Assembly: GCA_036785375.1 (NCBI GenBank)
Contig: JAWMAR010000189.1
Span: 3,162,001 to 3,226,000, forward strand
Length of the DNA stretch: 64,000 nt
Source of the DNA: Leucoraja ocellata
Taxonomy: Eukaryota
Direction: 5' to 3'
In this document: one piece after another, positions 1 to 64,000 of the stretch
Numbering within the stretch: position 1 is the first letter of the stretch
How the letters are laid out: every line of letters begins with the position of its first letter
Notes under the pieces: generated by a model
The model's database searches: none
What the model saw: only the letters and a program-made list of their open reading frames with translations
What the model was told of the DNA's origin: nothing
Program-made: the position numbers and the translations under genes

Positions 1-159
1 ATTCCAGAGAAAACAATCCCAGTTTGTCCCACCTCTCCTTGTAGCTAATGCCCTCTAAACCAGGCATTGATATTGTAAACTGTACCCTGAGGCCTACTGA
101 GCAACTCTTTCAGTTCAAGGAGAAAGCCATGGTTCGGTTCAGATAAAAGCCAACCGTTA

Positions 160-880
160 GCCAGAGGGTGGTGAATCTGTGTCAGTTATTGCCACAGGCG
201 GCTGTGGAGGCCACGACATTGGGTATTTTAAAGCAGAGATTAACAGGTTCTTCATCAGTAAGGAGCCTGTCCCACTCGGGCGTCATTTACGCGAGAGGTC
301 TACAGTGATTGACGCGCAAAAATCATCTCGCAGTACGACAGTCGTGCGCCGAGTAGCACCAGTCTCCGTGACAAGGATTTTCCCAGTGAAAAAAATTCAA
401 AACTTGGCGCGCTTCCTACCCGGGTGATCACGTGGTGCGGCGCTCAAATGACGCGCAAATGGTGCGCCAACGCATGGTTACGGACGTTGACGTACGGTGA
501 TGCATAATACATTAGCATAGGCAATGTTTGTGCGTAACCATGAGTCACCACGCGCTCCGTGTACGCCAGCGTGCGTAACGGATACGTCACGCAGGTGTCG
601 CGCGAGGATTTTGAACGTTCCAAAATCCTGGGGCGATAGGGAAGCACGGCTTGTTACCACGCGTCATTGCATACGCCACCACGCCTCACCTCACCATGCG
701 CGAGTCACGACGCACCAAACAATTTTTAGGATGTCAAGTGGGACAGGCCCTTAAGGGTGTCAAAGTGAGAAGGCATGAGAACGGTGTTGAGAAGGAAAAA
801 TAGATCAGCCGTGATTAAATGCTGGAGCAGACCGGATCAGCCGAATGGCTTAACTCTGTTCCTTTGTCTTATGGTTTTAT
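160..880 (+). mobile_element. CR1 LINE 3' fragment, interrupted by a MITE
   Basis: cagagggtggtgaatctgtg (QRVVNLW) and 3'UTR gatcagccgtgattaaatg...ccgaatggc; continuous across the MITE at agTAA|gggtgtc. Confidence 0.85.
262..751. mobile_element. PIF/Harbinger-type MITE, CpG-rich
   Basis: TIRs ggagcctgtcccact / agtgggacaggccct; TAA duplicated at 259-261 and 752-754; removing it restores the CR1. Confidence 0.85.
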
Positions 881-1689
881 AGGCGTAGTTTAGTTCAGTT
901 TACTTGAGAGATGCAGGGATGCCTTTAGGCTCCTGGAACTTGTAATACCCCCATCCCTTCACCGACCTTCGCCACCTCCTAGTAACTCAGTGGAATGGAG
1001 GATGAAGTTACCTGATGTGCTCGGTAGGTTTTGTTGTCAGTGCCATTTTGATTCTGCTCTCTGCCAGAAACCTGTGGGATCAAAGCCATCCCATCTTGTC
1101 ACTGGATGACACAAAGTGCTGGAGTAACTCAGTGGGTCAGGCAACGTCTACGGGGAAGATGGATAGAGCAGCAGGGATCACAGAGAAGGAGGAGTGAGAG
1201 AGGTGTCTCACAGAGCTCCGAAACAAAACTAAACCAAACCTTGTACAATGGGCAAAACCAGGGCAAGTTGATTACTTTTTAAAGATTGGGTGACTTTTAA
1301 TTACTTTGGAGCGAATTAACGCGAGCATTTTGTACACAGAGGTGGAGCAGTCCTAATCTATTGTGGACGTACTGTGATTTAAGATAACGTTGTGTCCTCT
1401 TTTTATTGATTATACAAGAAGCATCCATTTATAAATGACTGCCAGCTTTTTTAAAGCAATTTTTGTTATTGGCACTCAAACAGCCACTAACTGGAGACGC
1501 GCTGCTCGGAAGTGGCTCGGGGCCATTTTAGCTCATCTCACGCTGGTGTCCCACACAATAGGTCTCTGGACTTACGCCTAGACTCTGCAATGATTACAAC
1601 AACAACATCCAACCTGACTGTCAGCTCCATTATTGAAGGCTAGCAGTCTGGAACGTTTCCCCTGTGGACAGTGACACAGTCTCTGAGCA

Positions 1690-1915
1690 TCAGGTAAGGT
1701 GAAGCCCAACCTAAATTGGAGGTACAGCACCTGATATTTCGCTAGGACAGCTTACACCACAGCTGTATGAACATTGACTTCTCTCTGTTGCTTTCTTGTT
1801 ACCTTCTCCCACTAACAATGATCTATTCTACATTTTCCTTGATATCCATTTCCATTGTCCTGTTTTCATACCTTACACTTCCTTATCTATGCACCTCCCT
1901 CTGCCCTGACATCAG
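1690..1915 (+). mobile_element. Degraded Penelope-like element 3' part (GIY-YIG end plus UTR)
   Basis: aaattggaggtacagcacctgatatttcgctagg resembles KLEEQHLIFRLG of the copy at 46733. Confidence 0.7.
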
Positions 1916-2169
1916 TTCCTTGTTTCCACATCACAAAGAGTGAACTGTGTTTCCCTTTCCTTGTAGCTCCTTTTTCCTTGTGCCTCGTTCACAAGACGGC
2001 GTGTAGCTTGCAATTCCATCCTTGATGTCCCAACCTTAGTACCCATGAATTAAAAAGCCAGTCACACACTGACAGGTCTGGAGAAACTTATGGGGTGAGG
2101 ACAGCAGAATGTTTGCCCTGGATGAACCCGATGATACACAACAATCTGGCCAGTTCTCACTTTCTGCTG

Positions 2170-2345
2170 AACACAAAGTGCTGGAGAAACTCAGCGGGTC
2201 GGGCAGCATCTCTGGAAGACATGGACAGGCGACGTTTCGGGATGCTGTCCTTCTTTAGAGTCCATGTGCCCCATTGTTGCTGCCAGACCCACTGAGTTTC
2301 TACCCCATTACTTTGAGTCCCAGGATCTGCAGTTCCTTGTGTCTG
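2170..2345. mobile_element. Inverted pair of Penelope-derived short repeats
   Basis: acacaaagtgctggagaaactcagcggg... followed by an oppositely oriented partial copy. Confidence 0.7.
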
Positions 2346-2384
2346 TTAAAACTTTCTAAACAAAATTCCAAATATACTTTATAA

Positions 2385-2482
2385 CTTGCATTTAAATTCC
2401 CCAGCTACCACAGTGGGATTCACACCAGCAATCAATGATCCAGATCCCTCGTTACTAGTCCAATAATGATTGCTACTGTGTC
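2385..2482 (-). mobile_element. Old tRNA-derived SINE head (similar relics at about 17865-17990 and 48090-48215)
   Basis: reverse strand ggactagtaa...gtgaatcccactgtggtagctggggaatttaaa (B-box-like). Confidence 0.5.
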
Positions 2483-2829
2483 CTACTGAGAATAAACAAT
2501 GAAATGCCTTGGTGCATTTTATGGTGTTAAAGGAAGTTGTTTGTGGTGACCTTTGTCTGTCTCACTCCTATGCAAAGGTCCTTCGTTGTCAGAAACGGAG
2601 CCTGCAACTAAATTGATCAATATCAAAACCGAATGTCCTTCTGAAAGCACCCTTCTACCTTGTCGTAAGGTGATCCTGCCCTAATCTTGGGGGGTTAATG
2701 TTGATCACCGCAGCGTGAAATTTGCTTCAGTGGCTTGGAACATCCTCAGACTCTCTCAGACAGTTTGAAGGTTCGACAATCCAGGGCTGACCGGGGAAAC
2801 AGTTGACGATGTATCGACGTTTGTGCAAA

Positions 2830-2972
2830 TTGGGCAACCAGGGCACCTGGAGGAAACCCACACAGTCACGGGGAGAACAAACTCCACACTGACAGCACCT
2901 GAGGTCAGGATCGAACCTGGGTCTCTGATGCTGTGAGGCGGTGGCTCTACCAGCTGTGCCACTGTGCCACAC
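2830..2972 (-). mobile_element. HE1-type V-SINE 5' part
   Basis: reverse gtggcacagtggcacagctggtagag...gacccaggttcgatcctgac (A/B boxes). Confidence 0.85.
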
Positions 2973-3056
2973 TGCTCCTTGCCTGCTATATATCTAACAT
3001 AAGCCCGTGGTGAGTGAGCTGGTCACTTGACTGTGAGCTATGTGTGTAGAAAGGTG

Positions 3057-3147
3057 GACACAAAATGCTGGAGTAACTCAGCGGGTCAGGCAGCGTCTCT
3101 GGAGAGAAGGAATAGGCGACGTTTCGGGTCGGAACCCTTCTTCAGGC
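3057..3147 (-). mobile_element. Penelope-derived short repeat with hammerhead motif
   Basis: gacgtttcgggtcggaacccttcttcag is the reverse of CTGAAGA-stemII-GAAACGTC. Confidence 0.8.
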
Positions 3148-3828
3148 TAAATGTGTAATCTTTGTTTCCTTTACACTGTGTGGCATCACTGTCTAACGGG
3201 AGACAATCCACTTCTGTGAGCTCAATGTATATCCTTATCAGCTGTAGGCTGTGTGTTCACACTGTGTAACAGTGGGCAATTCAGTCCTGCCAAATACTAT
3301 AGAATTATAATGTATTGGAGGCCACTGTGTTAGCGCACATGAACTTTGCAAGCTGCGGTGCATTTAGAGGATGAGTTGATAGCACAGAGCAGGGAAAGCC
3401 ATTACTGAGTTGCCTGGCAACTGGGATGGACATAAATATGAAGGCATTGTTCTTCCCCCATATAATGAATGCTTGCACAAATGGCTCCACGCACCCCGTA
3501 TAAACAGTGCAACTTCACTCCGCACAACATTCCCATTCTGTACAAACAGAGCGCATCTCCTGTACAAACAGCAGTGCTCTCTTCCGGAGAAGCCGGCAAT
3601 ATCAACGGCCTTCTGTGTAAATACAGGTGCCTGGACGTTGACCAGGACAGTGGGACTAAACGCGCTTTAACGGAAGCGCAGCATGCCGTACGCTGAAACT
3701 CATCCAGCCGACTTTAATGAGTTTTGGAGGCCGAGAACAATGTACTGATGAGATTCTATCATCGTGCCCTTTGTGATTGTGGAGGGATTTCAAGGCAAGG
3801 CCATTATTTCCTGTACAGTCCTGTAGCC

Positions 3829-4200
3829 CAGTGGTTCCAACCTTTATTAGCTCATGGCCCCCTTGGGGTCTTTTAATTTTTCCTTCCCCCCCCCCCCCCC
3901 CGAGACATTATTAGCGGGAAAAAAAGTACTTCAATATTATAATATCTTCCATAAAAATATCAGTGTCTAGTAATTGCACATATATTCTCTTTTATTCTAT
4001 GCCACAAACATCAAAAATATTTCAACTACATAGATTTAAATTTATTACAACTGAAATTTAGGAGGCAACAGGGTGGTAGCTCTGTGGCCCCTTTCATTGA
4101 ACCTGTGGGCCCCTAAATCCCCAAATTTGTCTGTGACCCCCTGAAATTAGCCATGGTAATTGGTCATTTGCCCAATAGCAAATTTGGTTGGGAATCACTG
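3829..4200. mobile_element. Non-autonomous hAT (Charlie-like) DNA transposon
   Basis: TIRs cagtggttccaacc / ggttgggaatcactg; perfect 8-bp TSD CTGTAGCC at 3821-3828 and 4201-4208. Confidence 0.9.
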
Positions 4201-4343
4201 CTGTAGCCTGCCATCATGAGGTAGGTCTCTGGGAAGTTCATAAAGCACTCATTTACATTGGTCCGACATCATTCTCATCGTTAATTATCACCACCAACTC
4301 ATCAACTCACCCACACACAGTGGCCAATTAAATTATCATCCGT

Positions 4344-4432
4344 CTGAAGAAGGGTCCCAACCCGAAATGTCAACTATCCACGTCCTCCAGAGTTGCTGCC
4401 TGGCCCGCTGCGTTATTCCGGCACTTTGAGTC
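4344..4432 (+). mobile_element. Penelope-derived short repeat
   Basis: ctgaagaagggtcccaacccgaaatgtc...gctgcctggcccgctg. Confidence 0.8.
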
Positions 4433-4454
4433 TTGTGTTTTTGTTTATGCTTAT

Positions 4455-4740
4455 GTTTAGGCTATGTTTATGGTTAGAGATACGGTGTGGAAACAAGCCC
4501 TTTGGCCCACCCAGTCCACACCGACCCATTCACACGAGTTCCATGCTATCCCACGTTCACATTCCACACACCAAGGCCAATTGACAGAAGCCAATTAACC
4601 AACAAACCTGCACATAATTGGGAGGAAACTGGAGAAACCCACACACTCACAGGGAGAAGAGAGGAACTCTCATGCAGACGCCACCCAAGGTGAGGATCAA
4701 ACCTGGGTGTCTGGTGTTGTGAAGCAATAACTCCAGTGTG
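4455..4740 (-). mobile_element. HE1-type V-SINE
   Basis: agatacggtgtggaaacaagccctttggccc...ggatcaaacctgggt. Confidence 0.8.
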
Positions 4741-4869
4741 GTTGGAAAGCAGCATCTGGAGCTCTTTGGATTCACAATTAAATTATCATCTTTGAGATGT
4801 GGAAGGAAGCCAGGATTCCTGAGGAAACTCTCAAGGAGAGAATGTCCCATAGACATGTCCCATCCCACA

Positions 4870-5097
4870 TGATCACACAACGGTGGTGGGTGTATGGAAC
4901 GAGCTGCCACAGGAGGTAGTTGAGGTTGGGACTATTGCAACATTTAAGAAACTATTAGATAAGTACAAGGATAGGACAGGTTTGGAGGGTTATGGGCCAA
5001 ATGCAGGCAGGTGGGATTAGTGTAGAGGGGACATGTTGGTGGGCGTGGGCAAGTTGGGCCAAAGAGCCTCTTTCCACACTGTACGACTCTATGACAC
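4870..5097 (+). mobile_element. HER1-type CR1 LINE 3' end
   Basis: gtggtgggtgtatggaacgagctgcc...gggcaagttgggcc...gactctatgac tail. Confidence 0.8.
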
Positions 5098-5634
5098 TAC
5101 CTAAGGTCAGGATTGAACCCAGGTGCCTGGCATTGTAAGACAGTGGCTATCCCCGGTGTATCACCCAGTAACAGTGAGGTACTTTAACGTCGCAAGAAAG
5201 GGGATACAAAGACGGGGGGAAAAGTCGTTGGGGAACCAGAAACAAAGAGCAAGTCAAGAGTCGGAAAAGTACCAACACTCACATTAGCCAGAGCTGAACT
5301 ACAACATAGAGCTTTCAATTATTCCAACGCTATTAAGTTATCGACAGGATTATTTTGTGATATCTCCTGTTACTTGGGTATTTTCCAAAAAAAGTCTGTC
5401 TTGTGCAGATTAGATTTTGTCTTTGCCTCTCTTGTTAAACACAACCCGTTTTGAGTTACAGTGGCAGTGAGCAGGGAGATCCAGTTTCTGCTAATGGGAG
5501 GCATTAAGCTTGGCATGAAGCTTCACGGATCTGCTCTCGAGAGTCTGCTCAGCCACAAACCAGGGAAGTTGGGAAGCCATCCAACACCAAAATATCCTTC
5601 CAGTTATTGAGCAAGAAATCAAATACCTTTGTGG

Positions 5635-5900
5635 GGGAGATGGGGAGGGTGTGTAATCTGCATGAGGGGTACTGTAGGGAGAGGCGTGGGGGAGAAGGGG
5701 GTGAAGAGGGGATGAAGGAGAGGGGAGGAAGAGAGGGAGGGGAAGGGGCAACGGGAGGGGGGGAGGAAGGGGAGAGTGGGCGACGGTGAGGGGAGGAGGA
5801 GTGTGAGGGGAGGAGGGGAAGGGAGGAGGAGAGGAGGAGGAGGAGAGGAAGGGGGGGTGGAGGTGGGACAGGGAGGGGATGGGGAAAGGAAGAGGGGAAT
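5635..5900 (+). repeat. GA-rich polypurine low-complexity tract
   Basis: nearly all G/A with many G-runs. Confidence 0.9.
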
Positions 5901-5974
5901 ATCTATGAGGGGAACGTGACTGAGGAAATTGGGCATGATGTAGTGTTGAAACAATTGGGCTTTAAAATGTCTGG

Positions 5975-6362
5975 GAAGGAACTGCAGTTTACACTGAAGA
6001 CAGACACGAAATGCTGGAGTAACTCAGCGGGTCAGGCAGCATCTCTGGAGAAAAGGAATAGGTGATGTTTCGGGTCAAGAACCTTCTTCAGACGGAGAGT
6101 CAGGGGAGAGGGAACAGAGAGAGATGAAAAGGTGCAAAGAATAAATGAATGAAACATATGCAAAAAGACAGATCAAAGCCAGCAACAATGATCAAGGAAA
6201 GGTGGAGCCCACAATGGTACATTGTTGGCTGTGGAGAAGGTGATAATGAGTGATGCAAAGAGTGAAACTCAGCAGAACGACAGTGAAACTAGTAGGAAGG
6301 CTAGGGTGATGGGAGAGGGAGGGGATGCAAGGTTTACTTGAAGTTAGAGAAATCAATATATG
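5975..6362 (-). mobile_element. Penelope-like element 3' end
   Basis: short repeat plus UTR ending ttacttgaagttagagaaatcaatat (reverse of NIDFSNFK*). Confidence 0.8.
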
Positions 6363-6364
6363 GA

Positions 6365-6845
6365 GCTCCAACACTGGCGAGCTCGGCGAAAGATCCCAGG
6401 CCTCCGCGATGTTTAAAGTCAGCGCCGCCCGCGGCTGAAAGCTCCGCAGCCCACAGCTCCACAGCAGCCCCAGCACTCTGGAGCCTCCAACACGGTGACC
6501 CCAGCAAGGCATAGGCCGCTCCGCGATGGCGCCCCAATGCCGCGCCGCCGCTGAAGCCGAAGCTCTGGCCGGTCTCCGGCAGGAAAGGCCACGCCAATCC
6601 ATATGCTAGGCCGCAAGGAGGAGGCGAAGATTTTGGCTCGGAGGAAAGACGCATCCTCGACCCAGGTAGCTACTGCGAAAAACAGGTTCCCCCCCCACAT
6701 AAAAAGACTAAAAGATCTCCAAAACAAAACTTTTGACATACTAATAATTTAAAAAAGGATGAAAGTACGAACAGCTGGAAACGAGGCTGCCACACTCGAT
6801 GGCACATAAATGCCACACTCGATGCCACACTCGATGGCACCACCA
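6365..6845 (-). mobile_element. CpG-rich 5' part of a non-autonomous retroelement (layout similar to 58716-59365)
   Basis: reverse strand gtggcagcctcg, T-rich block, atgtggggggg, GC-rich body; short gccacactcgat repeats at the junction. Confidence 0.5.
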
Positions 6846-6876
6846 CAAGGAACAGCAATTGCTGGTTTATAAAAAA

Positions 6877-7072
6877 AAGACACTCAATGCTGGAGTAACT
6901 CAGCTGGTCAGACAGTAACTGTGGAGAACATGGATGGGGGACGTGCAGGTCAGGACTCCTCTTCAGACTGGAGGGGTGAACTCTTCACTCTGAAGAAGGG
7001 TCCCGATCCAAAACGTCACCTATCCACGTTCTCCAGAGATGCTTCCTGTCCGGTTGAGTTACTCCAGCACTT
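6877..7072. mobile_element. Head-to-head pair of Penelope-derived repeats
   Basis: ...ccttcttcagact (minus) and ctgaagaagggtcccgatccaaaacgtc (plus). Confidence 0.8.
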
Positions 7073-7388
7073 ACCCCACCTGTAATTCAGGGTACTGTAA
7101 CAACATTTAAAAGACAAATGGACAGGCACATGGATAGGAACGGTTTAGAGGGATATGGGCTAGACTGGGTAGATGGGAAAGTTGGGCCGAATGGCCTGAT
7201 TCCATGCTGTATGATTGCGAATCGCTTTCCAATCCAATGGAGACACTGGGTCTGGATTGATCCAAGTCCAAACCAGGGCCATTACCAACCCTCCAGTCTC
7301 CTTCCACCTGCTTCCAAATCCGGCCTTCCTAATCTTTTGTTCCACATGGCTTCTAAACAAACCCTCCTACTTTTCCTCAGACATCTAA

Positions 7389-7728
7389 AGGTTCTGTCCC
7401 ACTTTCACGGCCAAATTCACCACCTTTTTTTACTTGTAGACATTTTTCATCAGGCTAGAAAAATGCCCGTTTCGGCCCGAAACGTTGCCTATTTCCTTCG
7501 CTCCTTAGATGCTGCTGCACCCGCTGAGTTTCTCCAGCATTTTTGTGTATCTTCGATTTTCCAGCATCTGCAGTTCCTTCTTAAACACCCCGACCTACTT
7601 GATGGCACGAGTACCTACGACTAGCATCACGACCTACCTACGACCTCGTGACGACCATGCTGCGAGGATGAGTCAAGGGCAAACTCGGCAGAGGTCGTGA
7701 ATTAGGTCGTGAAAGTGGGACAGGCCCT
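7389..7728. mobile_element. Harbinger-type MITE with a nested Penelope repeat (7469-7587)
   Basis: TIRs aggttctgtcccactttcacg / cgtgaaagtgggacaggccct; flanks TAA/TTA. Confidence 0.85.
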
Positions 7729-7865
7729 TTAGAGCTTTCCCCAGAAGCAACAGCTGGAGGGAAGAATCCACGAGGTACCAGCTACTGAAAGATGCCCAGA
7801 CACCCATCAGGAGGCAACCTGTGGTATCTCAACTAACCTGCGGCCAGAACCACCTCATTGGCCAG

Positions 7866-8120
7866 TCATAAGGTCATAAAGAGTCATTTGGCCCATCAAG
7901 TCTACTCTGCCATTCAATCATGGCTGATCTCTCCCTCCTAACCTCGTTCTCCTGCCTTCTCCCCATAACCCCCCGACACCCATATTAATCAAGAATCTAT
8001 CTATCTCTGTCAGAAAATATCCACTGACTTGGCCTCCACTGTCTTCTGTGGCAAATAATTCCACAGATTCACCACCCTCTGACTAAAGAGATTACTCATC
8101 ATCTCCTTCCTCAAAGAACG
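7866..8120 (-). mobile_element. CR1 3' end
   Basis: cataaggtcat tail; ccattcaatcatggctgatc; ttccacagattcaccaccctctg. Confidence 0.85.
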
Positions 8121-8724
8121 CCTCCATCCACTCCCCAGGATAACAAAACCCAAGAGAGAGAAAGCGGATGACTTTGAGACAACTCCCACTCACCTCTTCC
8201 TCACACACCTTAAACTATCAGCTGCCACCTGTGGAGAATCCAAAATGCAGACAATTTCTGAATTACACACACACACGCACACATTTCAATTTAAAAAAAA
8301 AATCCATTATGGAGTCATGAGCATTGAAGACAAAACCGTCATTTGGAGATCATTCTTGAGAGCAATGCACCATGTGATTCAATAAGCACTTTAGTACCAT
8401 ACCGTTGCATGTCATTAGTCAGTGGAGGATGAGCTCGAAGCACACATTTTGACATATAATTCCTCACTGAAATGTGACCATGAAGCGACTCATTAAGTCT
8501 GCCGGCAGTGAAAAACAAATTTGGTTGTGTCATTTGCCTTTCAAATTCTACCTTGTCGCCAGGGATCCACACGTTCCTCTCTTCGTAGGAAAGGACCCTC
8601 ATTCTGTTTTTTGCATTAAACCCAGCTTCAGACCTCGACTGATCCCAGAATCCAGAGTCAGGTCCAGGAATAAAAGGTGACACATTTAGAAAGACCCAAC
8701 AAAGACCAACACAGTCTGTTGAGG

Positions 8725-9005
8725 TCCCGCCTCACAGCGCCAGAGACCCGGGTTCAATCCTGACCTCGGGTGCTTAGTGCGTGGAGTGCAAGCTCTCCCT
8801 GTGACTGCGTGGGTTTCCTCCGGGTGCTCTGGTTTCCTCCCACATCCCAAAGGCGTGCGGGGTTGAGTCTTAATTGGCTTCTGTAAAATTGTCGGGAAGA
8901 GACAAGAAAGTGGGATGACCTAGAACTAGTGTGAACAGGTGATCAATGGTCGGCATGGACTTGGTGGGCAGAAGGGCCTGTTTTAGTGCTGGATCTTTCA
9001 ATCAA
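8725..9005 (+). mobile_element. HE1-type V-SINE
   Basis: cctcacagcgccagagacccgggttcaatcctgacc...gaagggcctgtt. Confidence 0.85.
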
Positions 9006-9082
9006 TCTTTCTATTAGGGGTGGATTACATAGGATATATGGCAGAGAAATGGTTCATTTGGCCCAACGGTAAATGCTGGCAT

Positions 9083-9370
9083 TTAGTTTAGTTTAGTTTA
9101 GTTTAGTTTAGTTTAGTTTAGTTTAGTTGAGAGATACAGCGTGAAAACAGGCCCTTCGGCTGACCGAGTCTGCACCGACCAATGATCCCTGTACAAAGAA
9201 CTCTCCGACACACACGGGACAATTTTTAATTGTTAATTTTACCAAGGCTGTATGCCTTGGAGCTTGGGAGAAAACAGGAGCACCTGGAGAAAACCCACGT
9301 GGTCCGTATAGACAGCACCCGTGTTCAGGATCGAACCAGGGTCTCTACCGCTGCGCCACCGTGCCGCCCC
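9083..9370 (-). mobile_element. HE1-type V-SINE with expanded (TTTAG)n tail
   Basis: (tttag)9 then gagatacagcgtgaaaacaggcccttcgg...ctaccgctgcgccaccgtgccgccc. Confidence 0.85.
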
Positions 9371-10107
9371 AAATGGACCGCGGGTGGAAAAAGCAAGAGG
9401 GCTTGAAGGCCTTGTCGAGTGTGGAACGCGCGAGTATTCATCAGAGCGAGTGGGGCCCGCAGAGGTGAAAGAGAAGATGGTCGGGGAAGTGGGGACTGGA
9501 GGTTCCGAGAACGTTACTTGGTGAGAGTTAACGTATCACATGGCACGCATTCGCGACGTGACTCATCGCTGTCTGCACGGGGAAACACGCCGGTCCTGGT
9601 GGGGTTTGAATAACAAAAACCCTGCTTACCGTAGTCTCAATAATATGCCAAAAATCAATACGGTATTAATGTAACACTCAAATATTGAATAGCTGGACAT
9701 GCATTACGTGAGTCGCTGCCTTGTCTGGATTGTTTTATTGTGACAGATCAGAGAGGCTTTGCAAGCTTTTATATTACATTTTAATCAATAATGAGCGAGG
9801 ACTTAAAATGCCGATTCAAAGGCCGTTCACCCCCCCACAGTAAAGTGCTGCTGTTACAGAAACCGTGGCCCCTGCACACACCAAGCATAAAGGGCTGTCA
9901 ACATTCCCTGCCCCACTCCCGGCCTCACAACAAACAGGCAGCTTGCGCTGTGCTGGGAGACTGTGGAGGGATGAAGGGTTCACCCATGGTCATTTCTGCA
10001 CCTACCCTCCCGCCCTCTCCCCGTTCATCCACTCAATCTGAAGAAGGGTCCCGACCCGAACTGCCACGCAGCAGGCAACCGAACCATCCCACCACAACGA
10101 GAGAATC

Positions 10108-10663
10108 TCTGGAGTTTAGAGGAATGAGAGGGGGACCTCAATGCAACATGTGATCGATGGTCGGCATGGGGTGGGAGATTGCAACCTTCACGTGGTCCGC
10201 CCTGTTTCGACCAATGCAATCAACCCCGCGTGCACAATCAAATAAGATCAAACAGAACAAGCTGGCCCGCAACTCTAGGCTGTGCACGCCTTACGCAAGA
10301 AGAAGAATGCAACATACAGAATGGTGAAAGGCCTGGATGGGATGGATGTGGAGAGTCTAGGACTAGAGGTCACAGCCTCAGAATTAAAGGACGTTCTTTT
10401 AGGAAGAGTTGAGGAGAAATTTCTTTAGTCAGAGGGTGGTGAATCTGTGGAATTCTTTGCCACAAGACTGTGGAGGCCAAGTCAGTGGGTATTATTAAGG
10501 CGGAGATAGATAGATTCTTGATTAGTACGGGTGTCAGAGGTTATGGGGGTGAAGGCAGGAGAATGGGGTTAGGAGGGAGAGATAGATCAGCCATGATTGA
10601 ATGGCGGAGTAGACTTGATGGGCCGAATGGCCTAATTCTACCCCAATTCCTCATGACCTTATG
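10108..10663 (+). mobile_element. CR1 3' end (interrupted at 10150-10305)
   Basis: ctggagtttagaggaatgagagggg (LEFRxMRGD), GESRTRGHSLRIK, atgaccttatga tail. Confidence 0.85.
10150..10305 (+). mobile_element. Short (GAA)n-tailed retroposon of unrecognised family
   Basis: 10-bp TSD AATGCAACAT at 10140-10149 and 10306-10315; ends gcaagaagaag. Confidence 0.75.
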
Positions 10664-10784
10664 AGGGCAGTCCTGAACTACCATCTCACACATTGGTGAC
10701 CCTCGGACTGTCTTCGATTGGACTTTACCTTGCATCAAACGTTTGCCCATATCATGTATCTGTACACTGTTAATGGCTTAATTA

Positions 10785-11050
10785 ATAGAGAAGAGGGGTG
10801 AAATGAAAGGGGGGGGGGGCGAGGGGGTAAAGAGAACTATGGGGAGGTGGCAAGGAAGAGGAGAGAGGAGGCGGTGAGGAAGAGAGGATGAAGGAAAGAC
10901 TGGGGAAAGAGAGGAAAGCGGACGCTCTTGAGAACAAGGGGTGGATAGAGGATGGAGGGATGAATAAGAAGGACAGAAGGGGAAGGGAAGAGAAGAGAAG
11001 AAGGGAAAGGAGGTGGTGGAGAGGTACCGGAAGAGGTAGCTCATGGCAGA
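10785..11050 (+). repeat. GA-rich polypurine tract
   Basis: composition. Confidence 0.85.
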
Positions 11051-11976
11051 AGCAAGGAAGTGAAGATGCTAGCTAAAACACAAAATGACACAAAGTGCTG
11101 GAGTAACTCAGCAGGTCAGGCAGCATCTCTGGAGAACATGGAAAGGTGATGTTTTGGGTTGACTTTGAGACCTCTGTGTCCTAGGAGGTAGCTGATGGGT
11201 GGAATGTTTCTGTTCTTCAGAATTGAGATGGAAACCGGTCCCCCTCAATGCTCGAGAGAGTGCCAGACAAGAAAACACCACAAAACAAGTGGTGAACCGG
11301 CTAATGGCTGGGACGTTCCAAGGGCTGGTGTAAGTGTAATTCTCCTCCTCATGTTACCGTTGATGTTGGACACGTGTATGCGCCTTGCAGGAAGGAGGTA
11401 GTAAAGTACGGTTCAACGTCTCGGCCTCTTGTGGAGGTCCTCCATGATTCCACATCCAGGCGTTAGACCTGGATTGTAGCTGTCCTGGGGGATTTAGGGG
11501 AGGGGAGGGAGGTGGGGGTGGAAGGTTTACCTGAGATACACTGCAGGCTGCATTTACACACAATGGGATCTCTGCAAGTTATGGATTTATTGGGATACCT
11601 ACAGCTAATAGGGAGTCCGAACGAGGCTGATAGGAGGATCTGTGACAAAATGCAAAAATAATTCATTCTGGATGGGTTTAAAGGGAATTAGGCCAATCTG
11701 ACCTGGGTAATTAGAGAATAATATAACTGTTCAAACTGGATGAACAATGAACAGAAATGGGACAATTAGCCGTGCACGTGTATGTATTGACTCCGGCACC
11801 GGGCACTTAAGTAAGAATGACCCAAATTGCACGTTTCACAGCGTAGGTTACAGGGTGGAAATGAGAGAATAACACATGTTACAAGAGCTGCCGCCTAAAG
11901 TGCTTGTTTATCTGTTTGGCCTCAACGAGAACATTTTCTGAGCCTGGCAAAAAAAAACGATCTTTAGAATTTATTT

Positions 11977-12101
11977 AAGAAGGAACTGCAGATGCTGGAA
12001 AATCGAAGGTAGACAAAAATGCTGGAGAAACTCAGCGGGTGCAGCAGCATCTATGGAGCAAAGGAAATGGGCGACGTTTCGGGTCGAGACCCTTCTTCAG
12101 G
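11977..12101 (-). mobile_element. Penelope-derived repeat with intact hammerhead core
   Basis: gacgtttcgggtcgagacccttcttcag. Confidence 0.85.
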
Positions 12102-12389
12102 ATTTATTTTTGACGATCAGGGCGTTGCAAGAAACGGCGGCGTTTCTACCCAACACCCTCATTTCTCTTGAAAAGTGGGTGCCCTATTTTCTTGAACTGC
12201 TGCAGTTCCTTCAGTTAGTCAACCCCGCACAGCTGAGGGGCAAGCACTTGTACAATTCCGAGCCCATCAACAATGAAGGGGCCCATCAGCAATGAAGGAC
12301 CACATGGGCCAATGTAAACCTCCTTGCTGTAATAAAAATGGGCTTCATAGGAGAGTCGTTGCACAATAACACAGGGTCAGTTGGTGAGA

Positions 12390-12598
12390 TGTGAGGAGAA
12401 GGCGGAGGAGACTAAGTCAATGGATGTTTTTAAGGTGGAGATTGATAGGTTGTTGATTAGTACGGGTGTCAGGGGTTCTGGGGTAAAGGCAGAAGAAATG
12501 GGTTGAGAGGGAAAGATAGATCAGTCATGTTTGAATGGTGGAGTAGACTTGATGGGTTGAGTGGCCTAACTCTGCTCTTATGACCTGGGAACCTTATG
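12390..12598 (+). mobile_element. CR1 3' end
   Basis: tttttaaggtggagattgatagg...ttgaatggtggagtagacttgatggg. Confidence 0.8.
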
Positions 12599-12924
12599 AG
12601 AGAGAGTATCTAAGAGGTGAATTGTAAGGAGCACCTTGAAGCAGGGGAGGTGTAAGGATGGAATTCCAATGATAATTGAAGGCATAAGCAGTAGCAACAG
12701 GAGAATTGAAATCAGGAAATCAAGGGTGGCTTTAGATGACAAGAAAGTGTCTGTGTGACGGGCCTGGTTGGTGACGTGAAGCCATCTGAAAGTGAAGCAT
12801 CTGCTGCGACGAATCAGGGGAGGTAGAAGGTGGGGAATAATTACCAAACAAATAGACCGGTGAGATGGAACCATGGAAAACAATTGCTGCGTTAAATGCC
12901 TTCAAATCCAAGTCATTTGCAGAA

Positions 12925-13165
12925 CAGTTTAGTTTTGTTTAGAGATGTCCTGCATGGAAACAGGCCCTTCGGCCCACCGAGTCCGCACCAACCAGATATC
13001 CCCGCTCATTAACACTACCCTATGTACATTAATACCAAGGCAATTAACCAACAAACCTGTTCGCCTCATGGAGTGTTCCCCCTAGTGTGCAGGACATAGA
13101 ACTAGTGTACGGGCATTCGATGGATGGCTGGGCTGAAGGGCCTGTTTCCACGCTGTATCTCTAAC
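12925..13165. mobile_element. Two HE1 3' halves in opposite orientation
   Basis: aaacaggcccttcggccc (minus) and gggctgaagggcctgtttcc (plus). Confidence 0.75.
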
Positions 13166-13893
13166 TTAAAAGCACACTAAATGAAACGTTTTCTCGCACT
13201 GACGATACGTGGAGATACGAGTGGTAGCGGAGAGAGTTAATTGTCACAGGTTTGTGGGTGGGAATGAGCTTGCCATATCAGTGGTGAGCCCAGGTCTTCT
13301 CACAACTCCAACCAAGGAAGGGGAACTTTGAGACAAATCAATTAGACCGAGACTTGCCCATATCATATTCCGCTCTGAGACTTTGCAGCTATTCCCAGCC
13401 TTGGGCACGCAGCCACACAGCAGTCAGGGAGAGAATGGCACCTCTCACACAATCAGCCCATCCGCACGACAATATCCCCAGATTCAATCACGCTCTTTGT
13501 CTCTTCGACAATTAAAAGGTGAATGCCACACAGTGTAATAACATGCATGCAACGTCGGAAAAACATTCTAAAGCCTTTCGTGGGAACATTGACAAACAAA
13601 AATAATTGACCGTCACATAACAAGACTTTGGGGAAAATGGGCCAAGCTTTGATGTCAGGATAATGTCATTACAAAGGCAGGCACGGGCAAGATCGCAGAG
13701 AATATTGAAAACAAGACGAGATTTAAAAAAAATCAAAATATTACGGTCATTTTGAAGGAGCAGATGCTCATATTCTTGTACAATTGAAGGATGCCATTTG
13801 GCCCATCAAGCTTCTGCTAGCTCTCCGAGGCAATCCATTCGGTGCTGTTCCTCTCCAACAAAATTTTCACATATGCCCACCAACTCTCCCCAA

Positions 13894-14241
13894 CTTCGAA
13901 ATTAAACCGATTTACAGGCAGGGTGATGGGTGTGGTGAGAACCGAAGTAGGTGTATCAACACGTTTTGGTCTTTTTTTTTTTTTCTTTTTATTATTTTTC
14001 GTTTTTGTCTTTTTATTTTTATTTTTTTTCAGTTTTTACTTATTCATTCTGCGACCACACTCTTTGGTGGTTTAGGCGTTTACATGTTCACTAGCTCTTT
14101 CTCTCTTTCTTGCTCTTTTTCTCTCTTTCTATTTCATTTTTGTCAAAATTAAAATGGAAGATGTACAATAAAAGCATTTTGTCGTATGCCGCGGTTTATA
14201 CTACTGTACACTGCTTCTAATAAAAATATTATTTAAAAAAA
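13894..14241 (+). mobile_element. 5'-truncated poly(A)-tailed LINE (L1/Tx1-like 3' end)
   Basis: T-rich UTR, AATAAA plus A tail, 12-bp TSD AACTCTCCCCAA at 13882-13893 and 14242-14253. Confidence 0.8.
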
Positions 14242-14489
14242 AACTCTCCCCAATCCGCCCGCAACCCACTTACAGCGAGGAGACAACTAACGCATATGTA
14301 CATCGCCTGGGACGTGGACGGAGACTGGTGAACTCTGGGGAAAGTCCACGTGGTCACGGGGAGAAAGTGCAAGGTCCACGTGAGACGGCATCCGAGATCA
14401 GGATCGAACCCAGGTTGCCGGGGCCGTGAGGCAGCGGAAGAAATCGAAGCAGGAAAAGAGAGGGAATGAGGATTAGGAAGAAGATTAAC

Positions 14490-14790
14490 GTGGCACGGTG
14501 GCGTAGCGGTAGAGTTGCTGCCTTATGGCGCCAGAGACCCGGATTCGAACCTGACTACGTGTGCTGTCCGTACACGTTCTTCCCGTGACCTGCGCGGGTT
14601 TTCTCCAGGATGTCCGATTTCCTCCAACACTCCAAAAACGCACGAGTTTATAATAGGTTAATAGGTTAGGTATAATTGTAAATTGTCCCTAGTGTGCAGT
14701 ATATTGCTAGTGTACAGCGGTCGCTGGTCGGCACGGACTCAGTGGGCTGAAGGGCCTGTTCCCGCGCTGTATTTCTAAACTAAACTTAAC
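14490..14790 (+). mobile_element. HE1-type V-SINE, full length
   Basis: gtggcacggtggcgtagcggtagag...ctgtatttctaaactaaact. Confidence 0.9.
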
Positions 14791-14799
14791 TGAATGAGA

Positions 14800-15045
14800 A
14801 GCTGCAAAGACACAGCAGGGGGATTCAAACCGGGTTACGAAGAGGCCAGGTTGCAGATATAGAGGTTGTGAGAGAAGTGGAGGTTACAAAGGTAGGAATG
14901 AGCAAGATGACAACGCACTTTGAAAACAGGATGAGAATTTTAAAATCAAAGTGGAACCAATAAAGATTAATCAGCACAAAGGTAGATGGGACTGGGTTCA
15001 GGATGAGCAATGGCAGCCAGCGAGGATTGTGTGGAAATACTGTAG
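14800..15045 (-). mobile_element. Ancient L2-like relic (further pieces at about 12600-12880, 15740-15900, 16660-16830)
   Basis: aggatgagaattttaaaatc is the reverse of xFKILIL, typical of the L2 ORF2 C-terminus; degenerate. Confidence 0.5.
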
Positions 15046-15147
15046 TTATATCTGGATTATAAAGGTATTTATAATCCAGATATTTATTCAGGTATTTATA
15101 ATCCAGATTATAATCCAGGTATTTATAATCCAGACCTCACCAGGGAC

Positions 15148-15728
15148 TTGGTGAGACCACACCTGGAGTATTGCGTGCAGTTTTGGTCTCCAAATCTGAG
15201 GAAGGACATTATTGCCATAGAGGGAGTGCAGAGAAGGTTCACCAGACTGATTCCTGGGATGTCAGGACTGTCTTATGAAGAAAGACTGGATAGACTTGGT
15301 TTATACTCTCTAGAATTTAGGAGATTGAGAGGGGATCTTATAGAAACTTACAAAATTCTTAAGGGGTTGGACAGGCTAGATGCAGGAAGATTGTTCCCGA
15401 TGTTGGGGAAGTCCAGGACAAGGGGTCACAGCTTAAGGATAAGGGGGAAATCCTTTAAAACCGAGATGAGGAGAACTTTTTTCACACAGAGAGTGGTGAA
15501 TCTCTGGAACTCTCTGCCACAGAGGGTAGTTGAGGCCAGTTCATTGGCTATATTTAAGAGGGAGTTAGATGTGGCCCTTGTGGCTAAAGGGGTCAGGGGG
15601 TATGGAGAGAAGGCAGGTACAGGATACTGAGTTGGATGATCAGCCATGATCATATTGAATGGCGGTGCAGGCTCGAAGGGCCGAATGGCCTACTCCTGCA
15701 CCTAATTTCTATGTTTCTATGTTTCTAT
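15148..15728 (+). mobile_element. Young 5'-truncated CR1 LINE with open ORF2 C-terminus (15148-15630)
   Basis: LVRPHLEYCVQFWSP...QRRFTRLIPG..LSYEERL..LGLYSLEFRRLRGDLIE..FFTQRVVNLWNSLP; (ctatgttt)n tail. Confidence 0.97.
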
Positions 15729-15904
15729 TAATAAAGGCTTCAGCTCAGGATGATGTGGGTAGACGTGGAAGATGTTACAGAAGTGGAAATGGATGGCCTG
15801 GCTCATGACATAGACAGAAGTTCTAACATTTATTTGGGATAAATATGACTCCAAGGCATATCTGGACCTCAGTCCATTGGAGAGAGTCCCTGGGCAGCAG
15901 GATG

Positions 15905-16060
15905 GAAACATAGAAAAATAGAAATTAGGTGCAGGAGTAGGCCATTCGGCCCTTCGAGCCTGCACCGCCATTCAATATGATCATGGCTGATCATCCGACT
16001 CAGTATCCCGTACCTGCCTTCTCTCCATACCCTCTGATCCCTTTAGCCGCAAGGGCCATA
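15905..16060 (-). mobile_element. CR1 3' end, inverted relative to 15574-15720
   Basis: near-perfect reverse complement of the upstream CR1 3'UTR. Confidence 0.9.
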
Positions 16061-16189
16061 TTTGTTGTGAAGGAAGCTGAACCTGTGTGGAGAGATGATT
16101 CACTAAGGGCACTGCAAGAGATCCAATACCTGACAGAGATCAGCAGCCATATCTGACTCATGAAACAGTGTCCGTAAGGAACCGAAGAT

Positions 16190-16372
16190 GGACACAAAAA
16201 CCTGGAGTAACTCAGCAGGTTGTGCGGCACCTTTGGCAAAAAGGAATAGGTGGCGTTTTGTGTCGAGACCCAAAGAAGAAAGGTCTGAAGAAGGGTCTCG
16301 ACCTGAAACGTCACCTATTCCTTTTCACCAGAGATGCTGCCTGAATCGCTGAGATACTCCAGCTATTGGTGT
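16190..16372. mobile_element. Head-to-head Penelope repeats; plus copy with hammerhead motif at 16281-16316
   Basis: aggt-ctgaaga-agggtctcgacct-gaaacgtc-acct. Confidence 0.85.
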
Positions 16373-16431
16373 CTTACATTCATTGTGATGGGGAAGGAAA
16401 GCTTTAGTTTATGCCTCTCCAGTGGTTCATT

Positions 16432-16648
16432 GTCTGTGGAATTCTCTGCCTCAGAGGGCGGTGGAGGCAGGTTCTCTGGATGCTTTCAAGAGAGAGCTAG
16501 ATAGGGCTCTTAAAAACAGCAGAGTCAGGGGATATGGGGAGAAGGTAGGAACGGGGTACTGATTGTGGATGATCAGCCATGATCACAATGAATGGCGGTG
16601 CTGCCTTGAAGGGCCGAATGGCCTACTCCTGCACCTATTGTCTATTGT
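16432..16648 (+). mobile_element. CR1 3' end (ctattgt tail subfamily)
   Basis: gtctgtggaattctctgcctcagagggcggtggagg...cctattgtctattgt. Confidence 0.85.
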
Positions 16649-17249
16649 AGGACATTTCTGCTGAAACAGTGTTGGATATCAGACAGTTAAACATGTTGGT
16701 ACACAAGAGATGCTGGTGTGATAGAGCATTGTCATCAGTCATCTATATAAAAACACTTGAGTAGGAAGGAGAAACATAGTAGATGGCATTGTGAATGGAT
16801 GCAGGGTATTTATAAGATCATCAGGAAGGGGTTGATTACAGACAGTGTTTCATGAGTCAGATATGGCTGCTGATCTCTGTCAGGTATTGGATCTCTTGGA
16901 GTGCCTTTAGGGAATCATCTCTCCACATGGGTTCAGCTCACAAACCCAAAGGCTCTCTGCACAGCAAAGCAGTTGATGCGTTGGTTTCACATTGACCTCA
17001 GTTTGGCTGGACTAAATGATGGATGTATGTAAAGCTGTATTTGCGAGCAGTCACAACAGCACCACAGGGAGCCGCTGACTACACCAGGACTGGTTTCAAA
17101 TTCCACTCACACCTTGCTTGGCCTTGCAGCTTTTATTATTTCCTTTAATTTGTTCAAAGCACATGGACAACCTTTATTGTCCATTACTAATTACATTGAA
17201 CCTAGAGGTTTGCTTATCTGCTTCACGGCAGCTGAGATTCATACTCATA

Positions 17250-17733
17250 GAGTCTTACAGTGTGAAAACAGGCCCTTCAGCCAACGTGTCCCACCTACAC
17301 TAGTCCCACCTGCCTGTGTTTAGCCCATATCCCTCTAAACATGTCCCATCTACCTGTCCAAATGTTTCTTAAATGTTGCTGTACTACCTGCAAGAGAGAG
17401 TTAGTTAGAACTCGTTAAGATAGCAGAATCAAAGGATATGGGGAGAAGGCAGGAACGGGGTACTGATTGTGAATGATCAGCCATGATCACAGTGAATGGC
17501 GGTGCTTTCTCGAAGGGCCGAATGGCCTAGTCCTGCCCCTATTGTCTATTGTCTGCCTCAACTACCCCCTCCGGCAGCTTGATCCATACACCCACCACCC
17601 TTTGTGTGAAAAAGTTACCCCTCAGGTTCCTATTAAATCTTTCCCCCCTCACATTAAACCTATGCCCTCTGGTTCTCGATTCCCCTACTCTGGGCAAGAG
17701 ACTCTGTGCATCTACCCGATCTATTCCTCTCAT
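17250..17733. mobile_element. HER1-type fragment (minus) with a nested CR1 3' end (plus, about 17390-17552)
   Basis: minus ORF GESRTRGHRFNVRGERFNRNLRGNFFTQRVVGVW. Confidence 0.85.
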
Positions 17734-18079
17734 GTCTTTGTGGACAGTCGATCACATGTTTCCAGGTCTGGAGTCACATACGTCAGAAACTAGGGGAGGA
17801 TTGTAAATGTCCTTCCTTTACAGATATAATAATGCATCAAATAGGTTCAAACGATAATCCCAATAGTTTCATGGCCACCATTGTCGAGACTCGCTCTTTC
17901 TTCAATTGAAAATGTCTTCATGCTGGGATTTAATTTAATGATCTCTGGGTCACTCTTCGAGCAGCTGGACTATTAGCCAGTAACCAAAATGGCAACATTT
18001 TATCCTGCTGAATAAGTAAACTGAGCCCAAGATGGGAATTAGTGCCGTTCCCTTGGCTTGTATCCACTTCACAGAGCAC

Positions 18080-18350
18080 TTTAGACTTTAGAGATACAGC
18101 GTGGAAACAGGCCCTTCGGCCCGCCGAGTCCATGCCAACCATCGATAACCCCGTGTACTAACTTTATCCTATACACTAGGGACAACTTACAATTTTTACC
18201 AAAGCCAATTAATCTGCAAACCTATATGTCTTTGGAGTGTGGGAGGAAGCTGGAGCTCCCGGAGAAAACCCAAGTGGTCACAGTGGGAACGTGCAAACTC
18301 CACGCGAACAGCGAATCTACCAGCTGCGCTACTGCACACCACCACCCCGT
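18080..18350 (-). mobile_element. HE1-type V-SINE
   Basis: ctttagagatacagcgtggaaacaggcccttcggccc. Confidence 0.85.
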
Positions 18351-19109
18351 GCCTTTACAATCCAACGATTCTGATTATTTTCAATATTCCCGAGATTTCA
18401 CGACCCCCAAAAAAACCCCATGAGGTTGCAAAGTGAATCTGATTGAATAAAGTTCCTTTCGTTGCAAACTCGCCAGACCGGGAGGAGCCAATTCACGCTC
18501 GGATAACCTTGCACAGTTTCTGGTGGCGAGAAGCCAACAGGTTAACAAGAGAAAGAGCATTTCATGCGGCTGACAAATCCCCCAAACCTCTCCGTTCTTT
18601 CCTCAAGTTTCTGTCGAGCTGAGAGTCTGGAAGTTGGTGACCTCCAGAGTGACCTCAGCCAGCCTAGAACTAGTCACCACACACGTTACAAATAGTCAGC
18701 TCTCGGCTTGCCTTCCAGGACAGTCTCCACCCCTGGAGGCCTGGCAGCAAAGATCTACGTTTTCAATTGACACCAACTAAATGATTCATCAGGCCTGAAG
18801 AGCTTTCCTCACGGTGCAGACAGCAGCCGAGGCAACAGGATCTCCTTGGCTTGCCTGGGCGCTCCGACAACTATCCCAATCGATGCTCTCTGCAGCTCCG
18901 TGGCTGGAGTCAAGTTTCGAGGAGCAAAAAGCCAGGACAGAGACCTCATGAAATCCATCCACACACCTTGGCACCGTGCCCAAGAGCAGGAATCTAACAC
19001 CACACTCTGCCCACAACCCTGAATCAAGCCTGCTTCTTTCTTGACTCATTGCCAGCCCAGGTCCCCTCCTGCAAGATGAAAGCACACAACTGCAATTTCT
19101 TCAGTACTG

Positions 19110-19716
19110 ATGTTGTCAAGCCAGAAAGGTTACAGCAAAGATTTACAAGGAGGCCAGGACTCAAGGGTCTGAGGTGATAGGGAGCAGTTGAGCAGGCTAG
19201 GACTCTATTCCTTGGAGCGCAGGAGGATGATGTGCATTCGAAAAGAGGTGTACAAAATTATGGGAGGAATAGGTCGGGTATATGCGCAGAGTCTCTTGCC
19301 AGAGTAGAGGAAATCGAGAATCAGAGGACATAGGTTTAAGGTGACGGGAGCAGATTTAATAGGAACCTGAGGGGTAACATATTTACACAAAGGGTGGTGG
19401 GTGTATGGAACGAACTGCCAGAGGAGGTAGTTGAGGCAGGTACTATTCCAAATTTTAAGAAGCAGTTAAGGCAGGTACATGGATAGGACAGGCTTGGAGG
19501 GATAGAAACATAGAAACATAGAAATTAGGTGCAGGAGTAGGCCATTCGGCCCTTCGAGCCTGCACCGCCATTCAATATGATCATGGCTGATCATCCAACT
19601 CAGTATCCCGTACCTGCCAAATGGGCCAGACGCTGGCAGGTGGGACTAGTGTAGATGGGACACATTAGCTGGTGTGGGCAAGTTGGGCCGAAGGGCCCTT
19701 TTCCACGTTGTGTGAG
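19110..19716 (+). mobile_element. HER1-type CR1 3' region with a nested minus CR1 tail (19503-19617)
   Basis: ctaggactctattccttggagcgcaggagg; gggtggtgggtgtatggaacgaactgcc. Confidence 0.85.
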
Positions 19717-20504
19717 GTAAACAAGAGGAAAATGTGGAGTAGGTGAAGGAGGAAGGTGGTGAAGAGAAGGAGCGGAATTCCCACTTTGTTCCATGATCCG
19801 GGGCACCAGACCCAGTCAGGTCCTGCTGTCTGGGAGCGAAGGACAGTTCTCAAGAGGGTTAAGAGTGAAGTGTGTTTAATTGTCATGAACAATGCAAATC
19901 TTACATGCTGCAGCACTACAGGCCGATTAGCATGACAAAGAAATACACAATGAACTAAAAAGCAATAAGAGTATAGAGAAATGATCAGCAGATTACTGGG
20001 GAGTAATTGATTATAGATTGTATGTGACTTCCCCGTGCCAATATTCATCCATCAAGATACATTTCAGATACAGATTACGTGTTCAGTATCGCAGGGTGAT
20101 TGGAAAACCTCAAGGCACAGAACACACTTCAAAAAATACCTCATTGGATGCAAGACTCTTCAGAATCAAGCAAGGTCATGAATTAATACGGTTCTTTCTT
20201 CATGTTCATCAGCCAATAACGCAGGCATAAAGGTTCAACATAATCTGACTGCTTTTCTTACATTTCATTTCCAAAATATCAGGTTTTCATAAGTGATTGG
20301 AGCAGAATTAGGCCATTCGGCCCATCAGGTCTACTCTGCCATTCAATCATGGCTGAACTGCCTTTCCCTCTCGACCCCATTCTCCTGCCTTCACCCCATA
20401 GCCCCTGACTCCCATACTAATCAATAATCAATTTCCCGATCTTTCTTGGTGACTGGGGGGGAATTTTGGGGATGGAGGAGGTGGGGCTATTGGTGGGGCA
20501 ACAG

Positions 20505-20955
20505 AGTGGCACAGCGGTAGAGTTGCTGCCTCACAGCGCCAGAGACCTGGGTTTGATCCTGTGTACGGGTGCTGTCTGTACGGAGTTTGTACGTTCTCCC
20601 CGTGACCTGCGTGGGTTTTCTCTGAGACCTTCGGTTTCCTCCCACACTCCAAAGATGTACAGGTTTGTAGGCGTATTGGCCTGGTATAATTGTAAATTAT
20701 CCCAAGTGTGTATAGACTAGCTTTCGTATGTGGGGATTGCTGGCTGGCACGGATTCGATGGGCCGAAGGTCTTGTTTCCGCGCTGTATCTCTAAACTAAA
20801 CTAAATCTAAACTCTAAAGCCAGACAGGTTTTGTAGGTTAATTGGGTTTGGTGAAATTGTAAATTGTCCCTGCTGTGTAGGCTAGTGTAGCGGGTGATCG
20901 CTGGTCGGCGTGGACTGAATGGGTCAAAGGGCCTGCTCTGCACTGTATCTCTAAA
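20505..20955 (+). mobile_element. HE1 SINE plus tandem second 3' half (20822-20955)
   Basis: A/B boxes; two ctgtatctctaaac ends. Confidence 0.85.
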
Positions 20956-21832
20956 CATAAGCACTTTCCCCAACTGTTGATAAACATTAAATACATAAGA
21001 ACATACGCAGGGGAGGCCATTCGGCCCATAATTCCTGTTCCACCATCCAATCCGATCAGAACTGATCTGTATCTCAGCCCTACTTAACTTAGTTTAGTTT
21101 ATTGTCACGTGTACCGAGGTACAGTGAAAAGATTTTGTCGAGGGCTATTCAGTCAGCGGAAAGACATTACATGATTACAGTCAAGCCATTTACAGTGTAC
21201 AGATGCATGATAAAGGATTTCCCAAATTCCCAACATCAAGTAGCACTTGCTTTCCCTCCCTCTCCATCCCCTTCCCAGTTCTCCCACCAGTCTTACTGTC
21301 TCCGACTACATTTTATCTCTGTCCCGCCCAATCCCCTGACATCAGTCTGAAGCAAAGCAAGAATTTCATTGTCCTATCAGGGACACATGACAATAGACTC
21401 TCTTGAATCTTGAAGAAGGGTCTCGTCCCGAAACGTCACCCATTCCTTCTCTCCACAGATACCGCCTGTCCCGCTGAGTTACTCCAGCGATTTGTGTCCA
21501 TCCCAGATTCCCAAAGTCCCTTGATATCGAATGATTTTTCATCCCGCTTTCAACAAGCAGATGAAAGTCAGGCAGGGTTTGAAGCAGGCAGGTGATCTCT
21601 CCTGCCTCATTACTGCCCAGGCAACCCAATACAACGCGAGCATGTTAAACATTAATCCAGGTGAACTATCCATCACTGCTGCCCTCGAGCCCCAAGCAGG
21701 CATGGAGTGTTGTTTTGACAGAATACAGCCAGTGTACAAGAGGATCACTGGTCACCCACTGACCCACTGGCTACAAATCATCCTCCCCTTCACTGCACAG
21801 CTGCTGCCTAGCACAGCGGCAGTAACGTTGCA

Positions 21833-22285
21833 AGTCATAATAGGAGTAGAATTAGGCCATTCAGCCCATCAAGTCTACTCTGCCATTCTATCTCTCTATC
21901 TCTGTACAGAATCATCTATCTCTCCCTTCTAACCCGACTCTCCTGCTGCTTTCCCATAACCTCTGACACACATAGTAATCAATAATCTATCTATCTCTGC
22001 CTTAAAAATATCACTGACTTGGCCTCCACAGCCTTCTGTGGTAAAGAATTCACAGAATACTTTCTGTGGGAAAGTATTCAACAGATTCACCACCCAGAGG
22101 GTGGTGAATCTGTTGAATTCTTTACCACAGAAGGCTGTGGAGGCCAAGTCAGTGGATATTTTTAAGGCAGATAAATAGATTTTAAGAGATTTCTCCTCAT
22201 CTCCTTCCTAAAAGAACGTCCTTTAATTCTGAGGCTATGACCACTAGTCCTGGACTCTCCCACTAGTGGAAACATCCTCTCCCCA
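21833..22285 (-). mobile_element. CR1 3' end containing an internal fold-back inversion
   Basis: CR1 motifs in both orientations around 22097. Confidence 0.85.
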
Positions 22286-22829
22286 CATCAAGAATTTAAG
22301 TCAAGAGTGTTTTATTGTCGTATGTTCCGGACGGGACGATCAGCAGTTATGGAAGGAGTTGTATCGAGACTCACGTGTTGTGGAGCACACACCAGCCGCA
22401 GTGAGGGTCTCCCGATCCCAGGCAATCCGTGCACGTCTTGTACTGCCCACACGCTTCCACGGGGACCCTGGTCAGCTGCAACCAAAGAAAACAGGGAAGA
22501 TTTAGATAAAAAAGGTCAAATCAGCAACGTGGCATCAGGTTATATCTGCAAAGACATCGATAGCCAGACACATACGCAGCATAGAACGTTAAACTGAAAT
22601 GCACTGTGATGCTGGATGAAAGGCCCCAGAGACTGAGTCTGCACCACACAGTGCAAGGCACAGTATCAGAACCAGTAACACAGTGCACGCAACAAAGGCT
22701 TTTCACTGTACCTCGGTACACGTGACAATCAACTAAACTAAACTGAGTGCCGGAACAATACACATTCTGGGCCAGCCAGCCAGCGCCACAGATCCAGAGA
22801 CACAAGGCCCAAGCCAAGGTCCATGCAAC

Positions 22830-23345
22830 AGATCCCGAAGCCCAGACTGAGCCAAGAAGACATCAAGCTGGAAAGGGTGCAGAGAAGATTTGCAAAGAGG
22901 TTGCCAGGACTCGAGGTGCCTGCGCCATAGGGAAAGGTTGGGCAAGCTTGGACTCTATTCCCCCGAGTGCAGGATGATGAGGGGTGATCTTACAGAGGTG
23001 TACAAAATCATGAGTGGAATAGATCAGGCAGATGCACAGTCTCTTGCCCAGAAGCAGAGGACATAGATTTAAGGTGAAGGGGGAAATATTTCATAGGAAT
23101 CTGAGGGGTAACTTTTTCACACAAAGGGTGGTCGGTGTATGGAACGAGCTGCCCGAGGAGGTAGTTGAGGCAGGTACTATCGCAATGTTTAAGAAACATT
23201 TAGACAGGTACATGGATAGGATGGGTTTGGAGGGATATGGACCAAATGCAGGCAGGTGGGACTAGTGTAGAAGGGCCATGTTGGCCGGTGTGGGCAAGTT
23301 GGGCCGTAGGGCCTTTTTCCATGCTGTAAGCCCCGATGACTCTAT
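22830..23345 (+). mobile_element. HER1-type CR1 3' region
   Basis: RGHRFKVKGEIFHRNLRGNFFTQRVVGVWNELPEEVVEAG. Confidence 0.9.
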
Positions 23346-23479
23346 TTGAAGTGCCCACGTGATTTGAGAAGCCCACTATCACCCGGGTGCCAAAAACAAG
23401 CAAGCATGCGTGCCTTATTGACAAACCCCGCAGTGCTTCTTGGGATGTAATTAAAGTGAAGGGGGAGATGTGATGTATA

Positions 23480-36212: not shown

Positions 36213-36864
36213 CTCCCCGAACCTTCCCGATTGACTGTGTTAGTTTAGGCGTTTCTATGTCCTTTAACTGTTTTCTCTAACCTCCTTACAATTCCTTTGC
36301 CCTAAGAAGTTAAATATTACGCACTCTTTACCAATATCCTTGCGGGGGAATTCCCCTACGGGATATAACAGCACATTCTAAACCATGGGAATAATTTCTT
36401 CATCATGAAATGCCCTTCACTTATCTATCAGCGGGTCAGTCAGTATGAACAGATGAAGCTTTCGGCATGTGGTACATCCATGAGGAGCATCCAGCACATT
36501 TTCCTATTTGCTGCAGATAAATCCTCCGCATTCAGGCCGCAGCTCAATAACAAAATGATATTTATTTTTGAAACTATTTCAGCTTTGTTGCAATGTTTGG
36601 ACATGGCACAGTAAGGAAGATTAGCGATCAGGCAGCAGGGGGTGAAATGGTTCTTTGAGAGAACATGGAAGGAAATTGAGAACGCATTAGATGGATAATT
36701 ACTTCACGCGGAAAGTGTCAAAAGTGATCGTGTTTTGCAAAAAAAGAGTCTGTATATACGTGCCGGCACACAGGTACAGATAGGTACACACACACACACA
36801 TATTGATGTACACATACAAATATGGACACGCAAAAACGCAGAGCCAAAGAGATGCACAGGTGCT

Positions 36865-37072
36865 TTTATATATACATATATATAATATTTAATATTATAT
36901 AATAACATAATATTAAATATATATGTGATATATATTTAATATATAATTTGATATATTTAATATACAATATATTTCTTGTTTTAATGTGGCTATATAGATA
37001 AAATATATACACACATATGAATACATATATATGTAGACAGACATATATACACACAGACGTATCTATATATAG
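36865..37072. repeat. AT-rich (TA)n-derived low complexity
   Basis: composition. Confidence 0.9.
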
Positions 37073-37629
37073 GGTAAATACAAAAAGCTGTAGCAACTCA
37101 GCGGGGCATGCAGCATCTCTGAAGAGAAGGAATGGGTGATGTTTCGGGTCGAGACCCTTCTTCAGACTTCCCGCTGAGTAATTCCAGCATTTTATAGACA
37201 ATAGGTGCAGAAGTAGGCCATTCGGCCCTTTTGTATCTGACCTGTTGAGTTACTCCAGCATTTTGTGTCTACCTTCGACTTAAACCAGCATCTGCAGTTC
37301 CTTGCTCTATATATATAAAAGTGCATTACACAGAGTACAGAGTTACAGAATCATACAGTACAGAAAAAGGTGCTTCGGCCCAATATGCCAAGGCCAACAA
37401 TGCTGCCCCATCTGAACATGGAGGCATATAGCTACGCCAATGGTATCAATGAGCTCCCCTTAATTAAAATAAACGGGCACGTCCAAAGCTGCCATCATCA
37501 CCCACCTGGGTCATCAGCGCAAACTTACATGTTTTCCCTCTGTCGAGTATTTAAAGTTTATGTACAGTGACACCACCTCACACCTCACGACCGGGTTATT
37601 TTGCAGGAACGAGTGCAAGCTTGGATTGA

Positions 37630-37965
37630 GCAGATGTGGAGAGGATGGTTCCACTCGTGGGAGAGTCTAGCACCAGAGGCCAGGGCCTCAGAATAACAAA
37701 ATTAGGAAGGAGATGAGGAGGAATTTCTATAGTCAGATGGTGGAGAATCTGTGGAATTCATTGCCCCACAGAAGGCTGTGGAGGCCATCAATTGATATTT
37801 TTAAGGCAGAGCTCGATAGATTCTTGATTAGTACGGGTGTCCGGTGTTGTGGGGAGAAGGCAGGAGAATGGGGTTAGGAGAGAGAGATAGATCAGCCATG
37901 ATTGAATGATGGAGTAGACTTGATGGGCTGAATGGCCTCATTCTGCTCCAATCGCATGAACCCAT
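37630..37965 (+). mobile_element. CR1 3' end
   Basis: gtgggagagtctagcaccagagg...atcagccatgattgaat. Confidence 0.85.
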
Positions 37966-38764
37966 GAGAATATCTAGCTGGATATCTGTGATCAAATTCT
38001 ACATCCTCATCTTTCAACTCAGTGAAGCAAAAGCACATGATTATAATTCAGTTGTTTCCTTTTTATTAATGTGGTCCTCTGAGTTTTTCCCCCCCAGTCT
38101 TTTTTTACTCTGTGTGATAAATCTTTCCTTCCTGGAGACTCCGGGGAACATCCCAGAGGGGCATCAGCCTTTAACCAACAGAAAGCAGTGAAACAGTGTA
38201 AAGTTCAGAGCACAAAAATACAACTGCCCTCATCAGCATCATCTGCCTGCGTTTGGCCCACATCCCTCTAAATCTGTCCTATCCTGTCTAGATGCTCCTT
38301 AAACGTTGCGATAGTGCCTGCCTCAACTACCTCCTTGTAACATGTCGACGAAAACTTAACACAATGTGGCCTCACCAACATCTTATATAACTGCCACGTG
38401 ACTTCCCAACTTCTATACTCAATACTCTGACTGATGACTACACCAGGAATGGAACAAAGAAATTCTTGGAGACACAACGATATTGGATTACCAAAAAAGA
38501 CTGGAGTAACCTGGAGAGGTGGCATTTCGGGCTGGAAATCAAGCAGCTGTTCGATGGCTCCAAACACTCCGATGACCCAAAATCCATCATTTATCCTTGA
38601 TTTGCACATATTCACAAGCTCGATAATGAGTTATGTGTCGGAAGGAACTGCAGATGCTGGTTTACACTGAAGAATGCTGGAATAACTCAGCGGGACAGGC
38701 AGCATCTCTGGAGAAAAGAATAGGTGACATTTTCTCCAGAGATGCTGCCTGACCCGCTGAGTTA

Positions 38765-38990
38765 TGCCCCTGTCCCACTTAGGAAACCTGAACGGAAACC
38801 TCTGGAGACTTTGCACCCCACTCAAGGTTTCCGTGTGGTTCCCGGAGGTTTTTGTCAGTCTCCCTACCTGCTGCCACTACCTGCAACCTCCAGCAACCAC
38901 CTGCAACCTCCGGGAACCGCACAGAAACCTTGGGTGGGGCGCAAAGTCTCCAGAGGTTTCCGTTCAGGTTTCCTAAGTGGGACAGGGGCA
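38765..38990. mobile_element. 226-bp palindromic Harbinger MITE inserted in a Penelope repeat
   Basis: about 80-bp TIRs starting TGCCCCTGTCCCACTTAGG; TTA TSD at 38762-38764 and 38991-38993. Confidence 0.95.
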
Positions 38991-39815
38991 TTAATCAGCT
39001 TTTTGTGTCTATCAATAATGAGCTAAATATGTGCACTTGTTCAGCTACTGTGACTGCAGCAACAAACCTGTATTTGTTATAGTGTGAGGTTGTTGGTATG
39101 GAAGGGTGAAGCCCTTTAAAAATTACTCAATTGGGAAACAGCCAGTTGTTCAACATAAAATCAGTCAGTCCAGTACACACTTCACTACCTCAGAGCGCAT
39201 TTTGTGTTAGATAATCAGGTTGAGCTTGATATACAGCTGAAGTGTGTTAGAAGATAAAAATCTAATTATCTTAAAATTCATTACCAAATTGGATTATATT
39301 ATACTGAAAAAAAATTAGAAAGGAATTAAGTTGTTCAAATTATTATTATTACGAGCCCGATCAAAGTACTTATCTATGAAGGAAGTTTATAATCATGTAT
39401 TTTTCTGATTTTCGTTTAATCTATTTATAAAGTAGGCCCATGCATTTTGTTTTAACAATAATTTGGTTTTCCATTTCTACCTTGTTGGTTTTTATGACCC
39501 TCACTGTGGAAGTGGAAGGAAAAGAAGACAAAATATCTCTGCCATCTTTTAAACGGGGGAATTCGATTTACTGAAACTTGAAAATGCTTTGTGGGCAGTC
39601 ATTTCCTTCACAAACTGATCCAGTTGAGAGAGTCAAGAGTGTTTAATTGTCATATGTGCCGTCAATGGAACAGTGAAAATCTTACTTCTTACTTATAGCA
39701 GCATAACAGGCCCATAAACACAATACACACAGATGATATATAATATCAGAATGCAGTAGATGATTAAGCACAATACTCAGTGGCACGGTGGTGCAATGGT
39801 AGAGTTGCTGCCTTA

Positions 39816-39968
39816 AGGGCCTGTCCCACGAGCATGTGACTGCATGCGGGGAGCGCGACCAAACCGGAAGCGGGGGCCGCGCGGAGGTCGAGTGATTTAC
39901 GTGAACCTTGGGTGGGGCGCAAAGTCTCCAGAGGTTTCCGTTCAGGTTTCCTAAGTGGGACAGGGGCA
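39816..39968. mobile_element. Chimeric Harbinger MITE
   Basis: left end AGGGCCTGTCCCAC, right end GTGGGACAGGGGCA, TTA on both sides. Confidence 0.75.
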
Positions 39969-40621
39969 TTAGGAAGCCAAGTTGAGGTCCAGGAGTAAAA
40001 TGTTCTCACGTGTCCCAGACATAAAGTCTTCGCTAGCTCATGGCTCACACAATTCTATCTCCAACTCATTGACCAAGTTGCCACATCATTTGCAAATTTA
40101 TCCTTACAAGAAAACTGCATTGGTCCACTGATTTAATTTTCAAAAGTGAGAATGAAAAATAAATCACCAGATTAACAATCCTTTATTTGTTTTATCTACG
40201 ATCATTATCGTCACTAGTTTGGGACTTGCCAATGTTCCTTTCCAATATCGGGCAGACGTTATTCCCAAAGTCAAATTCTCCCCTTCAGATAAATGAAAAA
40301 TCTGCCAGATTTAGCCATTAAAGTTGTGATTACTGGCACTCACTGATTTACTGCTGAGAAAAACAATGAGTGTTTTCTTCAGTACAGGGAACAAAGAGTG
40401 CCCTCAAAAGAGAGAAACAATAATGTGGCTTCACAATGATACCACAATAAACTGGCCGCATCTCAAATTCTTGGAGTGGGAGGACCCAGAATGAAATTGG
40501 AACAGCTGTTTAGTTTGTGGTGGGCAAGAGACCAGCGATCCTACAATCTACTCCCTCATTCAATAACATCAGAGCTAATGCAGTTCCTCATCCAGTTTCC
40601 ACCCAGTTTCAATTTCTCTTA

Positions 40622-40845
40622 AGGTAGACACAAAATTCTGGAATAACTCAGCGGGTCAGGCAGCATCTCTGGAGAAATAGGGTGGGTGACGTTTCGGGTG
40701 GGGACCCTTCTTCAGACACACTGTGTGTCCCGACCCGAAATGTCACCCATCCTTTTTGTCCAGAGATGCGGACTGACCGTCTGAGTTACCCCAGCACTTT
40801 TGTGTCTATCTTTGGCATGAACCAGCATCTGCAGTTCTTTGTTTC
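40622..40845. mobile_element. Head-to-head pair of Penelope repeats
   Basis: minus copy 40622-40717, plus copy 40727-40845. Confidence 0.85.
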
Positions 40846-40979
40846 CGAATTTCTCTTTAACTACTTACTGTCCAAAGGCCTCTCAAACGCGACCTTGATC
40901 ACAGAGGCGATGGCCGCCAGGATAGATAGAACAAGGGCAGTAATACAGAGTTTTAGTTTCTATGTGACTATGTTATCTT

Positions 40980-41425
40980 TTAGAGTTTCGAGATACAGCA
41001 ATGGAATCAGGCCCTTCGGCCCACCGAGTCCATGCCGACATTCAATCCCTTCACACTAGTTCTATGTTATCTCATATTCGCATCTACTCCCTACACACGA
41101 GGCGACAATTTACAGAGGCCAATTAACCTAAGAAATCCGCACGTCATTGAAACGTGGGAGGAAACCAGAGCACCCCGTGGAAGCTCATGGGAGAACGTGC
41201 AAACTCCAAACGCACAGCCCCTCAGGTCAGGATTGAACCTGGGTCTCTGGTGCTGTGAGACAACACCTGAGGTTAGTTTTGTGTCGTGTTCCAAGAGCAT
41301 GATGATTGTTAGGAGGAAACTATTCCTGAGGCTGGTGGTCACGTACTACTGTACCCGAGGAAAGGATCGATCCTGTGTCTCTGGCACATTGAGGCAGCAG
41401 CTCTACCAACTGTACCGCAGTGCCG
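40980..41425 (-). mobile_element. HE1-type V-SINE, interrupted
   Basis: gagatacagcaatggaatcaggcccttcggcccaccgagtcc. Confidence 0.75.
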
Positions 41426-41854
41426 GCCTGTGCCATTCTTGTCTGGGACATCAGTGTCATGTCTGGCTCCGAGTCTGGAGGTGCCACCTCCCCACCATTG
41501 CCTGTCAGGATGGCAACCTAATCTGCCAAGTACTTGGATATAATGGGCCTCCCCCACAGGCCTAGCTCCAATGCAGGCATCCTGCAGGCCGCACACAAGC
41601 AAACTCAAGTCTGCACAAGTCCTTTGATATACCCATCCATCACACACCTAATGAGAGACAGCAGACCCACAATACAATGAGTAAAATACTGGATTGACAC
41701 GAAAGTATGAACATTGAAGATGGTGCATAAGAGGCATGAACTGAACCAGAGACATTCATTTTTGCTGACATTAGATTCCCAGCACCAATTGAGACAAAAA
41801 CAGGACATCAAGGCACTGTAATCTTTATACAGCCACAGCAGCACTAAGCTAGAG

Positions 41855-42060
41855 AGGACACACAGTGCTGGAGTAACTCAGCAGGACAGGCAGCATCTCT
41901 GAAGAACATGGATCGGTGACCTTTCGGGTCAAGACCCTTCTTCAGACTGATTTGTCACCTTTCCATGTTCTCCAGCGATGCTGCCTGCCTGGCCTGCTGA
42001 GTTACTCCAGCATGTTGTGTCCTTTTATGTATTAACCAGCATTTGCAGTTCCTTGTTTCT
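41855..42060. mobile_element. Head-to-head pair of Penelope repeats
   Basis: acacagtgctggagtaactcagc ... gctgagttactccagcatgttgtgt. Confidence 0.85.
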
Positions 42061-42209
42061 AAGGTTTAAGGGAACTAGGATTTCTTTCACTGACTTCGCT
42101 CGGTGAAGGGTAACGGCTGACAAAGTGTTCAACTGCCTCATCTGGTACCTCAGTGTGTCACGTTGGTCAAAGGTACCACCCCCAACCTCTGGCACAGAGG
42201 GGGGCATTG

Positions 42210-42290
42210 ACGTTCTAACTGAGTGGTGACTGGCACTTCAGTGCAGTAAGACTGTAGCACTGTCGGAGGTGCCATCTATTGGCTAAAGAT
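42210..42290 (+). mobile_element. DeuSINE-like (SacSINE/AmnSINE) relic; 3'-part relic also at about 27140-27260
   Basis: gcactgtcggaggtgccatct resembles the Deu-SINE core gcactgtcggaggtgccgtctt. Confidence 0.5.
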
Positions 42291-42295
42291 CATTA

Positions 42296-42645
42296 TCATT
42301 ATCATCCTTTTATTGTCATCATGCAAGCAACAATTGTACAGTGCAAAATGAGAAGATGTTTCTCAGGGAATACAGGAGCATCGCACATAAAAACTTAAAC
42401 ATTTCACGAATAAATAAAAACAATCCAGTTCCTGATAAAAACAGTATGAATAGTTTAAAAAAGTGCAGGTAAAAAAAGCAACATTAAAATACAAGTAATA
42501 AAACCCAAAAAAAGTCATAAAATGTCCTGGGCAGCTGGTTTAAGTGGCCTGAGCCAGTGCCAGAGTTATTACTCAGTGCCAGTTATTCAATTGTCAGTGC
42601 AAAAGCAGCAGAATCAGGTGGAGTGACTGTTTAGCAGCCTCACAG
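42296..42645 (-). mobile_element. Rex/Babar-type LINE 3'UTR
   Basis: atcatt tail, tttattgtc, ends gtttagcagcctcacag (reverse of AVRLLN). Confidence 0.6.
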
Positions 42646-42649
42646 TGTT

Positions 42650-43260
42650 CTTGTTTAGTCTAGTTTAGTCTAGTTTAACAGCTTAGCTTAGAGCTACAGC
42701 ATGGAAACTGGCCTTCGTCCCATCGAGTCCATGCCGACCATCGATCACCCACTCACACTAATTCTATGTTATCCCACTTTCTCATCCACTCCCTACATAC
42801 CGATTGTGGATGATCAGCCATGATCACAATGAATGGCGGTACAGACTCGAAGGGCCAAATGGCCTCCTCCTGCACCAATTTTCTATGTTTCTATACAAGG
42901 GGCAATTTACAAAGAATCAATTAACCTACAAACCCGCACGTCTTTGGGAAGTGGGAGGAAACTGGAACACTTGCAGGAAACGCACGCGATCGTAAGGTCA
43001 TAAGGAATAGGAGTAGAATTAGGCCACTCGGCCCATCAAGTCTATACCGCCATTCAATCATGGCTGCTCTGTCTCTCCCTACTAACCCCATTCTCCTGCC
43101 TTCTAACCCCATAACCACTGACACAAGTAATAATCAAGAATCTATCTATCTCTGGGAGATAGGGAAGGATAGGGAGATAGGTCACAGGTAGAACGTGCAA
43201 ACTCCACACAGACAGCAAGCAGCTGAGGTCAGGATCGAACCAGGGTGTCTAGCGCTGTTG
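42650..43260 (-). mobile_element. HE1 SINE with two nested CR1 tails (42803-42893 plus, 42992-43153 minus)
   Basis: HE1 segments resume after each insert. Confidence 0.8.
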
Positions 43261-44557
43261 GGTGGTGCCTGGTGGTGAGTGCAGGTGCGGTGGGCCGAAT
43301 GGCCTGTCTCCGTGCTGCAAATCTCCGTGACACTGTGGCAAAGCAGACCACACCTGGTGTTGCTGAGATCAGCCTGTTCCGGGAGACAGGGGAATAATGT
43401 TGGCCATTTTTTGCCACCTTGCCTTTCAAGTCTAATCACATCGACCAACAATCCCGAATTTGGGCACAATCGGCTTCTCTCAGCTTTAAAGCTAATTATT
43501 TTTTTTAAATCACACTGCTACATCTATCACACATCTTCTGTGATGAGGAGTCAAAACCTGCATGGGTCTTCCAATGTCACGTGATGAACTGCCCACCAGA
43601 CAATAAATACAGATGTTGTTTGCTTTGGCCCGGAGATATTTCACGCCACTTCTCACTTTGAGCCTCACCAGAAATCTGGAACAAAGGCAGCAAACCCTTG
43701 AAGTGGCAGATACACCAGCTTGCCGATGACTTCAGGGACTTCACACATACTTTTATAGTGCCGCAGCCTTGGATAAAAATACACAAGCTAGTTGCAGCAT
43801 GCTGCATTCTCTAAACCCAAACACAGCGCTGATAATGCATTGGAGTCAGCATCTTTCAGAACATAGAGTCTCACAGCACGGAAACAGGCCCTTCGGCCCA
43901 ACTTGTCCAAGCTGAACATGATGCCCCATCTCCCATCAAGCCCCATTTGCCCCACATCCCTTTGAACCTGAATCTGTCTGAAGAAGGGTCTCGACCCAAA
44001 ACGTCACCCATTCCTTCTCTCCAGGGATGCTGCCTGTCCTGCTGAGTTACTCCAGCATCTTGTGTCTACCTTCCCTGTGAACTTTACCCATCTATCCATG
44101 TAAATTGTCTTTTAAATATGTTTGTGGAGCCTGCCTCAACTACCTACTCTGGCAACTAGTTCCAATTACCCATATGTGTGAAAATGTTGCCCCTCAAGTT
44201 CCTATTAAATCTTTAGGAATAAAAGGCACCTTCATTTAACCTACCAATTCCCCTTACAATCTTATACCCCTCCGAAACCTGCCCAACCTTAGGCAATCAA
44301 GTCCTGGCAACATTTTCGTAAATCGTCTCTGCACTCTTTACAGGAAGAAGGCAGGAGAATGGGGTTGAGAGGGAAAGATAGGTCAGCCATGATTGAATGG
44401 CAGAGTAGACTTGATGGGCCGAATGGCCTAATCCTGTTCCTAAGACTTATGCAGTTATGAACTTATGGCAATATGTGTTCAGTTTCCAAGGGAACTGGGA
44501 CTGATGTGGATTTGAACGTGACTCAGCTATATCAGTTTTTGAGCAGTAAAGGTGTAA

Positions 44558-44783
44558 TGCCCCTGTCCCACTGAGGAAACCTGAACGGAAACCTCTGGAG
44601 ACTTTGCGCCCCACCCAAGGTTTCCGTGCGGTTCCCGGAGGTTGCAGGTGGTTGCCGGAGGTTGCAGGTGGTGGAAGCAGGCAGGGAGACTGACAAAAAC
44701 CTCCGGGAACCGCACGGAAACCTTGGGTGGGGCGCAAAGTCTCCAGAGGTTTCCGTTCAGGTTTCCTAAGTGGGACAGGGGCA
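44558..44783. mobile_element. 226-bp palindromic Harbinger MITE
   Basis: same family as 38765, opposite orientation; TAA TSD at 44555-44557 and 44784-44786. Confidence 0.95.
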
Positions 44784-45233
44784 TAAGATGTCATATTAGG
44801 GAATGGATTCAATTAGAGAACGCTGAGGAGTTTGGAGATGGGAATGGGGTGACTGTGTTCAGGAGAATTAACCTTTTGGGAAAATACAGTCCAGTTTTAG
44901 GCCCGAACTTGGCAGAAATGACCAAATTACTAAAATGTTCTTATTTCGCGTCTTCACCTTTGGGAGTTTGGGGATTTTGTTGATTGACAGGATGAAACTA
45001 TTCTAATTGTCACAATTAATAATAACAGAGGCCATTGTCTGCAGATGCTGGAGTCTTGAGCACAAAGTAAAGAGCTAGAGATACTCAGGGGGGCAGGCAG
45101 CCTCTGTGGAGGGGCATGGACTGACGGTGTTTTGGGTCACGAGCCTCCTTTGCGACTGGAATAGAGGGGATGCCGCTGATTGGTAGAGATGCAGGAAGGG
45201 CGGAGCCAGAGCCAGGAAGTGATTGGTCAAGAT

Positions 45234-45410
45234 GGACACAGAAATGCTGGAGTAACTCAGCGGGACGGGCGGCGTCTCTGGAGAGAAGGAACGGGTGACG
45301 TTTCGGGTCGAGACCCTTCTTCAGACTGGTTAGGGATAAGGCAATCGAGGGATTATAGACAATGGAAAGATGTAGAGAGATAAAGAACAATGAATGAAAG
45401 ATATGCAAAG
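45234..45410 (-). mobile_element. Penelope-like 3' end with intact hammerhead core
   Basis: gacgtttcgggtcgagacccttcttcagact. Confidence 0.85.
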
Positions 45411-46732
45411 TGATTGGTCAATTCAGGAGAGGAGGGGTTGATTGGAAGATGGTTCAGAAAGGGAAGAGAAAGGTGGAGTCCCTCCACACTTCCATCCATC
45501 ATCAGGAAAGACCCAGGGCCCTCCGTTTCTTCCTAAAATAGAGACTCAACGCAGCTGCTCTCCTGAAGAACGGTCCTGATCCAAGACGGCATTTGTCCAT
45601 TCAAGTTCAAGTGAGTTTAGTGTCATGTGTCCCTGACAGGACAATGATATTCTTGCTTTGCTTCAGCACACAGAACATAGTAGGCATTTACTACAAAACA
45701 GATCAGTGTGTCCATATACAGGTACCATATTATAAATATATATTCCCTTCACAGATGCTGATGGCAGACACAAAATGCTGGAGTAACTCAGTGGGACAGG
45801 TGAGAAGGAATGGGTGACGTTTCGGTCCGGGGCCCTTCTTCAGACTGAGAGTCTGCCTGTCCCACCTAGGTTCCTCCAGCAGTTTAGTTTATTAGGAGAC
45901 ATAGCATAGAGGTTAAACCACTCACTTTCCTGGCTTCAAGTCACTTTCTCTCCCAAACATTAAGCTACTCTGCAAATTCAAATCTCTCAAAAAAGAAAAT
46001 CCTGCCTGGATTCCAGCTCGGAAAGCTGCTGAAATTTGTCTTGCCACTGAATTCTAGCAATTCCGTACAGATAAGGTGGCTTTGCTTGTACATTCATGCG
46101 AATCTTGCTAGTCAAATCAAAACTTCAAACAGTGCAGTTGTATTTTAATCTGTCAAGGCCAGAGCGAAGAGCTTCCAGCTCAGATACAACCGTCACAGAG
46201 GCGTTCCTGTTGCAAACACACAATGAGGAGACTATCAAGGAGGCACGTGAGTGATGGCTATGTTTCATCTCAATATGGGGTGTCCACTTTATTCAAAAGA
46301 AAAGGACAAATACTTTCTTTGTTGAAAGGCTGCGACTAAGGTTCTAATCTCAACCCCCCTGTTTCCTGATCAGATGTTGACTTTTGCAATCAGGGAGACG
46401 AGACAGCAAACACAGCTACAAAAACTTGATAAGAACATTGTCCTTTCTTCAGCAGCGACGAGGAGGGATTGTAAACACTTGTCAACCGCCCTGGTTCGAC
46501 AGGAGCAGAAGCGATGGTGGTTTGTGTGAACAGGTACTCAGCGGACTTATCTGAGCCTTGCAGCTTTTATCCTGGATCAATTGATTCCACGTGTTCCGTG
46601 GCGGTGAAATGGAGTATCCTGTGATGTTCGGCGACCACTCATACCCGTGACAAATGTGCTCAGGGGTGGTGTCAGGTTGGTAAAAGGAAAGCAGTCCAGG
46701 GCTCAGAACTTAAGACGGCCACTCCTTTCAAG

Positions 46733-47232
46733 CATCCGCTGCTCTGGATGTCAGCAGATCTACATCGGTGAGACCATGCGGAGGCTGGGCGATCGTTTCG
46801 CCGAACACCTCCGCTCGGTCCGCAATAAACAACCTGACCTCCCGGTGGCTCAGCACTTCAACTCCCCCTCCCATTCCGTATCAGACCTCTCTGTCCTGGG
46901 TCTCCTCCATGGCCAGAGCGAGCAACACCGGAAATTGGAGGAACAACACCTCATATTCCGCTTGGGGAATCTGCATCCTGGGGGCATGAACATTGAATTC
47001 TCATAATTTTGTTAATCCTAGCCATCTCCTCCCCTTCCTCAGCCCTCGGGCTCCGCCTTTTTCCTTTCTTCTCCCCCCCCCCCCCCCCCAACCCCCATCA
47101 GTCTGAAGAAGGGTTTCGGCCCGAAACGTCGCCTATTTCCTTCGCTCCATAGATGCTGCTGCACCTGCTGAGTTTCTCCAGCATTTTTGTGTACCTTCGA
47201 TTTTCCAGCATCTGCAGTTCCTTCTTAAACAC
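46733..47232 (+). mobile_element. 5'-truncated Penelope-like element: GIY-YIG endonuclease C-terminus (to 47006) plus pLTR with hammerhead motif
   Basis: IRCSGCQQIYIGETMRRLGDRFAEHLRSV...PVAQHFNSPSH...RKLEEQHLIFRLGNLHPGGMNIEFS*. Confidence 0.95.
47103..47130 (+). ncRNA. Minimal hammerhead ribozyme motif in the Penelope pLTR
   Basis: CTGAAGA-A-GGG(tttcgg)CCC-GAAA-CG-TC: both catalytic boxes, helix II and a GUC triplet; activity untested. Confidence 0.65.
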
Positions 47233-47369
47233 TCCTTTCAAGCTTCTTGCAAGTTTCACTGAGGGAAAGTGGAAAGATCCGGCACAAAATGGGTTTTCGT
47301 GGTGTTCGAGTGGGAAGTCATTGCAAATCGCTGCAAATACATGCAGAGTTTGATATCCGGAGTGAATGT

Positions 47370-47810
47370 AGAGGCACACTGTCTTTTATCCAGAGTAGGG
47401 GAATCGAGGACCAAAGGACATTGGTTCAAGGTGAAGGGGAAAAGATTTAATAGGAATCCAAGGGGTAACTTTTTCACACAGAGGGTGGTGGGTGCATGGA
47501 ACAAGCTGCCAGAGGAGGTAGGTGAGGCTGGGACTATGCCATCGTTTAAGAAACAGTTGGACAGGTACATGGATCAAAGGTACATGGATCAGGGTTTCGG
47601 CCCGAAACTTTGCCTCTTTCCTTCGCTCCATAGATACTGTCGCACCCGCTGAGTTTCTCCAGCATTTTTGTGTACCATGGATAGGACACGTTTGGAATGT
47701 TATGGACCAAGCGAGGGCAAGTGGGAGTAGAGTAGCTGGGACATTGGTGGCTGGTGTTGGGCAAGTTGGGCCGAAGGGCCTGTTTTCACACTGTACCACT
47801 CTATGACTCT
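47370..47810 (+). mobile_element. HER1-type CR1 3' end with a nested Penelope repeat (47591-47676)
   Basis: GESRTKGHWFKVKGKRFNRNPRGNFFTQRVVGAWNKLPEEV. Confidence 0.9.
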
Positions 47811-49344
47811 AATACAATTGCAGCATTTGAAGGCCGGATTGCAAGATGTTGAGGCCACAGCAAGTAGTGGTTTTGAGTTTGTACAACCAGCCTAATCGCT
47901 GTTTGCCAGTTCCCTCTAACGGGCATCTCCATGAGTGTGCTCATCTGTAATTGGTCAGAGCGTATGTAGGCTGCCACTGCATGGCACATCTTCATGTGCA
48001 AGCAATCAGCCAGAAACATCATTGCTTCCTTGTCTCAAACAGCTCTTTCTGTTGATTTCTTTTAGCTGCAGAGCCGAAGGGGAAAGGGACCAGTAGTGCA
48101 GTGATTATCTTTTTTGGATCAGTATTCCAGAGTCCTGGACTGACAATAAGCAGACAGAAGTTTGAATCTTGTCATGGCAGATGGGAAATGTAATATCATT
48201 CAGTAGATCTGGCTCAATGCAAGCTGATATTAGAAATAATCAAAAGCACAGCTTCACTGTGCGGACAGTTTGCAGGTTCTCCCTGTGACCGCATGGGATT
48301 CCTCCGGGTGCTCCGGTTTCCCCTCACATCCCGGGGACCTGCAGTTCTCCAGGTTAATTGGCCTCTGCAAAATTGCCCTGAGTGTGTAAGGAGGGGCTGC
48401 AAAAACGGGATATAACATGGCTCTCGTGGGAACAGAAGATCAATGGTCGGCAGGGACGTGGTGGGCCGAAGGGCCTGTTTCTATGCTATGTCTCCTAACT
48501 GTTCTGAAGCCTGATAACAGAGGGGGGAAAGCAGTTCGTGAGTCTGGTGGTGTGCACTTTCAAGCTTCAGTGCCGTCTGCATGACTAGATAGGGGGGAGA
48601 AGATAAAACGACTGGGGTGGGATAAGTAGTAGAAACAAGGAATTGCAGATGCTGGTTTACCAAGGAAAGACACAAGTGCTGGAGTAACTCAGTACGTCAG
48701 ACATTATCACTGGAGAACATGGATGTGTAACGTTTCGTTTCTAGACTGAAGAAGGATCCCAACCTGAAACATCACCTATCCATGTTCTCCAGGGCTGCTG
48801 CCCGACCCTCAGAGTTACTCCGGCATGGTGTGTCACTCCGGGCTGGGACAAGTCTTTGATTATATGGACTGCTTTTCCAAGCGAGAGTGAAGTGTGGATG
48901 GAGTCGACGGTGGGGAGTCTGGTCTGTGCGATGGACTGGGCTACATCTACAAGTCTCTGCAATTTCAAAAAGTTCTGAGATCCATGGCCAATGTCCAGTG
49001 AATGTGTCAATTTGGATGTATATTTTGTTATCTGTTCCAGGTTTTGGCAATTAATGGCTTCTTGACTCGCTTCCCATGACTGCACCATCGGAGAGTGGAG
49101 CTGAAAGACCTCCCCACATTCAGCACATTGCTGAAATGGAAGTCATTCATCACTTGCAATCAGCCTGAATCAGCCTTCGCCCGCAACAAACAGTGAAAGC
49201 AACGCTCGCCAAAAGAAACGGCTGCTCGAGTGGAACAAAATTTGGCCATGGAAGCAAGAAATAAGTAATGTCAAGGAATAGGAGCAGAATTAGGCCATTC
49301 GGCCCATCACGTCTACTCCGCCATATTAACCTAGATATTAGTCA

Positions 49345-49650
49345 AGGGGTGACATGGTGGCGCAGCGGTAGAGTTGCTGCCTTAAAGTGCCAGAGACCCA
49401 GGTTCGATTCTGACGATGGGCGCTGTCTGTGAGGAGTTTGCATGTTCTCCCCGTGACCGTGTGGGTTGTCCCCGGGCACTCTGGTTTCCTCCCATGTTCC
49501 AAAGACGTACAGGTTCGTAGGTTAATTGGCTTTGGTAAAATATTGTAAATTGCCCGCAGTGTGTAGAATAATGCTAGTGTGCGGGGTGATGGCTGGTTGG
49601 CCGAAGGGCCTGTTTCCACGCTGTATCTCTCAATGAAACTAAACTAAACT
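49345..49650 (+). mobile_element. HE1-type V-SINE
   Basis: ggtggcgcagcggtagagttgctgcc...aaactaaactaaact. Confidence 0.9.
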
Positions 49651-50299
49651 AATTAGTCCCATCCAAACTCCATTAACTTTCAACTTCATTAGGCCACTCC
49701 ATTGTTTATCTGGATTAAAGAACCCCGATCTGTTCAGTCCTTCATCCTACCTTCTGAGGGAGACAATTCCAAGATGGCGGCTGTTGGGGCAAATGGGGGT
49801 GGCAACGCTGGGTTCCATAAGCATTAATGGAGGTAGTTCTCCTCCGTTGCCCAACAGCAAAGCAAAGCTCATAAATGCAACACAAACTCAACATTTCTCT
49901 TTTCAGTTAGATCACAGCAGAAAAACGGGTTAACTTTAGACCGTGGCTCTTTATTCCTGTTAAAAATGGTTGCGTGACACGATGCATTCTGAAGCAATTA
50001 ATCCTGATATTTTTCTTTTCAAATCGTTGCCAAGAAAAAGACTACGCGAAGCCAAGTTTTATACACGCTGCCAGTTCACCACAGGTCAATCAAACTGCAA
50101 GGGTACTTCGTTAACTGATGACAAGTAGGTTATAAACTTCAGCTGGGTCTCTGGCCTTCACAGAGAGGAGCAGAAAATATTATTGGCCCAGCAAACATCA
50201 CGCCAAGATTACTTGGCACATACGCCATGTTTAAAAGTCTCCAGGACAAACTAAACATTCCATAGAACTAGGCTGCCTGTTTGTCTAGTATCAAGTTCA

Positions 50300-50972
50300 G
50301 ACTTTGTTTTTTGTGTGTACGAATGTGTGTGTGGATATTCCTGCTATAAATGATTCAGGACATGATGTATTCTGAAACAATTCATCTGGGAAGATTTTGA
50401 TATATATGATTTATATATTTGATATTTTTCTTTTTTCTTTTTTTCTCTCTTTTTTGTATAGCTTTGCAAATATTTAATTAGTGTATAAATGTAAATAATT
50501 TGGTGTACATATAGCTGCTGGTGTACATATGGTGTACATATAGCTGTTGGTGTACATATGGTGTACATATAGCTGTTGGTGTACATATGGTGTACATATA
50601 GCTGTTGGTGTACATATGGTGTACATATAGCTGTTGGTGTACATATGGTGTACATATAGCTGTTGGTGTACATATGGTGTACATATAGCTGTTGGTGTAC
50701 ATATGGTGTACATATAACTGCTGGTGTACATATGATGTACGTATAGCTGCTACATTTGTATAAGCTAATTACAAGCAGTTAAATAAGGGGTGGGAATTAA
50801 TAAGCTTTGGCTTCTTCCTGCTCCTTTTCGGACACATACAATTTCATTTATTTATAGATTTTGTTTATGACACTTTATAAATATACTTGTTTTGTTTTTT
50901 GGATGCTGTTTCACACTTGCTTTTTATTATTTTATTCTGTTTGAAATAAAGAATCAAATAAATAAATAAATA
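50300..50972 (+). mobile_element. Crack/Daphne-like LINE 3'UTR carrying a minisatellite
   Basis: aaggggtgggaattaataagctttggcttcttcctgctccttttcggac...gaaataaa..(aaat)n; family assignment is from memory. Confidence 0.5.
50502..50748. repeat. Minisatellite, 29-bp unit GGTGTACATATAGCTGTTGGTGTACATAT (about 8 units)
   Basis: visible tandem array. Confidence 0.95.
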
Positions 50973-52764
50973 GACAGATAAATAAATACATATATATATG
51001 TATATAAATCATATATATCAAAATCTTCCCGGAATACATAAATTATATATATATCAAAACCTATGTATATGTATTTGTGAGTATGCGTATATATATACAC
51101 ACACACGGAACTATTTTTCACTGTAATTTATCTTATTCTTACAGTGTACTATGTTTACATATTCTGTTGTGCTGCTGCAAGTAAGAATTTCATTGGTCTA
51201 TTTGGGCCACATGAGAATAAAACACCCTGGACTCTTGTTTCTCTCTGACTGGAATCAAGAACTGATTGGTTTGGTTCAGGCCAGCAGGGATTAAATGCCA
51301 GATTTCACCTCCAATCTGCACCACAAGGCTAGTGTTGCAACATCAACAAGTTCAAAGTGACATCGAACGGCAATAATCTCGTTGTTGGGGGCCTGACAAG
51401 GACCGCACCACTTGTTTCCACACAGGCGGCCATTTGGCCCGTTGTGTCCATACTGGCTCCCAGCAGGGCATTCCCATTAGTCCCGTCCCCGCTGCCTCTC
51501 CTTTCCTTGCACCCCCTCCAACTTCTCTTGCACATGCCTCTCTGATTCTGTTGACACCTTTCGACTTTAAAGACTCAGCACGGAAACAGGCCCTTCGGCC
51601 CACTGAGTCTGTGCCGACCTGCAATCACCCTATACATTAGCACTGACCTACACAATTTACAATTTTACTGAAGTCAATTAACCTACAAACCAGTACCCCT
51701 TTGTAGTGTCAAAGGAAACCGGAGCACCCGGAGAAAACCCAGATACACAGAAAGAGTCCAAGTTACGGAGATTCCATAAATGTTCTTCTGTGTTCCACTT
51801 GAGGCTTAGAAGAACCGAGTCAGAGATGAAATGATGACCGCCACTAAGGTGCAGAAGGAAATTTTCTCGGGGGACTCAGACCTCATGGTGTTGGAGTCTA
51901 CAGCGTGGAGGCTGTGGGCCTGGTGCAGAGCCTGGACCTCAGGTGAGGTGACGCTGCTGGGCTTTTGGTTGGAAGAAAGGTCTCGACCCGAAACGTCACC
52001 TATTCCTTTTCTCCAGAGATGCTGTCTGACCCGCTGAGTTACTCCAGCGATTTGTGTCTATCCCAGATTCTCAAAGTCCCTTAATATCGAATGATTTTTC
52101 ATGTTACTCCAGCTTGTTGTGTCCATCTGCTGCCACTAAGGAGACCAGCTCAAACGGTCATTGCCTTCAAGGGTAAAATTTAAAAAAACTGCACATGTGA
52201 AATATGACTAACATTGTTCCTTTCGACCACAAAACGAATAACAGATTCCACAAGGGAAGCACAATACAATTTATGTTCCTGTTTCGGGTCTGGTCAGATG
52301 CTCTAACTGAATTTTACACCAATTCCAGAAGATGCATGGCGGAGAGTGCAGGCCACTTAAGCCCTGAGGCCATCAAGTAAATGCAATTACATCCATTGTC
52401 TGAACTCATCCCCTCTCTTAACTGGATTTGCCTCCACTCTGCTGTTATGTCAGAAGACACACAAACAGATCAAAACTAATTCATAAGCATGTTTTATCAA
52501 GCCTCCTGGCCTTTCCAAAATACAAATGCTTTTTTTTTTAAGCAGGAGTGGTGAGCCCAACTTTCTGCTACAGCAGTATTGACGCAAGGTAGATTGAAAT
52601 TAGAATGCATGGGAACTGACAACAAGCCATTAACTCCTTCAGGGTACAGGAACAAGTCGTGAAGCTCATTCTTACCCTTTCTCCTGATACTGAGATAAGC
52701 ATGCTTCTTGTCAGTGTTATGTTCAGCTCTCTCTCAATCCAATGAAAACATGCAAAAACATGCA

Positions 52765-53095
52765 AGTAACCCTTGCATCCCCACTTTCCATCCCTCCCTC
52801 ACCCGTCGTACCAGCTTCAAAGTCATCTTGTTGAGTCTCATTGTTTGTAACTCATTCTCACCTAGCACACAGCTAACAACGGCCTGTCTTCTTTAACATC
52901 ATTACTTTTTTGCATATCTTTCATTCATTCATTCGTTCTATCTCTCTCTCTCTCTCTACATCACCGTCTATATCACTTCTTTCCCTTTCCCCTGACTCTT
53001 AGTCTGAAGAAGGGTCACGACCCGAAACGTCACCTATTCCTTTTCTCCTGACTTTAAATCTTTGGTTTAAACCAGCATCTGCTGTTCCTTCCTAC
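52765..53095 (+). mobile_element. Penelope-like 3'UTR with intact hammerhead core (53004-53031)
   Basis: ctgaagaagggtcacgacccgaaacgtc. Confidence 0.85.
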
Positions 53096-53347
53096 ACAAA
53101 GACATAGCATTTTTGAGATCAAGAGCTGAAGGCAATGCAACCAAAATTCTCCATGATGCGCTACCGGGATAATAATTCCCGTGATCCACCACAATACCGC
53201 TGAATCACACGCGGCCATGCGTTACACACGGCCGTAGGTTTTATTTCCCACTGTACTTTTTGATGACACATTTCATCACAGATCCCGGGTGATTATGGCA
53301 AAATGAGCTGATAGCAAATATGTCCATTTAAAAGAAATAATGAAACA

Positions 53348-53720
53348 GTAGCACAGTGGTGCAGCGGTAGAGTTGCTGCCTTACAGCGCCAGAGACCTGG
53401 GTTCAATCCTGACTACGGGTGCTGCCTGTACAGATTTTGTACATTCTCACCGTGACTTGCGTGGGTTTTCCCAGCTGCTCCAGTTTCTTCCCATACTTCT
53501 AAGATGTACAAGTTTGTAGGTTAATTGGCTTGGTATAATTGTAAGTTGTCCCTAGAGTGTGTGGGATAGTGTTAGTGTGCGGGGATCGCTGGTTAGTGTG
53601 GACTCGGTGGGCCGAAGGGCCTGTTTCCATGCTGTATCTCTGAACAAAACTAATCTCAACTAACTAAACTCAACTCAACATAGCCCAACCCATACCAACC
53701 CAATCCAACCCAACCCAACA
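53348..53720 (+). mobile_element. HE1 SINE with degenerate (CCAAC)n tail
   Basis: A/B boxes and gggccgaagggcctgtttccatgctgtatctc. Confidence 0.88.
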
Positions 53721-54206
53721 TCCGCACCAATGTATCATCTCCGACCCTGTGCACTCTTAGCTGGTGCAGAGGGAAGCTTCACCAAGGTTTTAGTATGGGT
53801 GGCATTACTCACTGTCAGTGAAGAACCAGCTGAACTCGGCTCAGAGCCACGGAGAAACTTGAATTCACAGCATTGACCAGAATCAGAGTGTCGCTGGAAA
53901 AGGAGTTGGGAGATGGGGAGCTGGGAGGGATTACAGAAGTGATGGAGATGGAAATATCTATGTGCAAGGTTCTGATGAAGAGGGACTTAGTGTGAAAGGA
54001 CCTTTAAATTTACTTGAGCTGAAAAGCAAGCCTGTTCATGCACAGTTTATGAATTAGTGATGAACAAAAGGCCTCCACCCGTTCCTTGGTGATGATTGTT
54101 TTGAGATTAAATGGACTTATCCAACTTTGTCATCCTCATTCCATGGGCGTGACTTGTTAAATGGCAACATAGAATTTAAATGCAGACCGCATGCAGATGC
54201 ATGTCC

Positions 54207-54848
54207 CGCACACACGCATACACATGCATGCATGCACACGCACACATACATGCACACACAGATGCATGCGCGCACACATACATGCACACATACATACATG
54301 CACGCACACACATGCACGCAAGCACATGCATGAATGCAAGCACACACCTGCACACATGCATGCAGGCGCACATACATACATGCACACACACATACATGCA
54401 CGCACACACATGCACGCAAGCACATGCATGAATGCAAGCACACACATGCACGCAAGCACATGCATGAATGCAAGCACACACCTGCACACATGCATGCAGG
54501 CGCACATACATACATGCACACACACATACATGCACGCACACACATGCACGCAAGCACATGCATGAATGCAAGCACACACCTGCACACATGCATGCAGGCG
54601 CATACATACATGCACACACACATACATGCACGCACACACATGCACGCAAGCACATGCATGAATGCAAGCACACACATGCACGCAAGCACATGCATGAATG
54701 CAAGCACACACCTGCACACATGCATGCAGGCGCACATACATACATGCACACACACATACATGCACGCACACACATGCACGCAAGCACATGCATGAATGCA
54801 AGCACACACATGCACACATGCATGCAGGCGCACACACAATACATGCAC
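54207..54848. repeat. Compound CA/TGCA minisatellite with higher-order structure
   Basis: 36-bp and 62-bp units in the order A B A A B A B A A B A. Confidence 0.92.
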
Positions 54849-55184
54849 CCACTCTCTTAATGAAATTACAAACAAATGCATACAGCTCGTCTATTGAGCG
54901 TTCTTGTAATTATATTTTGCACTCTAGTTATTCAATGAACTGACTAATCAACTGTAAAAATCAATACACTAAATGGCACTATCCGGCATCATAAGCTTTT
55001 CAGAACTGGCCATTTCCCACACAGTCTCGACAGACCCGCACACAAAGGACCACAGCCAGGCTCGAACCTGCGGTCTCATCAGCCTGTGACCTCTTCACTT
55101 CGCCCAGGCACATACAGAGCAGAGTGTTCTGCACCACCCTCTCTCGCTGCTCCCCCTCTGTGAGTCCTCCTGCTCTCCCACTAC

Positions 55185-55872
55185 CTTTGTTGCAAATCTT
55201 TCATTCATATAATCTGTATCTCTCTACATCATCGTCTATATCTTTTGTTTCCCTTTCCCCTGACTCTTAGTCTGAAGAAGGGTCTCGACCCGAAACGTCA
55301 CCCATTCCTTTTCTTCAGAGATGCTGACTGACCCGTTGAGTTACTCCAGCTTCTTGGGTACCTGCAGTTTTCTCTGATACGTTTGTTCCACATACCAACT
55401 AGCCTCTGTGTGGAAAATATTGCCCTGCAGGTCCCTTTTAAACTTTCCCCTTCTCACCTTAAATCTTCACCCTCTAGTTTTTATTGCCACAGTTCCATTA
55501 TGTTCTGACCACAGGAGGCAACGTGTTTACCCCAAGCCACCGAATTAAGCCACATTTATTAAGACGGAGGCACAAGGGACTGCAGATGCTGCAATCTTGA
55601 GCACAAAGCAAACAGCTGGAAGGGACACAAAGTGCTGGAGTAACTCAGCGGGTCAGGCAGAATCTCCGGAGAACAGGGATAGGTGGCGTTTCTGGTTGGG
55701 ACGTTTCTTCGGACTGATTGAGGGGAGGGGGAGTGGAGAAAGCTAGAAGAGTGGTGAGGGCAGGGCAAATCCCAGCAAGTGATAGGTGGATACAGTCGAG
55801 GGGAGGAGGGGTTGGACAGGTAGATAGTTGGACAAAGTCTAGAGATGAGGAGAGAAAAAGTGCGAGGTAAGG
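55185..55872. mobile_element. Two Penelope 3' ends in inverted orientation (55185-55370 plus, 55570-55872 minus)
   Basis: intact core at 55272-55299. Confidence 0.8.
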
Positions 55873-56200
55873 ATAGAAACATAGAAACAGAAAATAGGTG
55901 CAGGAGTAGGCCATTCGGCCCTTCCCTGCCTTCGCTCCATACCCCCTGGTCCCTTTAGCCACAAGGGCCACATCTAACTCCCTCTTAAATATAGCCAATG
56001 AACTGGCCTCAACTACCTTCTGTGGCAGAGAATTCCACAGATTCACCACTCTCTGTGTAAAAAATTATTTTCTCATCTCGGTCCTAAAAGACTTCCCTCT
56101 TATCTTTAAACTGTGACCCCTAGTTCTGGACTTCCCCAACATCGGGAATAATCTTCCTGCATCTAGCCTGTCCAACCCCTTAAGAATTTTGTAAGTTTCT
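55873..56200 (-). mobile_element. CR1 3' end
   Basis: VVNLWNSLPQKVVEASSLAIFKRELDVALVAKG. Confidence 0.92.
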
Positions 56201-56466
56201 AGATGATCCCACCTTGATAGAAGAGGCAGATGGGATGGGACATGTTGGTCAGTGAGGGAAAGTTGGGCCGGATAGAGTCCACGCTGTCGGACTCTATCAC
56301 TCTACGAGGTGCGAACTGCTGGAGAAACTCAATTTGAAGATGGATCTCGACCCAAAATGTTGGCTGATGGTTTCCCTCCACAGATGCTGCCTGACCAGTC
56401 ATGTTCCATCAGTACTTTGTTTTATAGGCATTAATTAACATGGGCATGAGTGGATCGAGCAGCACA

Positions 56467-56948
56467 TAGTGGGAGAGTCTAGGACTAGAGGTCACAGCCT
56501 CAGAATTAAAGGATGTCCTTTTAGGAAGGAGATGAGGAGGAATTTTTTTACTCAAAGAGGTGGTAAATCTGTGAAATTCTTTGCCACGGAAGGCAGTGGA
56601 GGCCATGTCAGTGCGGTTCCCGGAGGTTGCAGGTGGTTGCCGGAGGTTGCAGGTAGTGGAAGCAGGTGGGGAGACTGACAAAAACCTCTGGGAACCTCCG
56701 GGAACCGCACGGAAACCTTGGGCGGGGCGCAAAGTCTCCAGAGGTTTCCGTTCAGATTTCTTAAGTGGGACAGGGGCATAAGGCAGCGATAGTTAGACTC
56801 TTGATTAGTACGGGTGTCAGAGGTTATGAGGAGAAGGCAAGAGACTGGGGTTGGGAGGGAGAGATAGATCAGCCATGATTGAATGGTGGACTAGATTTGA
56901 TGGGGGCCGAATGGCCTCATTCTACTCCTATCACTTATGACCTTATGA
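56467..56948 (+). mobile_element. CR1 3' end with a left-deleted Harbinger MITE (56611-56778)
   Basis: GESRTRGHSLRIKG; right TIR ...gggacaggggca|TAA. Confidence 0.88.
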
Positions 56949-57584
56949 ATGAGTCCCCACTCCCCTCCTCAACCATTGCCCCAATACTTCCCCCCTTCAG
57001 CTGATCCAGTCTGACCTTTCCTCACAATGTTTCGCACCATGTTTGAAAAACTAAGATCCAAGATAGCATCGGCATATTGAATTAAAAGGTTAGACCGCGC
57101 TGTTGGACTTTGTATGAAATCGGCCTGTCGTACAGATCTCCCTCTCCGCTTCATAAAAAAAAAAAGCAGATTTAAGACTAAAACTAAGATTTTCGAAAGC
57201 ACATAATCCCAGCAGATAAGGGCAGCTACTGTACATGGGGAAACTGAGATGAGAAATCTTATTAATTTACCTGCAGTGCAGTCCCTCACCGACCTGCCGG
57301 CTAACCTTGATGTTCTTAACATTTGCTTGAGCAAGATCCAATATTATCGTGCGTGCAGTGTTATGTGGTCTGTGCACAGAGTCTGTTTGGAGATATTATA
57401 AATCCCAAACCCCTGCCCATCATAGTTCAACCAACAAATATGTGGAGAAATTTCACACCTAAGATGCTGCCAAACTATAACCAGACTGTTCGGCACCTGA
57501 GGGAGACCATTCGGCCCATCGTTCCACTCTCTGTATTTTTTATTCATTCTGGACCAACACGTTACATTTTTCATTCTCTTTCAG

Positions 57585-57865
57585 GACGGCACGGTGGCTC
57601 AACAGTAGAGTTGCTGCCTCACCGCACCAGAGACTCAGGTACGATCCTGACTACGGGTGCTGTCTGTACGGAGTTTGTACGTTCGCCTTGTGACTGTGTG
57701 GGTTTTCTCCGGGTGCTCCAGTTTCCTCTCACGCTCCTAAAACGTGCAGGTCTGGCTTTGATTAAATAAGAATTGTAAATTATCTATAGTAGGATAGTGC
57801 TAGTAATTGTTGGTCGGCGCGGACTCGGTGGGCCGAAGGGCCTGTTTCCAGCCTGTATCTCTAAA
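57585..57865 (+). mobile_element. HE1-type V-SINE
   Basis: ggcacggtggctcaacagtagag...ctgtatctctaaa. Confidence 0.88.
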
Positions 57866-58311
57866 GTTTTGTAAGTTAATGCTTCAACTCGGAAGATGAG
57901 GAGGTTCTTCTGAGATATTTACAGGACAATCCACTCAGGAAGATGATCCAGGTGACCACTATCACAGCACCCAACTGATGCTTAAATGATTCCATCCTCA
58001 GGAATAGATTGGTGAAACTTGGAATGAACCTGCCATAATCATATTGAATGGTCGGACATGCTTCAGAACCAGGGCCAGAGGTTTACTTTTCAGTAAGGAT
58101 TTGCCATTCACATTGAAACCTTTGGCTCAGGGTGTCAAAGGTTACAGGGAGCGGGCAGGAGAATGGGGGTGAGGGGGGAAAAATAGATCAGCCATGTTTG
58201 AATGGCAGAGGACTCGATGGGCTAAAAGGCGTAATCTGCCCCTATGTCTTATCATCTTAATTTTTCTCAGTAAAATGCAACCTGCAAGAGTTAAGCAATT
58301 GATACGTTGTG

Positions 58312-58658
58312 TAGAAACATAGAAACATAGAAAATAGGTGCAGGACGAGGCCATTCGGCCCTTCGAGCCAGCACCGCCATTCATTGTGATCATGGCTGAT
58401 CGTCCCCTATCAATAACCCGTGCCTGCCTTCTCCCCATATCCCTTGACTGCAGTAGCCCCTAGAGCTCTATCTAACTCTCTCTTAAATCCATCGGGTGAC
58501 TTGGCCTCCACTACCCTCTGTGGCAGGGAATTCCATAAATTCACAACTCTCTGGGTGAAAAAGTTTTTTCTCACCTCACTTTTAAATGACTTCCCCTTTA
58601 TTCTAAAATAGTGGCCCCTGGTTCTGGACTCACCCAACATTGGGAAGATTTTTCCTGC
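58312..58658 (-). mobile_element. CR1 3' end
   Basis: LGESRTRGHYFRIKGKSFKSEVRKNFFTQRVVNLWNSLP. Confidence 0.92.
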
Positions 58659-58715
58659 AAGGAAGCTTTGGATAGCTATGTTGACAAAATTATTCCTTGA
58701 TCAGGGGCTACATCC

Positions 58716-59365
58716 ACCGGGTGGCGCCGTCAGCGATGGTCTGTCTGTCTTTTCGTCTTTTTTTGTTATTTTTAATGTGTTTAAAACGTTTGTGTTAATG
58801 TTCTCTGGTTTGTTTAATGTGGGGGTGGGGGAGGGGTTCTGGGGAAACATTTTTTCAGTCTCTTACCTTGCCAGAGATGCAATTGTTTTCCGGATCGTAT
58901 CTCCGGTCGCTCTGCGGCCTAACATCATGGTGCTGGCGGCCTTGCTCAAGACTGACTTTGAGCCCCACCGCGGGGCCATGGACTTACCATCAGAGCCTGC
59001 GATCCATCGCCTGGGATCGACGCTCCAACGGCAGTCTACGAATTCCAACATCGAGGAGCTCGCAGTCTCGGGTAGAGACTGATGTCGGAACGCTCGAAAG
59101 TTGCAAGAGGTTCGACCAGCCCTGACCCGGGGACCGATCGCCCAGCGTGGAGGAGCTAAGATCCCCCCCCCATGCGGGAGTTTGATCGGCCCAATTTTTT
59201 CGCCTTCCATCTCAGTGAGAAATGTGGAGGAGTCACTGTGGTGGATGTTTATGTTAAAATGTATTTTGTGTGTCTTGTTGCTTTTTATTGGTATGACTGT
59301 ACGGCAAATCAAATTCCTCGTAAGTTGCAAAATATACTTGGCTAATAAAGTATGATTATGATTAT
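58716..59365 (+). mobile_element. Non-autonomous retroelement, apparently full length
   Basis: GC-rich body; 3' end ggcaaatcaaattcctcgta..cttggctaataaa plus (tgatta)n tail resembling Rex/RTE-type ends. Confidence 0.6.
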
Positions 59366-59527
59366 AATTATTTATGATTATAATATTGTGTATTGTCACT
59401 AGCGACACAAGCCTAACCTCATTATTACAATGTGCCCGATGTAAGGAGAAGATGGGGCTTTGGTTGAAAGTCAGAGCTGAAACACGACCTCTGAGCAAAA
59501 TCATGTGTATCAATTACCTACATTAAT

Positions 59528-59842
59528 TTTAGTTTAGTTTAGTTGACTTTACTTTAGTTTAGTTTAGATATACAGCGCGGAAACAGACCCACCGAGTCCA
59601 CGCCGACCAGCGATCCCCGCACTTTAACATTATCCTACACACACAAGGGACAATTTACATTTATACCAAGCCATTTAACCTACAAACCTACACATCTTTG
59701 GAGTGTGGAAGGAAACCAGAGCACCCGGAGAAAACCCACGCAGGTCACGGGGAGAACGTGCAAACTCTGCACAGACAGCACCGGTTATCGGGCCTCTGGC
59801 ACTGTAAGGCAGCAACTCTACCGCTGCACCACCGTGCCACCC
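59528..59842 (-). mobile_element. HE1-type V-SINE
   Basis: (tttag)n tail ... ctaccgctgcaccaccgtgccaccc. Confidence 0.9.
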
Positions 59843-60009
59843 ATAATTAGTCTCTAACCAGCGCCCTGGTTACTTTTGCTGAACTAGGCCACAATTCAGA
59901 GAAACAGTCGGATGCCAGATGAAACTCATCCAATTCCATCTTGTCGCCAGCCAGGAGTCTATTAATTCATCAAGGTGGGTGGATGTGTGGTGGGGAAGGA
60001 TGTAGGTCG

Positions 60010-60620
60010 GTTAGAAAAGAAGAGGGGGGAAGAGAGACAGCAGGGGAGTGATAGTGAGGGGGAGAGGTGGAGGGAGAGAGTGAGGGAGGAAGGGACGGAG
60101 AGGAAGAAGTACAGAGACAAGAAGATGGGGAGAGAGATAGAAAGAGGAAGGGGACTAGAGGAGGAGAGGGGGATGGAGAGGAGTGAGAGAGGGGCAGAGA
60201 GTGGGGCAGAGTGAGAGGCAGAGAGAGGCAGAGAGAGGGGGAGACAGAGGGGGAGACAGAGGGGGAGACGGGGAGAGAGCGGGGGAGACAGAGGGGGAGA
60301 CAGAGGGGGAGATAGAGGGGGAGAGACAGATGCGGGAGAGAGCGGGGGAGACAGAGGGGGAGACAGAGGGGGAGATAGAGGGGGAGAGACAGATGCGGGA
60401 GAGGGGGGGAGAGGGGGGGAGAAGGGGAGGGAGAGGGGGAGTGGGAGGGGGAGAGAGAGAAGGGGAGGGGGAGAGAGGGGGGGAAAGGGTAAGAGTCAAA
60501 ACGGGACTGAGATGGGCTATAGAGAGGGATAGGGTGGGAAGAGAGGACAGAAAATGAACAGGGAAGAGGGAGATAGTGGGAGAGGGAAAGGAAGTTGAAG
60601 GAGAGAGGAGAGAGAGAGAT
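60010..60620 (+). repeat. Polypurine tract with an internal 63-bp duplication
   Basis: GA-rich; gggagagagcggggg...acagatgc occurs twice. Confidence 0.9.
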
Positions 60621-62449
60621 GCTATGAGTCTATTTTGAAAGAGCTGCTCTATATGAGCAGGCCACACCCAGGAAGATGGGCAGCAATTGACATTCAGCTG
60701 CTCCGGCTATCACAGGAGGGTTGTTTCTCTCCTTCCGCACTGCTGGGCAAGTTCCAGTACAATATAGTGTCACTGGGGCCCACCAGAAGCCGGCATGTCT
60801 CACGAAACACACCCACACCTCTCGATTCCCAAGATCGAGGTGGCTTCCAGTTACCCCACAGCCAACGGCGAGTCGTGAACAGGACAACTTATTGCACTGT
60901 CAGAGGATTCCTTCCTGGCAAGCAAGGAACAAAAAAAAAATCCCGCCTATAAATCTGCACCCGCACAGAGCAATGGCTGTTTAACAAGAACTTAAAATTG
61001 GATGGCTCCAAGCTGGCTCAGTAAAGAGAGCAGATGGCCCGGCACTGAGCCATATGCAGAGCAAGGAGGACCGCAGCCCAGGGTGAACGTTTGCCCAGTG
61101 GTGAGAGAGAACGTCACTGTTCAGGTAGCCATGGGGACATTTAGTTCGAGAACATTGGAGAAATTACAGGTGATCGTGCCTGCTCCCAATTTGTGGCCCA
61201 TTCCCAATTTAAAGTTGTCCCCCCACCCCCGACCAATTGTCCCTGTTATAACTCTGGCCACTATCATCTGATCCAGTTCCACATCCTACCTTAGATTCGA
61301 CACAAAAAGCTGGAGTAACTCAGCGGGACAGGCAGCATTTCTGGAGACATGGAATGGGTGACGTTTCGGGTCGAGACCCTTTGGTTTTCCATTTTGTCCT
61401 TCGTGCCAACTTTGTAAAACATCCTGTGGGCGCCCGGAAGGTCAACAAGAACAAGCACCTCTCCGAAGTGGCCATTTCCAATCACGTTGCCGGCAGCCAA
61501 GCCAACAGGAGAGGGTTCATTCAGGTCAAACACTCCCTGCACATTAAGAGCGATCGGCAGAGGACAGTTAAAACCTACAAACACGTACGTCTCAGGGAAG
61601 TGAGGTGGAAGCCTGAGCACCTGGAGAAAAACCCACACAGTCACGGGGAGAAGGTGAACATTCCCGCACAGAGGTGAGGATCGGACCTGGGTCTCTGACA
61701 ACTACCAGCTGCCCCACTGTGCTGCCCTTCAAAGAAGCTAAGTCTGAAAGAGGTGAAATGTCACCCATCCTTTTTCTCCAGAGATGCTGCCTGACCCTCT
61801 GAGGTACTACAGCTTTTTGTGAATATCCCCAAGTAATATATGGCACCTCAAAAAAATGATCGTCAATATTGTTTGACAAATCAATTAATTTATTTTACCT
61901 CAAAATGTGGTTGAAGACAAAATGACTCTTATCTCCAGACACATACCCTTCAGCTAGAACCATTTTCTCTTTGGTTACAATGCTGCTCCTCCAGATTGCA
62001 AGAACATTTTAACGTTCTTCCAACGTTATGTGCTCATTACTCAGGTTGTTACTGCAAGCTTTCATATCTTGGTAACCTGCTTTAAAAAAAAATGTTTCTC
62101 CCTGGTAATTAATTTGTGTCACCATGGTTACGGGGGGACCTTAAAGTGAAAGAGTGGGAATGTGAGGGTGCTGACAATGGCCGCCCGATATTTCATCACC
62201 AGGTGTTTCTCAGTAGTCACCAAAGCTACAAACCTGTCACGCTCTCTGCTGCCTTTTACAGCGTTTTGGAAATCCCTCTTCACCTCCCAGCTACAGAATA
62301 ATTCCCCTTTGAATCACAGGCACACGTAAAGACATGGCGAAATGGGTTTGGTGTTGACCTGGAACTCCCACAAGAAAACATGAACCAGGCGCTAATCCTT
62401 ACGCACCCCCTTCCCTCCGCCCAAGTTGGCAGACAGCAGCAAGTGTGGA

Positions 62450-62550
62450 GAAAGAGGCCTCAGCCTTGGAGACCTCAGTTGTTTGCAATCTACATGAATG
62501 ACTGAGACGAAGAGACTGAATTTAACGGCTGATAAATCTAGATGAGGCGA
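62450..62550 (+). mobile_element. Old CR1 RT relic
   Basis: gacctcagttgtttgcaatctacatgaatgac resembles GPxLFxIYINDL. Confidence 0.55.
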
Positions 62551-62604
62551 GCAAGTTAGCCGTGTGGAGCACACAAAGAGGGTTGAAAAGGGCTAGCTAT
62601 TAGC

Positions 62605-62897
62605 TTAGTTTTAGTTTAGAGATTACGGAACGGAAACAGGCCCTTCGGCCCGCCGAGCCCATGCCGACTAGCGATCCCCGCACATTAACGCAACCTTACA
62701 CACACTGGGGATAATCGTACAGTTCTACCAAGCCAATGAATCTATAAACCTGTATGTCTCTGAAGCGTTGGGAGGAAACTGAAGATGGAGAAAACTCACG
62801 GGGAGATCGTACAAACTCCATACCGACAGTAGTCAGGATCAAACCTGGGTCTCTGGCGCTGTAAAATGGCTCTACCTCGGAGCCACTGTGCCACCCT
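62605..62897 (-). mobile_element. HE1-type V-SINE
   Basis: ggaaacaggcccttcggccc...ccactgtgccaccc. Confidence 0.85.
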
Positions 62898-63427
62898 GCA
62901 GCAGTGGGCAAGAGGGTGGCTACTGGGGCTTGTGGCTATTCTCTTGTCGTTCTTTGAGCATCGTGGGAATCCCTAGAAATCCCTAGAAATGAACTATTCT
63001 GAGATTATTCCCTTTGGCAAGAGGAACTGGAAGGCAGAGTACGGTCATATGACAATAAAATACTCTTGAAATCACCTCTCCAAATCATGCGTCACTCCAA
63101 GTTACCATTCCTTCATTTTGCCATCAATATCCTGAACCTACCACCATCGCTAAAAGCTCATTTGCCCTTTGACAGGTCTTGTTTTTGGTCCTGCTGGGGG
63201 TCCACAGCCCCCTCCTCACCTGGCAGACCAGGTGGGGGAGACGGTTTAGTCGCCGACCATCGACCATGGAGCAGGTAACACGGGATTACATGGTACCCGT
63301 GGTGGGGAGTGCACATTGAGAGGCACTCCAGTGGTCACCAGCTTTGAGGGAGCTAGGCAAGAAATGGCCTTCCCAATAAACCCCCCCCCATCTCATTAAA
63401 GAATCGTTACAAAATATTTTTGTAGCC

Positions 63428-63868
63428 TCAGAGGGTGGAGAATTTGTGGAATTATTTGCCACAGAAGGCTGTGGAGGCCAAGTCAGTAGATATATTTAAG
63501 GCAGAAATAGACATATTCTTGATTAATATGGATGTCAGAGATTATGGGGAGAAGGCAGGAGAATGGGGTTAGGAGGGAGAGATAGATCAGCCATGATTGA
63601 ATGGCAGAGTAGACTTGATGGGCTGAAATGGTCTAATTCTACTCCTATTCCTTATGACCTTAAGAGAGCAGTCCTGAAGTACTATCTATCACATTGGTGA
63701 CCCTCGGGCTGTCTTCGATCGGACCTCAAACCAAACCTTTGCCCATATCATGTATTTGTACACTGTTAACGGCTTGATTGGAATCATGCATTGTCTTTCC
63801 GCCGACTTGTTAGAGCGCTACAAAAGCTTTTCACTGTACCTCAGTACACGTGACAATAAACTAAACTT
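63428..63868 (+). mobile_element. CR1 3' end joined to a Rex-type 3'UTR
   Basis: CR1 tail atgaccttaaga then gagcagtcctgaa...acacgtgacaataaactaaact. Confidence 0.85.
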
Positions 63869-64000
63869 ATGAAACACCATAAATCCACATTTCCCAAACC
63901 TAGCGGTTGTGTGACCCATTTTAGGATTGTGAACATGTAGTCTATGTTTATGACGCTGCCAACTGGTGTCCTGTGTCATTTTCATGTTGCAGAAATAATT

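Follow-up and report, generated by a model that had tools for sequence, protein, structure and literature searches.

The stretch of DNA analyzed here, called the window, is 64,000 nt long and carries at 46734..47229 (+) a 496-bp 5'-truncated Penelope-like insertion, the focal copy. It is bounded on both sides by identical 14-bp duplications (TSDs; 46720..46733 and 47230..47243, +), and we therefore consider it a single insertion. It matches the 3' end of a full-length element encoding reverse transcriptase (RT) and endonuclease (L021), in agreement with the first-pass annotation, which had called the repeat Penelope-derived. The insertion contains the last ~90 endonuclease codons, a pyrimidine-rich UTR, a hammerhead motif and a tail. 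The first of these segments (46734..47006, +) had been described as a GIY-YIG ORF; it is indeed the C-terminal part of such an endonuclease, with 83-93% identity to the best genomic copies, but it is cut at 46734 and lacks RT, and the remaining open frame is flanking DNA. Its Pfam GIY-YIG match reached only E=0.083, and a first look through the genome gave 141,070 candidate matches to this piece. The pyrimidine-rich 3' UTR, or upstream pseudo-LTR (pLTR) part, lies at 47007..47097 (+) and varies among subfamilies. It is followed by a TCAGT (47098..47102, +) at a hot spot of 5' ends, which is a candidate initiator or, in a rival view, a 3' splice site. The hammerhead motif consists of the CUGAAGA box with an extra A (47103..47110, +), invariant across five subfamily consensuses, a helix II of 4 bp with a tetraloop (47111..47122, +) deduced from sequence and pairing analysis, and the GAAA box with a palindromic ACGU (47123..47130, +), which in the modelled geometry would form helix III only as a dimer. 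Cleavage is predicted to occur after C47130 (+), and the 2-bp 3' strand of helix I (47131..47132, +) pairs with 47101-47102. Further downstream, a predicted stem-loop (47150..47214, +) that is kept between subfamilies is a candidate RT-binding region, with a fold z of -1.38 that is not significant, and an optional tail (47195..47232, +) extends between two preferred 3' ends at about +91 and +130 from CUGA. Elsewhere in the window, frames at 15046-15630 and 47263-47573 have no Pfam support and presumably resemble the C-terminal end of a CR1/L2-type LINE, a short module of the Penelope-like element (PLE) is inserted at 47591, and a MITE-like element with long terminal inverted repeats, recognized from the sequence and its translations, recurs at 44560-44780, ~25965-26040, 38750 onward and ~56620-56790.

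The motif at 47103-47130 had been interpreted as a minimal dimer-type hammerhead with an extra nucleotide after A9. This was borne out, as it displays all the traits that Cervera and de la Pena give for minimal hammerhead ribozymes (min-HHRs) of PLEs: one nucleotide placed after position 9 and before 10.1, G10.1-C11.1 and a palindromic 15.2-16.2 (PMC4209133). Helix II had been drawn as GGG/CCC with a 6-nt loop and was redrawn here as 4 bp, in which GGGU pairs with either ACCC or GCCC, capped with a tetraloop. Among 50 intact cores, helix I had 2 bp in 34, 0-1 bp in 11 and at least 3 bp in 5. Searching the window with the hammerhead families of Rfam gave no match at E<=5. Folding did not yield the hammerhead as a monomer, with stabilities no greater than those of shuffled sequences (z -1.38 to +0.05), and the modelled active dimer lay 14.9-30.2 kcal/mol above the best fold in a calculation that ignores tertiary contacts and is without an active-ribozyme control fold. 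A permuted fold cleaving at the NUC just before AGU, which would produce the same 5' edge, was rejected by inspection, with a helix III of 1 bp and a mismatched 3-mer as helix I. Published min-HHRs are described as cleaving weakly, even as dimers (PMC4209133); cleavage by hammerhead dimers is credited to Lunse et al. 2017 in a review (PMC6765202).

To count the module, a profile was built from strict matches; it detected 43 copies across the window and none in the reversed sequence, close to the first estimate of ~40. The two-box pattern matched 10 times, compared to 0.00 expected from 100 shuffles, as anticipated for the ~10 copies said to keep both boxes, and 9 of the 43 copies carried an intact core, for which the descriptor demanded the two boxes together with G10.1-C11.1, pairing throughout helix II, a palindromic spacer (ACGU in these copies) and UH. 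Besides the focal copy, intact cores were present at 53004..53031 and 55272..55299 (+), and at 3118..3145, 12073..12100 (helix I of 1 bp), 33423..33450 (GUU, helix I of 1 bp), 34113..34140 (second subfamily, with native upstream UTR and an ORF end at 34505-34623), 40688..40715 (arm of a head-to-head pair) and 45297..45324 (-). The copy positions given initially were thus recovered, except that the copy at 16285..16312 (+), also an arm of a head-to-head pair, keeps both boxes with C11.1 changed to U. In a 1 Mb sample, assembled from 100 pieces of 10 kb each that were placed at round coordinates of larger contigs, the profile search found 440 copies and none in reversed sequence; the core descriptor found 41 intact cores (~9%) and none in the control. 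Module density was 4.4±3.5 per 10 kb, which extrapolates to ~1.5 million modules genome-wide if this density holds, and to ~140,000 intact cores. The exact GUC-bearing pattern alone matched 38,324 times in the 3.44-Gb assembly with no match in the control, and the very high copy number initially proposed is upheld. The observation of a repeated hammerhead-bearing module is therefore real, with the corrections given above.

Conservation of the motif was assessed between and within subfamilies. Clustering placed 188 of 226 aligned copies into groups of at least 5 and gave five subfamily consensuses. Of the 23 positions in the core and helix II, 2 differed between these consensuses, compared to 21 of 65 positions downstream (Fisher p=0.029); the core is thus better conserved than its flanks, the opposite of the pattern that the first-pass annotation had named as refuting. 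The segment +47..+78 was also well conserved, with 5 of its 32 positions variable between subfamilies. The GGG/CCC pairs, said to persist while loops vary, are kept by being unchanged: among 16 sequences, a two-sided change occurred in one of 6 pairs and in none of the 4 pairs of helix II, a level reached by 320 of 500 shuffles, and the changes in helix II were one-sided with pairing preserved (U-A to U-G). In individual copies, G12, which lies in a CpG, was changed to A in 54/220 copies compared to 37/221 at a control CpG, and C15.2 and G16.2 decayed likewise (43/218 and 44/218); the decay of G12 is neutral, at the CpG rate. At non-CpG positions of the core, 93/1993 (4.7%) were changed compared to 337/4857 (6.9%) in the 3' region, in copies that were chosen by a match to the CUGA box, and this lower rate could reflect some selection. 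Plausibly, the hammerhead motif is under selection in master elements. Decay has affected most copies, which are unlikely to cut anything.

L021 is a complete partial tandem composed of a truncated pLTR, the module, the tail, the ORF region and a second pLTR. Its long frame and that of a second locus (L022) match RVT_1, the latter also GIY-YIG, all of them weakly (RVT_1 E=1.5e-5, GIY-YIG E=0.0069, both below the Pfam cut-offs); homologues carry PF00078 and PF01541, and among the 120 matches listed the named homologues of highest identity (62-69%) belong to sharks and rays, which makes a cartilaginous fish the probable host. The arrangement of an EN+ PLE, RT followed by a C-terminal GIY-YIG endonuclease in one ORF, is thereby present. 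The linker in the L021 ORF, C-x4-C-x2-C, fits the CX2-5CxxC linker that precedes the endonuclease in Neptune and is reported to be shared by Naiads (PMC8557442). Further PLE traits were the pLTR partial tandem itself, two 3' ends ~39 nt apart and head-to-head inverted copies, the arms of which account for 140 of 483 copies and which are a known PLE arrangement (PMC8557442, PMC3846280). All five subfamilies include copies with native upstream PLE sequence, and in the youngest copies that bear an ORF the cleavage triplet is GUU instead of GUC, as seen in 9 of 9 motif matches located directly after long ORFs (L021-L030). Combined, these results indicate that the repeat is the pLTR end of an endonuclease-bearing PLE family with a minimal type I hammerhead motif. 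This motif shares the diagnostic traits of the PLE min-HHRs on record, among them the occurrence as many dispersed single copies from truncated elements, and is thus of a kind already described (PMC4209133).

Several features of individual loci were recorded. In the L021 tandem, the motif of the upstream pLTR (4144-4172) lacks G12 and that of the downstream pLTR (8368-8396) is intact, both reading GUU; a tandem array of ~39-nt units occupies ~5330-5990 within the ORF region, and stops break the N-terminal region. In the upstream flanks of L197 and L220 and at 1381-1884 (-) of L158, part of the ORF start continues head-to-tail into a new module start or into the ORF end, which suggests template jumps.

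A second ribozyme motif was found in the window. An HDV-like fold at 25271-25340 (+) closely resembles the mammalian CPEB3 ribozyme in its sequence, and the Rfam CPEB3 model matched at 25261-25338 with 33.8 bits compared to a cut-off of 35; the cut-off was exceeded by 56 of 59 scored genome matches (L031-L060 set). Two of the loci, L050 and L057, are especially near the Rfam CPEB3 consensus. The matches stand at the head of elements with unrelated upstream flanks, many of which continue with an APE-type endonuclease frame. The motif belongs to another retroposon, a non-LTR retrotransposon of APE type that also has short derivatives. Immediately after the HDV-like head, a PLE fragment has inserted at ~25342-25605 (+) and is accompanied by a 10-bp duplication; helix II and the palindrome of its hammerhead are both disrupted. 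It is therefore through insertion that the two ribozyme motifs came to lie side by side.

We then considered where the copies begin and end. After removing 24 of the 483 copies because they do not reach the 3' part, 177 of the 459 copies of all ages started at about -10..+3, 193 started at +4..+67 and 89 kept a pyrimidine-rich upstream sequence, as judged by a proxy test that 7.5% of random 30-mers pass. In a young subfamily (61 copies, that is 64 hits minus 3 tail-only pieces), 20 copies started at -7..0, 31 at +2..+55 and 10 further upstream; the focal copy was counted among the last, its alignment break giving -78 and its true start being -369. Simulated copies gave 0/199 false hot-spot calls. 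At the other side, 3' ends clustered near +88..+97 and +127..+134 from the C of CUGA. These two clusters match the optional 30-40 nt tail published for PLEs (PMC8557442, PMC11167929), and loose read ends were present near both, at 4231-4234 and 4273 of L021. Depth of reads and contigs increased 9- to 180-fold across the 5' edge in three of four RNA runs and ~3-fold in the fourth, in material whose species may differ. Over 3768-4287 of L021, the single-cell run X24 had a strand bias of at least 2-fold in most bins and run X21 was near-even over the module, a comparison for which the library direction is needed. The 5' edge coincides with TCAGT, which was fully matched in 68 of the 95 motifs that retain their native upstream sequence, and the sequence before TCAGT differs between subfamilies. 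At 21 independent loci bearing an ORF start (30 were fetched and duplicates merged), 13 copies reached at least 116 nt upstream, 4 started at -1..+4, 4 at +18..+132 and none at -2..-115. When a cap-derived G was looked for, G was present at the expected position in 8 of 16 cases; an excess of G one base further in resembles, by inspection, inverted-arm and slippage junctions. Short copies had TSDs of 9-19 bp in 22/85 cases compared to 9/416 in a swapped-flank control.

We favour, with a probability of roughly 0.7, the reading that the modules are PLE pseudo-LTR ends and that the short copies are separate, decaying insertions resulting from RT starting internally and running back to the likely 5' end of the RNA. 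The RT of the element would start at either of the two tail sites, as described for the lizard PLE, in which RT initiates internally at tail sites (PMC11167929), and would copy back only 90-130 nt; most events would thus begin in the leader of the element RNA and then run out of template. TCAGT at the edge, promoters internal to the pLTR in PLEs (PMC2377424) and the internal RT starts together lead us to infer that the modules are run-off cDNAs of this leader. TCAGT would be the initiator and the front edge of the hammerhead the RNA 5' end; for a rotifer, the pLTR is described as containing an Inr-like TCACT (PMC3846280). As 13 of the 21 ORF-start loci extend well upstream, the longer ORF-bearing copies would need longer templates, such as read-through transcripts, or strand transfer. 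TCAGT fits the initiator consensus, the comparison with Inr, DPE and MTE consensuses being post hoc. Any action of the hammerhead itself would be confined to tandem transcripts of the element, where it would work in dimeric form assisted by the element protein, and would not extend to host pre-mRNA; the HHR of the lizard PLE is reported to need the element protein for cleavage, not to be required for insertion in vitro and to leave no RNA-seq ends (PMC11167929).

The step that equates the hot spot with a transcription start is tentative, and we judge its chances to be slightly short of even. In D. virilis Penelope, the 3' end of an intron is reported at the front of helix I (PMC4209133) and the start site further upstream, which by analogy would count against a start site at the edge and favour a splice site. 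An extension of the start-site step, which we regard as possible but doubtful, is that the hammerhead core doubles as an internal promoter and that the 90-130 nt leader cDNA is a 'strong-stop' product: its immediate integration would generate the ~1.5 million short modules, and its transfer to the 3' pseudo-LTR copy would allow synthesis to continue into the ORF. If true, this would explain the formation of PLE partial tandems; it is absent from the literature searched. In that literature, which included few subscription journals, no prior report of a 5' hot spot or of PLE hammerheads in cartilaginous fish was found beyond the papers cited.

Other explanations of the edge keep the PLE origin and change the event that ends the cDNA. 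The RNA may extend upstream, with RT stalling or joining the target at the edge through the palindrome TCAG-T-CTGA, a bound protein or the C-rich tract. Some inverted junctions do use short palindromes or microhomology, and the rate of 5' ends is raised across +4..+67 too; however, the hot spot is also present in non-inverted, TSD-flanked copies and is common to subfamilies with different upstream sequence, and cDNAs that pass the edge rarely stop within the next 100 nt, so that we hold stalling to be unlikely. Less probable again is that the edge is a 3' splice site (CAG|T after a pyrimidine tract), in which case splicing would reshape helix I and the cDNAs would end at a splicing intermediate or at a very short first exon. 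A pyrimidine-rich tract with CAG is present in all five subfamilies and in D. virilis an intron end is reported to coincide with the helix I 5' end (PMC4209133). Against this, in the 22 copies with TSDs the duplication lies at or within ~10 nt of the motif, which leaves no common upstream exon, agreement among the loose ends at the edge is just 0.35-0.58 and no GT..AG joint occurs among the 15 joints listed of 150. A lariat branch point lies 20-40 nt upstream of a splice site, and RT would be halted there, not at the edge. A host exon spliced onto CAG|T was ruled out for copies whose TSD reaches the motif.

The remaining proposal, made in the first-pass annotation, was a possible non-autonomous, retrozyme-like family of modules that could cut host pre-mRNA wherever two half-ribozymes pair within a transcript. 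It would draw on the large extrapolated number of intact cores, on two intact cores of one strand that lie 690 nt apart, nearer to each other than any other such pair of the window (33423..33450 and 34113..34140), on the abundance of module reads in RNA runs and on the report that animal retrozymes are pLTR-derived and occur in the sole chondrichthyan sampled (bioRxiv 10.64898/2026.07.22.740005). However, 72-94% of the module reads, from runs whose source species may differ, run on into unrelated flanks and therefore show modules passively carried along in other RNAs rather than transcripts of the element. At distances up to 500 nt, same-strand pairs numbered 68 compared to 65±7 under random placement, no intact same-strand cores at most 1 kb apart were present in the 1 Mb sampled, and the copies were not arranged head-to-tail in tandem units with intact HHRs. 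Copies derived from cleavage products were also rejected, as only 3/459 begin at the +28 cleavage site, with no excess. At this site, the RNA runs listed no pile-up of read begins or ends, in libraries not built for such ends, and no back-joint occurred among the 15 joints listed of 150 from polyA and single-cell libraries. With the TSDs, the inverted pairs and native PLE sequence upstream in all subfamilies, with G12 unprotected and with a helix I of 2 bp in a class reported to be weak even as dimers (PMC4209133), a retrozyme-like family is not supported and cleavage of host pre-mRNA is very unlikely.

As a ribozyme, the motif is of a known kind and of unusual abundance. Its value lies in a fossil record of PLE reverse transcription, with about a million insertions whose 3' ends are fixed at two points and whose 5' ends favour a single one. 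Should this favoured point be the RNA start, the PLE cycle would include a short first cDNA and strand transfer. The 5' hot spot is a modest clue to a poorly understood mechanism, for which an in vitro system exists in the lizard PLE.

Like published PLE min-HHRs (PMC4209133), the copies have a CUGANGA/GAAA core with the same additional nucleotide, G10.1-C11.1 pair and palindrome, are located in the pLTR and are mostly dispersed single copies from truncated PLEs; they differ in a helix II of 4 bp and a helix I of 2 bp, the latter being reported for D. virilis too. The exact matches counted here far outnumber the ~4,000 motifs published for the coelacanth and ~9,000 for Xenopus, and terms for shark or skate are absent from two supplements of that survey. 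Animal non-LTR retrozymes are likewise pLTR-derived and non-coding with a type I HHR, but consist of tandem units each with an HHR, whereas the copies here are solo or inverted and have TSDs (bioRxiv 10.64898/2026.07.22.740005). Pr77/L1TcRz of Trypanosoma cruzi would offer an analogy if promoter and ribozyme overlap at the RNA 5' end, although it is an HDV-type ribozyme in an APE retrotransposon and its promoter activity has been shown, that of the module here being a proposal (PMC3383444). Another parallel is PAc Poseidon of Anolis (Frangieh et al. 2024, PMC11167929), in which the HHR also lies near the junction of pLTR and ORF, two internal RT start sites define the tail and no RNA ends were seen at the cleavage site. 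In contrast to PAc Poseidon as described there, the element here has its ORF start downstream of the tail and a Neptune-like endonuclease linker, and the 5' ends form a sharp hot spot at the edge of the HHR.
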